Positions 1-64,000 of a DNA stretch of 64,000 bases are shown here, in pieces. Under the pieces are notes generated by a model, which was not told the DNA's origin, did no database searches, and worked only from the letters and a program-made list of their open reading frames with translations. Position numbers and translations under genes: made by a program. Numbering within the stretch: the stretch's first letter is position 1; the number at the start of each line of letters is the position of its first letter. This stretch comes from an uncultured Nitrososphaerota archaeon (lineage in GTDB: Archaea; Thermoproteota; Nitrososphaeria; Nitrososphaerales; Nitrosopumilaceae), in contig CAWGPD010000004.1 of the NCBI GenBank assembly GCA_963824385.1, positions 448,001 through 512,000 on the forward strand. Direction: 5' to 3'.

Positions 1-222
1 TTGTATTGTACCGTCATTGTAATTAGTTCCAAGACAATTAACCTAAAAAACAAATAACTATTATCTAATAAAAACTTGATTGCAAAATTTCACATAAAGC
101 AGGCATAACAGAAATAATTTACAAGAATCATACTACATAGTTTCTTAGAACTATATTGGCATCATAGACAATAACATTCTATACGGCTCATCCTTTTCAT
201 CCACCAAATACATCACAATAGT

Positions 223-624
223 ATGACAAGTTATTTTGAAAGTCTGTTTGAGTTTGACTCACTTTGTAGTAACATTGCAAAGATTGATGATAACATTGAG
301 TTAGTTGCAGTTCTAAATAACAAAGGTAGAGCCATAGAAATGATTGCCAAAGAGGAAGGCATCAACAGAGATTTTCCTCCTCAGAAAAGAGAGATGCTAT
401 TCATGGAATATGTGCTCAAATCTAACATGAATAAGGAACATAATCACGAATTTGGTAGAGTTTTCAGTTCCATTCTTGAAAGGGAGAAATTCACAGTATT
501 ATCATTTGAGATATTAGAATACGTATTATTAGTAATAACAAAATCAATTATCAATCCAATAGAGATCAAGAACAAAATTTCAGAAACAATAATCAACAAT
601 AGAAAAGCAGAACTAGCACAATAA
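223..624 (+). CDS. Thaumarchaeal roadblock/profilin-like small protein (DUF6659-like)
   Basis: 133 aa with pattern 'C..I..ID..I..V.VLN.KGR', 'E.LFME..L...M......FG.V'; paralogous to 8301..8729. Confidence 0.65.
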   Translation: MTSYFESLFEFDSLCSNIAKIDDNIELVAVLNNKGRAIEMIAKEEGINRDFPPQKREMLFMEYVLKSNMNKEHNHEFGRVFSSILEREKFTVLSFEILEYVLLVITKSIINPIEIKNKISETIINNRKAELAQ

Positions 625-953
625 ATTATTCCTGACACACATTTTCACATCATATAGATTATTTTGTATTAGGAAAATAAGGATAAAATAAAAATCTCGT
701 TCATCTATTCGTTCTCATTGATTGCGTGATATACTATTTAGCAAACATGGGAGACATGCTACGATTCGATAAAACTATAGACAATATTTAGATAAAAACA
801 GGTAACTCTGTAAATTGGTCTACAGAGATTCCTTTACATGTCAAGGTTTTCCGAATTTTTGTAGACCCTCCCCACAATTACTAGTTCTATCATTTTTTTC
901 TGACAAGAAATGAAGCGAGAATTGATTATACCTCTGAAACAGATTCTTCTTCT

Positions 954-2289
954 TTACTTTATTATTTGACTTAATTCCTTTTGTCGGATTATCTTTCCTA
1001 GTGTTATGGTATCAAGAGTTGAACGAATTTTTCCTTGCTTGATTTTATCATTCCATTCCTTTACTTTGGCAAACTTGTCCCCATCTCCAATTATTTTCGT
1101 AGCCAAAAATGGATTGTTTGACCACCATGAAATTGCAGTTTGTATGACATATTGCAAATCATTATCAGATATTATTGGCCATTGCTGACTCAATACATTT
1201 TCAAGCGGAAGATCAAGAAGACCCAGTCTTTTTTTGATCATAAATAAAATTTCTATAAACCTAGGCGGTTCTTCAAGTGCTGATACAGATATTTTTACCA
1301 TATTTCCATCTTGGGCACTTTTGTCACTATCTACAAATATTATCTTGACCAACCCACGAGTACCTGAGATAGTCAGCTCGTCTTTTCCAGATTCAATCTT
1401 ACCTCCCATCTCTTTGACAATATCCAACATAACTTGAAGACGTTGTTTCTGCATCTCTTCAAGCGGTATAGGAGTATCAGATTTTTTTTCAGTCAACGTA
1501 GTTATGGTATCAGATGATTTTACCAGATTCAATCTTGATGCATCCCAATACAGTTTGTACCAACTCAAAATCATCATTTTCAAATATCAGAGTATCAGGG
1601 ATTCTCTTGTCTACAGTTGCCAGCCTTCGCAAGACATTAAAAATCTCATCAGGCACATTTGGCAACTGGGAATTTTCAACAAATCCGTGTTTTCCCTCAG
1701 CATCAGATTTCCAAGTAGCTGCGATTGGCTCGGCAATTGTAGATACAATATTGTATACTGCACGTTTTTCCATAGGTGCAAGCATTGGGGTATTATCATT
1801 TAGATAAGTACGAAAGTATGTCGTTCCTTCAAAACTTGAACATTTGAGTACGTTGCCAAGATTTACTTTGGCATAGAATTTTTCTTTCTTTGTTTCAACT
1901 TTTAGCTGAGTCCAGTCTCTTGATTTAGGATCAAAGACTTCCCAGGATTCAGGACTAGGAAGTTCGACTTGTTTTTCATCCCCAAGTTTTCTTACTTCTG
2001 GCTTGTACAGTCTTGTCATAGTTTTGACATGATCTTCTAGTGTATGAACAGAAGCGTTTACACCCCACAAGGAATCAAGAAACTCTTTGCGTTTTGAAGA
2101 ATCAACAACTAGCGTCCAACGCTTATCAACAGAACGCGGTCTTATCTCAAGTCTGTTGAGAAGTTTATCCAATCTAGATTTCTGTGAGAATTGTAATGGA
2201 TTAATTTTGGTAAATGTATTTTTGTATGTCTCACATAGATTTGGTTTTCCCCTCTGAAAGCAAATATCACAAAATTCAAGCGGTTCCAA
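954..2289 (-). CDS. Conserved hypothetical protein (~444 aa), split by one extra base at ~1528
   Basis: ORFs 1510..2289 and 954..1583 join if GAATC is read as GATC on the minus strand (…GCIKIDLVKSSDTIT…); N-terminal CxxC. Confidence 0.6.
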
Positions 2290-2456
2290 ATCTATATCTC
2301 AACTAGTAATTATAATTGGGTATTATAATAGATATCAAACTTATAATCAAAAATAAAACCCGATAAAAAATGCTTTAACTAATTTAACTAATAACACCAT
2401 ACGATTTCACAGTAACGCATACCTTTGAAATTGTCCAATGTCATAGTGGTATCATC

Positions 2457-3647
2457 ATGAGTGAAGCTGCAATAGCATTAGAAGGCGTAGCTGGCAAATA
2501 TGCCGCAGAGGCAATAAAACAAGACAACCAAGGCGCTAAAGGCAATGCAGTTACTAATTATCAGAAGGCTATTGAGGCACTAACAAGACTAATCCATCTT
2601 TTCCCAGATAATACTTTGAATGCTGTTTATCAACAACATTGTGAACAGTACCAAAAAAGAATAGGCGAATTACAAAACTCATTTGATGATTCATCTCCTA
2701 ACGAAAACTCTGGCAACAACGGTTCATCCCAAGGCAACTCCAATCAAACAACTACTAACACTAATCTTGATAACATGATATTAAAAGAAAAACCAAATGT
2801 TAGCTGGAAGGAGGTAATAGGCCTAGAGGATGTCAAGACAGCACTACGGGAAGCCATAGTATATCCTGCCAGAAAACCAGAACTCTTCACATTAGGTTGG
2901 CCAAGAGGAATTCTCCTATACGGACCTCCAGGATGTGGAAAAACAATGCTTGCTGCAGCAACTGCCAGTGAGATTTCAGGCTATTTCATTAATGTCGATG
3001 CTGCTTCAATGATGAGTAAATGGTTAGGTGATGCTGAAAAAAATGTATCCAAACTATTTCACATGGCACGAGATACTTCTAAAAGAGAAGATGTGCCAGT
3101 CATAATGCTAATTGATGAGGTAGACTCGCTTCTTGGAAATTCACAGAATGAAAACGGTGGAGAGATTAGAGTAAAGAACCAGTTTCTTACAGAGATGGAC
3201 GGAGTAAATGATAAAGGAAAAAATCTTCAAACTTATGTTATTGCAGCTACTAACAAACCTTGGAAATTAGATTGGGCATTTCTTAGAAGATTTTCAAAAA
3301 GAGTGTACATACCATTGCCAGCAGTGGAAGCAAGAGAAAAGCTCTTTTCAATATATTTAGCAAAACTAAAAAAAGATCCATCAGTAAGTGCATTAGAACT
3401 TGCTCAATTAACAGACGGGTATAGTGCAAGTGACGTAAAAGACATCTGTCAATCAGCGCAATTATCTGTTATAGATGAATATTTCAGTGTGGCAGATGCA
3501 AACGGGGACAAAGATCTTTCACATGTCAAACTGCGAGACTGTACCACAGATGATTTTCAGAAAATCATTAAAAAAAGAAAACCTAGTGTCAATCAAGGAA
3601 TGATCCAGGAATATTCAAACTGGACTAAAGACTTTAGTGCACTATAA
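2457..3647 (+). CDS. cdvC: Vps4/CdvC AAA+ ATPase with N-terminal MIT domain
   Basis: MIT-like helices (AIKQD…YQKAIEAL…Y.KRI), Walker A GPPGCGKT, pore loop SKWLG, Walker B IDEVD, ATNKPW.LD.AFLRRF. Confidence 0.9.
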   Translation: MSEAAIALEGVAGKYAAEAIKQDNQGAKGNAVTNYQKAIEALTRLIHLFPDNTLNAVYQQHCEQYQKRIGELQNSFDDSSPNENSGNNGSSQGNSNQTTTNTNLDNMILKEKPNVSWKEVIGLEDVKTALREAIVYPARKPELFTLGWPRGILLYGPPGCGKTMLAAATASEISGYFINVDAASMMSKWLGDAEKNVSKLFHMARDTSKREDVPVIMLIDEVDSLLGNSQNENGGEIRVKNQFLTEMDGVNDKGKNLQTYVIAATNKPWKLDWAFLRRFSKRVYIPLPAVEAREKLFSIYLAKLKKDPSVSALELAQLTDGYSASDVKDICQSAQLSVIDEYFSVADANGDKDLSHVKLRDCTTDDFQKIIKKRKPSVNQGMIQEYSNWTKDFSAL

Positions 3648-3714
3648 TTTTATTTTATATATCTTAATTTTTAATCTAGCAATCCCTGATTCAAATTTTA
3701 GAATAAACGAAATT

Positions 3715-4956
3715 CTATTCTCTTCTTAATGCAACCATTGGAGAAAGCTTTGATGCCTTCCATGCAGGATACATTCCTGCCAAGACACTTAGTCCCAAAG
3801 AAAGTAACCAGACTTTGATCAAATCCGTAGGAACGTAGATTGGCGGTATGTGAACAGGTGCACCTCCTCCAGTAGGAGTAGTGGTTGTAACTATACCCAA
3901 TATGATACCTGCAACCATGCCAATTGCCATCCCAGATGAAGCCCCAATTATGCCAATCAGCGCAGCCTCTACTAGGAACAGCGCAAGTATCTCAGCATTC
4001 TGAGCCCCTATTGCCTTCATGGTACCTATCTCACGAATTCTTTCTGTAACAGAATTGTATAATGTAGTAACAATACCAACTGCACCTACAACAAGTGCAA
4101 TAATTCCAACCATTAGAATAAAAGCTGCGTTTCCGCTTGCAGCTTGCTGCCTTACTGCCATAAGTGCCTTGGGCGTTGTAGCGCCAAGAGTTTTTCCAAA
4201 CATATCAGTTATCTCTTGCTGTACAGTATCAACATCATCAGGACTAGTTGCAGCCATTATCAGTGAATCATACCTGTTTTGCTTGTGCAGTAGTTGATTG
4301 CCTGCATCAAGATTGATAATCATAGACCTGTCGATTCCAGTATTACCAGACGGTTTTAGTATTCCTGTAACTATAAAATTTTTTATTACTGTGTGCGATC
4401 CACTTGAATCAGAATATGTTGCTGTTGCCTTGATTGTTTCTCCAAGTGTGACAAAAGCAGTATCCGCGCCAGGCGGATTTACTATAGTATCTCCCACTAG
4501 TGCCGACCCCCGGTCACCGGGATTTACTACAGAACCATCAATATATTGAAGATTGGGTAGTTCTACAGTCAATTTGGATGGATCAATTGCGGTAACAGAA
4601 GCATGCTGAACGCTTCCCATTGAATTCATCTGTATAGAACCAGTGTACTCTGGTACGACATCAGATACATTTGGAAGACTCTTGAGTTTTTGTACAATGA
4701 CATCATTGATTGTTATAGAATTACTTGTGGAAGTTGCATATGAGCTAAGGGAACGTTGTCCACTACCTACAAAAAGAACATTAGCTGCTAATGTGTTAAA
4801 TTGTTGTTCCAAGAATGCAGCCTGACCTGCACTTAGACCATTTAATACGACAACAAGACTGCTGCCAAGTACGACCATTAAAATTGTAAGTAGTGTCCTG
4901 ACCTTTCTATCAACTAGTGCCTCAAATGACAATAAAAAAAGATCTTTAGGATTCAT
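3715..4956 (-). CDS. MacB/FtsX-type ABC transporter permease
   Basis: RTLLTILMVVLG, SVTERIREIGTMKAIGA, YPAWKASKLSPMVALR; probable start MNPKDL at 4956. Confidence 0.9.
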   Translation of the reverse strand: MNPKDLFLLSFEALVDRKVRTLLTILMVVLGSSLVVVLNGLSAGQAAFLEQQFNTLAANVLFVGSGQRSLSSYATSTSNSITINDVIVQKLKSLPNVSDVVPEYTGSIQMNSMGSVQHASVTAIDPSKLTVELPNLQYIDGSVVNPGDRGSALVGDTIVNPPGADTAFVTLGETIKATATYSDSSGSHTVIKNFIVTGILKPSGNTGIDRSMIINLDAGNQLLHKQNRYDSLIMAATSPDDVDTVQQEITDMFGKTLGATTPKALMAVRQQAASGNAAFILMVGIIALVVGAVGIVTTLYNSVTERIREIGTMKAIGAQNAEILALFLVEAALIGIIGASSGMAIGMVAGIILGIVTTTTPTGGGAPVHIPPIYVPTDLIKVWLLSLGLSVLAGMYPAWKASKLSPMVALRRE

Positions 4957-7220
4957 TTTCTTTCTTTTTGGTATCGTCAAATATGGATACTATGTCCGAA
5001 TCCCCCTGTGTTACCATCTTTAGTTTTTTCTTTGCCAGTTTTTTCTTTCTCGCTAGAAATACAATCACTGCAGCTACTGCAACAATTATTCCAATAGTCA
5101 CTGGTTCTGGTAGAGGTATCTGATTAAGTATTGGTATATTACCAAGTATAGAACCAGACTTGGCAGTTGTAATGGCCTGACGAGCCTTTGCAATAGATAT
5201 GGTTCCATTTACTATAACAGTATGAAAGACCTTTAGATCATCAGCATATACTACCTTGAATGCCACATTATAGGTTCCAGACGGTATTGAAGTAAGTCCT
5301 CTAATCGGAACGCTGATTGGAATTGGTGAATCTGGTGAGAGATCACCTATGAATTGTTGCGATGAACTTGCTGCACCGCCGCCTCCAGAGCGCCCTTGCC
5401 CACCTGCACCACCGCCACTCCTCCTCCAGAGTATCCACCTGCACCGCCGCCACTCCTCCTCCAGAGTATCCACCTGCACCGCCGCCAGCTCCTCCTCCAG
5501 AGTATCCACCTGCACCGCCGCCAGCTCCTCCTCCAGAGTATCCACCTGCACCGCCGCCAGCTCCTCCTCCAGAGTATCCACCTGCACCGCCGCCAGAAGG
5601 TGTAGATGAATGGGTTTGATTATTTGTCGAATTTGCAATTCTTGCAGTTCGCATTTCTTGCGTAAGTTGTGAAGGTGCAAGCTGAACTGTTGTAAATAAT
5701 GCAGTTGTACTACCTTGATTGAGTAAATTGCCCACTATGGTAGAAGTTCCACCTGCAGTAGTTTCAGTTAGACCATATACTTGGAGCTTGATATCACCTA
5801 CAACAAATGCACCAAGTGTAAGGGAATTTGTTTGAGCTTGACCATTTGAATCATAACTAGCAGTCAGTGTAAACGAGGTTGGAGTAGAAATCAGTGAAGT
5901 TGCTGCATATACCTTAGTTGATAGAGTTTGGTTAGATCCTGGGCCTAAGGTTGGTATTGTCCAAGTAGAAGTTCCAACAATAGATACTGAAGTTGATTGT
6001 GGTACAAGATTTATAATTACATTAGTCATCGTATTGTTGCTATGATTTGATACCGCAAAATCAAGATCAGCTAAATTTCCTGCAACAATCACAGGAGTTG
6101 ATTGATTTCCAAGATATGACAAAGTAATAGATTGTGGCGGACTAGGAGTTACAACAAGACCTGTAGAAACATCAGTGGTTAAAATCTTGCCCCAGGCATT
6201 TTCATAACTAATATTTAGCTCCACCTGCTGGGTAGAACCAGCAGCACCAGTGCCTGGGTAAACAGTTGTAGATATCCGAGCATCCGAGTTTGCATGAATC
6301 GTTCCAAGGTTGAAGGAATTAGGCCCTAAATTAACAATATTAGTAGTACCTGAAGACAATGTAATTGCTCCACTACTAGAACTTCCAGAAGCACCTTTAG
6401 ATTGTCCAAGATTTACAATTGTGGCAACTACACCTGTTGCATCAGCAGAGCCCTTGTTTTCAACATCTATCGTTATAGTACTCTGAGTTTGAGGAGGAAC
6501 CTCTGGAGTATCAGTTGATGCATCCATTATTACCTTACCAGGAAGAACAAATGGAACGTCAAGTAATGCCGAAGTACATTGCGTTCCAACTACTCCTACT
6601 TCAACATAATTTGCAACAAGTGTGGTAGCAAAAGTACCTACTCTAGCAGTTGATAGCACATTTATGTTAAAGTACATAGTAAATGTACCTCCAGGCGATA
6701 TGGTACCATAATAGTTTCCAATTGCAGCACTAGATGCAGAAGAAACTCGAGATGCTTGAGTGTGTTGTTGAAGTAATTGAGGATTTGCGCTCTCTCCAGT
6801 AGCTGCAAATCCCGATGGAAGATTAAGAAAAGCAGTAACAGATGTTATCGGAAAGTTTGAATTTCTGTTTGTCATGACCACTGCAAAAACTGAAGGTCCT
6901 TCTCCCGGGCCTATCTCTTTTTTGACAGGATTGCTAGTAATGTCGGTATTAGTAGACGTTCCTTGATCTACCCAATACGAGTCAACAACCACTGGACCGG
7001 CATAAGTGGCATCAAGTATTGTAGTAAGAGGTGCAAAACAATCCTGTGTTTGTTGTGTCGATATACCTGATGTTGTAGTGGTAGTGGTTGTAGTCTGTCC
7101 AAATGCATTAAACGATGAAATCATGGTAGGTGCAAAAAGCATCAGGATTAAAATCGGGATTACAACTTTAACTGCAAGTTTTCTTGAGAAAAACTTGCTA
7201 AAAGAGTTAATGGTAGACAT
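4946..7220 (-). CDS. COG1361/S-layer-domain-like secreted, membrane-anchored protein (~758 aa) with Gly-rich linker; two apparent 1-nt deletions
   Basis: Signal peptide, Ig-like beta-rich segments, C-terminal TM plus basic tail; lies between the ABC ATPase and permease; restoring G at ~5418 and ~5453 joins the ORFs. Confidence 0.75.
5401..5596. repeat. 36-bp coding tandem repeat (~5.5 copies) encoding GGGAGGYSGGGA
   Basis: Unit cacctgcaccgccgccagctcctcctccagagtatc; two copies lack the G of AGCT. Confidence 0.95.
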
Positions 7221-7944
7221 CTTGTTCTATTCTCCCATCTCTTAGCAATATAGATCTATCACTATTTGCAGCAAGTTCTGGATTGTGAGTTACCATGACT
7301 ATGGTACGTTTGAATTTGTGTGAAAGATTTTTCAGCATGGCAAAAACGTCATCACCAGTCTTTGTATCCAAGTTTCCAGTAGGTTCATCAGCTAAAATTA
7401 TAGTAGGATTATTTATCAACGAACGAGCTATTGCAACTCTTTGTTGTTGTCCACCACTAAGATTTACGGGTTTTTGGTTTTTCTTATCATCTATACCAAG
7501 TGCTTCCAGGATTTTGGTGGCACGAAAGTCTGCAACATCATGTGACATACCGGCAATAAGTCCAGGCAGTTTTACATTTTTCAGCACAGTTGTTCTATTG
7601 ATAAGATTAAACGATTGGAAAATAAATCCAATTCGCTCATTTCTCAGGGTAGCAATTTCAGAGTCATTCATAGAAAACATATCTATGCCATCAACTGAGA
7701 TTTTTCCGCTGGTTGGTCTATCAAGTGCACCAATCATATTAAGAACTGTAGATTTTCCACTTCCAGATGGTCCTACAATTGATACAAATTCACCTTTTTT
7801 AATTGTAAAACTTACGTTATCTAATGCAACAACTCTTCCTGCAGCAGTATCATAGATCTTTGAAAGATTTTCAACTCTTAGAGCATTAGAATCATTAGAT
7901 CCGGTTTGTGTATTTTTAGATACTAAATTTTGTTTATTACTCAT
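7207..7944 (-). CDS. LolD/MacB-family ABC ATP-binding protein
   Basis: GPSGSGKST, LSGGQQQRVAIAR, ILADEPTGNLD, VTH. Confidence 0.95.
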   Translation of the reverse strand: MSNKQNLVSKNTQTGSNDSNALRVENLSKIYDTAAGRVVALDNVSFTIKKGEFVSIVGPSGSGKSTVLNMIGALDRPTSGKISVDGIDMFSMNDSEIATLRNERIGFIFQSFNLINRTTVLKNVKLPGLIAGMSHDVADFRATKILEALGIDDKKNQKPVNLSGGQQQRVAIARSLINNPTIILADEPTGNLDTKTGDDVFAMLKNLSHKFKRTIVMVTHNPELAANSDRSILLRDGRIEQDVYH

Positions 7945-8052
7945 AATCAGTCCCTTTGAAATTCATAGACGTATTGCGTAATATTAAGAAACTCATCATA
8001 GTAATTATTTCTAAAGTACATGATAACATGATATTTTAGTTAATTTTTTTAC

Positions 8053-8097
8053 ATAAAACGTTTGTCAAACCTTGTTCAAGAACATTGTTAGTGATGA
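8053..8097. promoter_or_regulatory. Conserved intergenic motif, copy 1
   Basis: ataaaacgtttgtcaaaccttgttcaagaacattgttagtgatga closely matches 8752..8797. Confidence 0.55.
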
Positions 8098-8300
8098 TTC
8101 AAGATGAACTACAAATAAGGATAAAATCACACATAGAAATAAGACAGATCTAATACGGTTTAAAACATTCCAGATGAAAATATTTTGGAGGTCTTGCTCC
8201 AATTCGCAACATTGTATCACCTTCTACAAATCCTAGATTACATTTTCTACACTTGTTATTTCCAAACGTATCAAGTCTTGCAATATCTCTGGGCTCTAGT

Positions 8301-8729
8301 TTAATTTGCATCATTTTTGCCAATTTTATCTTCTAAGAGTTGCATTATTAAAAATGGAATTTTTAAAAAATCTAGATCTTTTTCTGCTGTAACACACAAT
8401 ATTTCAGTCTCCAATGGAAAGATTAAAGATATCATATTTTGACCATATGAGATTGTAAAATTTACAGGTCCAAGTTGAGTGTCGTGTACTCTACGCATCC
8501 GTACTCCTAATGCAGTCTCCATTAACAAAATCTCTAGGTCTTTTGGATCGATGAAAAATTTCAATCCCGTCCTCTTATTTTCAGTAAGTAATTTTCCCTT
8601 ATCATTAAGTATTCCAGCAAATCTAATTTTAGGATCTAAATTGAGGATCTCGGCACAAAAAGATTCAAGTCTTTCTTGAGAATAATTTTTTTGACTAGAA
8701 TCTTGAACTGACTGCAACTCAAATGCCAC
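8301..8729 (-). CDS. Roadblock/profilin-like DUF6659-type protein
   Basis: C.EIL.LDPKIRFAGILN.KG, E.LLME.AL.VRMR…D..LG.V.F. Confidence 0.7.
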   Translation of the reverse strand: MAFELQSVQDSSQKNYSQERLESFCAEILNLDPKIRFAGILNDKGKLLTENKRTGLKFFIDPKDLEILLMETALGVRMRRVHDTQLGPVNFTISYGQNMISLIFPLETEILCVTAEKDLDFLKIPFLIMQLLEDKIGKNDAN

Positions 8730-8751
8730 ATCTATAACTCATCAATTTCAG

Positions 8752-8797
8752 ATAAAACAGTTGCCAAACCTTGTTCAGTAACATTGTTACTGAATGA
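8752..8797. promoter_or_regulatory. Conserved intergenic motif, copy 2, with perfect palindrome TTCAGTAACA-T-TGTTACTGAA (8774..8794)
   Basis: 10-bp inverted repeat between divergent genes. Confidence 0.6.
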
Positions 8798-8855
8798 CAA
8801 ATGTACTAAAAATACAACTGATCAAAAGAAATAATTTCGAATAAAGGCTTAATAC

Positions 8856-9188
8856 TTGACTGATACCGCATCAAACTATAACTTGTCACACGAATATAGA
8901 GATAGAATTTACATACGAAAAGATATAATTTTAAAATTAACAGAGTTTGGTGAGCTCAATCAGACATCACTTCTTAGCTATTGTGGCTTGAATTTAATGA
9001 AACACAAAGATATTCTTGAGAGTCTTGAGAAAAAAGGTTTCATAGAGAGAAAAGAGCAGGCATGGGGAAATAAAAAGATAATAAAATACGCAGTGACTCA
9101 AAAGGGACGAGAGTTTTTCAAACTAATTTTAGAACCATATGAGGATATGTTTCCTAGAAAGGAGAGACATGTTGAAGAACAAAGTTAG
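8856..9188 (+). CDS. Winged-helix transcriptional regulator (HTH_45/ArnR1-like)
   Basis: YRDRIYI.KDI, NQT.LLSYCGLN, LE.KGFI, Y..T.KG.EF. Confidence 0.75.
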   Translation: MTDTASNYNLSHEYRDRIYIRKDIILKLTEFGELNQTSLLSYCGLNLMKHKDILESLEKKGFIERKEQAWGNKKIIKYAVTQKGREFFKLILEPYEDMFPRKERHVEEQS

Positions 9189-9225
9189 CGAAGCATTTTT
9201 AATGCAAATAGAGGAGATCTACTAA

Positions 9226-9756
9226 ATGTCAGAACCAGAAAACAATTCTTCTAAAAAAGAGAAAATGCCAGAGGATAAAGACGAGGGTACAAAATCTGAC
9301 AATGTTTTAAAAATTTTAGACGAACTTTTAGCTCATACTAATAGGTCAAGACGGTTATTTTTGGCGTTTATTGCAACTGCGTTATTTTTTGGACCTGCCG
9401 CAATAATACTAGGAGGAATTTTACTTGAGCATCCGGATTATAGTATAAGACAGTTAGAAGCACAACAAGGAAATGGAACCGAATTTCGTCATATTCAGCC
9501 AGGAACACATCTTCAACTAGTTGATCAGAATGGTACAGTCATAAGGGAGATAACTACGATGGGTGCAAACCGTGCTCCTCATAACACAGCCATAATTTTG
9601 GGATTACGCATATTCATCATACTCTCAATAACATTTGCTGTAATCCTATTGCTTATTGCAGTAAAGGAATACAAATTCTTTGTTCATTGGAGCAAGCGAT
9701 TTACCAAATACAAATCTCTCCAAGATAAAGTCGACAAAGAATTAGGCGATGACTAG
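9226..9756 (+). CDS. Two-TM membrane protein, hypothetical
   Basis: Two hydrophobic segments; directly downstream of the wHTH gene. Confidence 0.65.
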   Translation: MSEPENNSSKKEKMPEDKDEGTKSDNVLKILDELLAHTNRSRRLFLAFIATALFFGPAAIILGGILLEHPDYSIRQLEAQQGNGTEFRHIQPGTHLQLVDQNGTVIREITTMGANRAPHNTAIILGLRIFIILSITFAVILLLIAVKEYKFFVHWSKRFTKYKSLQDKVDKELGDD

Positions 9757-9896
9757 TACTAAAGACCAAAGACTGAAAAATCATCAATAGAAAAAAGGAT
9801 TAAGCAGTAAGAAAATTGAAAATGTAGAAAGTTTCTAGCATCAAGAACTTTGTTAACTAATACATAAATATCTCTCCTGAAAAATAATGAAGCATA

Positions 9897-10650
9897 TTGA
9901 AACCCATTTTACTTTTAGGATTAATTGCCATAGTGTTTGTAACAAGTATGATATTTGCAACACAAGCTAGTGCACAATCCTCAGGACAAGGAGGTCAAGG
10001 ATACCAAGGTGGAAATGGAACTGGAGGTCAACACCAATTCCAGGGTACACGTACTCCTGTAAATGGCACATATACCAATTCTAACTTTGGAGTGCAGATA
10101 ACACTTCCAGATGGATGGAGCGGTTTTGAGATGAAATCAACCTCAGGAAGTACTAGAGTAATGATAGCACCTGGAGGATACCAATCAACACAGGGAGCAC
10201 CACGACCACCAATTACAATCAGTATGTCAATGACACCAATTAGTCTCAACAACATCTACATCACAATTCCCGCAAAGAACTATGCAGGGATTAACATGTA
10301 CGAATTCCACATCGACTAATACTGTCAACGGTTTGAATCTTAACGTGTTAACAAAAGACTGTACAGGGACGGATTCTAATGGAAATCCTATTGAAATGAA
10401 ATCCAAGGCCGAGACGACTCAAACAGGCTCGGCAAATATAATGCTAAGTTATAGAGCAAACTCTTCTTCAGGGCATGATTCCCAAGTTGCAGCTTTTGAC
10501 AGCATGGTTAACACTCTTCAGATTTCAAGCCCTTCACAAGCACCTGCCGTACCAGAATTTCCAGTTTCCATTGTAGGATGGGTTGTTGCAATAATGGTAG
10601 GAGTGATCGTAGTACTTGGAAGAGTAAAAATAATTCCAAGCAGCATCTAA
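9897..10650 (+). CDS. Secreted PEFG-CTERM protein (~250 aa), one extra base at ~10244
   Basis: Signal peptide; C-terminal AVPEFP + TM + basic residues; AGTCT read as AGCT joins 9897..10319 to 10282..10650. Confidence 0.8.
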
Positions 10651-10723
10651 GATTCTAGTTTACTAACATACCAAGAAAAATGCGATCAAACTTTATTAAA
10701 ACGGATCAAGTAATATTTAGTCA

Positions 10724-11293
10724 TTGGATAGTAGTCAATGTTACAAATTACTTGGTATAAGTGAAAATGCTTCTATAATTGAGATTAAGAATGCATATCG
10801 TAGACTTGCCCTAGAGCATCATCCCGATAAAAATATCTCTTCAAAAGATGGAGTAAAATTCAAAATGATAGCAGAGGCGTATCATACCCTACGTGTAAAA
10901 AATAGTGCATATGCCATGTCAGACTATGCAGCAAAATATCATGCCATGAGTAAAAATCACAAATATGAAAAAGATAGCATTCTGGCTTGGCTGAATTTTC
11001 TGTACTATAAGATAGATTACAAATATGTAAAATATGTAAGAATAATATTTTTTTATTATCTCAAGTATGAACCAACCTTGTTTGAATACAGTGATGAAAT
11101 AGAGAGAAAGGCATCCATCTTGATGCATCGCTCAATCGAATTTTTCCGAAACGAATGCATAAGAATTATGTTTAGAATTATCACATTATCTTCAAAGTCA
11201 ATCCACATACCGTTAACCTCAAAGGAGTTTAACTTTACAGTGATGTTATTTTCATTCAAGAATCATCTGAAGAATAAAGAAAAAACAGTGTAA
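10724..11293 (+). CDS. J-domain (DnaJ-like) protein
   Basis: Y.LLG…[18 protein letters not shown]…F..I.EAY..L. Confidence 0.85.
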
Positions 11294-11497
11294 AGCATAT
11301 GCACTCAATCATACCATAACACTTGGAAAACCTTCTGACCGATATCACATACACATCATTCAAAGACAATCAGGATTTATCTAGAAACATTTTAAGTCAT
11401 TCACGTGAGATTAGATCATTCTAAATTCTTAGAATTAGAATTAGCGATAGCTGAATTTTTTGTTAGCTTATATATCCAAAATCATCTAGAAAACATA

Positions 11498-12274
11498 ATG
11501 GCAACACTTGAGATTAAAGATCTTCATGTACAAAGAGACGGTAAAGAAATTCTCAAAGGGGTAAATCTCAAAACAGGCCCTGGTGAAGTTCATGCCATAA
11601 TGGGTCCAAACGGTTCTGGTAAGAGTACTTTATCATATACAATTTTAGGTCATCCAAAGTATGAAGTTACAAAAGGAGATATTTTGCTTGATGGACAAAG
11701 CATACTTGGTCTTTCCCCTGATGAAAGGGCAAAGAAAGGATTGTTCTTGGCATTTCAATATCCAACAGAAGTTTCCGGTGTAGGCTATTCACACTTTCTA
11801 AGAACTGCATACAATGCATTAAGCAAGTCACTTGCAGATGAAAAAAGAGAAGTGTTTCTTACAGTCAGAGAATTTCAAAACTATCTAAAGAAGAATCTTG
11901 ATGAAGTAGGACTAAAACACGATTTCCTATCAAGATATCTTAACGAAGGGTTTTCAGGTGGAGAGAAAAAAAGATCAGAGGTTTTACAGATGGCAGTATT
12001 ACAACCAAAAATATCAATCCTTGACGAACCAGATTCAGGTTTAGATATTGATGCAGTACAAGCAGTCGCAAAGGCCATTAGTTCAGTCTCAAGAAAAGAT
12101 GCAACAGTAATTGTAATCACCCACTATGCAAGAATTCTAAAATTCCTAGACAAGCTTGACTTTGTTCATGTAATGGCACAAGGAAAGATGATCAAAGAAG
12201 GTCCAAAAGAGCTTGCCGATGAATTGGAACAAAAAGGCTACGGGTGGCTTGGAATTCAAGAAACTACAGAATAA
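11498..12274 (+). CDS. sufC: Fe-S cluster assembly ATPase SufC
   Basis: GEVHAIMGPNGSGKST, FLAFQYP.E, NEGFSGGEKKR.E, LDEPDSGLDID; ATG at 11498. Confidence 0.95.
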   Translation: MATLEIKDLHVQRDGKEILKGVNLKTGPGEVHAIMGPNGSGKSTLSYTILGHPKYEVTKGDILLDGQSILGLSPDERAKKGLFLAFQYPTEVSGVGYSHFLRTAYNALSKSLADEKREVFLTVREFQNYLKKNLDEVGLKHDFLSRYLNEGFSGGEKKRSEVLQMAVLQPKISILDEPDSGLDIDAVQAVAKAISSVSRKDATVIVITHYARILKFLDKLDFVHVMAQGKMIKEGPKELADELEQKGYGWLGIQETTE

Positions 12275-12377
12275 AGAATTTTCAATATAACCACGCTCAA
12301 TTAATAAAAAAAAGACAATAATCGTGTCTAAAATTTCTTACATATGTACACAAACCTAATTTTTTTAATGAATATAC

Positions 12378-12536
12378 ATGCAGACAAGCAGTCAATCCAA
12401 ATCTAACGAGTTTTACACAAACTGTATGAAATATTTTGAGGCACTAAGAAAGACTGGAAAACAGGATTTTGGTTTTGAAGATGAATTTTTCTATACCATG
12501 CCTGCCATGTCAGAGAAAATCATAAGCGAGCAGTAA
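12378..12536 (+). CDS. Small hypothetical protein (52 aa), not in the ORF track
   Basis: Hand-translated MQTSSQSKSNEFYTNCMKYFEALRKTGKQDFGFEDEFFYTMPAMSEKIISEQ. Confidence 0.55.
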   Translation: MQTSSQSKSNEFYTNCMKYFEALRKTGKQDFGFEDEFFYTMPAMSEKIISEQ

Positions 12537-12599
12537 AAGCATTCAAAAATCAATACAATCACGGTTTCAGTTATATATTCAGTACAGTGATCTCTCGTT

Positions 12600-12698
12600 G
12601 CAGAGGTACCGAAGCCCGGTCAACCGAGAGGGACTCAAGATCTTCTATAAGATATCCCTTCCCTTAGGGGTTCGTGGGTTCAAATCCCACTCTCTGCA
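12600..12698 (+). tRNA. tRNA-Leu(CAA) with 14-nt intron at 37/38 (12640..12653)
   Basis: Acceptor GCAGAGG/TCTCTGC, anticodon stem AGGGA/TCCCT, CT-CAA-G, long variable arm, GGTTCAAATCC T-arm. Confidence 0.9.
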
Positions 12699-12717
12699 TT
12701 TTCCTTTTCTTTTTTTC
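12699..12717 (+). terminator. Oligo-T archaeal terminator after tRNA-Leu
   Basis: ttttccttttctttttttc immediately 3' of the tRNA. Confidence 0.55.
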
Positions 12718-12820
12718 TCGTCTCTGTCGTTGTTTACGATTTAGCTCGTCATATCCTCTGTGATTTTCACCCATAGTAACGCATACTAGTGTTTATTAGA
12801 AAATTTTTCCATATTATGCC

Positions 12821-14047
12821 ATGGAAAAGATAGAGTCAAGAGACAAAATACCAGGGCCAAAAGCTAGGCGCATTATTAACACGATGAAAAAGCATGCTTA
12901 TGATTCAACATTTATGTATTCTTTGGTAGTTTCACATGGACACCGTTGTATCATTGAAGATGTAGATGGTAACAAGTATCTTGATCTTACATCCAACATA
13001 GGAGCTTGCCCTTTAGGATATTCACATCCAGATATCATAGAAATACTTGCAGCATATTCATCAAATGGCACATACAAGATAGCAGGTCAGGATTTTTACT
13101 GTCAAGAACATGCAGATCTTGCAGAAAATATTTCAACCATCTTACCTACAGGTTTTAAGACATTTTTCATAAATAGTGGTGCAGAAGCTGTTGAGAATGC
13201 AATAAAAATTGCATATAGAAAGAACGGTCCACTTCCTGGAATTTCATGCACTGGTGCATTTCATGGAAGAACATTAGGCGCACTTAGTTTTACATATAGT
13301 AGACCCGTGCAAAAATATAATTTTCCAGAATTTCCATCTAAAAGAATCAAGTTTTGCATAAAAGACGATGATGCAGAAATTGATGCAGTAGAAAATCTAT
13401 TAAAAGAAAATAAAATTGCGTTCATTCTGACTGAGATAATCCAAGGAGAAGGAGGTTACAATGTTGCAAGTAAAAAATTCATTTCAAATCTGAGAAAATT
13501 TGCAACAATGTATGGAGTTCCACTAATATTAGATGAAGTTCAATCTGGAGTAGGTCATACAGGCAAGTGGTGGGCCTTTGAACATTATGGAATAAAACCA
13601 GATATTATGAGTACTGCAAAAGCATTACAGATAGGAGTTACTGCATATAACAAAAAGTTTGAACCAAGTCAAAGATCAGCATTATCAAGTACATGGGGAG
13701 GAGGAAATAGAATAGACATGGCAGTTGGTACACGAGTCATTGAGGTAATAAAACGAGACAAGTTATTAGATAATGCAACAAAGATGGGCAATAAACTTAG
13801 AAAAGGATTGACGGAGATGACTGGAAAAAAAGGTGTAGTGGATGTAAGGGGATTAGGCCTTATGGTAGGAGTTGAATTTGATACAACACTACACCGTGAC
13901 AAAAAACTTACTGAATTATTCAAACATGGTTTGTTGACTCTTGGAGCAGGTCAAAAATCAATGAGGATCATACCTCCACTCATAATTACAAAAGAGCAGA
14001 TAAATGAAGGTCTGGAGATTATGCACCAAGTATTGATGAAGAGCTAG
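12821..14047 (+). CDS. Class III PLP aminotransferase (GabT/ArgD/lysine 6-aminotransferase-like)
   Basis: NSGAEAVENAIK, AFHGRTLG, E.IQGEGG, LILDEVQSG, PDIMSTAK. Confidence 0.9.
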   Translation: MEKIESRDKIPGPKARRIINTMKKHAYDSTFMYSLVVSHGHRCIIEDVDGNKYLDLTSNIGACPLGYSHPDIIEILAAYSSNGTYKIAGQDFYCQEHADLAENISTILPTGFKTFFINSGAEAVENAIKIAYRKNGPLPGISCTGAFHGRTLGALSFTYSRPVQKYNFPEFPSKRIKFCIKDDDAEIDAVENLLKENKIAFILTEIIQGEGGYNVASKKFISNLRKFATMYGVPLILDEVQSGVGHTGKWWAFEHYGIKPDIMSTAKALQIGVTAYNKKFEPSQRSALSSTWGGGNRIDMAVGTRVIEVIKRDKLLDNATKMGNKLRKGLTEMTGKKGVVDVRGLGLMVGVEFDTTLHRDKKLTELFKHGLLTLGAGQKSMRIIPPLIITKEQINEGLEIMHQVLMKS

Positions 14048-15297
14048 TATGCGTCATACTTGTCACCCATCTCAAGTGATGCTATTTTGAGTTTTAGTAC
14101 TTCGTTTGCCCCTTCATAGATTACAATTGCCCTAGAATCAAGAAAGTGTCTTGCCACTCTGCTTGTTTTTTGATACCCATAAGAGCCAAAGACTTGGACT
14201 GCTCTATTTGCACAGTCAAATGCAGCATTTGTTGCGTGCAACTTGGCAATAGCAGCAAGCCTATCAGCCTTATTTCTTAGTTCAGAATATTCCTTATTTT
14301 CTCGGTCAAGTAGAGATAACCAATTTGCGTCATTTTCTTTGAGTGTTTCCACATAATCATGGAGTTTTTGCCTTGCAGTCCCTGCACGACATACTAGCCA
14401 TCTAGAACTTTCTATATTTACAATCATCGTAGCAAGATGTTCTTGGATTAGCTGTTTTTTTGCAAGAACAGAACCATGTTGTTCTCTTTTTTGCGAGTAT
14501 TTTATTGACTCGTCAAGACAATCTTTCATTACTCCCACAGCGCCAGCAGCTACACTTAATCTCCCATCAATTAATGCACTAAATGCAACACTAAGACCAT
14601 TTCCAATCTTCCCAAGAAGATTTTGTTTTGGAACTAGACAATTTTTTAAAGTAATCTCTGCATTTTTTACCGTAAGCAATCCCATTTTGTTATGCATCTC
14701 TTCTGCGTGAAATCCCTCCGAGTTTGTATCTACAATAAACGCAGAGATTTTTCCATCAGATCCACGTGCATACGTTGTAATGACTTTGGCAAATGTCCCA
14801 TTTCCCACCCAATGTTTTACTCCATTTAGAATATAATTATCTCCACGTTCTTCAAATTTTGTTGAAGTCTTACCAGGATCGCTTCCTGCATCAGGCTCTG
14901 TTAGTGCAAAACCCATTATGCTATTTCCATTAGTGGTATTTGGAAGATATTTCTTTTTTTGTTCTTCATTTCCCCAGTTTTGTATCACCATCTGACCAAT
15001 TGATATATGCGCAGAGAAAAATGTACGAAGTGAATTTCCCTCTTGGCCAATTCTTTCTATGGCAAACAAGTATGTCAAAATATCATATCCAAGACCTCCA
15101 TATTTTTTTGATATTGGACATCCAAGCATTCCTATTTCTCCAAATTCAGGAATTACTCGGTCATTTGATTTTTCTTCTAGATAACATTTTGTTTCATGAT
15201 CTCTAATTGAGTTACAAACTCTATCTATTTTATCAAGAAAATTTTTCTGCTCTTCTGATACTTCAAAATTCATCTTGGAAATATTTGAGTATGACAT
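14044..15297 (-). CDS. Acyl-CoA dehydrogenase (glutaryl-CoA dehydrogenase-like)
   Basis: FALTEPDAGSD, LNG.K.W..NG, R.Q.G..L…QLIQ, AVQVFG.YG, IYEGANEV. Confidence 0.9.
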   Translation of the reverse strand: MSYSNISKMNFEVSEEQKNFLDKIDRVCNSIRDHETKCYLEEKSNDRVIPEFGEIGMLGCPISKKYGGLGYDILTYLFAIERIGQEGNSLRTFFSAHISIGQMVIQNWGNEEQKKKYLPNTTNGNSIMGFALTEPDAGSDPGKTSTKFEERGDNYILNGVKHWVGNGTFAKVITTYARGSDGKISAFIVDTNSEGFHAEEMHNKMGLLTVKNAEITLKNCLVPKQNLLGKIGNGLSVAFSALIDGRLSVAAGAVGVMKDCLDESIKYSQKREQHGSVLAKKQLIQEHLATMIVNIESSRWLVCRAGTARQKLHDYVETLKENDANWLSLLDRENKEYSELRNKADRLAAIAKLHATNAAFDCANRAVQVFGSYGYQKTSRVARHFLDSRAIVIYEGANEVLKLKIASLEMGDKYDAY

Positions 15298-15341
15298 GTG
15301 GTTATTCAGTTATCTCCAAGAATATTATTTCATTTGAGTTT

Positions 15342-15473
15342 CTATACTTTTACTATTTGAATCTCTCGAACATTATGTTTTGAAAGATCCTCATGTAAAG
15401 CAGCGTGTGACTCGTCAGTAAAAGTCAAATTGCATCTATAACACTTCCACGCTTTAGTACTCATGGAAACCAT
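15342..15473 (-). CDS. Small C2H2-type zinc-finger protein (43 aa), not in the ORF track
   Basis: Hand-translated MVSMSTKAWKCYRCNLTFTDESHAALHEDLSKHNVREIQIVKV (W.C..C…F…H…H). Confidence 0.7.
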   Translation of the reverse strand: MVSMSTKAWKCYRCNLTFTDESHAALHEDLSKHNVREIQIVKV

Positions 15474-15636
15474 ACGTGAATTTAATTAATAAGTATATTG
15501 AATTATTTTTGTATTTTCTAGTATAACAAGGTCATAGATTTCAATTACTTGAAATATTTCCTATATTCAGATACATTTCTTGAATTTTTCTAGCATTATA
15601 ACTAGAAAGATATTTTGATAACTTTAATTTATAAAA

Positions 15637-16278
15637 ATGGAATTAATTCTAATGACCAAATTGAAATTAGAAAAATTAAAGGAATATGTAAAAAAAGAGA
15701 TAGAAAATGACGCCGCACATGATTTTGAGCACATTATAAGAGTACTCAAGAATGCAACAATGATTGCAAGAAAAGAAAAATCAGACATGGTATTGATTAC
15801 TGCTGCAGTGTTATTGCATGACATAGTCTCTTATCCAAAATCAGATCCTCGTTCAAAAAATTCATCGCTAGAAAGTGCAGAAGAATCAAAAAAGATTTTA
15901 AAAAAATATGACTTTACCAAAGATGAAATTAAAATCATTTCTGATGCTATTAGAGATCATAGTTTTTCAAGAGGAATTATTCCTCAAACATTGGAAGGTA
16001 AGATATTACAAGATGCAGACAGATTAGATGCATTAGGATCCATAGGAATTGCAAGAACATTTGCAGTAGGTGGTGCAGAGAATAGACCATTTTACAACAA
16101 GGATGATCCATTTTGTAAGAAGCGTTCTCCAGATGACAAGAATTGGACATTAGATCATTTTTACAAGAAACTTTTACTTTTAGAAAAAATAATGAATACA
16201 AAGACTGGAAGAATAATGGCAAGAAAAAGAATTAAAATAATGAAAAATTTTCTGGATGAGTTAGAAAAAGAAATCTAG
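15637..16278 (+). CDS. HD-domain phosphohydrolase
   Basis: AHDFEHI.RV, LLHDI, H.FS, QDADRLDALG.IGIARTF. Confidence 0.9.
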   Translation: MELILMTKLKLEKLKEYVKKEIENDAAHDFEHIIRVLKNATMIARKEKSDMVLITAAVLLHDIVSYPKSDPRSKNSSLESAEESKKILKKYDFTKDEIKIISDAIRDHSFSRGIIPQTLEGKILQDADRLDALGSIGIARTFAVGGAENRPFYNKDDPFCKKRSPDDKNWTLDHFYKKLLLLEKIMNTKTGRIMARKRIKIMKNFLDELEKEI

Positions 16279-16586
16279 CCATAGTCGACATATCTTTTGT
16301 ATCTAGTTTCAATTTCAGGATTATTACCAGTTAGAATTTTTCTAATTTCATCTTCATGTTTTTCTTTGACATATGCAATGATTTCTTTAAAATTTTCTTC
16401 TTCGGGAAATGCATTTGTAAGCGGAACTAGCATCTTAAAATATTCAGCCACTTTTTCTCGGAATTCTTCTTTTGTCGGTCGTCGCCTCTTATTCATTCTA
16501 AACCAAATTGATGCCCAACTTGCACCAACTACATGTGGCAATAGGTCATATGCTCGAGTTATCTCAAATGACTGGTCTTCTCTCAT
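16275..16586 (-). CDS. Conserved hypothetical protein
   Basis: 103-aa ORF overlapping the hemB stop codon. Confidence 0.6.
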   Translation of the reverse strand: MREDQSFEITRAYDLLPHVVGASWASIWFRMNKRRRPTKEEFREKVAEYFKMLVPLTNAFPEEENFKEIIAYVKEKHEDEIRKILTGNNPEIETRYKRYVDYG

Positions 16587-17563
16587 CTCTGATTGAGTGC
16601 TTTTGCTGCATCCTTTGAGAAATATGTTACTATCATATCTGCGCCAGCACGTTTGATTGCAGTAAGAATTTCAAGTGTCACCTCTGTTTCGTCAATATAT
16701 CCTGCCATAGCGGCTGCCTTGACTAGAGCATATTCTCCAGACACACTGTATGCAGCTATAGGTATGTTGAATTTTTCTCTAGTCATGGAAATCAAGTCAA
16801 GATAAGCAAGTGCTGGTTTTATCATAACAATGTCTACTCCCTCTTGTATATCAGTTTCAACTTCACGCATTGCCTCTTTTGGATTAGTATATGGTAACTG
16901 GTAGGTTTTCCTATCTCCAAACTGTGGAGCAGAATGCGCCATATCTTTGAATGGAGAATATAATGAAGAGCGATGTTTTGCAGAGTGGGACATTATTGCA
17001 ACGTCGTGAAAACCAGCATCATCCAAACCTTGTCTTATTGCTTTTACTTGTCCATCCATCATAGCAGAAGGTGATACAACATCTACTCCAGCTTGAGCTT
17101 GGCTTACTGCAATTTTTGCTAATGTTTCAAGACTAGAGTCATTATCTATCTTATCTCCTTTAACAAGTCCACAATGACCAGAACTAGTATACTGACAAAG
17201 ACAAACATCTGCCATTATAGCAACATCATTTCCAAGATTCTTTTTAATTTCAGAAATTGTTTTTTGTACAATTCCATTTGGAGTAAAAGCTGATGTACCG
17301 TGATCATCTTTCTGAGTAGGTATTCCAAATACCATTACTGCGGGAATTTTTAATTCTGCAATGGAATTTACTTCATTTGTTACATCAGATAATGCAAGTC
17401 TCTCCATTCCAGGCATTGAAGTTCCAGGGATTTTTGATTTTAGATCCTCTTGGACAAAAATTGGACAGATGAGATCCTTTGGGGAAAGTCGTACTTCTTC
17501 TAAAAGTTCCCTGATTTTACCAGTTTTTCTAAGACGTCTCAGTCTTAAATTAGGAAAAGACAA
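16583..17563 (-). CDS. hemB: Porphobilinogen synthase
   Basis: RLRRLR, DVCLCQYT..GHCG, PSAMMDG, D.KTYQ, MIKPAL.YLD, AYSVSGEY. Confidence 0.97.
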   Translation of the reverse strand: MSFPNLRLRRLRKTGKIRELLEEVRLSPKDLICPIFVQEDLKSKIPGTSMPGMERLALSDVTNEVNSIAELKIPAVMVFGIPTQKDDHGTSAFTPNGIVQKTISEIKKNLGNDVAIMADVCLCQYTSSGHCGLVKGDKIDNDSSLETLAKIAVSQAQAGVDVVSPSAMMDGQVKAIRQGLDDAGFHDVAIMSHSAKHRSSLYSPFKDMAHSAPQFGDRKTYQLPYTNPKEAMREVETDIQEGVDIVMIKPALAYLDLISMTREKFNIPIAAYSVSGEYALVKAAAMAGYIDETEVTLEILTAIKRAGADMIVTYFSKDAAKALNQR

Positions 17564-17597
17564 TATACAAAATACCTTTTTTTAGCAATATAATTTG

Positions 17598-18855
17598 TTA
17601 CTCTTTGGTCTTATAATCAAAGAGTTTTGTGACAGTTTTTAGGATTTCAGAATCACCTTGTTCTGAGGCTTTTCTTAGATTATTCATAGGAATTGACATT
17701 ATATCTTCAACAATTGCCTGAGTAAGTTGGTCAATAATTCGTATTTTTTGTTCATCTTTTTCGCCTAGCATTTGAAGAGCCTTCTTCAATTCTTTGACTC
17801 GTGCTTGGTCTATCTCCTTGAATACATTTGTAACGATTGGTTCTACTTCTAGTCTCTTCATTGCTGCTTCTACTACAGGAAGCTCTTCATTAATAATTTG
17901 TTCTGCTGATGATACAACTCCCATCCTTGTCTGTAGATTCTTGTCAACCATCTGTGCAATCTGGTCCATGTTCATAACTTTGATTTTATCGATAGTTCCA
18001 ACTTTATCGTCCACAGTTCTTGGATTAGAAAGATCCATTATGAGCATACCATCCTTGCCTGACTCCATTGCTTCTTTTACTCGATCATATGTAACAAGAA
18101 AATACGGTGCAACGGTTGCTACAAACAGTACATCGATTGATTTGAAATTAGATGTAGACTTCATCAAATGGTATAGGTATTCCACCTGCAGTGTCAGCAA
18201 AAGCCTTTGAACGCTCAAATGTTCTACTAGTGACAAGAAAATTAATTTCTCGTTTTTTGAGGGATTTTGCAACTAAACTTGCTGCTTCTCCAGTTCCAAT
18301 TAACAAAATATGCTTTGATTTTAAATCATCAACATTTTCTTCTGCAAGATTTACTGCCATAGAACCAACAGAAATACTACCCTTTCCAATTCCAGTTGCC
18401 TGACGTACACGAGAACCAACTCTAATTGCCTTGTCAAATAGAGTATTGAGATTATCTCCAGAGGCCTTGAGTCCTCTGGCAGTAGAGATAGAGTCTTTTA
18501 TTTGGCCAAGTATCTGTTCCTCCCCTATTACAAGAGAATCAAGTCCAGATGTGAGCTTGAGTAAATGAGCATATGCGTCAGTTCCTTTGCTTATCTCAAG
18601 ATTATCCTTAAACGCATTTTCTTCTAGTCCTGCAACAGATGCCCATGTCTTTTTTATTTTTTCAAGATCAGTAGTAGCAGTACAACCAAAGAGTTCAACT
18701 CTATTACAGGTTTGCAGTATAACACATTCTTGCAATCCAGAATGTTTCAAAAATGATTCATATGCAGAATCAACATCTCTAAAAGTGAATCTTTCAAGCA
18801 TATGAATAGGAGATTTTCTAAAAGTAACTCTAGCGTTAATTACATCACTTGTCAG
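17598..18855 (-). CDS. hemA: Glutamyl-tRNA reductase (~418 aa), one extra base at ~18158; start codon uncertain
   Basis: QTCNRVE, SGLDSLVIGEEQILGQ, GTGE, DLSNPR; AGACT read as AGCT joins the frames; frame stays open upstream to CTG at 18855. Confidence 0.9.
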
Positions 18856-19506
18856 ATTAGATCACCTAGCATTTCCATAACCCGCTTCTGTGCCTTTTTT
18901 AGATTTCCGTCTTGTATTAATTGTTTAACACGATTGTCATTCATAACACCATATAGAAACTTCCTTCGTTCAGAAAAGGTGTGGGATCTTGGCTTTGGCA
19001 GCTTTTCTGGCAAAATCTTGTAGTTTTATATGGTAAATATCCTCTTTTTTAATTAATTTTTTAAAGACTTGTTCTGCCTGAATTTTTAATTTTCTTGCCA
19101 TGGCAGGGCTTCGACCTCCTGTTGATATTGCAATTTGTACGGTATCATCAATGTTAATTACAGATCCAAATGCAAAATCACTTACTTCTGGATCATCAGA
19201 AGCATACGCATAACAATGCATAGTATTTGCTTGTTCTACAATTTTACGATTAAGTTCTTTATTGTTTGTTGTAGCCAACACCATAAATGGTTTGTATTTT
19301 TTTAGAAAATTTGCATCGGCAAGTTTCATTTGTTTAAAAGAAATTTTCTTTTGCTTGACATAGTTTTGGATTTGCCTGTTAGTTGAATCACTAATAAGAA
19401 GAATTTTACAATCTTGTGTTAAAAGAGTATTTACTTTTTTTAGACCTTCATTTCCTCCACCCACTATAATTACCAAATCTCCCTTAAGATTCAGATCAAC
19501 TATCAA
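18852..19506 (-). CDS. sirC: Precorrin-2 dehydrogenase (SirC/Met8/CysG-N-like, ~217 aa), extra base near 18985
   Basis: IVGGG.EG, D.PE.SDF.F, IAISTGGRSPAMAR; continues after the shift as …SERRKFLYG…EMLGDLI. Confidence 0.85.
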
Positions 19507-19594
19507 TTAATCACGCTGACTTGAGATGATATTTATAGATTCTATGGGAATATAGGCAACATTTTTAATTGTAAGACCAGATTTTGCATTCATC

Positions 19595-20609
19595 ATGGAT
19601 AATCTGGACAAAGAGATTTTAAATGAAATCCAGTGGACTTTTCCTTTAACACCAAAACCATATTCTGAGATGGCAAAGAAATTTGGATTATCAGAACAGG
19701 ATATGATGCAGAGACTCCATGTCCTAAAGGATGCAGGAATAATCAGACAGATTAGTGCAATATTTGATACAAGAAAATTAGGATACAAGAGTGCATTGGT
19801 TGCAATGGCAATCGAGCCAGAAAAATTAGACTATATTGCAAATCAGGTAAACAGACATCCAGGTGTATCTCACAATTATGAGAGAAATCACGAATACAAT
19901 CTTTGGTTTACTCTAGCAGTTCCTCCAGGATCTGATCTAAAAACAGAGATAGACAAATTCTCCAAGTTACCTGGAATTAAAAAAACCAGATTACTTCCTA
20001 CTATAAAACTATTCAAGATTGGAGTAAAGCTTGAGATGGTAGATGAAAAGAAATCAGATGTCAAACCATCCGAAGAAAAGAAGAAAATAACTGAAACAAA
20101 ATTTATTGCAAACGAAGAAGAAAAAAACTACATACGTGAATTACAAAAAGATTTAGAGATAATTGAAAGACCGTTCTTAAAATCTGCTCAAAAACTTGGA
20201 ATAACTGAAGAGCATACTTCTCGAAAAGGTAAAGCAATATGAAGAAATAGGAGTTATGCGAAGATTTGCAGCCATTTTACGACATAGAGAAGTAGGTTTT
20301 ACTGCAAACGGTATGATTGTATGGAAAGTTCCAGATGAAAGAATTGAAGAAGTTGGTGAAAAACTTGGTTCATTTCCGCAGATTAGTCATTGCTATCAAA
20401 GACCAGTATATCCAGACTGGCCATACAGTGTATTTTCCATGGTACATTGCAAATCAATTGCAGATGCAGAAGAGATGGCAAAACAAATCCAGAAACAGGT
20501 AGAGGTTAATGATTACAAGATCCTTTTTAGTTCAAGGGAATTCAAGAAAACAAGAGTGGAATACTTTGTTGAACATGAATTTAACATAGAAGACCCAATT
20601 ACTGTATAA
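19595..20609 (+). CDS. ahbAB: Fused siroheme decarboxylase AhbA/AhbB (Lrp/AsnC/NirDL-like, ~337 aa), extra base at ~20214
   Basis: IQ..FP…PY, GVSHNY.R.H.YNLWFT, RRFAAIL.H…GF.AN.M.VW, SHCY.R…WPY..F.M.H. Confidence 0.85.
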
Positions 20610-20629
20610 TATATCTATAAAGTAAATTT

Positions 20630-20951
20630 CTAAGATATCTCAATTATAGTCTCAGGAGAAGAGTTCAATGAGACTTTGATCGAATTGACCTTGCTTTGAT
20701 ACATAAAGAATTTTTTACCAGATGAATTTGTATCCCCTGAAATACGGACAAGTCCGGCAGTATGAAGTCTACGAACCCACCTATACACTTGAGTTAGAGG
20801 TATTCCAGACTTGGTGCTAATCTCCCATGCAGATTTTGGCGCGTCAGTAGTAGACTCGAAGTATATGCATTGCTTGGTCATTTGATATAATTTTCAAAAT
20901 ACCGTCTACGCTTTCCCCTTCAAGAATTCTGCCTTGTTGGAGTATCAGCAC
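20630..20951 (-). CDS. Small wHTH regulator (~106 aa), extra base at ~20854
   Basis: KSA.EIS…IPL..VYR.V..L…GLV; corrected N-terminus MLILQQGRILEG…MHILRATTD. Confidence 0.7.
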
Positions 20952-21024
20952 GTTAACATTAACAAACTACAAAAATATAACATGCTCGATTAGATCGCAC
21001 TCAGTTGCAAACGTTTGCAATCAT

Positions 21025-21559
21025 TTATTCAGTAAATTTGAAGGACATCATACCCACATTATAGTCAAAATCAACCTTTTTCCCCAAAACTTCTTTGAAA
21101 ATTAATTCAAGTACGGTTGTGTGATATAATGACCAGTTTTCACCAAGATCGTGTTTGATGATAAACGTATGAACATTATTTTTTATGTTATGATTTATTT
21201 CAATTGAAGATGCACGCATTCTTGCCTCAAACCAAGAGATGAACGAATCAAGATTGATATCACCTTGCATGAATAGGGCAGTATCTCTTACTACATTTTT
21301 ACCAATACGATTAGCCATGTCTATTGCTTGATTCTTAGTCATTTTTCCAAAGAGTTCAACTATGATTGGTTTTGCAATTGGAACCATGCCCACTTTCAGC
21401 TTCATACATATCCCATTCAACATATCTTTTGAAGATGTGATTGACAAACGTATTGAGACTAGTTTCCCGATGTTCTGATTCGGAACGAAGTTTACTTAGG
21501 ACGTCTTCATCAATTCTAAATGTCATAGTGGATGTCTTTTTTGTACTAAGAACCATCAC
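21025..21559 (-). CDS. RHH-like N-terminus plus sensor-like domain (~177 aa), extra base at ~21397
   Basis: TSTMTFRIDEDVLSKLR.E…SLNT.VN.I.K.YVEWD; joins via YEAKVGMVP. Confidence 0.7.
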
Positions 21560-21621
21560 TTTGATTTATTTTCTTTGAATATAATTTGTTTTATTTCTCT
21601 AGAATTTTAGAACCAGCATCC

Positions 21622-22621
21622 TTAGGCAGTTTGAGCTGATGCTTTCAACTCGTAGGAAGGCCATTGATTGAATAGTCCAATTACCTCATTCTTGTCATTA
21701 TCACTTAGGTATTTTCCATCGGACATGGCTGAGAACATCTCAATTTCTTCCTCACTTACTACAGTAGGAAGTACTGATGAGATAGGTTTTTGGGAGAGAA
21801 TGAATTTAATTGCAAGTTCGGTAATGTTTAATCCGTTTCTTTTTGCAATAGGGGTCAACTGATCTACTTTTTTTAATGCCTCTTTTACCCAGTCTCCAGT
21901 ACGTACTGAACGATGATCCTTTTCGCTAATTTTTGTATCTGCATTTACTTTTCCCGTCAATATTCCAGAAGCATCAGGTACTCGAACTAAAATTCCCACA
22001 TTGTGTTTTTCTGCTTCTGCAATCAGAATATTTCCAGGGTTTTGTTCAAGTATATTATAGACAGTTTGTACCGCAGTAGTATTAGTTATCCTCATTGATT
22101 CTAGACCTTCCTGTGTCCACCCTATAGCAGGACCTAGTGCAATCTGATAACTTTTGATTTCGCCTTCTTTGATCTTTTTATCCAAAAAATCAAAGATTTG
22201 TTTATCTTTGATAGTGGAGATTTTGGGATTGTGTAAACCATATACATCAACATAGTTTGTCTGTAATCTTTCAAGACTTTTCTTAAGAGCAAAATCCGTA
22301 AATTCAGTGGTAAATTTTTGTGGAAGTTCCTTGTGACCTATCTGCTCAGTAGAGTAAATATCATAACCATATTTTGTGGATAATACTATTTCATTTCTCA
22401 TTCCAGAAAATACTTCGCCTATTAGACTTCTCACTTTTTCCTCTTCCGTAAATATCACCAGTTTCAAAATAATTAATGCCTAGATCAAATGCCCGTTTCA
22501 GCATTTTTTTAGCCTCATCGTCCTCTATTTTTTTGCCCCACCAATCAAGACCAAGAGTCCAAGCTCCAAATCCTATTTCAGATACTTCAATTCCACTTTT
22601 ACCTAGTTTTCTATATTTCAA
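21622..22621 (-). CDS. Aldo/keto reductase (~332 aa), extra base at ~22426
   Basis: YRKLGKSG..VSEIGFG, G.N.F.T…YG.G.SE, SL.RL.T.Y.D, Q..YN. Confidence 0.9.
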
Positions 22622-23166
22622 TTCACAATCCTCCTAAACTCGGATATTTTTTGTTGAAGATCTGATTCATTTAAAACGACTTTTCCAGCCTCTGTATTTA
22701 CATTTAATTCTATCCAAGATTTGCATCCGTGATATTCTGGAAGAATAGGAATCTCGATTGGAGGAATCTTGAATACCTTCAAGAAAATTGCCACCATGGG
22801 TTTTTGAGGCATCCAGTTCATTCTTTCCACCATATACGAATCACTCCATATATGAAATTGTGATAAATCATCGATCATTTTCATTGAAGAAACATCATGC
22901 TCAGCAAGTACTTCAGCATACGATGTTATTCTGTTAAATCCCTCTTGCGGCTTTTGTTCTCGCACATCTGCAAGATATCTATAAAATTGTGATTTTAGAG
23001 AAGCATTGTCTTGGTGTTCATATGTTGGAAAGAGTACAAATTTTTTATCTTCAATTTTGAAACCAGATGCAGTCTCAAGTATTCCACCTTTTCGTAGAAG
23101 AACTGTTTGATCTCCGTTTTCAAGTGCGGTTACAACAGTTGCCCATTCTTTTAGTGCTTTCATCAC
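22618..23166 (-). CDS. DUF1802 family protein
   Basis: ALKEWA….L..G.Q..LLRKGGI.E, LFPT..HQ, Y.GCKSW. Confidence 0.85.
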   Translation of the reverse strand: MMKALKEWATVVTALENGDQTVLLRKGGILETASGFKIEDKKFVLFPTYEHQDNASLKSQFYRYLADVREQKPQEGFNRITSYAEVLAEHDVSSMKMIDDLSQFHIWSDSYMVERMNWMPQKPMVAIFLKVFKIPPIEIPILPEYHGCKSWIELNVNTEAGKVVLNESDLQQKISEFRRIVN

Positions 23167-23835
23167 CCAAGACTCCTAATAAGAGGAACAATGTCTTTTT
23201 TGACACAAACAAGCATTGGTGTGTCTACTGCAACATATCCACTTACACGAGTTTCTCGTAGAATCCATTATCAGATCTTGAAATTTGTCCAGGATGTCAG
23301 TTTCAAAGGCAAGCATGAAATCTTCATCATGAATTCCAAATGAGTAAGTGGTGTTTAATTGCACTTCTGGATATTTGTGTCCAACTTGAATGTGTTCTAG
23401 CATCATCTCTTTTCTTTTTTCAGATGGTAGAAGATACCACTCTCGAGTTTTGATAAAAGGATACACAATGACATATTTTTTCTGTGCTTCCCCTCCAAGC
23501 CAACCACGTGGTGGTGGATTATTTGCATAAATTGACGGTCGTGTGTTTGACAAATAAACATGTGTTGGAATAATATATTTCCCAAAAACCGTGAGATATA
23601 ATTTTGATACGACCTCTTGAATTTTTTCAACTGACTCTGATGCAAACCATAGCATAAATTCTGCATCATCTCTTAATCCTAATGTAGAATAAGTCCTGTA
23701 CATCATATGGGAATTTTTAAGAACAATTTCTACTTCTTTGGCAGATTCCTCTTTTGCAAGATCAGCCATCCAACGCCATTTTGGATCTACTTTGAAGAAT
23801 GAGAAATTGAAAAACGTTCTAGGTTGTTCGCTCAT
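23163..23835 (-). CDS. Chlorite dismutase/coproheme decarboxylase (ChdC/HemQ) family protein (~223 aa), extra base at ~23262
   Basis: YPF.K.R.WY.L….R..MM.EHI..G..YP.V…T.YSFG..D.DF…FE. Confidence 0.8.
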
Positions 23836-23963
23836 AATGAGTTAGTCTCGTATTACCTTATTTAAAATCTAATCAAATTAACCAAGTTTGATAAAACAAA
23901 ATCTTAGATAATCTACATCATGTAATGATTATCTTAAATTAGAGTACTTGTGGTTTGCAGAAC

Positions 23964-24059
23964 ATGAAGCGAAATACCAAGATTACAATAGGAATTGCTT
24001 CCATTTTCGGTGCATTTACAATCGTGATGATTGTTTTGATGTTACAGTCAAACCCGTAA
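23964..24059 (+). CDS. Possible 31-aa single-TM peptide
   Basis: MKRNTKITIGIASIFGAFTIVMIVLMLQSNP. Confidence 0.35.
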   Translation: MKRNTKITIGIASIFGAFTIVMIVLMLQSNP

Positions 24060-24177
24060 AACTATAATCGATGACAATAGAATTCAGAGGGAAAATTATA
24101 TCTAGTTTATGATGGTAAGATTAAAAAAATTGATCTAGACCGGATCCATTAAATGATCCAACTATTGCTTTACAAAC

Positions 24178-24546
24178 ATGGTCACGATCAGACATCAGCC
24201 AATAAATGAAATTATAATCCATGAACTTGTTAAAGTCAATAGTATAGAAGATTTCCTCAATATCAAAACCAACAATATTCCACTAGGCAATTCTGCACCT
24301 CCCGCACGTTGGGCAGATGGAATATTATACGAACCACAAGGTTTCCCTCCCACACCAGAAATTATCAAGGATCAGATTGAAGGAAAGATCCATTTTGCAG
24401 CAATAGAGTACACAGAGATGTCACAATACAAACCGTATCTGAAAAATAGCACCAACAATGTTCTTTTACCAATAATTGATATGTCACACAACGCTGCGAC
24501 CAAACAAATTGCACTCTGGTTAAAAGGTCAGATCATTTCCAAGTAA
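24178..24546 (+). CDS. Hypothetical archaeal protein
   Basis: 122-aa ORF with normal composition. Confidence 0.6.
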   Translation: MVTIRHQPINEIIIHELVKVNSIEDFLNIKTNNIPLGNSAPPARWADGILYEPQGFPPTPEIIKDQIEGKIHFAAIEYTEMSQYKPYLKNSTNNVLLPIIDMSHNAATKQIALWLKGQIISK

Positions 24547-24723
24547 ATTTAAAAATTCATTATAATTTCATTAGAGGACACAAACTACCATTGGTAAGAC
24601 ACCAGCATAACAAGCAGGAATAAAATTGGATTTAGGACAGAATAAGATTGAAATTATCAAGTTCATCTAAGAAAAATTAGCATTAGAACGTAAACTTTTG
24701 AAACCTCCATCTGTACTATAAAA

Positions 24724-25131
24724 TTATGAAGCCAAATCTAGTTTTGCCAACATTACGTGTTGAAAATCCAATTGTCCTAATCCGTAATAGTAGTACTGAG
24801 GTGAATCTAATCTCTCTTTACAGCTACCACATTTTTCTGATTGTCTTATTTCTCCCCAATATGCAAACATGTGAATGAACGCTTCTTTCATGAAGTCTCC
24901 TACGCTGGATGTAATATCGGAAATATACACTTTATTTTGGTATTCCCATGCCGTAATGGCATCCACAAAATTCTTTATCCGTTCATTTATTCTCTTTTTT
25001 ATCTCTTCAGATTTAGCATAATCTGGAAATCTATCATATGTCTCATCTCGTGTTGCTTTTACTCGTAAAACGTGTATGGTTTCTAACATGATAATTGATT
25101 CACAATCACTGGATTTTACATTGTAATCCAT
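24724..25131 (-). CDS. Hypothetical protein (CxxC), accessory region
   Basis: 135-aa ORF. Confidence 0.5.
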   Translation of the reverse strand: MDYNVKSSDCESIIMLETIHVLRVKATRDETYDRFPDYAKSEEIKKRINERIKNFVDAITAWEYQNKVYISDITSSVGDFMKEAFIHMFAYWGEIRQSEKCGSCKERLDSPQYYYYGLGQLDFQHVMLAKLDLAS

Positions 25132-25226
25132 TTACCGTATAGTCCTAAGTGCTAATAGCCAAATTTATCAAAAACCCATTCTAAAATATGCTACCCACAC
25201 ACTGGAATCAAAATATGCTAGAGTAC

Positions 25227-25610
25227 TCATTCATTTTTTTCTCGTATGGATTTTAAAATCTCAAGAGAATCTACATCATTTTTATCTGAGTGTGAAAATA
25301 GTAATCCTTTCAATTTATTTTTTGGATCTATATTATCATACTCGACAGGCAATCCCACAAGTTTTCGTAACTCTTCTGCATTTTTCCTACTTTGTTCTCT
25401 AAGTTTCTGTAAATGTGGTTCTTGGATTTTTTCATCTGTTAATTTTTCAATTTGACGAAGTTGATCTCCAGTTAATTTTTCAAGAAGTCTTCGTTGTTGT
25501 ATGATGATAAGTTCAAGATGATCAATTCTATCAATCAGATATTCATGAATTAGTATATTTTTTTCTGTTTTTGACTTATGCTTTAAAGCAATATGAAGCC
25601 TGTTCGTCAT
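25227..25610 (-). CDS. Hypothetical coiled-coil protein, accessory region
   Basis: 127-aa helical ORF ending DSLEILKSIREKNE. Confidence 0.5.
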   Translation of the reverse strand: MTNRLHIALKHKSKTEKNILIHEYLIDRIDHLELIIIQQRRLLEKLTGDQLRQIEKLTDEKIQEPHLQKLREQSRKNAEELRKLVGLPVEYDNIDPKNKLKGLLFSHSDKNDVDSLEILKSIREKNE

Positions 25611-26160
25611 AGTCTATGTCTTCATGCATTACTTGCATATTCTATCTTAATCTCCTTCTACGCAAAATTTCTTCTGACTCCTTTTCTGAATAATTTTGGT
25701 AAGCTGTGCACCTGATAATGTGATGCAACACATCTTATTTCTCTTAGACTGTTATAAAGTCCTACGGTATTTCCTGACATGTATGATTTGATTAGTTCAT
25801 CAATTTGTTTTTTTAATGTATTGTAAATTGTTTCTTTTTACTTTTCCATTTACTTCACATTATCTTCCCAAAATGAATCATCTACAAACCTATTCATTTT
25901 AAATCTATGAGACTGTCTAAAGCAGAATCTGTTAGAACTGTTCAGTTAAATTTATCTTCATTTACAAGTTTAGGTATTATCTCTAATTTCTCTCTAAAAA
26001 TGATGGTTATGTCTTTCAATTAGTTTTGTACTCCTTGCATTTTGATTCATCCATGATATTTTGATTTATTAATAATTTCACCACTATAATTAATTTATTT
26101 GATCGGTTAAATAAGTATTCATATGACACCAGTAAAATCAGAAACTAAATAGTAGTTCAT

Positions 26161-26328
26161 TTATGAAACATCTCGTAAACGCTTCGTATTTTTTGGTTCT
26201 ATTTTTCTGAGATGATCACTAAGTATGATCCTTATTGTTTCAGGTACAGTTTCCAGTAATCTTTCTTTTCGTTCTTTTTCTAATGCCTTGACCATATCAT
26301 CGGGTAATGCTACCATGACTTTTTTCAT
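26161..26328 (-). CDS. Ribbon-helix-helix (CopG-like) protein (55 aa), not in the ORF track
   Basis: MKKVMVALPDDMVKALEKERKERLLETVPETIRIILSDHLRK…; divergent from the transposase. Confidence 0.7.
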   Translation of the reverse strand: MKKVMVALPDDMVKALEKERKERLLETVPETIRIILSDHLRKIEPKNTKRLRDVS

Positions 26329-26403
26329 TACCATAATACCGTTAGATACCGTCGGATACCTTTATAAATATATGTGTATATACCTATGGGTAGATAACGG
26401 AAT

Positions 26404-27572
26404 ATGGTAATTAATAGAAAACAAATCCAAACAAGAGAACTAAAAGCACTAACAATAGTTGGTCAATCAGATCAAATCAAAAGAATCAATGCAGTAACTT
26501 ACAAAGTAAAATCACAATCTTCTGACACATGGTATGATGTAGTTCATGAATACAAACATGGCTGGAATTGTTCCTGCCCGCTAATAATTAATACATATGA
26601 TTAAACAAAGTGAGATTCCATGTAAAATAATTAGAAAATACTAACAATTAGATAAAAAGAAAAATTGAAAATTCTAATGAACTAATCTGCAAATGTGGTT
26701 CGCCAAACGTAATCAAAGACGGAGTTAGAAAGAACAAGTCTGGTACTATTCAGAGATTCAAGTGCAAGGAGTGTCTTAGAGAATGGTCAGACAATCTAGG
26801 TTTTGCCAAAAACAAGGTAAATTCCAAGATAATCACAATGGCACTAGATCTATACTTCAAGGGAGTATCACTACGTAAAGTAAAAGAACACATTGTATTA
26901 TTTCATGGAGTAAAGGTAAGCCATGTTGCTATTCTAAATTGGATTCAAAAGTTTGGTGAAGTTGTCGCACCGTTTGTAGACTCTTTAGTTCCAAAAGATG
27001 TTTCAGGCGTTTACCATGTTGATGAAATGATGATTCATGTTAGAAAGGAACACCACGAAAAAGGACACTATCAATGGCTATGGAACATGATGGACAATAC
27101 CACGAAATTTTGGATCAGTTCAAAGGTATCTCAGAGACGTGAGGTAGAAGATGCAAGAGCGGTATTCCAAGATGCCAAGAGAAAAACACCAAAACCAATA
27201 GCCATAGTTCATGACGGTTTACACTCATACAATGAAGCATATTGGAAAGAATACTATGAGATGGAAGGGAAAAGAGTACAGAATATCAGATCAGTTAGTG
27301 TAAGGCATAATGGATTAAACCAAACAGTAGAGAGATTGAATGGCATTTTCAGAGATAGAGAGGTGGTAATGAGAGGGATGGATCATAGAGAATCAGCACA
27401 GAAGCTAATTGATGCTTATCGAATCCATTACAATTTCATTCGTGAGCATGGATCTATTGGTCAGACGCCTGCTGAAAGTGCAGGTATTAGACTACAATTA
27501 GGTGAGAATAAGATCGAGACTCTAATCAAAATGGCTTTGTTTATGAAACCAGTTAAAAACCCACTACACTGA
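26404..27572 (+). mobile_element. IS6/IS240-like DDE transposase with N-terminal SWIM-like finger and Zn-ribbon; frame broken at ~26580-26676
   Basis: Y.V.SQS….Y.V…W.CSCP; in-frame upstream of 26838: CKCGS..VIKDG.R…QRFKCKEC; G.SLR.V, VDEM, W.W..MD..T.F, DGL.SY, ERLNG..R.R, YNF.R.H….QTPAE.AGI. Confidence 0.8.
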
Positions 27573-27625
27573 GCTCAGTATTTAAGAGCTATAACTTTTT
27601 ATCTTGAATTTTCTAATATCGCAAC

Positions 27626-27736
27626 ATGGTAGATAGTTTTGACACCCCAGATTGGGATGAGCAAGATATGGAAATATGCCGCAAATCCGATGAAATGGTA
27701 GAAAGCGGAGAAATGACCTACCGACACATAAGGTAA
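27626..27736 (+). CDS. 36-aa acidic peptide, candidate antitoxin
   Basis: MVDSFDTPDWDEQDMEICRKSDEMVESGEMTYRHIR, 25 nt upstream of the 89-aa ORF. Confidence 0.4.
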   Translation: MVDSFDTPDWDEQDMEICRKSDEMVESGEMTYRHIR

Positions 27737-27761
27737 AATAGTATACACCATTCTTCTCTTT

Positions 27762-28031
27762 TTGTTGAGTCAAAACCAAATTAGTATAGTGTACCGTAAA
27801 ACATTTGATGCTTTCTTAGATACTTTGGATAAAACAAGACGTCATAGCATAGAAACAGCTATTATGTCATATGCTGATGGAGAAATTACTTTAGTTGCAA
27901 GAGATTGTCATCATAAAAATGAGCGAAAAAAAGTGGGAATCAATAGTGCAAATGTAGTAGTGTATTATGATGACAAAGGTGATACTTGGGAATTTATTGG
28001 TGGTCTGGAATACATTACAAGAGTAGCCTAA
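27762..28031 (+). CDS. Hypothetical protein, possible RelE/ParE-like fold
   Basis: I.Y…F..FL..L……I…I pattern, then short beta strands; 89 aa. Confidence 0.4.
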   Translation: MLSQNQISIVYRKTFDAFLDTLDKTRRHSIETAIMSYADGEITLVARDCHHKNERKKVGINSANVVVYYDDKGDTWEFIGGLEYITRVA

Positions 28032-28177
28032 ACAACCTGATCACTCTTTTACATCGTGCTAAAAAACTAAAATAACCCCCGATTCTTAACACCGAGAACT
28101 TTTCAGGTCAAACCCAGATATCTTACCAGAAGTATTCATCAAAACACTTATTATTTGAAGATAGAAAATTTTCTTAA

Positions 28178-28477
28178 ATGCCAAATATAGACCAACTAAG
28201 CAGACCACAAAATAAGCTTGAACCAGTTGAAGGAGTAATCGAAAGCATTAGCGAACCAAGAACTGTCAGCCTCAAGACAGGCGGACAAGCTCAGGTTGCA
28301 GATGCAATGCTAAAAGATGAAACAGGACAGATCAAGCTTAGTCTATGGGATGCACAGATAAAGATGGTAAAACAAGGTTCCAAGGTCAGAATTGAAAATG
28401 GATATATTTCTACATTCAGAGGCGAAAACGCTCTCAATGTTGGAAAATATGGAAAACTAGTAGTACTAGAATTCTAG
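28178..28477 (+). CDS. ssb: Single-OB-fold ssDNA-binding protein
   Basis: VADA.L.DETG.IKL.LW, V.I.NGY…F.G…LNVG.YG. Confidence 0.85.
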   Translation: MPNIDQLSRPQNKLEPVEGVIESISEPRTVSLKTGGQAQVADAMLKDETGQIKLSLWDAQIKMVKQGSKVRIENGYISTFRGENALNVGKYGKLVVLEF

Positions 28478-29076
28478 ACATATCTGCTAGACTGATTCTT
28501 CCCCTTTCTCCAATCCATTACGCTAAGTATTATCCCAGATATTACCACAATAATTCCAATAATCAACAAAAATCCTGCCTCGGCCAAGGGAATTATATTT
28601 TTTACAAATGGTGAGTTAGGATCAGTTAACGCTTTTGATTTTTCAGGGTTCTCTGTGAATAACATTATTACAGTTATTGATTCCTTACCTTTGTTTTCAA
28701 CATTAAAGTTGTATGTATCAGCTTTTGATACATCAAATGATTTTATGAAAATTGGATCATCTTCAACAAATGAGCCAAATTTATCTCCAAAGATATTAGA
28801 TATTGATATTCCTACATTATCATTCGGATTATAATCCACTATGTGAACTCCCCACATCAGTGGCACTCCAGCTGTATTGACAGTATGTGAGAATGTATAC
28901 ACATTACCTGCATCAATTGTTACTTTATCAGATACATTATCAAACAGGCTTTCTGGAGAAGGGAAGAAATCTCCATTAGTGCCTTGCTCTTGGGGCATAA
29001 TAGAATATGCAATAGATGCAGCCAAGATAATCATTATTGTTCCAGTAATCAGAATTATTGGACCTCGTTTTTTCAT
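28474..29076 (-). CDS. Membrane protein with N- and C-terminal TM helices
   Basis: Hydrophobic termini, beta-rich core. Confidence 0.65.
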   Translation of the reverse strand: MKKRGPIILITGTIMIILAASIAYSIMPQEQGTNGDFFPSPESLFDNVSDKVTIDAGNVYTFSHTVNTAGVPLMWGVHIVDYNPNDNVGISISNIFGDKFGSFVEDDPIFIKSFDVSKADTYNFNVENKGKESITVIMLFTENPEKSKALTDPNSPFVKNIIPLAEAGFLLIIGIIVVISGIILSVMDWRKGKNQSSRYV

Positions 29077-29171
29077 TTTAAATGATATACCTCAATTTTG
29101 TCATAATATAAAATTGATAGAGACATATCGCTACAGAAAAATTAATTCAATATTAATTAAGCGTACAAGTA

Positions 29172-29990
29172 CTACTTTCGTCTGGATTTAATTTTTCTTT
29201 TAGGTGCTTTTTTTGCACGAGATTTTGTTTTACTTTTTGCTACTTTTCTTTTAGCAGGTTTTCTGTTTGCTTTTACTCTTCTCTTTCTTTTCTGAGCTGC
29301 AATTGCTGCCATTCTCTTTCTTTTCTGAGCTGCAATTGCTGCCATTCTCTTTCTTTTCTGAGCTGCAATTGCTGCAAGATTCTTTTGAACTATCGATAAT
29401 GCGTTGCTTACTTGGGTTTCAATCTTTTGGAGAGACTCAAATTTTGGTCTTAAGGCAGCCTCTTCTTTTGTACCAACCTTCAGTTGTTCAACTAGTGCAG
29501 GTTTAGCATGAATTTGTTTCTTTAACTGTTCCTCTATCTTTACTTTCTCCTTTTCAGTAGATTCTATTTCCTTTTCCAATCTTGTCTGGTGAGATTCCCT
29601 TTCCTTTAATTCTGCATGCAATTCTGCTATTTTTTCATCAATATACTTTAGTCTTTGAACTGCACTAATCTTTTCTTCAGTGGCGCCATATTCACTTTGT
29701 TGTTTTGCCTCGTCCTTTGCATTTTCCTCATGTTTTAGTCTCTCCTCAGCAGCAATCTTGAGCCTCTCTATGCTTGCCTTTTGTGAGAGATGTTGGTTAA
29801 GAATTTGAACTATGTGGTCCTTGGCCCTGGTTAGATCTTCTTTTTTCTTATCAAGTGCAACAAGGCCAGATGATGATCTTCTTTTTTTAGAGACTGCTTC
29901 TTTTAGTTTGTTTTCAACCTGTTTTCGTAATTTTGACACTTCTGCTTTTTTTATACCGTATGACTTTGAGAGTGCCTCAAGTGATGCCAT
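29172..29990 (-). CDS. Long coiled-coil protein with Lys/Arg-rich tail
   Basis: Heptad E/K pattern; tail repeats AAIAAQKRKR. Confidence 0.7.
   Translation of the reverse strand: MASLEALSKSYGIKKAEVSKLRKQVENKLKEAVSKKRRSSSGLVALDKKKEDLTRAKDHIVQILNQHLSQKASIERLKIAAEERLKHEENAKDEAKQQSEYGATEEKISAVQRLKYIDEKIAELHAELKERESHQTRLEKEIESTEKEKVKIEEQLKKQIHAKPALVEQLKVGTKEEAALRPKFESLQKIETQVSNALSIVQKNLAAIAAQKRKRMAAIAAQKRKRMAAIAAQKRKRRVKANRKPAKRKVAKSKTKSRAKKAPKRKIKSRRK
29279..29376. repeat. 33-bp coding tandem repeat, ~3 copies
   Basis: ctctttcttttctgagctgcaattgctgccatt repeated. Confidence 0.9.
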
Positions 29991-30147
29991 GCGATAATGA
30001 GCTTTTATAATCGATTAAGTTTGTGTTATGATCAGTATTTGACATACGAGTTAAAATTTTTAACATATTTTTGATCTATTTTCTAAAATATCAAGCCATG
30101 ACAAGTGTCACCAAGTAGATTTTATTTACCAAATACGTATCAAAGGC

Positions 30148-30459
30148 ATGGAATTTCATCCATCACAGTTACCAATTGCTCATTCTTTTATGATCGATGA
30201 TGAACAAGAATCTGGAGATGTGGCATCACAAATGGTAAGAATTGGTTTTTCAATGCAAAAAGGAGCATTCAAAGTAATCATGACAAAAGAACAAAAAGTT
30301 GCAAAGAAGATCGGATTTACAATCATGAATGAATTAAACTTTGGATTAAGAAAAGCAAAACAAGAACGCGATATTAGATATTGGATATACAGTCATGATA
30401 AAGATCATTATGCGATGGTTTTGATAAGCTCCAAAGTCATGCAAGAATTAGGTTTTTGA
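30148..30459 (+). CDS. Conserved hypothetical protein
   Basis: 103-aa ORF. Confidence 0.6.
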   Translation: MEFHPSQLPIAHSFMIDDEQESGDVASQMVRIGFSMQKGAFKVIMTKEQKVAKKIGFTIMNELNFGLRKAKQERDIRYWIYSHDKDHYAMVLISSKVMQELGF

Positions 30460-31122
30460 CTTGTCAAAGATAAGTTCGATCTTTAATTTCTTGGAAACAA
30501 TATTGGCAACCAATATTCCAAAGATTACACCAGATATTACAGTTGACGGGTATTCTTGTAATAGGTATAATCTGCTAATTGAGACAACTGCAGGATAGAT
30601 CCACAATAGATACCAACCATTAGGAAAACGCCTAGACAGCGCATATCCAATTATGAATGCAAATATGGTAGTTCTCACAGTAGCCCCTGCTGGAAAAGTC
30701 CCCTCAATTTGGCATGGCACACCAACATCTGCCCCCGATTTGAATGGTAGTTGAGCTCCCAAGTACTCTAGTGTAGGTTTTTCATATCCAGTATAACATC
30801 TAATGTAAGCCACAGCCATGCTACCTACCAATAATGAAAGTAGTAGTATCAGACCAAGTCGCCTTGTTCTTTTTATTATAAACAGAACGATGCTTACAAA
30901 TATTGGATAAAGTACCCATCCCAGTTCAGTAAACATATCCATGGTGAGATCTATTGTTCTATTACCTACAAGTTTTGAAATATAATTTTCAAAGCCAGTA
31001 TCATATATCAATACTGTTTTTGCAACGGTAACATAAAGTAGAATTAAAAATGCAAGTAATAGTAAGAAAAATGTTCTACTTCTTATATCAAAGATCCAAT
31101 TCTGCAAAGAAATCCCTCCCAA
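30448..31122 (-). CDS. PAP2-family membrane phosphatase-like protein
   Basis: Multiple TM; degenerate FP.G and SRLYL..YP motifs. Confidence 0.7.
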   Translation of the reverse strand: MGGISLQNWIFDIRSRTFFLLLLAFLILLYVTVAKTVLIYDTGFENYISKLVGNRTIDLTMDMFTELGWVLYPIFVSIVLFIIKRTRRLGLILLLSLLVGSMAVAYIRCYTGYEKPTLEYLGAQLPFKSGADVGVPCQIEGTFPAGATVRTTIFAFIIGYALSRRFPNGWYLLWIYPAVVSISRLYLLQEYPSTVISGVIFGILVANIVSKKLKIELIFDKSKT

Positions 31123-31247
31123 GTATTAACATCAGCATTAAGATCGGATATCCTTCCATATTAAAATCAAGATACTTGTCTTTGAGTATTCCTATTGATC
31201 GTTTTACGACTAAAAGATTTTAACCACATCTCAAGATAGGATCGACG

Positions 31248-32456
31248 TTGAGGATCCTAACAATAGACGATTTTGATACTAAGGGTAAAACTGTTTTTCT
31301 CAGAGTAGACATGAATTGTCCCATTGATCCTGTTACCATGAACATAATTGAAACAAGTCGAATTAGAGAATCAACTGAATCACTCAAAGATCTGGAAGAT
31401 GCCAAGGTAGTCATTGGATCACACCAGGGAAGAGTGGGAAACAAAGATTACACCGGCATGGAAAAACATGCTAAAGTACTAGAACAAATCCTAGGACGCA
31501 AAATAAAATACATTGAAGATGTAATTGGTGCTGAAGCACAAAGAGAGATTAAAAATATGAAAGATGGTGACATAATATTGCTTGATAATTTAAGATTGTG
31601 TGCGGAGGAAAATTATGAGTTTGCAGCTTCTGAAGCGTCAAAAACAATAATGGTACAAAGATTATCAAAGTTATTTGATATCTGTGTTTTAGATTCATTT
31701 CCAAGTTCACATAGATCCCATCCATCAATAATTGGTTTTGCACATGTCCTTCCATCTTGTGCAGGTAGATTGGTAGAACGCGAAGTAAGAAAGCTAGATG
31801 AGATAATGACTGTTGCCAAGGGACCTCATGTGGTTGTGCTGGGAGGGTCCAAAGTGGTAGATAGATTAGAGGCAATAAAAGAATTAATTGAAAATGGTAG
31901 AGCTGATCAGGTTCTTCTCACAGGAGTAATTGCCAATGTATTTCTAAGAGCTCAGGGAAGAATCAAGTTCCCACTAGGAATTAAAAGAGAAGAAGAGGTT
32001 GTTTCAAAAGCACATGCATTAATTGGTGAATATCCAGACGTATTTTCAGTTCCCGTAGATATTGCGGTAGAAAGAAATGGAAAAAGAGTGGAGATGGATG
32101 TTCGTGAACTCATAAAAGGTGATCAAATATTTGACTTGGGACCAAAATCAGTAGATTATTATCTAAAATCAATCCAAAGTGCAGGAACTGTTTTTATGAG
32201 CGGTCCTGCAGGATTTTTTGAAAATGAAGATTTCAAGTTTGGAACAGAGTCGCTGCTCAGAGGAGTAGCAAATTCATTTGCAACTACAATTGTAAGTGGA
32301 GGTCACCTGACTGCTGCATTAAAGAGATATGGCCTTGCTGAAAAAATAAATCATATCAGTACTGCAGGAGGAGCTTTGGTATTATACTTGACAGGGGTAA
32401 AGCTTCCAATGATACAGGCGTTAGAAGAAGCAGCTGCTAGATATCGTTCTAAATAG
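31248..32456 (+). CDS. pgk: Phosphoglycerate kinase
   Basis: RVDMNCP, SHQGR, LDNLR, HRSHPS, LGGSKV.D, DLGP, STAGGA. Confidence 0.97.
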   Translation: MRILTIDDFDTKGKTVFLRVDMNCPIDPVTMNIIETSRIRESTESLKDLEDAKVVIGSHQGRVGNKDYTGMEKHAKVLEQILGRKIKYIEDVIGAEAQREIKNMKDGDIILLDNLRLCAEENYEFAASEASKTIMVQRLSKLFDICVLDSFPSSHRSHPSIIGFAHVLPSCAGRLVEREVRKLDEIMTVAKGPHVVVLGGSKVVDRLEAIKELIENGRADQVLLTGVIANVFLRAQGRIKFPLGIKREEEVVSKAHALIGEYPDVFSVPVDIAVERNGKRVEMDVRELIKGDQIFDLGPKSVDYYLKSIQSAGTVFMSGPAGFFENEDFKFGTESLLRGVANSFATTIVSGGHLTAALKRYGLAEKINHISTAGGALVLYLTGVKLPMIQALEEAAARYRSK

Positions 32457-32787
32457 TTGCCTTACACTCAGAGTTAGGACACACCCGAGGTTCCATTTTT
32501 CCCAAGTAAATTTCTTGGTTGCACGAATTACATTTTATTTTCTCTACAACATCAAAGAGCTTGTAATGATTAGTAGTAAAGTTTTGGGCAATCTGTCTGA
32601 TTAAACCACCATCACGTAATTGGTTAAAGTATTGTTCCACGTCATCAATTGTAATAGAAGGTTCCAATCCAGTATTTCTAAGCAATTCAAAGATTTCATC
32701 ATTTGTAAATCTTAGATTAGGGTCATTGAACTTTTCAAAAATAATTTTTCTAATCTGGAGCGGTAGCGCCACACTCGGTATAGTCAA
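32449..32787 (-). CDS. wHTH-like protein with C-terminal Zn-ribbon
   Basis: C..C…CPN..C; last gene of the suf operon. Confidence 0.6.
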   Translation of the reverse strand: MTIPSVALPLQIRKIIFEKFNDPNLRFTNDEIFELLRNTGLEPSITIDDVEQYFNQLRDGGLIRQIAQNFTTNHYKLFDVVEKIKCNSCNQEIYLGKMEPRVCPNSECKATI

Positions 32788-32788
32788 T

Positions 32789-33229
32789 TTAGTAAAGACC
32801 CGAGGCTTGTTCTTTTATCTGATCTGCTGACGCAGTGTCTTTTAGCTTGTCAACAATGTAGGAATAAAGTCCAGATTTGAGAACCTTTAATGATAATAAA
32901 GCACATTTTATTCTAGCAGGTCCAAGATCACGAAGTCCCAGATTATCAAGAATGTCTTCTTTAGTAAGTTTTTTCACATATTCAAAATCTTTGCCCATGA
33001 TAAGCTCTGTAAGCATTGATGCACTTGCCTGGCTTATGGCACATCCTTTTCCAGTGAATTTCACGTCTGCAACCTTATCATCTTTTATGTTAAGATGCAT
33101 TTCCAGTTCATCTCCGCAAAGAGGGTTACTGTCACGTTGAGAAATATCTGGATCTGGTATCTTACCATAATTTCGTGGGTTTCTGTAATAATCAAGAATT
33201 ATCTCTCGGTAAATATCAGCACTACTCAT
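32789..33229 (-). CDS. sufU: SufU/IscU scaffold or sulfur-transfer protein
   Basis: Y.E.ILD.Y.NPRN.G, NPLCGD, GCAISQASAS, R.KCALL. Confidence 0.92.
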   Translation of the reverse strand: MSSADIYREIILDYYRNPRNYGKIPDPDISQRDSNPLCGDELEMHLNIKDDKVADVKFTGKGCAISQASASMLTELIMGKDFEYVKKLTKEDILDNLGLRDLGPARIKCALLSLKVLKSGLYSYIVDKLKDTASADQIKEQASGLY

Positions 33230-34470
33230 ATCCTAAACAATTCCTTTGCTCTGTTAAGGGATTTGATAAAAACATCTACCTCTTCTTTTGTATTATAGAT
33301 ATAAAAGCTTGCGCGAGATGTTGCAGATACATCTAATCTTTCCATCAAGACCTGTGCACAATGATGACCAGAACGTATTGCTATTCCATCTTCGTCAATT
33401 ATAGTAGCAAGATCATGTGGATGTATATCTCCCAAGTTAAAAGAAATAACACCTCCTCGTTTTGTTATGTCTTTTGGACCGTATAGAATTATCCCTTTCA
33501 TTTGAGAAAGTTTATCCAGCGCATATTTTGTTAATTCCATTTCATGTTCTCTCACCTTGTCCATACCTATTCTATCAAGATAATCTATTGCTGCTGCAAA
33601 TCCTATGACATCTGCAATATTAGGAGTTCCTGCTTCAAACTTGTATGGAAGATCGTTCCATGTTGTTTCATACTTGTGAACTTCACGTATCATATCTCCT
33701 CCCCCGTTAAAGGGAACCATTCCTTGAAGTAATTCTTTTCTTGCCCAAAGGATTCCTACTCCAGTAGGACCAAGCATTTTGTGTGCTGAAAAAGCAAAAA
33801 AGTCACAGTCAAGTTTTTGGAGGTCAACTTTAAGATGTGGTGCAGATTGTGCTCCATCAATCAATACTCGCACGCCATATTTTTTACACCTATTGACAAT
33901 TTCCTCAGAGTTTGTTATTGTTCCCAAAACATTAGACATTTGACTAAATGTTACAATTTTCACCTTGCCAGTCTGAAGATATTTATCCAGGTGATCAAGA
34001 ATAAGTTCCCCATTGTCATCAACTCCAATGTATTCCAGTTTCGCGCCTTTTTCTTTTGCCAAAAGTTGCCATGGAACTATGTTACTGTGATGCTCATATT
34101 CCGTAGTTACGATAATATCGTCTTTGTTAACATTCTGTCTTCCCCATGCATAAGCAACAAGATTGATTGCCTCAGTAGTTCCTCTAACAAAGACAATCTC
34201 TTCACGATTTTTTGCATTGATGAATTTTGCCACCTTGTCTCTTGTTGCTTCATATGCAAGTGTTGCCTCTTCAGCAAGTTCATGAACAGCCCTGTGTATA
34301 TTGGAATTGTAAGTTAGGTAATAGTTACTGATGGCGTCGATTACTTGAATGGGTTTTTGAGTAGTGGCAGCATTATCAAGATAAACAAGTGGTTTATCCT
34401 TGTGCACCTTTCTTTTTAGAATTGGAAAATCGTTTCTAATATTTTCAATATTTATGAAACTTGTTTGCAT
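33226..34470 (-). CDS. sufS: Cysteine desulfurase SufS
   Basis: YLDNAATTQKP, EHHSNIVPW, SAHKMLGPTG, RSGHHCA. Confidence 0.96.
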   Translation of the reverse strand: MQTSFINIENIRNDFPILKRKVHKDKPLVYLDNAATTQKPIQVIDAISNYYLTYNSNIHRAVHELAEEATLAYEATRDKVAKFINAKNREEIVFVRGTTEAINLVAYAWGRQNVNKDDIIVTTEYEHHSNIVPWQLLAKEKGAKLEYIGVDDNGELILDHLDKYLQTGKVKIVTFSQMSNVLGTITNSEEIVNRCKKYGVRVLIDGAQSAPHLKVDLQKLDCDFFAFSAHKMLGPTGVGILWARKELLQGMVPFNGGGDMIREVHKYETTWNDLPYKFEAGTPNIADVIGFAAAIDYLDRIGMDKVREHEMELTKYALDKLSQMKGIILYGPKDITKRGGVISFNLGDIHPHDLATIIDEDGIAIRSGHHCAQVLMERLDVSATSRASFYIYNTKEEVDVFIKSLNRAKELFRI

Positions 34471-34471
34471 A

Positions 34472-34783
34472 TTAATTAACCTCGATGTAGATCTCGTTTT
34501 GTTCTATTTTAACATTGTAGATTTTTAATGGTATTTCGGCAGGGAGATTCTCTGGTACACCGGTTTTTAGATTAAAAGTTGAGAGATGTAATGGACACGT
34601 TACACCCTCTTCGGTCAATATGCCCGTTGAAAGGTCAGCATCTGCATGGGTACAAATTCTGTCTGATGCATATATTTTTCCATCTAGATTTGCAAGTAAG
34701 ATCTTCTTTTCTTTATAATCAAAGTCAATCATCTCACCTTTCTTTAGCTGATTTATTTTGCAAACATTTACCCAATTAGACAA
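34472..34783 (-). CDS. Rieske-type ferredoxin
   Basis: CTH…L…CPLH…F; probable TTG start at 34783. Confidence 0.85.
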   Translation of the reverse strand: MSNWVNVCKINQLKKGEMIDFDYKEKKILLANLDGKIYASDRICTHADADLSTGILTEEGVTCPLHLSTFNLKTGVPENLPAEIPLKIYNVKIEQNEIYIEVN

Positions 34784-34787
34784 GATC

Positions 34788-36189
34788 TCACCTGTATTTG
34801 TAATGACTTTCAAATGTATCAGTTTCACGATATCTTGTTTCTTCAACTTCAAGCATAGTCTTCGAGTTGTTCATCGGTCTTGATAGTCAAATTGCGTCCT
34901 GCCCACTTGGAATCTATCAGGTAACTTATCCATGCACGAACCTGATATGACATCTTTCTTGAAAGAGGTTCAAGAAACCCTTCCACAATAATTTTCTGAG
35001 CATCAGATTTGCTCAAGCATCGTGTAGCAAGATAAAAGATCTGTTCCTCATCCATCTGAGCTACTGAAGCAGAGTGTGTTGCCTTGACATCATTTGTGAA
35101 TATTTCAAGCCCAGGTATAGAATCTGACTTGGCTCCCTTGTCCAATAAAATAGAGTGTCCTGAGAGGTATGATTCTGCATGGTGAGCATCTTTCTCAATT
35201 CGTATCATTCCCTTAAAGAGAGATTTTGCTGTATCTTTAAGGACAGATTTTTCTAAAACTCTGCCAATTGTAGATGGAGCATTATGAATCAAATTTGAAG
35301 CAAGATCGTATGATTGGTTTTTGTTTCCAAAAACCACTTCAGTATCTTGTGCAGTTGCGCCAGGACCATTAAGAAAATTATCTACCTTGTATCTAGAAAG
35401 ATGTGAGCCAAACAATCCAAGATACCAGTTCATTCTCCCATCACGCTCTATTCTTGCCACTCTTGAAGAGAAATTAACAGCTGTTTCATCCATTGCTTGG
35501 AGCGTAACCAAGTCAAATTGACTGTTAGAACCTACTGATATATCCAATAATTCAAGATACGCTTGTTGTTTTGTGGCCTGCGGAGCATAAATCTCTTGAA
35601 CAATTGATGCCTTGCTATTCTCCTCTGCCACTATAACATTACGAGATATTGTTGAAGTTTGATCTAGTGAGAGTGATGACACGACATGAATTGCTTTTTC
35701 CAAAATGAGATTTTTTGGGATATAGATAAAAATTCCAGAGTTGAAAAAAGCATTATTTAGTGCAATGTATTTGTCTCTCTTTGAATCAGTTTGTTCAAAT
35801 GACTTTTTTATTTTGTCACCATGATTTTTTATTGCGTCATGGATTGAACATATTACAAGGCCCTTGTCTCTTAACTCAGATGGAATGCTAATTTTATGAA
35901 TATTTGTTCCAATCTGAACTATGCTAGGATTTTCGCCAATTTCCAATAATCTGTCTTTTACAAAATCTGGAATAGTACTGTCAGAGCTTAAAGAGAATGT
36001 GATTTGTTCTGGATCCATCTTGTTTGCATCACTGTACTTGTTGTAAAGAGGAGAGACTTCTTGTGGAAGTTGCTGAAACATTGCAAAAGCATTTTTTCTA
36101 TATTCTTTTAGCCATGCAGGATCATTATTGACTTCAGAGATCTCTTCTATATGATTAGAGTCAAGTTTAGAGAGAACAAAAGATGACAT
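34788..36189 (-). CDS. sufD: SufD (~466 aa), extra base at ~34859
   Basis: PGLEI…DVKA.H.A, QIFYL..R; corrected C-terminus QLEAMLEVEETRYRETDTFESHYKYR. Confidence 0.9.
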
Positions 36190-36217
36190 TTCAGATCACA
36201 AATTGACACAATCGGCA

Positions 36218-37618
36218 CTAGCCGACTGAGCCATCCATTTCCATTTTAATCAGCCTGTTGAGTTCTACTGCATATTCCATTGGAAGCTCTTTGGTAAATG
36301 GTTCAATGAATCCGTTTACAATAAGTGTAAGTGCTTCTTCCTCCGTGAATCCCCTTGTCATAAGATAGAAGATCTGTTCATCACCAATCTTACCGACAGT
36401 TGCCTCATGAGTTACTGTTGCGTCTTCTTGGTTAATTTCCATATATGGATAAGTGTCAGTTTTTGATATATCATCTAATAGTAAAGCATCACATCTAACA
36501 GAGGCCTTGACGTTGGTTGCACCCTTTGCTACATGTAAAAGACCTCGATAGGTGGTTCTTCCATTATTTTTGCTGACTGATTTAGATGTTGTTCTAGATG
36601 TGGTATTTGGAGCAAGATGTACCATTTTTGCACCAGTATCTTGATGTTGATTTTTGCCTGCAAATGCAATAGAAAGTGTTTCTCCATGTGCACGTTGACC
36701 TAGGAGATAAATTCCAGGATATTTCATCGTCAATTTACTGCCAATATTTCCATCAATCCATTCTACACGTGCGCCTTCGTATGCATATGCTCTCTTTGTA
36801 ACAAGATTGTAAACATCGTTACTCCAATTCTGAATTGTGGTGTATCTTAATTTTGCACCCTTCATGGCAATCAATTCCACAACTGCAGAGTGCAAAGATT
36901 CGGAAGAATATACAGGAGCAGTACAACCTTCGATATAATGTACTTCTGCACCCTCATCTGCAATTATAAGAGTTCTTTCAAATTGACCAATGTTTTCCTT
37001 GTTGATTCTAAAGTATGCTTGTAATGGTAAATCTACTTTAACTCCTTTTGGAACGTAGATAAATGATCCTCCACTCCATACAGCACTGTTGAGTGCTGCA
37101 AACTTGTTATCTTCTGGTGGTATTACTTTACCAAAATATTTTTTGAAGACTTCAGGATGCTCTTTTAATGCAGTATCAGTATCTAGGAATAGTACACCTT
37201 GTTTTGCAAGGTCTTCTCTGAGATGATGATAAACAACTTCTGACTCGTATTGAGCACCTACACCTGCTAGAAATTTCTTTTCGGCTTCTGGAATTCCTAA
37301 TTTATCAAATGTTGCTTTTACTTCAGCTGGAACATTATCCCAGTCCTTTTCTGTTTTTTCAGAAGCTTTTGCATAATAGTAGATATTATTAAAATCAATT
37401 TGGCCAAGAGAACCACCCCAATTTGGCATGGGTTTTTTCATAAATATGTCATATGAACGGAGTCTAAAGTCAAGCATCCATTGTGGTTCACCCTTCATTC
37501 TGCTAATTTCTTCGACGACTTCCTTTGACAGACCCTTTTTACTAGTGTATACATACATCTCAGTAGAATCTTTGAAATCATATTTACTGTAATCCATGTT
37601 TAGATTCTCAGAAGTCAT
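36218..37618 (-). CDS. sufB: SufB
   Basis: [44 protein letters not shown]. Confidence 0.97.
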
Positions 37619-37846
37619 AGTGTCTATAACCCCGTTATATTATAAAAAAGTTACACCACGCTTCACACTTGTATAGCGGAGTAGGCCAAGCTAAATAGTC
37701 CGAGAAAATAAAATGAAAAAAGACAAGTCATCTAAGAATCTCATTCCAATAACTTAGAATAAGAAATTGCTAACCTTTACGATGAAAGATAGAATTAAAA
37801 ATTATTTTTGGATCATTTTAGACCATTTTATGGTAATGATTCGTAT

Positions 37847-39023
37847 CTAACTCCAAACTTTTTCTTGGAAAGTCCATTTTTTATTTAGTAAGAAATTTCC
37901 TACTGACGCAATAGCGACTGCTAAGAATAACGCAATAGAGTAATTCAAGTGTCGCAATTCAACTAGACCATACACCAGCAACAGTTGAAAGACTGCACCA
38001 ATACCACTAAAACCAAGGAATAATCCATATTGAACCAGTGTTCTTTTTGGATTAAAGTTTCTATCTTCAAATGTCCAGATCTTGTTGAGGACAAAATTAG
38101 AACTCATTGAGAAAACAATTCCTATCATTGTAGCATAGATATACCAAAGATTGGAAAGGACAGCCCCAAACATAAAAGATACAAAATAGTTTACTAGCAA
38201 TCCAGAAGCACCAACAGTATAAAATCTTCCAGCCTTTGACAAGAAATGGACAGATGTACGCTTTTCAGTTGTTTTTACAGATTTACCATATCGATATAAT
38301 TTCCACACAGATTGTAAATAATTAATACATACTGAAAAATCCATCTTGCTTGAACCCATTGTGCGATCAATGAAATTATAAGGAATTTCTTTGACTTTTG
38401 CACCTCGCGCTTTTACAAGAATCTCAAGTAGTATTTTATATCCAATCGCATCAAATTTTATGTTATTTAGAATATGACGTTTGAATGCAAAAAATCCAGA
38501 CATTGGATCTTTAATTTTTATTCCAAGTCCATGTTGAGCAATTTTGGTGGCTCCTTTACTAATTAATTTTCTTTTAAATGGCCAACCTGAAACAGAGCCA
38601 CCTTTCACATATCGTGATGCCACAACAATATCGCAATCAGAATTTTGTAGTTCTTCTATCATTTGAGGTATAGTTTGTGGCGGATGAGATAGATCACTAT
38701 CCATTACGACTACAGCATCACCTTTTGCATGTTCTATACCAGTTACAATGGCAGAACTTAGTCCTCAGCTTGGTCTCACGACGTATTATATGAATAGAAT
38801 AATCATGGTTTTTGGAGTTTTTGGCGTACTCTTCAACAGTCTTACTTGTACCGTCAGGAGAATTATCATCTACTACTATTATTTCAGCATTCATTTCTCG
38901 TGTTAGTGCTGTCCTAAATGAATCAAGTATTTTTACAATATTTTTAGATTCATTATATGTAGGAATAACGATGGAAAGAGATCTTGCTCTACTAGATAAT
39001 ACTTCCTTCTGAATTATACTCAA
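37847..39023 (-). CDS. GT2 polyprenol-phosphate glycosyltransferase fused to a GtrA flippase-like domain (~391 aa), extra base at ~38766
   Basis: SIVIPTYNE, VDDNSPDGT, MD.DLSHPP, ASRYV.GG, D.MSGF; C-terminal NF.LNK.WTF repeats. Confidence 0.88.
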
Positions 39024-39073
39024 GTTGCTTTCTGTTATTTTATGCCTATTTGACCGTTATTAAAATTGTCCAT

Positions 39074-39868
39074 CTAACAAAAGCAATTCTTGATTGATTC
39101 CACTGCGCCAGATACGGTATGTACATCTGCAATGATAGGTTTTACTTCAAATTTCTTAAGCTCATCAGAAGTGAATGGTCCTATTGCAATAATAGTAGTT
39201 TTTCCCAATTGTTGCTTTAGAGTTTTTTCATCATAATCAGCTAACATTATATCAAAAAATGCTCTAACTGATGAAGCACTGGTAAAAATAATTCCATCAA
39301 CTTTATTTCGTGAAAAAAGTTCTTTGAATTCTACCCAATAAGATAATGCACTGGAAGATTTTACATCATACAGATAGACTTCTTTTACTTCAACTCCGAT
39401 CTTTTCTAGTAGATGTGCAAGAAATGGTGTTGATGCGCCACTTCTTGGTATAATTGCTTTTTTTCCTTCGGCATTAAGAGTGGTAAAGACTTCTCCCACT
39501 CCAACTGATGAAAATCTATCTGGAACATGTGATACTCTAATACCCTCTAATTCTAGAGCAGATTTTGTTTTAGGTCCTACTGCAATTACGGTAGTATTTG
39601 CAATAGCAAGCTGAAGCTTCTCATATTTTGAAATTTTCTTTGCAGTATCAAACAAAAGTTTTACCGCCTTTGAGCTCATAAATACAGAATAATCCGGATC
39701 ATCGTTTCTGATAGCATCAAGGAATTCGTCCACCATATCGTTGCCTTTGCTTACTAACTCTATTGTTGGTAACGATATTGCTTTTGCTTTTGCGTCAGAC
39801 ATTAATCGTATAAATTCCTCAGAATCATCTTTTGATCTGGTGATGGCAATCACTTTTCCTTGCATCAT
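39074..39868 (-). CDS. hemD: Uroporphyrinogen-III synthase
   Basis: IAITR, F.S..AV, AVGP.T, FTSAS.V, IGP.T. Confidence 0.9.
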   Translation of the reverse strand: MMQGKVIAITRSKDDSEEFIRLMSDAKAKAISLPTIELVSKGNDMVDEFLDAIRNDDPDYSVFMSSKAVKLLFDTAKKISKYEKLQLAIANTTVIAVGPKTKSALELEGIRVSHVPDRFSSVGVGEVFTTLNAEGKKAIIPRSGASTPFLAHLLEKIGVEVKEVYLYDVKSSSALSYWVEFKELFSRNKVDGIIFTSASSVRAFFDIMLADYDEKTLKQQLGKTTIIAIGPFTSDELKKFEVKPIIADVHTVSGAVESIKNCFC

Positions 39869-40608
39869 TATCTCCACCCTATTTTATCAGAGAGATTTAC
39901 TACCTTGCCTACTATAATAATAGTCGGAGGTTTAATTTTTGCCTCGCTTACTTTTTTTGATATATTGGATAGAGTGCCTTTTATCAGTCTATGTTCATCA
40001 GTCGTTCCATTTTGAATTACAGCCACAGGTGTATTCTTGTCAAGTCCTCCACTAATCAATTTCTTTGATATTATCTCAAGTCGTGATAGGCCCATCATTA
40101 TCACTATGGTGTCAACTGCTTTTGCAAGTTTTTTCCAGTCAACTGCTCCTTCTGTTTTCTTGGCATCTTCGTGACCAGTAACAAATACTACAGATGATGC
40201 GTAATCTCTGTGTGTAAGAGGTATTCCAGAGTATTCTGCAGATCCAATACCAGACGTAATACCAGGAATTATTTCATATTTGACTTTGTGTTCTCTAAGG
40301 AATTCTGCCTCTTCTCCCCCTCTCCCAAAGATGAAAGGATCTCCTCCTTTCAATCTCACGACATTTTTATTTTTTTTAGCAAGTTTTACCATTAGATCAT
40401 TTGTAGTATCTTGATGTTTGTAATCATCACCAACGTCTCTTCCAACATACATTTTTTCAGCATTTTTTGGAATCATCGCAACAATTTTTTTACTGACTAG
40501 TCTATCATATAGAACTACATCCGACGATTTAATCGCTTCAACAGCTTTTAGTGTAATAAGTTTTGGATCACCAGGGCCAGCACCAACAATGAAAACTTTT
40601 CCTGTCAT
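39868..40608 (-). CDS. cobA: Uroporphyrinogen-III C-methyltransferase
   Basis: VGAGPGDP.LIT, YDRLV, RLKGGDPFIFGRGGEE, PGITS, GIPLTHR. Confidence 0.95.
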   Translation of the reverse strand: MTGKVFIVGAGPGDPKLITLKAVEAIKSSDVVLYDRLVSKKIVAMIPKNAEKMYVGRDVGDDYKHQDTTNDLMVKLAKKNKNVVRLKGGDPFIFGRGGEEAEFLREHKVKYEIIPGITSGIGSAEYSGIPLTHRDYASSVVFVTGHEDAKKTEGAVDWKKLAKAVDTIVIMMGLSRLEIISKKLISGGLDKNTPVAVIQNGTTDEHRLIKGTLSNISKKVSEAKIKPPTIIIVGKVVNLSDKIGWR

Positions 40609-41544
40609 TTACTATTCCATTCCTCTACTTTTTCTCTCCAATTTTTTGCAATATCAGAAATTCCCTTTTCTTTAAGTTCTGATGCAACTTGTCTACCAAG
40701 ATCATTTGCCTGATTTATCTCTGAATCTTTTTCCACCATTATAGATTTGCTTCCATCTACAGAATAGACTATTACTTTTAATCGTAGGCGATCATTATCT
40801 TTATGAGCAAATGCTCCAACTGGAAATCTACATCCAGAATCTACAAACATGGAAAGCGATCTTTCTGCTTCTATTGCGTTTCTAGTCTCAGGATCTTCAA
40901 TTTGTCGTAACAATTCAATTAATCCTACATTATCTCTTCTTGAAACAATACCAAGTGCACCTTGTCCAGGAGAAGGAGGAAATAAGTCCATGGAAAGTCT
41001 TTGAAATTTAACATCTAGTCCTAATCTTGAGATTCCAGCTTGGGCCAATACCACACCATCAAATTCTCCGTCATGTACTTTTCGTATTCTTGTTTCAATA
41101 TTTCCACGAATTGGTTTTACTGTAACATCTGGCCTAAGTCTGGTAATCTGAACTGCTCTTCTCAAGCTACTAGTCCCAATAACTGCCCCCTTTTTTATTG
41201 TGTCCAACATACTTCCATCGTTTGCTATAAAGACATCATTTGCCTCTTCTCTTTTTGGAACACATGCTAATACCAAATCATCAGGTAGTTCGGCAGGAAC
41301 ATCTTTCAGACTATGTACTGCAAAGTCAACTCTCTTTTCTGCAACCGCTTTATCGATTTCCTTTTCAAATATTCCTTTTTGATTGATAGTAAAAAGAGGA
41401 CGTGCGTCAGTATCACCTTGTGTCTTGATTGTAATTATCTCAAATTCTGTTTGGGGAGATTTATTTTTTATCTCAGATACTACCCAGTTTGTCTGAGTAA
41501 GTGAAAGCAAGACTACCCCTAGTACCAATTAGATATTTCATCAT
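40605..41544 (-). CDS. hemC: Hydroxymethylbilane synthase (~312 aa), extra base at ~41512
   Basis: Corrected start MMKYLIGTRGSLLSLTQ; KG.F.KE, AVHSLKD, GTSSLRR, RGN..TR, P.PGQG, GC..P. Confidence 0.93.
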
Positions 41545-42815
41545 TTCACCGCTTTTAGTGCTTTTTCATAAGCAGAAATTGTTTTTCGTATATCATCTTT
41601 AGAGTGTTCATATGATAGAAAGACTGTCTCAAATTGAGACGGTGCAATGAAAATTCCATTTTTAAGCAACACTTCAAACAATTTTTTGAATTTTACCATA
41701 TCTGATTTTTTTGCGGAAGAATAATCCACAACTGGATCATTGGTAAAAAATATCTGGAACATGGACGAAATAGAATTAATTTGATGTGGAATTTTCATAT
41801 CGGATGCTAAATCATGTATTTCTGAAACTAGCTTTGTACAATTTTTTTCAAGTTTAGGATATAATTTGGACTGGAGTTTATTCATAGTTTTTACAGAAGA
41901 GACTCCCGCAGAAACAGATATTGGATTTCCTGCATAGGTACTAGCTTGATAGACTTTACCTTCAGGAGATAACATATCCATAATCTCATTTTTTCCTCCC
42001 ACTGCTGCAATTGGAAAACCATTTCCTAGCGATTTTCCAAGTGTGGTGATATCAGGTTTTATTGTAAAGTATTTTTGTGCACCTCCTGTAGACATTCTAA
42101 ATCCTGTAACTACCTCGTCAAAAATTAACATAGCATCATTTTCTGATGTGATCTTTCGTACCTCATTTAGAAAATTCTTTTCTGGTAGTACAAGACCCAT
42201 GTTTGCAAGAACTGGTTCTATAATTACTGCTGCCACGTCCTTTTCTTTTTCCAGCAGTGACTGTAATTCTTGAGAATTGTTATACTGTACTACAAGTGTG
42301 TTTTTTGAAACTTCTTCCAAACTTCCTTCTGAGACTGACATTCCAATATGTGCGGCACCTGAACCAGCTTTTACCAAAACATAATCATGTGCACCATGAT
42401 AACACCCCTCGAATTTTATTATTTTTTTCTTTTTTGTAAATCCCCTTGCTAATCTAATTGCAGTCATGGTTGCCTCGCTGCCAGTATTAACTAGACGTAT
42501 TTTTTCCATAGATGGAAAATTTCCATATATCAATTCAGAAAGTTCTACCTCAATTTCAGTAGGTGCACAATACAGAGTGCCCTTTTCTAGTTGTTTTTTA
42601 ACATTAGAGATGATTTCTTTTCGTCCATGTCCTAGGAGTAATGCACCATACGCATTACAATAATCAATGTAAGTTTTTCCATCTACATCCCACATCATAC
42701 TGCCTTTGGCTTTTTTAACAAAGAACGGATATGGATCATAATATCGTACAGGACTGTTAATACCGGATGGGATAATTTTTTTGGCACGTGCAAACAGATT
42801 CTTGGAACTTGTCAT
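41541..42815 (-). CDS. hemL: Glutamate-1-semialdehyde 2,1-aminomutase
   Basis: P.G.NSPVR, NTGSEATM.A.RLAR, FEGCYHG, FDEV.TGFR, GK..G.G.P, PSQFE. Confidence 0.96.
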   Translation of the reverse strand: MTSSKNLFARAKKIIPSGINSPVRYYDPYPFFVKKAKGSMMWDVDGKTYIDYCNAYGALLLGHGRKEIISNVKKQLEKGTLYCAPTEIEVELSELIYGNFPSMEKIRLVNTGSEATMTAIRLARGFTKKKKIIKFEGCYHGAHDYVLVKAGSGAAHIGMSVSEGSLEEVSKNTLVVQYNNSQELQSLLEKEKDVAAVIIEPVLANMGLVLPEKNFLNEVRKITSENDAMLIFDEVVTGFRMSTGGAQKYFTIKPDITTLGKSLGNGFPIAAVGGKNEIMDMLSPEGKVYQASTYAGNPISVSAGVSSVKTMNKLQSKLYPKLEKNCTKLVSEIHDLASDMKIPHQINSISSMFQIFFTNDPVVDYSSAKKSDMVKFKKLFEVLLKNGIFIAPSQFETVFLSYEHSKDDIRKTISAYEKALKAVK

Positions 42816-42875
42816 TTACCTAGAAAGAGATCGAATGTAATTATAATCTATATGAAAAATAACGTTATCAGAAAA

Positions 42876-45800
42876 TTAGTGGAGCTGCGACTGGCAATTT
42901 ACAACTGTGTCCTTTGAGGGACTGCCAAGATAGCAAGCATTCTGTCCACTTCCGCCTTGAATTATGTTACTTCCCGTACCGACAAAGACCTGCATGTTTC
43001 CAGATCCTCCTTTTATGACATTATCACCATTGCCTGCATAAATTGTGTTGGTTCCATTTCCAGCATATATGATATTGTTGCCATTACCGGCAATTACACA
43101 ATCTCCAGAAGGACCTTCATGAATTACATCATTACCATCTAGTCCAATTATCAAGTTAGGCACCATTGAACCTGTCAATGAATCGCTGCCATTTGTTCCC
43201 ATTACCAAGTTATAGTCAGAGGATGGTTTTCCACATGCAAGTACTGTAACAGTTTGATCTTGTGTATTTTCATTGCCAAACTTGTCAGTTGCAATCCACT
43301 GGATAACTGTTTTACCGAGTGGAAATAGTCCAGTAGAATTATTAGTTATCTTCGGAGACGTGTCTATAATTCCTGTACCATTGGCATCTCCTATAACTAG
43401 AGGTGTTTCAAATGCAGTTGCATCAGTCACTATGTTCTGAGGAATTGTTAATTGGGGCGGTAATTTGTCGACAACTTGAACTATCTGTGTTGCATTTGCC
43501 GTATTTCCTGCCTCATCTTTTGCTGTCCATACTACAGTAGTATTTCCAAATTGGAATAGTGTTGGAGTATTGTTTGTAATTGTAACTACCTGTACATTAT
43601 CACTACTGTAGCATTTCCAATATTTACACTAGTTCCAGCTGAACTTGTAGCGTTTACTATAACATTATGTGGTGCAGTTATCTTTGGAGCAGTTGTATCA
43701 ACTACATTAATTACTTGAGTAGCATTAGATATGTTTCCAGATAGATCAGTAGCAGTCCATAGTATGGAAGTCTTTCCTAATGGGAATGTCTTTGATGCGT
43801 TGTTGGCAATTGTAACTGGTTGAATATCAGTTGCAGTTGCATTGCCTATTGGTACTGTGTTGTCATTTAATGAAGTAGACTTCAAATGTTATGTTAGATG
43901 GTATGGCTAGTTTTGGAGGAATTGTGTTTAGTACATTAACTACCTGAGTTGTGTTTTCTTTGTTACCTGACTCATCAGTTGCTGTCCACAAGACAGTAGT
44001 TTTACCTAAGGGGAATGCCAATGGAGCATTGTTTGTAATTGCAACTGGTTCTATATCAGATACAAATGGTTTTACTAGTGAAATTGTATTATTATTAAGT
44101 GAAGTAGCTTCAAATGTGATGTTAGATGGTATGGCGAGTTTTGGAGGAATGGTATGAACTACATCTACAATTTGGGTGGCATTTGCCTTGTTACCTGATG
44201 CATCAGTTGCTACCCAGAGTACACTAGTCTTTCCTAACTGGAATTCTGTTGGAGCGTTATTTGTAATTGTAACTGGTTGGAGATCAGTTGCATTGGCACT
44301 ACCTATTGATACTGTATTATTGTTAAGTGAAGTGGCTTCAAATGTGATGTTAGATGGTATGGTTAGTTTTGGAGGAATTGTGTTTTCGACATCGACTATT
44401 TGGGTTGCATTTGCTTTGTTGCCTGCTTCATCAGTTGCTATCCATAGTACCGCAGTCTTTCCTAATGGGAATGTCTTTGATGCGTTGTTGGTAAGTGATA
44501 CTATCTTGACATTGTCAGAAGATGTTGCGTTACCTAATGATGCGATATTATTACCAAGAGAGGATGCTTGTACTGTAACATCTGTAGGAGCAATAATTTT
44601 TGGAGCAGTTGTATCAACTACATTAATTACTTGAGTAGCATTAGATATGTTTCCAGATACATCAGTAGCAGTCCATAGTATGGAAGTCTTTCCTAATGGG
44701 AATGTCTTTGATGCGTTGTTGGCAATTGTAACTGGTTGAATATCAGTTGCAGTTGCATTGCCTATTGGTACTGTGTTGTCATTTAATGAAGTAGCTTCAA
44801 ATGTTATGTTAGATGGTATGGCTAGTTTTGGAGGAATTGTGTTTTTTACCAGTACAGTTTGAGTGGCATTAGATGTATTTCCAGATGCATCCTTGGCAGT
44901 CCATGTGATAGTGGTCAATCCAATTGGAAATTGTTTTGGAGCATCATTTGTAACTGTCACTGGTTCAATGTCAACAACAGTTGGAGTTCCTAATGGAATA
45001 GTATTATTGTTAAGCGAAGTAACTTCAAATACAATACCTGTTGGAACTAGTAATCTTGGTGAAAGGGTATGAACTACATCTACAGTCTGAGTAGCATTAG
45101 ATATGTTTCCAGATAGATCAGTAGCAGTCCATAGTATGGAAGTCTTTCCTAATGGGAATGTCTTTGATGCGTTGTTGGCAATTGTAACTGGTTGAATATC
45201 AGTTGCAGTTGCATTGCCTATTGGTACTGTGTTGTCATTTAATGAAGTACTTCAAATGTTATGTTAGATGGTATGGCTAGTTTTGGAGGAATGGTATGAA
45301 CTACATCTACAATTTGGGTGGCATTTGCCTTGTTGCCTGATGCATCAGTTGCTACCCAGAGTACACTAGTCTTTCCTAACTGGAATTCTGTTGGAGCGTT
45401 ATTTGTAATTGTAACTGGTTGGAGATCAGTTGCATTGGCACTACCTATTGATACTGTATTATTGTTAAGTGAAGTGGCTTCAAATGTTATGTTAGATGGT
45501 ATGGTTAGTTTTGGAGGAATTGTGTTTTCGACATCGACTATTTGGGTTGCATTTGCTTTGTTGCCTGCTTCATCAGTTGCTATCCATAGTACCGCAGTCT
45601 TTCCTAATGGGAATGTCTTTGATGCGTTGTTGGCAATTGTAACTGGTTGAATATCAGTTGCAGTTGCATTGCCTATTGGTACTGTGTTGTCATTTAATGA
45701 AGTAGCTTCAAATGTTATGTTAGATGGTATGGCTAGTTTTGGAGGAATGGTATGAACTACATCTACAATTTGGGTTGCATTTGCCTTGTTGCCTGATGTA

Positions 45801-48171
45801 TCAGTTGCTACCCAGAGTACACTAGTCTTTCCTAACTGGAATTCTGTTGGAGCGTTATTTGTAATTGTAACTGGTTGGAGATCAACTACGTTTGGATTGT
45901 TCAATTGTACAGTATTGTTATTTAGTGATGTTGCTTCTACTGTTATGCTTACAGGTTGTGAAATATGTGGTGGAGTAGTATCAACTACATCAATTACTTG
46001 AGTAGCATTAGATATGTTTCCAGATAGATCAGTAGCAGTCCATAGTATGGAAGTCTTTCCTAATGGGAATGTCTTTGATGCGTTGTTGGCAATTGTAACT
46101 GGTTGAATATCAGTTGCAGTTGCATTGCCTATTGGTACTGTGTTGTCATTTAATGAAGTAGACTTCAAATGTTATGTTAGATGGTATGGCTAGTTTTGGA
46201 GGAATGGTATGAACTACATCTACAATTTGGGTGGCATTTGCCTTGTTACCTGCTTTGTCCAGTGCTGTCCATATTATAGTAGTCTTTCCTAGTCCAAAAA
46301 ATTGCGGAGCATTATTTGTAACTGATTGTATAATTCCATTATCAGTAACGGTTGCATTTCCTAGTGGTACAATGTTTTGATTAAGTGATGTAGCCTCAAA
46401 TGTAACTGTAGACGGTGGAGAAATTTTTGGTGGAGTTGTATCTATAATATTTACAACTTGTGTGGCAGTTGCGGAATTTCCAGATTGATCAGTAGCAGTC
46501 CAAGTTATCAGAGTCTGGCCTAGTGGAAATACCGATGGAGCATTATTTGCAACTGATTCAATTGTTCCAATGGCAGTAACAGTAGCATTGCCAAGATTTA
46601 CGATATTATTAGTTGGGCTAGTTGCTTCTTGTGTTATATCAGGGGGAGCATGAATTACAGGAGGAACCGTATCTTGTACTGTCACAACTTGTGTTGCAGT
46701 TGCGGAATTTCCAGATGTGTCTATTGCCTTCCAGGTTACTGTGGTCTTGCCAATTGGAAAGTATGGAGGAGCGTCATTTGTAACAGATTCTACGCCAACT
46801 GCATCATAAGTAGATGGCACCCCAAGATTCACCGAATTATTGTCAGGAGTAGTTGCTTCAACGGTTACAGGCGGAGGCGCTGTCAATACTGGCGGAGTGG
46901 TATCTTGAACTGTGATTGTCTGTACTGCTTTTGCCATATTACCGGCGTTGTCAATTGCAGTCCATGTTACCATTGTAATGCCTAGAGGGAATTTTGATGG
47001 AGCATTACTAGTAAGGGAAGATATACCAACAGTATCAGTGGCAGTAGACTTGACCAATTGATACTGGTGTTAAAACTCCAGTTGCTTCAATTGTCATATC
47101 TGAAGGAGCTGTAATAGATGGAGGAGTATGATCATTAGGATACAAATTTTTAGTTGCATTACTCTGAGTAGAATTTTGTGTGACTGTTACTTGTGGTGTT
47201 GGATTAATTGTTTGTGTAGGTGTTGGAGCTGGAGGTAAGGGTTGGACAAATTTTTCAATTCTGCTATTGGTAGAGTCTACAACAAAAATATTTCCATTAG
47301 AGTCTACCGCAGTACCTAGAGGATTATTAAATAATCCAGGATCTGTGCCTTGACTTCCCCAAGTTGTAACCGGATCTCCATTATCATCTAACTCAAAAAT
47401 TCTATTATTTCCACTGTCTGCCACATAGATATTTCCTGACTTGTCTACAGATATACCAGTGGGTTGTTGTAGAGCAGCCCCAGTTGAAGCACTAAAAGTG
47501 CTTAAAGATACACCAGTATTAGAAAATTTTTCTATTTTATTTCCTCCTGAATCAGTTACATAGACATTTCCTTGTGAATCTGCAGCAATTCCACTTGCAG
47601 AAAGAAATTGACCGTCATCAAGTCCACTTTGCCCAATATTTTGTAAAAAGTTTCCATTACTATCAAATTTTTCAACTCTGTTATTTCCTGTATCTACAAC
47701 ATACACATCACCAGTTGGATCTACTGCTATTCCTTTTGGAAGTAGAAGTGTACCATTGTTAGTTCCTTTTGTTCCCCATTGTGTTATGTATTTACCAGTA
47801 AGATCAAATTTTTGTACATTAGAATTTGCATTATCAACAACATAGATTGAATCATTGCCAATTGCAATTCCTGCAGGAGAAGTGAATTGGTCTGGACCAC
47901 TACCTTTTGATCCAAAACTAGAAAGAAAGTTTCCATTGGTATCAAATTTTTCTACCCTATCATTTCCAAGATCAGTTACATAGACATTACCTGAAGGGTC
48001 AATTGCTACATCTTGTGGAAATGCAAATTGGGTATGGTTCTGAAATCCGTATGAACCCCATTGGGTCGAAAAAGTAGGAGAGCTAGTTGCCCATGAATAA
48101 CCAACAAACATACTTGATAGTACAATTACCAAAATCCCAATTAATACTGGGTAAGTCTTCAACACATACAA
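42876..48171 (-). CDS. Giant secreted protein (~1764 aa): NHL beta-propeller, ~17 HYR-like repeats, C-terminal RTX-like Gly-rich repeats; five apparent 1-nt indels
   Basis: P.G.A.D..G..YV.D..N.R..KF repeats; DTTPP…T.EAT…FPLG.T…W.A.D..GN repeats; AGNG.N.I.G repeats; net indel +1 gives 5295 nt, a whole number of codons. Confidence 0.85.
43560..46260. repeat. Near-identical ~228-nt (76-aa) intragenic HYR repeat units
   Basis: gaagt(a/g)gcttcaaatgt anchor recurs at 43872, 44101, 44329, 44788, 45244, 45471, 45699, 46155. Confidence 0.9.
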
Positions 48172-48237
48172 GATTGTAAGACACTAAAAAGATCTCCTTA
48201 GTTAGCAATTGTTACAATTTTGGTCAATTCTGGTAAA

Positions 48238-49018
48238 TTAGAATGGCTTGTTGACTTCTCTTGTGAAGACATAGCTTGCAATGGCTACCATTACTACCAC
48301 AAATCCGCATATTACGGATATTTCTATAGCCGCTGATAATATTTGAGCAGTGCCAGTCATCATCTGCCTAATCAATAACACAGAATAGGTTACAGGATTG
48401 AGTCTTGCAACAAATGCAAGCCAAGACGGTAAGAGTTCCAAAGGAAAGAGAGCAGGACTGAGCATAAACAGAGGCATTCCCAGAAAGTTGATGAGGCCCC
48501 AAAAGGTTTCTTGTGATTTAGATGTGGCAGCTACAACAACAGATATTCCAGAGAAGCCAAGTGAAAATATGATTACAGTCAACAATATTGGAAACACCAT
48601 AAGCAAGTTTGACATATGAACTCCTAACGCAAGTGCAATTCCTAAAATCAAACTTGACTGTAGCGCAGATATCAAGGATATTGCAAGCATTTTACCTAAT
48701 GCAATAGACGACCTAGAGATTGGAGAAACAAGAGACTTTGTTCATGAAACCGTATCTTCGATCCCACAAAGTGTTTACTCCACCGAAAATACTTGTGAAT
48801 ATAGCAGTGAGCATTATCACACCTGGTGCCATAAATTCTATGTAAGAACCGTGAAAACCTACAGACTGAATCAAGGGTCTAGTACTTGCAAATGTGTTAC
48901 CCATAACTATAATCCATATGGCAGGTTGAATTAGTCGTATCAGTATTCCGCTTCGTGATTTCTTGTATCTTTTCATCTCCCTCCAGAAAATAGTATAAGT
49001 ATCCGATATCATCGTCAT
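48238..49018 (-). CDS. ABC-2 type permease (~259 aa), extra base at ~48735
   Basis: I..P..W, Y..F..PG, DR..GF, P.F..S…FP…LP.WL…A..NP.TY. Confidence 0.88.
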
Positions 49019-50019
49019 GATACTCGGAGCCTCCTTAATCTTTCACGCATTTTTTTTCTGTCATACTTGCCTTCATCTTCTCTTAGCTCTCTACCAGTGT
49101 GTGATAAAAATACGTCATCAAGAGTTGGTTTGTTAAGAGAAATAGTTTCTATCTTAACTTTAAGATTATTCGCATGTTGAAAAATTTGAGGAGTAAGCTG
49201 ATCTCCACTAGTTGTAAAGACGGTTACTACAAGTCCATTTGTTGACACATCTTTTACTGTAGGAGTTTTTCGTATTTCTGAAACTAATTCCTCCAGTTTT
49301 GTTTCCGAATCAATTTCAAAAATAACTATTTCATTACCTAAAGAACTTTTCAATTCTTTTGGGGAACCTGTTACTTTGATTTTCCCATTATCAATTATAG
49401 AGATATTATTACACAGTTTATCAGCCTCTTCCATATAGTGAGTAGTAAGAAAAATGGACATTCCAAATTCGTCATGAATTTTTTTTATATATTCCCAGAT
49501 TTTGTACCTAGTCTGAATATCAAGCCCAAGAGTTGGCTCATCTAGGAATAAAACTTTAGGCATGTTCAGCAACCCTCCTCCTATGTCAAGTCTTTTTCTC
49601 ATGCCTCCGGAATATGTCACGGCTGCCTCATTTTGCCTATCTGCCAATTCAATTATCTCAAGTATTTCATCTATCCTCTTTGTTCTGATATCTTTTGGGA
49701 TGTGATCAAGTCTTGCTTGCAACTCGAGATTTTCTCTACCTGTAAGATATTCATCAACTGTAGAATCCTGTTGTACATATCCAATGTTTTGTCGAACATT
49801 CTTTGCTTGAGTCATAACATCAAATCCAGCAACAAATGCTTTGCCTGAGGTTGGTTTTAGCAAGGTAGTCAGAATCATAATAGTTGTACTTTTACCTGCC
49901 CCATTAGGTCCCAAGAAACCAAAGATCTCTCCATTTTCTAGCTTGATTGAAATTTCATCAACCGCCTTAAGTCCACTAGAATAAACTTTAGAAAGTTTGT
50001 CAGTCTCTACAGCGTACAA
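49015..50019 (-). CDS. DrrA-like ABC exporter ATP-binding protein
   Basis: GFLGPNGAGKST, YSGGMRKRL, LFLDEPT.GLD, TTHYMEEA. Confidence 0.93.
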   Translation of the reverse strand: MYAVETDKLSKVYSSGLKAVDEISIKLENGEIFGFLGPNGAGKSTTIMILTTLLKPTSGKAFVAGFDVMTQAKNVRQNIGYVQQDSTVDEYLTGRENLELQARLDHIPKDIRTKRIDEILEIIELADRQNEAAVTYSGGMRKRLDIGGGLLNMPKVLFLDEPTLGLDIQTRYKIWEYIKKIHDEFGMSIFLTTHYMEEADKLCNNISIIDNGKIKVTGSPKELKSSLGNEIVIFEIDSETKLEELVSEIRKTPTVKDVSTNGLVVTVFTTSGDQLTPQIFQHANNLKVKIETISLNKPTLDDVFLSHTGRELREDEGKYDRKKMRERLRRLRVS

Positions 50020-50089
50020 CGTAGAACAGAAAATTAATCTATTATAAATTGCTATTAGGAAAAATAAAGATTTCTACGTCTAAACAAAT

Positions 50090-50545
50090 ATGAGTAAATT
50101 TTTAATAATCCTAACTCGCATAATTTTTCTTGTGCTAAGACTAGATATCTTTTTGATTGGAATTTTAGCAATTACAGCAGTTGGAAGTGCACATGCATCA
50201 TCTAGCGATATAACATTGAGTCCTCCCAGCACTGTAGATGCCAGCGGCAATCAGATATCAGATATTCATGTGGGAGAGATGGTTGTTTTTTCATCGGTAA
50301 TATCAAATCATTCAGACGGGGCTAAACGATTTACATACCTAGTATCAGTTCTTAATCAAAACAATCAACTCGAAGTGCGAGACGGTATTTCAGCAGATAT
50401 AGGTCCAAATCAGCAATTCACTGTAGCTCAATCATGGATGCCAGAAGACCCTGGAACATACAATGTGCAGACAGTTCTACTTAATGGATATCTCATATCA
50501 AGCCCATTAACAGATACAATCAACACTCAGGTTATTGTAAAATAA
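50090..50545 (+). CDS. Secreted single Ig-like-domain protein
   Basis: Signal/TM, then VD..G…G…N…FTYLV…W.P…G.Y; paralog of 56308..56817. Confidence 0.65.
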   Translation: MSKFLIILTRIIFLVLRLDIFLIGILAITAVGSAHASSSDITLSPPSTVDASGNQISDIHVGEMVVFSSVISNHSDGAKRFTYLVSVLNQNNQLEVRDGISADIGPNQQFTVAQSWMPEDPGTYNVQTVLLNGYLISSPLTDTINTQVIVK

Positions 50546-50561
50546 AAAAGATAAAAAAGAT

Positions 50562-51008
50562 TTATGGAGTTTTGTATTCGTCTTTTGTTTGTCTGAGAAT
50601 TACCTTTTCACCAACACCCCAGATTTCTGAAGTGCGAAAGATTCTCGAGCCAATAAGACCGTCTGATACCTCGATAGATTCTAACTCGTTGGTTTCAGTA
50701 TTCATGTGAAGTCTTTTGATTTTACCGATCTTACGCCCGTCAATGTCAACCACTTGAGAGTCAATTCGTATCGGAGCAGATGATAGAAGTACTGATTCCT
50801 CAGTGAATCTATCTATATAGTCACGTGATAGAAAGTGATCTTTGTGTAATCCCTTGTGTACGGTTATTCCCACAACTTCTAGGGTATCTGAATTGATATG
50901 GACGTGCTTTACTTTACCATATTCGATTCCTTCTCTATCAACGACCTTTTTTCCTTTAAATTCATCTGCAGAGATTTGCTTTCGGTCAAGTTCGATTCTT
51001 GTAGCCAT
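50562..51008 (-). CDS. Tandem PRC-barrel protein
   Basis: Two V.D..G…G.(V/I)..I.I…T..(V/L)..I.V repeats. Confidence 0.8.
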   Translation of the reverse strand: MATRIELDRKQISADEFKGKKVVDREGIEYGKVKHVHINSDTLEVVGITVHKGLHKDHFLSRDYIDRFTEESVLLSSAPIRIDSQVVDIDGRKIGKIKRLHMNTETNELESIEVSDGLIGSRIFRTSEIWGVGEKVILRQTKDEYKTP

Positions 51009-51012
51009 GTAC

Positions 51013-51029
51013 CCGACTTGTCAAGTCGG
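51013..51029. promoter_or_regulatory. Perfect 8-bp inverted repeat CCGACTTG-T-CAAGTCGG
   Basis: Immediately upstream of the PRC-barrel start, in a divergent intergenic region. Confidence 0.45.
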
Positions 51030-51096
51030 TTTATTGAAGGCGGTATCAGGGTTTTCAATCTAATCGGTTAAATTCTTTAAAACAAGACAAGATTTC

Positions 51097-51414
51097 ATGG
51101 AAATTCAAGAGGGAACCTTCAAGGCAACGCTAGTTACAACGGGGAGAAAGTCAGGCAAAGAGCACTCTGTTGAGATTAGGGCCGTATATTACAAGGGAAA
51201 ATTCTATTTTTCCAGAAGAAATCCAAATAGTGACTGGTTAAAAAATGCGCTTTACAATCCTAATGTCAAAATAGAATATCAAGGAAAATTTATTTTAGGA
51301 ACAGCGTCATTGGTCAATAATCAAGAATTATGTAAAAAGATATCACAGATGAAATATGCTGATAAACGATCTGAGGAAGTAAGAATAGTTTTACAAGTCA
51401 ACCCATGTGAATAA
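51097..51414 (+). CDS. Deazaflavin (F420)-dependent nitroreductase-like / DUF385 split-barrel protein
   Basis: L.T.GRKSG…, DW.KN…NP.V. Confidence 0.75.
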   Translation: MEIQEGTFKATLVTTGRKSGKEHSVEIRAVYYKGKFYFSRRNPNSDWLKNALYNPNVKIEYQGKFILGTASLVNNQELCKKISQMKYADKRSEEVRIVLQVNPCE

Positions 51415-52051
51415 TTGTAGTCATACCGCGTCGTTCATGTTCTTGACCATCTCTTGTTTCAGTTACAACAACCGTAAAAGAAACAACGTCTCTAGGATTA
51501 CATTTGTGAGCATCCATTTTCAAATGTAGATCTAAAAGTTCAAAGTCTTCATCAGAAATGTTTGATTCATCAATTATAACATGACTTGTAGAACTTATCA
51601 AAAATCTCTTATCCTTTTGATGCCATCCCAATTTTACTCTATACCCTTCTCTTCCAATTGCTTTTACAGTTATGTCTATTACTCCAGGTTTTGCAAGTGC
51701 ATAACCAGACATATTATTAACAAAAACTCCCACTTGAAATGGATATCCGGCAGTATTTTCTGCCATTTTTTGTATTCCATCATTCATGACAACATCAACT
51801 CCTTTTATCGTAGTAGCAATCTTTGCTATCCATTCATTTGTTCGTTCAACTATTGCATGTATTTGCGTGCGTCGTTTCTTGTCTTCGTCTTCAGGGAGTT
51901 TGTAATAATCAACCCATGCTAGATAATCCCCACATATGTCTTTGATAAATTGCATGCATGTTACCTTGTAATCTTCAACACTTGATGCTCTTTCAGAACC
52001 CTCATCATATGGTACATCGTCTTTATCCAATGGAAGCATGAGTTGTCTCAA
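51398..52051 (-). CDS. Hypothetical protein
   Basis: 217-aa ORF. Confidence 0.6.
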   Translation of the reverse strand: MRQLMLPLDKDDVPYDEGSERASSVEDYKVTCMQFIKDICGDYLAWVDYYKLPEDEDKKRRTQIHAIVERTNEWIAKIATTIKGVDVVMNDGIQKMAENTAGYPFQVGVFVNNMSGYALAKPGVIDITVKAIGREGYRVKLGWHQKDKRFLISSTSHVIIDESNISDEDFELLDLHLKMDAHKCNPRDVVSFTVVVTETRDGQEHERRGMTTIIHMG

Positions 52052-52067
52052 AATATCTTGTAATTAA

Positions 52068-52625
52068 GTGAAACCTAATGCATATATGAGAAAATTTTTT
52101 ATTATAATTATGAGTTTTTCTCAAATATCAACCAGACTTCAAAAAGAGTTAAAATCAAACAATCCACAGATTCGTTTTCTCTTAAAAAAAAGTCCTGGCC
52201 TTGCATTTACTACTATCAATGAGATTGCAATCAACATTGGAAAAACATACAATATCAAAGTCTCCCTTAATTTTCCTGAAAGGGGAAAGATTGAGGATTA
52301 TGATGCATATGGAACAGAAAATATCGGATTTGTATTTGAAAGAGATAGTAAAGCATTTCCTATCCCAAGAGAATCGATAAAATCAAAAGCATCTGAAATT
52401 CTAGGTAGTGTCAATATTCAAGATGCATACATGTATGAGGGAAAGGAAGGAGTCAGAGTGATAAATGATAATTATAGGCTAGACGTATTACCTGCTTCTT
52501 TACACTTGTGGGGCAAGATCAATGATGAAATTAGAAATTTTTGTGATTGGTTGCTTGAAAATTGTTATGGAGTTAAACCTGGTGTAGATGGCGCCTTTAA
52601 TGAAACTAATTCAAAAACATATTGA
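52068..52625 (+). CDS. Conserved hypothetical protein
   Basis: 185-aa ORF; true start may be downstream (MSFSQI). Confidence 0.6.
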   Translation: MKPNAYMRKFFIIIMSFSQISTRLQKELKSNNPQIRFLLKKSPGLAFTTINEIAINIGKTYNIKVSLNFPERGKIEDYDAYGTENIGFVFERDSKAFPIPRESIKSKASEILGSVNIQDAYMYEGKEGVRVINDNYRLDVLPASLHLWGKINDEIRNFCDWLLENCYGVKPGVDGAFNETNSKTY

Positions 52626-53281
52626 AGATTTCCATCAGGATCATAAATTATAGCTTTTACAGGTATTGGTAAATTATCAACTATCCATATTTTGTTTATG
52701 TGTGCTCCAATTCTGTATGACAAAAGATATGCATTTGCAGAACCAAATCCAAATGACATTTTTCCAGAATCAGTTACTTTGAGTGTTTCATGATTTGCAC
52801 CAATGTAGAGGTCACCCCATTCCGCATCTTTTGCCAGATATTTTTCATCGGTTGCATAATCTCTCATTGAAAATATGGTTTGATCAAGAACATCAAAGTA
52901 GGGTTTGACATTAGAAGAGACATCCACAAAATCATAAACTAGGCCTATTGGTACAGTCTGACTTATTTTTTCACCACCATTGCTTGGATTTATCGTAACT
53001 AACAATGATTGATTTCCTTCTTGGATTGGAAGAAATTTTAGATCAGCAGTGAAATTTGTGTTGCTAAAAGAAACCGGATTAGATGATGAATTTGTGTTGT
53101 TAAAAGAAACCTGATAAATCATTTCAGGAGTATATTCTGAACCTTTGCCCATGTGCCATTGACTTGCTTGTATAGGTACCAAGAAGATAGGTTTTACATT
53201 AGAAAGAAATGGCCATGCAAGTCCGGCAGCTGCCACTATTATAATTACAGCAAAAATAGCTACAATTCTTATGTTAGGCAT
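52565..53281 (-). CDS. Membrane-anchored hypothetical protein, homologous to the N-terminal domain of the next gene
   Basis: Shared W..GKG and N.IW….LP.PVKA..Y motifs. Confidence 0.65.
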   Translation of the reverse strand: MPNIRIVAIFAVIIIVAAAGLAWPFLSNVKPIFLVPIQASQWHMGKGSEYTPEMIYQVSFNNTNSSSNPVSFSNTNFTADLKFLPIQEGNQSLLVTINPSNGGEKISQTVPIGLVYDFVDVSSNVKPYFDVLDQTIFSMRDYATDEKYLAKDAEWGDLYIGANHETLKVTDSGKMSFGFGSANAYLLSYRIGAHINKIWIVDNLPIPVKAIIYDPDGNLQYVFELVSLKAPSTPGLTP

Positions 53282-53300
53282 GTTATCTCAATTAATTTTC

Positions 53301-54665
53301 TTATAGTCTAATACTAGATAGACTTGGATGCATTCTAACAAATAGAATTGTCAATCCAACTACAATTGCCATTATCATCAGAGAGCTCAATGGAAATTCT
53401 GGAATGGCGTTATTTACAGTGCCATTGGTCATGGTAGAATTATTCATAGAAGTGCCATTAGTCATAGTCATAGAAGTGCTATTGGTCATAGTAGAATTAG
53501 TCATAGAAGGTGTTGTTCCCATACTTGCAGGTGGCGAACCAAATGATGCTTGTGTATTTATATCAAATTGCACATTACCTGCAGTGCTGACATCTGGAGT
53601 AGAACCTTGAGCTCCTATTCCAAGGGCTGCTATTAAAACGTGTGACAGAGGAGTACTTCCGTTCAAGACAAATGTATTATCATCATCTCCAACTGGGGCA
53701 AATAGAGATGGTCTTCCCAGAGTTTGTGCAAGAGAAGATAGTTTCACTCCGTTATTATCCACTGTGAATATATCATATTGCACATTACTGACTTTTTGTG
53801 TTTGGTCATAGGCCTGCTCAAAAGATAATCTCATCTCTATCGGACAACCATTATGAGGATTAGATGGACTATACCTATATTCTACAACCATCGAGTTTGA
53901 ATCTGTTGTAGCAGTAGCGTGAACGGAATCTTGTAACATATTTGGTGCTTCACAACCTGAATTTACTCCAGCAGTTGTAGTAGAAGTCACTTGTAAGAAG
54001 CTAGGTTCTGTTTGACTATTTCCATTTTGTAACAAGTCCAAAGTATAATCGGGAGGAGGTGTTCCCGTGGTTACATCTACGTAAACAATAGCCTTTACAG
54101 GAAATGGAAGTGATGAATCGATCCAAATTTTATTATCAACATCTTTGTGCCAGCCAACTACCCATGTATCAAATGTTCCAGCTGGTTCTGTAATTGTGTC
54201 ATGGTTTAGAGGACCAACTGATTGTCCACCAACAGAACCTGTACGTCCCCATGCTGGAACATCAAAAGTTTTTGGTGAATCACTTGTTGCAAAAGCATCT
54301 AACCATGAGACTGTACTTCTGTAAACTGCAGTATAATCTGAAATATTAGGATCAAAAGTTTCTGGATCAGGAGTTATTTTCCCTATTGTCATGATTCCTT
54401 CTTGTACAATTGAGCCATCAACTGTTAGAAATACTAAATTCCAACCACTTCCATCGCTTGTCTGATTTTTCACCCAAAAACTCATCTGAAGTGGAGCGCA
54501 GTTATGCCAGTCTGTAAAGCAGACATTATAACTAAAATAATCACCTTGTTTGAGTCCCTTTCCAGGATACCATGAATCAGTAGATTTTGTAGCCTGTACA
54601 GACTGGAAAGCAACAGGCATGATTAATAAAAATGTAAAAATTGCAAATACTGCATACTTTTGCAT
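53301..54665 (-). CDS. PEFG-CTERM surface protein with Met/Thr/Asn-rich stalk
   Basis: Signal peptide; C-terminal AIPEFP + TM; MTNST-type repeats. Confidence 0.8.
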   Translation of the reverse strand: MQKYAVFAIFTFLLIMPVAFQSVQATKSTDSWYPGKGLKQGDYFSYNVCFTDWHNCAPLQMSFWVKNQTSDGSGWNLVFLTVDGSIVQEGIMTIGKITPDPETFDPNISDYTAVYRSTVSWLDAFATSDSPKTFDVPAWGRTGSVGGQSVGPLNHDTITEPAGTFDTWVVGWHKDVDNKIWIDSSLPFPVKAIVYVDVTTGTPPPDYTLDLLQNGNSQTEPSFLQVTSTTTAGVNSGCEAPNMLQDSVHATATTDSNSMVVEYRYSPSNPHNGCPIEMRLSFEQAYDQTQKVSNVQYDIFTVDNNGVKLSSLAQTLGRPSLFAPVGDDDNTFVLNGSTPLSHVLIAALGIGAQGSTPDVSTAGNVQFDINTQASFGSPPASMGTTPSMTNSTMTNSTSMTMTNGTSMNNSTMTNGTVNNAIPEFPLSSLMIMAIVVGLTILFVRMHPSLSSIRL

Positions 54666-54740
54666 ATATTTGCTATAGAAAAAATGTTCTAGTTAAATCT
54701 TTCAAATAAGCAAATATAGTGGAACCATATTATTCCGAAT

Positions 54741-54911
54741 ATGTGTGAATGTGAAAAAGTCCACATGTATGAAGTTGACTTTAAGCTTGATGGAATGATT
54801 GTAGTTCCAACACATAAAAATTGCGGAGATGCCCTTAATGAGAAACAAGTAGACAAGTTTCAAAAAGAACTAGTTAAAACATGGGGCTTCAAAGACGAAA
54901 ACGAAAAGTAA
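54741..54911 (+). CDS. Small Cys/His protein (56 aa), not in the ORF track
   Basis: MCECEKVHMYEVDFKLDGMIVVPTHKNCGDALNEKQVDKFQKELVKTWGFKDENEK. Confidence 0.65.
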   Translation: MCECEKVHMYEVDFKLDGMIVVPTHKNCGDALNEKQVDKFQKELVKTWGFKDENEK

Positions 54912-54925
54912 AACTTGGGCATTTT

Positions 54926-54945
54926 AAAAAATAAAAGAAAAAAAG
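54926..54945 (-). terminator. T-rich terminator for the minus-strand Cys-rich gene
   Basis: Plus-strand A-run aaaaaataaaagaaaaaaa, about 15 nt after the stop. Confidence 0.5.
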
Positions 54946-54959
54946 GTTACTAAAACCTA

Positions 54960-55100
54960 TTAGAATGAAGATACGTGATCTTTGCAAACTGATGCTTTGC
55001 AAGTACATTTAGCTTCACAAAGACAAGAGCCTTGCATTTCACAATCACATTCTGCATTATTTTCTTTGGATGATTCGCATCCACATGCTGCATCGGTCAT
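54960..55100 (-). CDS. Metallothionein-like protein (46 aa, 9 Cys), not in the ORF track
   Basis: MTDAACGCESSKENNAECDCEMQGSCLCEAKCTCKASVCKDHVSSF: four CxC plus C and H. Confidence 0.7.
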   Translation of the reverse strand: MTDAACGCESSKENNAECDCEMQGSCLCEAKCTCKASVCKDHVSSF

Positions 55101-55165
55101 ACTGTGGAGATCTCATACAGGGTTTTAAAAGTTATCGAATAATCACCATATTATGATTCGCTACC

Positions 55166-56086
55166 CTATGGCTGATTTTTTAGATCCCCTAGTATTTCGT
55201 TTGTAGACTGGAGTAAAGTTTTGGCTTGATTATCAATTACCACAGAGTCATGCTCCATATCAAGTCCTATTTTTAGCACATGAATAAATTCAGGATTTTT
55301 ATGAATCTGATTTTTAACTCTAAGGAGATTATTCCTGTTTACGTATCCTAGATAAAAGTAGCAATCTGAAAGAAGTAAATTATCTACAAGATATTCATAT
55401 TTTTTTGTTATAATATCAGAATTTCCATTATTTTCCACCATATTAGAAAATCCAACAGTCGACTTGACCATTCTTGAGAGAAGAGATGTTGATGATCTTT
55501 CAATACCAAGAATTTGATGTATTATAGAAAACGTTTGGTTTACTTTATCCTTCTTCATGTTTCTCATCACTTCAAGCATATGAGTTGGACTTGGTCTCTT
55601 CATATTAAGACAAAAAATAGCGTCTGCCAAAGAATATGATGCACATTTTATCCATGCCCCTGCAAAAGGATCACTGATTTTAATAGAATCTCTTGCTTTG
55701 TTAGCAAGAATCCCTGCATCAACAAGACAGCTCATAGCATGAGAGGTTGCAATTTGTTCTTTCTTTTCATTTATTTTTGACAATAACATTCTGAGCTTCC
55801 ATTGATCATCATTTATGATAGTTAAATCCTGGAGTTGGTGTAAGGTACTACTAGTAGTATCATTAAGTGAACAATGATGTATTTTGACAAAGTCATTTTC
55901 AATACGGTGAACTGATTCTCCAGATTTTTCATCCATCACAGTTATGTTATACTCACAACATTGGAAATGAGTTCCATTACTTCTACAACCTCCCAATCCA
56001 ACAGGAAAATCAGACATTGAAAGTAGAGATGGAATTTGTTTTACATCCATAAAGAACCAGTCTATGATTTTGCTATAAAGTATCAA
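55166..56086 (-). CDS. Conserved hypothetical protein, possible nucleotidyltransferase-like N-terminus plus helical domain
   Basis: GLGGCR…CCEYNITV resembles a degenerate NTase core; likely start MDVKQ. Confidence 0.55.
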   Translation of the reverse strand: MILYSKIIDWFFMDVKQIPSLLSMSDFPVGLGGCRSNGTHFQCCEYNITVMDEKSGESVHRIENDFVKIHHCSLNDTTSSTLHQLQDLTIINDDQWKLRMLLSKINEKKEQIATSHAMSCLVDAGILANKARDSIKISDPFAGAWIKCASYSLADAIFCLNMKRPSPTHMLEVMRNMKKDKVNQTFSIIHQILGIERSSTSLLSRMVKSTVGFSNMVENNGNSDIITKKYEYLVDNLLLSDCYFYLGYVNRNNLLRVKNQIHKNPEFIHVLKIGLDMEHDSVVIDNQAKTLLQSTNEILGDLKNQP

Positions 56087-56159
56087 AGCTGTTAAAATTT
56101 ACAAATCCATTCAAAGGCAAAACGTTCCTTTAAATTGCTATTCTTTATGGCTTAGCTAA

Positions 56160-56235
56160 GCTCCTGTGGTGTAGTCCGGCTAAGCATACTGCCCTCTCAA
56201 GGCAGTGATCCCGGGTTCAAATCCCGGCGGGAGCA
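56160..56235 (+). tRNA. tRNA-Glu(CTC)
   Basis: GCTCCTG/CGGGAGC acceptor, CTGCC-CT-CTC-AA-GGCAG, GGTTCAAATCC. Confidence 0.95.
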
Positions 56236-56307
56236 TCTTTTCATATATTTTTTAAAAAATTCTACAATTTAAATTTAAAATTAGTATCTTACTATACCAA
56301 GATTTGA

Positions 56308-56817
56308 TCAAGTTACATTAATTGTAGTACTAAGTACACCAGTTAACGGAATAGCAGATGACAAGCTATCCCAGACAAATACTTCAATAGTATATTGTCC
56401 ACCGTTCTTTGGAATCCACACCTGTGATGCATTAAAGGATTGGTTTGAAAGCATTGATGCTGACATTCCTTGTAGAAAATCTGTACCACCGCTACTGTCC
56501 ATGACTTGAACCAAATAGGTGAACTTTTGATTAGATGTACCATGGTTTGTAAGTGTAGACTCGACTCCAATCTCTTGGCCAACTTGAAAACTAGAAACTG
56601 CGTGTCCAAAAGGATCTACCATACTAGGCGGGGTCAATGTTATACCCCCATCAGTTGCAAGAGCTGATTGTGTAAATCCAAATAAAATAACAGTTCCAAG
56701 TAAAAATAAACTAGTCTTCAATAATTTGAGGAGCCGATATCGATATAAAACACTTACGTACAAATCACAAGAAATAACAATCAACCTCATCTTAATCGCG
56801 TACAAACTTCTAGTCAC
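56308..56817 (-). CDS. Secreted single Ig-like-domain protein
   Basis: Paralog of 50090..50545; true start probably ~56720. Confidence 0.65.
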   Translation of the reverse strand: MTRSLYAIKMRLIVISCDLYVSVLYRYRLLKLLKTSLFLLGTVILFGFTQSALATDGGITLTPPSMVDPFGHAVSSFQVGQEIGVESTLTNHGTSNQKFTYLVQVMDSSGGTDFLQGMSASMLSNQSFNASQVWIPKNGGQYTIEVFVWDSLSSAIPLTGVLSTTINVT

Positions 56818-56999
56818 GCAGTGATTCTCTTCACTACAATTTCATGTCCTTCATAAATGTGCGAGGCATGATTTATTTTTATTATCTCATTTATTTTTTG
56901 TTCTGAAAAATATTTTTCATTATACCGGCCTAAACTTTTTTTACAATTAAAACAGTAAATCTCTCTAAACTCCACACATAAAAAATGGTTTTATTGTAT

Positions 57000-57569
57000 T
57001 TAAGATTCTATATTTGAAGATCCAGGTTGGTCTTTATTTTGATAGAACTGAATTTTGGAGACTTTGTAATAAATTACTTCTCCTCTTCTTTCAATTACTG
57101 CAAGCACTGGTTCCTTGCCCATCGTGGTAATGTCTTCTATTTGTTTTTGAAGCAATCCAATTTTCTCTCTCTTACCTTCAGTTAATCCAAATACGACATA
57201 TTTTGCACCTTTTTCGCCAAATTGCCCCCTTTCATAAACCCGAAAATCGGACCCAAATCCAAATCCATCTTTTGCAATATATCCTCTAGTTCTAAGATCT
57301 CTATATATCAGAAATTTTGTGAAAGAATCAGGATCAAGTTTGATACATTCTGCCATCAAAGTATCAAAATCTATCTGATGGGTTCCTCTGAAGATCTTGA
57401 GTTTATCAATATAAAGTAAATATAGAGATTCAAATGGTTTAAGGAAAAATTTCTTTTTAATTATCTCTCCAAATCCTTTGAGCTCTAAAACATGCTGCAT
57501 ATCTTTGTCAGATACAAGAACATGATCTTTTACTAGAGCTCCTTCTACTCTAGACTCTAACTCGGACAT
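57000..57569 (-). CDS. endA: tRNA-intron endonuclease subunit (probably the structural one)
   Basis: E.LYL, F..YRDLR.RGY…GF.FG.DFRVY, LAV…G…YY; catalytic His not evident. Confidence 0.85.
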   Translation of the reverse strand: MSELESRVEGALVKDHVLVSDKDMQHVLELKGFGEIIKKKFFLKPFESLYLLYIDKLKIFRGTHQIDFDTLMAECIKLDPDSFTKFLIYRDLRTRGYIAKDGFGFGSDFRVYERGQFGEKGAKYVVFGLTEGKREKIGLLQKQIEDITTMGKEPVLAVIERRGEVIYYKVSKIQFYQNKDQPGSSNIES

Positions 57570-57777
57570 TGAAATCCAATGGACTATTATCAATATAATA
57601 GATCTTGTCGTTCTAAAGAGAAATCGTTTCTAAGATAAACACGAAAGGAAGACATCTCTGGTGAGTGATACATCCAACATCAAGAATTTTTAGAGTTATT
57701 TCACTTCTAAAATACCTAGGAAGCACCGATATGATCTCACGGTTAAAATATAGGGCTTGAACAAAAAAAGTGTTATC

Positions 57778-58287
57778 ATGCACGGAGCAAATTACCGAGT
57801 TGGAAATGGCCAACCATATACAAGAAAGAAGTACATCAAGGGTAAGCCTCAGATAAAAATTGCTAAATTCTACGGAGGAAAAAAAGACGGAGATTACGAT
57901 TATTGCGTACAGCTTTGTTCACAACAAAAGATGCAGATAAGACACATGGCAATTGAATCTGCTAGATTATCTGCAAACAAGGCAATCGAAACAGTTACTG
58001 GAGAAACAGGATATTATTCTACATTAAGAGTATATCCACATATTTTGTTAAGAGAGAATAAAATGATTGCAACTGCAGGTGCAGACAGATTATCTGAAGG
58101 AATGCGAGGAGCATTTGGTAAAGCTGTGAGTTTAGCAGCACGCATAGAAATAGGACAAGTAATAATGGAGGCACATGTGAAAAAAGAACATCTTGATGCA
58201 GCAAAAAAAGCACTACATGGCGCGTCTGTAAAACTACCATGTACTCCAATGATCAAAGTAATTTCATTAAAAACAGTCTCAGCTTAA
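57778..58287 (+). CDS. rpl10e: 50S ribosomal protein L10e (uL16)
   Basis: PYTR..YI.G.P, QIRH.A.E.AR, YPH..LRENKM…AGADR…GMR.AFGK. Confidence 0.96.
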   Translation: MHGANYRVGNGQPYTRKKYIKGKPQIKIAKFYGGKKDGDYDYCVQLCSQQKMQIRHMAIESARLSANKAIETVTGETGYYSTLRVYPHILLRENKMIATAGADRLSEGMRGAFGKAVSLAARIEIGQVIMEAHVKKEHLDAAKKALHGASVKLPCTPMIKVISLKTVSA

Positions 58288-58554
58288 TTTTAAAGAGTTA
58301 AGAATTTCTTTTTGTTTTGTATTTAGAATATTAAGAAATTCATCAAACTCAGCACTTGTAGGATTACGTTTTAAAATTCTTCGACATTGATAATAAAATG
58401 AATTATACAATCTACCTATTACTATACCATAACCAAATGAGTCTGAGTGAGTCTTCAATTCATCTAGTGATTTTACAATTTTGAAAATTTCATCTGATTT
58501 ATCTGCAACCTCATTTATTTTTTGATTTAATTTTACTTCAAGTTGTTTGTCCAT
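58279..58554 (-). CDS. Conserved hypothetical protein
   Basis: F.YG…GRLYNSFYYQ.RR.L.R.PT..EF.EF. Confidence 0.65.
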   Translation of the reverse strand: MDKQLEVKLNQKINEVADKSDEIFKIVKSLDELKTHSDSFGYGIVIGRLYNSFYYQCRRILKRNPTSAEFDEFLNILNTKQKEILNSLKLS

Positions 58555-58636
58555 GACATACCTTTACAACATCATGTTAAAAAATAGTATTCTAAACAGT
58601 ACCCTTTAATAGACTAATAATTTCTAAATCGGTTAA

Positions 58637-58711
58637 GCGGTTGTAGTATAGACTTGGTTATTATGCGGGATTGCCAATTCTGCGACCCGGGTCCAAATCC
58701 CGGCAACCGCA
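58637..58711 (+). tRNA. tRNA-Gly(GCC)
   Basis: GCGGTTG/CAACCGC acceptor, TT-GCC-AA loop; T-loop reads TCC rather than TTC. Confidence 0.9.
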
Positions 58712-58712
58712 T

Positions 58713-59135
58713 TTACTTATGCAAGCCTTTTCTAATTATGTCCAATGCATTTTGAGCTCTTTCAGGTTTTGGTAGCTGTATCATGAATACATTAGATTCA
58801 CCATATTGTGAATTAGGAGAAGAAAGAGCAAGTAGTGAAGTTTCTGCCAGTGCTTCAAAGAATTCTACATTTTCATTTGCGTATATTAAAAATTTTTCTT
58901 CAATATTTCCTTGTGAAAACTGTAATGTAACTTTAACAAAAACATGACCTAGTCCATCCTGGAGTATGTTTAGATTAGTCTCAATAGAAACTGGTTTTCC
59001 AGCTATAGTCTTCATTATATTATCAAATTTTCTTTCGTCCAGAATAATACAAGGGACTTGCTTCCCTTCAAAATCAGAGAGAGTAACATCTTTGTGCCTT
59101 TCTGAGAGAAATTTCTCTAGTTCTTCGTTAGCCAT
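58713..59135 (-). CDS. Conserved hypothetical protein
   Basis: 140-aa ORF. Confidence 0.65.
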   Translation of the reverse strand: MANEELEKFLSERHKDVTLSDFEGKQVPCIILDERKFDNIMKTIAGKPVSIETNLNILQDGLGHVFVKVTLQFSQGNIEEKFLIYANENVEFFEALAETSLLALSSPNSQYGESNVFMIQLPKPERAQNALDIIRKGLHK

Positions 59136-59183
59136 AAAAGAAATGTATAATGACTTTTTAAAAAGATACTCTGTAAATTGAGA

Positions 59184-60785
59184 TCAAATGATGCTTAGAG
59201 TTTTTGCCAAAAACTCTATTCGTTCATTGTCTTCTTCAGAGATTTTCTTGCCACCATATTTGTTATTGAAATATATCAGATCTACCATCTTTGACTTGTC
59301 AATATTTACAACTGTGGCATTATACGGAGTTTGAATCTTTTTGTTTGTAAGTATAATCAGCTTGTCAACTATTGCCGATTTTGATATATCAGATATTTGA
59401 TCCAGATCAGGAATACCTAATTCATTGGCAATTATGGCCAATCCCACCTTTGAACCAAAATTATCCTGATACACAGCATCAAGAAGTAAATTTTGCTTTT
59501 CTAGTTTTTGTATTGTACCCATTTCCTGCGCAAAGATGGTCAGACTTTTGACTGCTTTTTTAATTTCCTTTTCACTATCGATGTTATTTCTTCGTATTGT
59601 TAAGAAATCAGATATTGGAATATTCATAATACTTCCTCGTACTCTAAGTCCTGGATATGATTGTCGTATTGCTTCATCAATTACATTTTCGTCAATTTTT
59701 TTAGAATTTGATTGCATTGCTTTTTCCATTGCTTGATACAATATATTAATAACAGAACGCACATTTCTAAACTCGCTAAATTCATCATAAAGTACTTGAA
59801 TTTTGTCTTCTAATTCTTGTTGTTCCTCTATTCCAAATTTACCATTTTTATCACAATGTTTTATGTATTCTGTCACAATTTCAGCAAGTTCATCTTTAGA
59901 GTTTGATCCTGCTAGATCTATTTTGTAATTTGCCTTTTCAAGCCTATCAAATACAGACGGATTAGTATTTTGTATCTCCAAATAACCTGATGGAGTAGAT
60001 ATTAGCAATAATATGGATGCAGGAAGATGTGCGTTTATCACACCCTTAATGAATTCAGTTGAATCTTTATTTCCATCAAGCTCGTCTATTTCAAAGACAA
60101 GAATTTTTCCTAAAAATCTATGAGTCAGACGAGATATTGAGGATAGCATTCCAATTAGCGTTTCCAAGTTTTTAACTTCATCAAAAGAATTCGAGATTAC
60201 ATTTCTAATTAAAATGGATTCGTGATATTCAAATTTGTGAACTAGATACTTGGTCAGATTTTCTATAGATATAGAGTGTTTTTCAGTTATGATATCCTCA
60301 GTTTTTTCTTTTATGGTCATCCCAGTGAGCTTATTTACAAAAGTATAATCAAGTGCCTTTTTGGCTAAATTGTCTCCTTGTTCAGCATTTTCTCGTATAT
60401 AATTTAAGAATTTTATTCTTAATTGTACAAAGAATTCATTATCAAATCCCTTGAGTATCGCATCATAAATTCCAGAGGTACTCTTTGGTGAAATCGTTGA
60501 CAAATCAACATACGAGCATTCAGTGTTGTATCGTCCTTTGAGACTCTTTACATGTAAAGCCAAATGAGTTTTTCCAGAACCTACATCTTGTACAACAGTA
60601 ATTACTCTAAAATCTCCATTTTCAGCAGTTCTACCTTCTACTTTTCTATTTAGTTCCTTTATACATTCAAGCACAGCAACTTTTGCTTCTTTATGTCTTC
60701 TACCTCCAAGTATTTTTGCGTCTTTTTCTGTTGGGGTTGGACTACTGGGATATGGATTTTGTTGTAGATGATAAGGATACATCAA
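59184..60785 (-). CDS. P-loop AAA+/STAND-like ATPase (533 aa) of unknown function
   Basis: NPY..P.P N-terminus, DVGSGKTHL, VFEIDELD, S.FDRL, RNVR..I..L..A. Confidence 0.75.
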   Translation of the reverse strand: MMYPYHLQQNPYPSSPTPTEKDAKILGGRRHKEAKVAVLECIKELNRKVEGRTAENGDFRVITVVQDVGSGKTHLALHVKSLKGRYNTECSYVDLSTISPKSTSGIYDAILKGFDNEFFVQLRIKFLNYIRENAEQGDNLAKKALDYTFVNKLTGMTIKEKTEDIITEKHSISIENLTKYLVHKFEYHESILIRNVISNSFDEVKNLETLIGMLSSISRLTHRFLGKILVFEIDELDGNKDSTEFIKGVINAHLPASILLLISTPSGYLEIQNTNPSVFDRLEKANYKIDLAGSNSKDELAEIVTEYIKHCDKNGKFGIEEQQELEDKIQVLYDEFSEFRNVRSVINILYQAMEKAMQSNSKKIDENVIDEAIRQSYPGLRVRGSIMNIPISDFLTIRRNNIDSEKEIKKAVKSLTIFAQEMGTIQKLEKQNLLLDAVYQDNFGSKVGLAIIANELGIPDLDQISDISKSAIVDKLIILTNKKIQTPYNATVVNIDKSKMVDLIYFNNKYGGKKISEEDNERIEFLAKTLSII

Positions 60786-61354
60786 ATATTCCTCACGTAA
60801 CCATGAACAAGTCCACGCATTACAATTCCCTCATGACCACCAGAAGAAATTTCATACCTGTCTCTATGATTTTCAATCAAACTTGATGCCATTTGATAGA
60901 ATTTATCCTTGGAAAGATTTTGAGTTTCACAGACTTTCTCTCTGATTTTTGTAAATGGAACCCAGCCTATTGAAGTCGAAGATTCATTTAATGAACTATT
61001 AAACACACCCTCGAAATCTTCGTTTTTAGATACACCTTCTTGCATTGAATATTTTTCCAATTCTTCTTCTAGAGTTTCTGCATGTGCTTTTACTTTTGCA
61101 AGAGACTGACTTACATTCACAAACATGTTAAGCATTAATTTGAATTTTGGATCATTTTGTGTTATATGTTGAATGTAGTTCTCTTTGGTCCAGATAAAAT
61201 ACGCTACACCTTTTTTTTCAATAAAGATTTGCTCTTTTGCCTTTAATTCTTCAAGTATACTCTCACAGTCCTTTCCAAATGTCTTTTTCAGCTCAGTTTT
61301 TTTTATTCCAGTAATCCCTGAAGATTCAATTGTTCCTAGTATCGCCTCTATCAT
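60782..61354 (-). CDS. wHTH / coiled-coil / wHTH-like protein coupled to the ATPase
   Basis: GI.K.EL…LE.L…I; GWVPF..IREKV…L….F; 4-nt overlap with the ATPase start. Confidence 0.6.
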   Translation of the reverse strand: MIEAILGTIESSGITGIKKTELKKTFGKDCESILEELKAKEQIFIEKKGVAYFIWTKENYIQHITQNDPKFKLMLNMFVNVSQSLAKVKAHAETLEEELEKYSMQEGVSKNEDFEGVFNSSLNESSTSIGWVPFTKIREKVCETQNLSKDKFYQMASSLIENHRDRYEISSGGHEGIVMRGLVHGYVRNI

Positions 61355-61619
61355 AGATAAGACTCCATGAGATTTTATTTAATAGCCAATGTGATAGAGG
61401 GTAACAATTTGGTGAAGATTTGTTACCTCATACATCAAGACATGGAACATATGAAAGAACCATTTTCAAAGCAAAGATCGGTCACAATATAAGGCATAAT
61501 GCGATAGAACACATTGCAGAATGATGATTAGGTATGCTGATTTATGATGAATTATACCTGGGGTATCTGACTGCTTTAGAAATATGAGACATGAAACCGA
61601 CAAAGATTAAATCTAAAAG

Positions 61620-62015
61620 ATGTTAACTAATGACATATTGAATTCATCAAGTGACCCATGGAAAGATAAACTAACTTCTGAGCAATATGACATTTGTAGA
61701 AGGAAAGGAACAGAGCCTCCCTTCACAGGGATATATTATGATTGTAAGGAAAAAGGCATGTACAAGTGCATATGCTGTGGAACTGAACTGTTTAACTCTG
61801 AGACAAAATTTGATTCAGGAACAGGATGGCCAAGCTTTTGGGAGTCAGTTTCGGACAATGTAAAGATGGAGAAAGATACTAGCTATGGGGTGTTAAGAGT
61901 AGAAGTCTTGTGCAAAAAGTGTGGTGCACATCTTGGGCATGTCTTTGAAGATGGACCAAATCCCACGGGTTTACGATATTGCATAAATTCTGCATCCCTA
62001 AAACTCGAAAAATAA
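61620..62015 (+). CDS. msrB: Peptide methionine sulfoxide reductase B
   Basis: [40 protein letters not shown]. Confidence 0.96.
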
Positions 62016-62247
62016 AGTAGGTAATAGCAAAGTTACCCTGTTATTAATAGTACCGTATGGTACCGTAATACATGTTAAATTGTGAGTTTTGTCCAAAGCA
62101 GTTCTTTGAAACTGCAAATGGTTTAGTAGCAAAGACTTTTCATGAGAGTCTTCATGATCCAGATTTAGTAAACAACTAAACCTGGAAACCTTTTTTGTAC
62201 TATACAAAATCAAACCCTAACTTTTTTATCGGTTGTTATTATTCTAA

Positions 62248-63658
62248 TTGCAAGTGACTAAATCAAAACGAGTAGAATCAAAACCTAGATCTAAAGATCC
62301 TACGCATGATGTTGTCAAAAAAATGTCTTCAATCTCGGATGCTACCAAAATTCTAGCCACTGAAGTAAAAACAATGTCAAAGATATTTGTAGAGAATCAA
62401 AAGATATTGATTTCTTTAAAGGATATGATATCATCAGTAAATTCATCACTTGATCAAATTCAGAAAAATTCAAGACAAATAAACATAATAGAAGAAGATA
62501 CGCAGCGTCTATTTTCTGGGATAAGTCAAGTTAAAGCACATTCCAACATAATAGACAAGATTAACAACCAAATTAATAGACTTCAGGATCACGTAGAAAA
62601 AATTCGAGATAAACAAGAATCCATGCCAGACACCAACAAGATAATGCAAAGTGTTGCAGACAGTATGGATTCTATTAGAAATAACACCAAAATGATAATG
62701 CATGTATCAGAAAAAACTGAAAAAATACGTGAAGAGATCAAAAATGTAGCAGGCGGTAAAGAGTATCTATCAAATCTAAGTAAAGAAATAGAAGAATTAA
62801 GAAAAAGTACAAATGAAATGTCAGCCAAGACAGAATCATTATCTAATTTACATCAAGAAATTGAAGAGGTAAGACAGAATACAAAAGAGATCTCCTCAAA
62901 AACTGAAAAAATGTCAGGATTGGAAGATAGCATATCGAACCTAAAAGGGGAAATAAGTACAATCATTTCCAAAACAGATTCAATTTCAAGACTTGAATGC
63001 CCAGATAAGAAACATAGGCATAGAAATTGATTCAATGGGGAAGAAAACAGATTCGCTATCAGTACTGAGTGATGACATTAGGAACATAAATTCTGAATTT
63101 ACCAACTTCAAAACAAACATCCTTGGAAAGAGTAAAGATCTTGATGGAAAGATAACAGATTTTGCAGAATTATTAAACAGGAATTCATCATCTATCTCTG
63201 AGTTTAACAAGAAAACTTATGAGATTTCTCAGCAATTACAAGATATCAGTCATGTAACTCACAAGACATCTCAGAATACATCACATGAAGTAATGGGATT
63301 GCTGCGGTTATCAGAATTCCAATCAAATATCAGAATGCGTTCTGAATCAAAATATGGTACGTTGGAAGACATTGAGAAAATGGTAAGTCAAACTAAAGAC
63401 ATGATAAATCTGTTTGACCGTATTTCTATAGAGGTAGAAACAAAAATGTCACTGCCCTTCGAAGTAAAACAGTGGAGCATATCAAAGATCTTGGATTGTG
63501 CGGATAGATGGGAGATAAGGTTTACAGATGTGTTTAGACTTTTAATTACAGAACTTGGTTTGGATATTGTAAAAGAAGTAATTAGAATAGAACAAGTTCG
63601 TGATCTTTTTGGAATTAGAGCAGTAGATGAAATAAGACGTGAATTAAATATCTCTTAG
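62248..63658 (+). CDS. Long coiled-coil protein (~469 aa; chemoreceptor-like heptads), extra base at ~62991
   Basis: AGACT read as AGCT joins 62248..63030 and 62993..63658. Confidence 0.7.
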
Positions 63659-63659
63659 G

Positions 63660-64000
63660 TCAGTCTGTCATTTCAAAAGATTCTAGTCTTTCCTTTTTCT
63701 TCTTAAGAAGAGCAAAGATTCCAATTATTACTGCGACCCATATACTTCCAAACAACATGTTTGAAATACTGACATACATGTAGGGTGTTGCATCAAGCAA
63801 ATTGAATACTAATGTTGTGGCTTGAGAATGAATGTTAATCATACCTGTATGAAATGCCGCTGTGTCAGGTGAAGTAGTAGATACTTTATCAAGTGTAGAC
63901 AGCATTGTGTTAAGGTCTTTTTGCATCAATCCAAAATCAGTTTCGTCTGTTGGAAATATCCAAACAGGATTTCCAGATTTCGGTACGAGTTGTTGAACTA
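63660..64000 (-). CDS. C-terminal part of a membrane-anchored hypothetical protein (runs off the window)
   Basis: C-terminal TM plus KKKK. Confidence 0.55.
   Translation of the reverse strand, partial: VQQLVPKSGNPVWIFPTDETDFGLMQKDLNTMLSTLDKVSTTSPDTAAFHTGMINIHSQATTLVFNLLDATPYMYVSISNMLFGSIWVAVIIGIFALLKKKKERLESFEMTD

Follow-up and report, generated by a model that had tools for sequence, protein, structure and literature searches.

The 46-aa cysteine-rich peptide encoded on the minus strand at 54960-55100 of the window (the whole 64,000-nt stretch of archaeal DNA that we analysed) likely represents a new archaeal family of single-domain metallothionein-like proteins, which occurs in free, membrane-tethered and pump-linked forms. 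The presence of the module throughout its taxonomic family, and the membrane-tethered form, are more striking than the free gene itself. On sequence evidence the family most likely works like a metallothionein, for which cluster binding is the defining criterion; binding of several metal ions by thiolates is predicted with high confidence, and buffering of Cu(I) is, on balance, the probable main job of the window peptide. The gene and its surroundings comprise the following features:

54960..55100 (stop included), minus strand: core free gene, 46-aa peptide, CxC-x9-CxC-x5-CxC-x3-CxC-x4-C
55123..55137, minus strand: archaeal promoter-like site, BRE-like CGATAAC plus TATA box TTTTAAAA
55107..55114, no strand assigned: palindrome GAGATCTC between TATA box and start, genus-level consensus TGGGAGATCTCCCA
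54926..54944, minus strand: oligo-T terminator-like tract between the window gene and the convergent 56-aa gene
54741..54911, plus strand: convergent conserved 56-aa gene with a CxC and two His, syntenic partner
55166..56086, minus strand: upstream 306-aa gene with no assigned function, syntenic and on the same strand as the window gene

A conserved cysteine-rich gene in the Nitrosopumilaceae

Translation of the minus strand agreed exactly with the initial annotation, giving 46 residues with nine Cys (positions 6, 8, 18, 20, 26, 28, 32, 34 and 39), four CxC motifs, one His and a terminal F46 as the sole aromatic residue. Open reading frames of 25-100 aa with at least 15% Cys and at least three CxC motifs are rare, with only six in the 1.68-Mb genome, two of which are the window gene and its own short paralogue. 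When the window gene was compared with 47 homologues of equal spacing (nine of the 57 distinct free genes, with a spacer one residue longer, were excluded from the codon count), mean pN/pS was 0.177/0.438 = 0.40 (uncorrected), third codon positions were about twice as variable (0.285) as the others (0.137 and 0.121), TGT and TGC replaced each other at all nine Cys codons, and stops broke the five remaining frames in 42, 48, 48, 36 and 33 of the 48 sequences. Given this pN/pS ratio, the TGT/TGC switching and the stops in the other five frames, the open reading frame is, at the codon level, a real protein-coding gene under purifying selection.

Conservation of the Cys across ammonia-oxidising archaea had been proposed as a check on the annotation, and all nine are kept in 88 of 88 free sequences, together with M1, D3, G7, D19 and Q23; A5, M22, G24 and K40 are nearly invariant. 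The Cys count was nine in 86 homologues and ten in two, and the spacing CxC-x9/10-CxC-x5-CxC-x3-CxC-x4-C held in all 83 modules that this pattern matched. With a nine-sequence profile, some form of the module was detected in 139/139 genomes of the family (f1, which we infer to be the Nitrosopumilaceae) across 21 genera, a count of any module form in which one genome (G002) matched via a short paralogue only. Named family members include Nitrosopumilus, Nitrosarchaeum and Nitrosopumilaceae; the host genus is likely Nitrosotalea, as the 90% cluster of a neighbouring gene includes a member named Nitrosotalea sp. Within this genus the core gene was present in 56 of 63 genomes (32 of the 33 at ≥90% completeness) and was nearly always single copy. 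Outside the family, the same profile matched 2 of 261 genomes of the order (G369 and G186), and both matches were rejected as chance, the excised regions containing no CxC-rich open reading frame; a short-paralogue profile gave no matches in 337 genomes from other families of the phylum. When 1.84 billion cluster representatives were searched with a profile, the 25 matches could all be read as free, tethered or short forms. One core gene was frameshifted (L039:1429-1567, in the 70%-complete assembly G024), either an assembly error or a pseudogene.

The gene had initially been described as hidden and easily missed by gene callers, and each description holds in part. Two Nitrosopumilus orthologue clusters in UniRef are named 'Metallothionein' (UniRef100_A0A0C5C143) and four members listed by JGI 'metallothionein 4', but most orthologues are labelled 'hypothetical protein'; the labels are automatic, have no family model behind them and do not cover the fused and pump-linked forms. 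The exact window protein is present in the public collection, as are five of seven other free copies, which speaks against a gene that is easily missed, whereas neither of two short paralogues is there. In full-text literature searches we found no paper on a metallothionein of ammonia-oxidising archaea, or of archaea at all, in a body of text that is mostly open-access, and a prior mention is possible. The word metallothionein is absent from the available portions of the N. viennensis copper transcriptome (PMC7785015), the N. devanaterra genome (PMC4836417) and a 2026 copper study (PMC13003922), those of four further papers (PMC11132505, PMC11134313, PMC8283569, PMC3407056) contain nothing on archaeal metallothionein, and the accessible part of a review of copper in bacteria names only SmtA and MymT (PMC7558416).

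Promoter, terminator and neighbourhood

The upstream element at about 25 nt and the downstream T-tract of the initial annotation were both located, the former as a TATA box (TTTTAAAA) at 55123-55130, 22 nt from the ATG and preceded on the coding strand by the BRE-like CGATAAC, the latter at 54926-54944. A TTTAAA-type box lies 28-31 nt before the ATG in 57/57 distinct free genes, and in 56 of the 57 at least five consecutive T occur no more than 45 nt from the stop codon. The spacing between TATA box and start that marks a leaderless mRNA is well established, and the 28-31 nt found here predict that the mRNA of the window gene is leaderless. The palindrome at 55107-55114 scored a mean of 3.93 over 30 related promoters against 2.93 for the best of 200 shuffles; promoters of the genus and of two sister genera retain it, but Nitrosopumilus-like ones do not. 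It is a possible operator or repressor site, and a genome scan with it revealed no regulon, the gene's own site ranking 12th of 70 matches.

Among contigs from eight RNA runs, X1, X2, X4 and X8 overlapped the gene, with neighbouring genes and intergenic DNA covered too. One piece stopped at 55103, close to the predicted start, in runs that likewise covered intergenic DNA. The readable files of the proteome supplements of PMC6593220, which are keyed by IMG numbers, gave no match to the accession or to the word metallothionein.

Of 21 loci from other genera, 19 had the convergent 56-aa gene next to the free gene, and 19 had the 306-aa gene there. None of the conserved neighbours of the core gene (the 306-aa gene, the 56-aa gene and a PEFG-CTERM-like gene) is a known metal gene. 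The 56-aa protein, with no Pfam match and 65-100% identity across the family, is possibly a small metal-binding protein; one RNA-run contig (54668-54912) spans its gene and has an A-rich loose end. The usual next neighbours of the locus are two paralogous secreted proteins of 238 and 454 aa (52565-54665, minus strand), the larger of which has a weak PEFG-CTERM match and Met/Thr-rich repeats.

Membrane-tethered modules

The same module forms the C-terminus of a ~455-aa membrane protein. This protein has a hydrophobic segment at its N-terminus, then an ectodomain devoid of Cys and a single transmembrane helix (323-341), after which come basic residues and a tail that is conserved. Because the module lies behind this single helix and the basic residues that follow it, the tethered module is likely cytoplasmic. 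This carrier protein was found in 140/140 family genomes, and its match extended through the module in at least 61 of them, counted among the matches listed, with 30 weaker matches outside that listing; the copy in the window genome has no such tail. The carrier query and its 120 closest homologues, which were picked by similarity, contained the full module in 121/121 cases, and in 119 there was no other Cys. The ectodomain has a confident predicted fold over approximately residues 30-210, for which Foldseek found nothing at E≤0.001 and VIA-align a best Z of 4.3, where a missing match does not equate to a new fold; there was also no match in Pfam or in named Atlas clusters. A strongly conserved cytoplasmic motif precedes the module in the carrier (L058:265-1638; the window genome's own copy, L084:2604-3803).

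When free and tethered copies were compared in 12 genome pairs, the tail was of the free-gene type and began at the Met of the free gene in four, these four genomes having been chosen since their tails looked free-like. In one of these comparisons (G345), the tail DNA was 95% identical to the genome's own free gene and only 87-90% to others, a pattern that suggests gene conversion. In a tree built from 83 modules (43 columns, with rough supports), at least two changes between free and fused forms were required. By these sequence relationships the free and tethered copies are exchangeable, with the tail sometimes overwritten by the free gene. A second carrier was seen in two records, in which the module sits on an unrelated two-helix membrane protein, the usual tail of which is coiled-coil-like. 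At a strict cut-off, this two-helix protein (79-161 aa, L162-L173) was detected in 66/140 genomes of the family; its gene neighbours are cyclophilin-like and FMN-reductase-like, it is unnamed in Pfam and it only rarely carries the module.

Short paralogues and metal pumps

Short paralogues of 35-46 aa with 9-10 Cys were present in 23 of the 63 genus genomes. By profile comparison they are homologues of the core form (hhalign, 95%, E 3.6e-8), without the D19, M22 and Q23 positions but with the Cys register retained. In the window genome the short copy (C1:245715-245822, outside the window) precedes copA at a distance of 71 nt; copA encodes a YHS-P1B-ATPase with CPC, YN and MxxSS motifs, a combination that we take to be the Cu+-type signature. 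We examined 30 short-gene loci. A 'CGAxH' subtype accounts for eight of these, and a P1B-ATPase lies inside the 3.1-kb locus in seven of the eight, against 1.1% of genome positions; two genomes supply two loci each and kin are not independent. The other 22 divide into 13 by thyX/HxlR/DoxX-like genes with no metal transporter (HxlR-like and DoxX-like being names by sequence reading rather than profile scan), five that match a CopC/D fusion, possibly its propeller part, and one each with a CDF gene, a NiCoT-like gene, a YHS gene and none of these; in all, 2/30 loci had no tested neighbour. The CDF case is a short paralogue directly upstream of a CDF (Zn/Co/Cd) exporter. In another genus, two of three short genes converge on a P-type ATPase.

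Comparison with known metallothioneins

A working definition of metallothioneins comprises a length of <100 aa, 15-30% Cys, CxC motifs and 9-Cys beta-type domains (PMC9781358). At 46 aa and 19.6% Cys, the window peptide lies within this size and Cys range, and the conserved Cys motifs (CxC/CC/CCC) are represented by four CxC, with 9/9 Cys invariant in 88 sequences. Composition had been taken to define the gene as a metallothionein, which it does not do alone; the metallothionein-like reading is sustained by the sequence together with the beta-domain register, weak PF00131 matches in 12 of 88 homologues (best E 0.005, the window protein having none at E≤1) and the Cu-ATPase-linked paralogues. 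The beta-domain of mouse MT-1 (PDB 1dft) shares CxC-x5-CxC-x3-CxC in an ungapped alignment to the short-paralogue profile, at an E of 0.19 that is not significant alone, and Cys-rich alignments inflate similarity; the vertebrate beta-domain and the archaeal module both have nine Cys, and a Gly in the five-residue spacer. Because the similarity is below significance, convergence is possible. The archaeal module differs from the beta-domain in an extra N-terminal CxC, 9-10 residues off, in being acidic (net charge -1 to -8 in 88/88 homologues) and in an aromatic residue in 85/88; vertebrate metallothioneins have two domains and ~20 Cys, whereas the archaeal peptide is a single domain with 9-10. 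The window protein had no match in Pfam, NCBIfam, PDB sequences or phage records, and the gene none in Rfam. Viral fusion-protein rows in the profile comparison were rejected as 14-residue chance matches, and the language-model neighbours include, as leads only, four metallothionein families at 0.75-0.86. An AlphaFold model of the peptide (88 sequences) gave a pLDDT of 54 and a pTM of 0.25, with no confident apo fold, as would be compatible with a peptide that folds only upon binding metal without proving it.

To our knowledge, characterised prokaryotic metallothioneins are few and all bacterial. SmtA/BmtA, which has nine Cys, is like the archaeal module a small prokaryotic Cys-rich metal binder; PF02069, the model for this family, matched 0/88 homologues and 0/8 short members at E≤1, and the archaeal module differs from it in having no conserved His. 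SmtA has a zinc-finger fold, MymT (~4.9 kDa) was overlooked by annotation and is copper-linked, and Csp (DUF326) is a ~120-aa four-helix bundle that is folded without metal (PMC7558416). The archaeal peptide resembles MymT in being small, prokaryotic and overlooked, whereas MymT is a Cu-induced resistance gene and the window gene a core gene with a membrane-tethered relative; neither NCBIfam nor Pfam gave a match indicating MymT homology, the presence of a MymT model in those libraries being unconfirmed. Csp of N. viennensis is the only cytoplasmic Cu store proposed for ammonia-oxidising archaea in the accessible text of PMC7785015. The likeness to Csp is storage of Cu(I) by Cys thiolates, which for the archaeal module is proposed only; DUF326 was detected in neither the window protein nor the window genome, and the lengths are 46 against ~120 aa. 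Judged by these comparisons, the family is outside SmtA/BmtA, vertebrate two-domain metallothionein and Csp.

Function of the module

We favour a metal-thiolate buffer, in which an apo-peptide without a stable fold would wrap a cluster of soft metal ions, with Cu(I) the likeliest. The nine thiolates would form one cluster; by analogy with the beta-domain of metallothioneins, it would take the stoichiometries established there, M3Cys9 with Zn or Cd and about six Cu(I). The free peptide, in which no signal peptide and no hydrophobic segment were found, would hold incoming Cu(I) and hand it over to export or cuproprotein assembly, the tethered copy would do the same job at the inner face of the membrane, and the accessory short copies would add capacity in copper-efflux islands. 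For the window peptide, we consider an always-on, low-capacity cytoplasmic buffer of Cu(I) the somewhat probable main role. Cu(I) is favoured because of the pump linkage, and because Csp and CopZ were mostly not found where the module is universal. Csp/DUF326 was detected in 2/139 genomes of the family against 44/139 in family f15, likely the Nitrososphaeraceae (43/138 without the unpublished G425, which underlies no other claim), a nearly complementary distribution relative to the module that contrasts one lineage with another rather than independent cases. HMA domains were present in 40 of 140 family genomes, each listed match lying inside an ATPase-sized frame of at least 430 aa, and no free CopZ was seen among these listed matches. 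YHS proteins or small thiols could fill the Csp/CopZ gap instead. The metal is also not clearly copper, since 13 of the 30 short loci have no metal transporter, two have no tested neighbour, one has a CDF and one a NiCoT-like gene.

The initial annotation proposed storage or detoxification. Detoxification suits the accessory paralogues better than the core gene, because the latter is single-copy with non-metal neighbours and N. sinensis is very sensitive to copper. Growth of N. sinensis stops altogether at >5 µM Cu, and Cu limitation affects it more strongly than it does Nitrosocosmicus (PMC13003922); this behaviour at both ends of the range argues against a strong storage or detoxification role. 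It fits a low-capacity housekeeping buffer, or zinc, and the invariant non-Cys residues suggest that the peptide has a defined surface or a partner and is more than a simple sponge.

The foremost alternative is that the module is a Zn3Cys9 unit with no copper role. It would then be a metallothionein for zinc or, free or tethered, a structural zinc-cluster domain (CXC/tesmin or pre-SET-like) with a protein partner. We regard this as possible, though distinctly less probable than Cu(I) buffering. Exactly nine invariant Cys suit an M3Cys9 cluster (PMC11645667), and the invariant non-Cys residues and the single-copy core status would agree with such a unit, as would a match of one of eight short paralogues to PF03638 (CXC/tesmin, E 0.086, with 0/88 core members matching) and the short paralogue directly upstream of the CDF exporter. 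Yet the short homologues, in which D19, M22 and Q23 are lost, preserve the Cys register and group with Cu-type ATPases; AlphaFold gave the peptide no confident structure (pLDDT 54); and the module has been grafted onto two unrelated membrane proteins. A part in thiol chemistry, as a redox buffer, a sink for reactive oxygen or nitrogen, or a redox switch that frees metal upon oxidation, seems improbable: metallothioneins also protect against oxidative stress (PMC7558416), and 13/30 short paralogues lie in HxlR-like/DoxX-like loci (names by sequence reading), but the spacing is CxC rather than CxxC, a sink needs no fixed nine-Cys register, and metal pumps are linked to the family.

We consider it very improbable that the gene has nothing to do with buffering metals and encodes an Fe-S carrier or a modified-peptide precursor (ranthipeptide-like), or is a chance frame over a conserved non-coding element. 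Ranthipeptide precursors are Cys-rich and similar in size to the 46-aa peptide, and the absence of any family match would be in keeping with such readings; against them, no radical-SAM or other maturase was matched among the conserved neighbours (the 306-aa, 56-aa and PEFG-CTERM-like genes), the module is fused in frame as a protein tail and is under codon-level selection, Rfam gave no match, and there is no CxxC ferredoxin motif.

Nitrosopumilaceae include the dominant marine nitrifiers, and ammonia-oxidising archaea depend on copper. The accessible text of the 2026 study holds mechanisms of copper homeostasis in these archaea to be likely and names only the Csp of N. viennensis (PMC13003922). 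As the family is apparently without Csp and free CopZ yet always carries the module, the latter is a concrete candidate for copper buffering, and the question of copper routing becomes testable with a 46-residue candidate. More tentatively, the module might be the missing cytoplasmic copper system of the Nitrosopumilaceae, a lineage-specific Cu(I) metallothionein replacing CopZ and Csp, with the tethered copy on a universal single-pass surface protein acting as a copper receptor or relay that feeds ammonia monooxygenase and other cuproproteins; we hold this extended reading to be doubtful. If true, this would be the first metallothionein family from archaea and also the first with a membrane anchor, and its beta-domain register would be like that of eukaryotes. 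A family of the archaeal core genome that comes in free, tethered and pump-linked versions would broaden the superfamily and bear on the question of an ancient or a convergent origin of the beta-domain register.

Accessory islands and other small cysteine-rich genes

The copper island of the window genome (L065:2922-14670, G000:C1) contains a CopC/D-propeller fusion, Met-rich surface proteins, a YHS protein, the short gene, YHS-CopA and an HTH regulator. A 111-aa protein (L103; G000:C1:205182-205526 and C4:174258-174509) with a Cys-rich N-terminus (8 Cys) and a helical C-terminus adjoins an HxlR-like gene; it is often found near short paralogues and is possibly a metal sensor. A further 46-aa Cys-rich protein with CxxC and CxC motifs (G000:C4, minus strand, open reading frame starting 165322 from the far end of the contig) is likely a small zinc-finger protein. 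Linkage of the module to amoA was considered and rejected, as it was seen in one of two accessory islands only. In that island (L021:164-7740, G032:C12), a Rieske gene and a second amoA (the genome has two) are accompanied by an extra core-type gene 424 nt downstream of amoA, a homologue of the membrane partner and a further copy. The genus has just one other extra core-type copy (G441, L159:7831-7974), and no amoA adjoins that copy.
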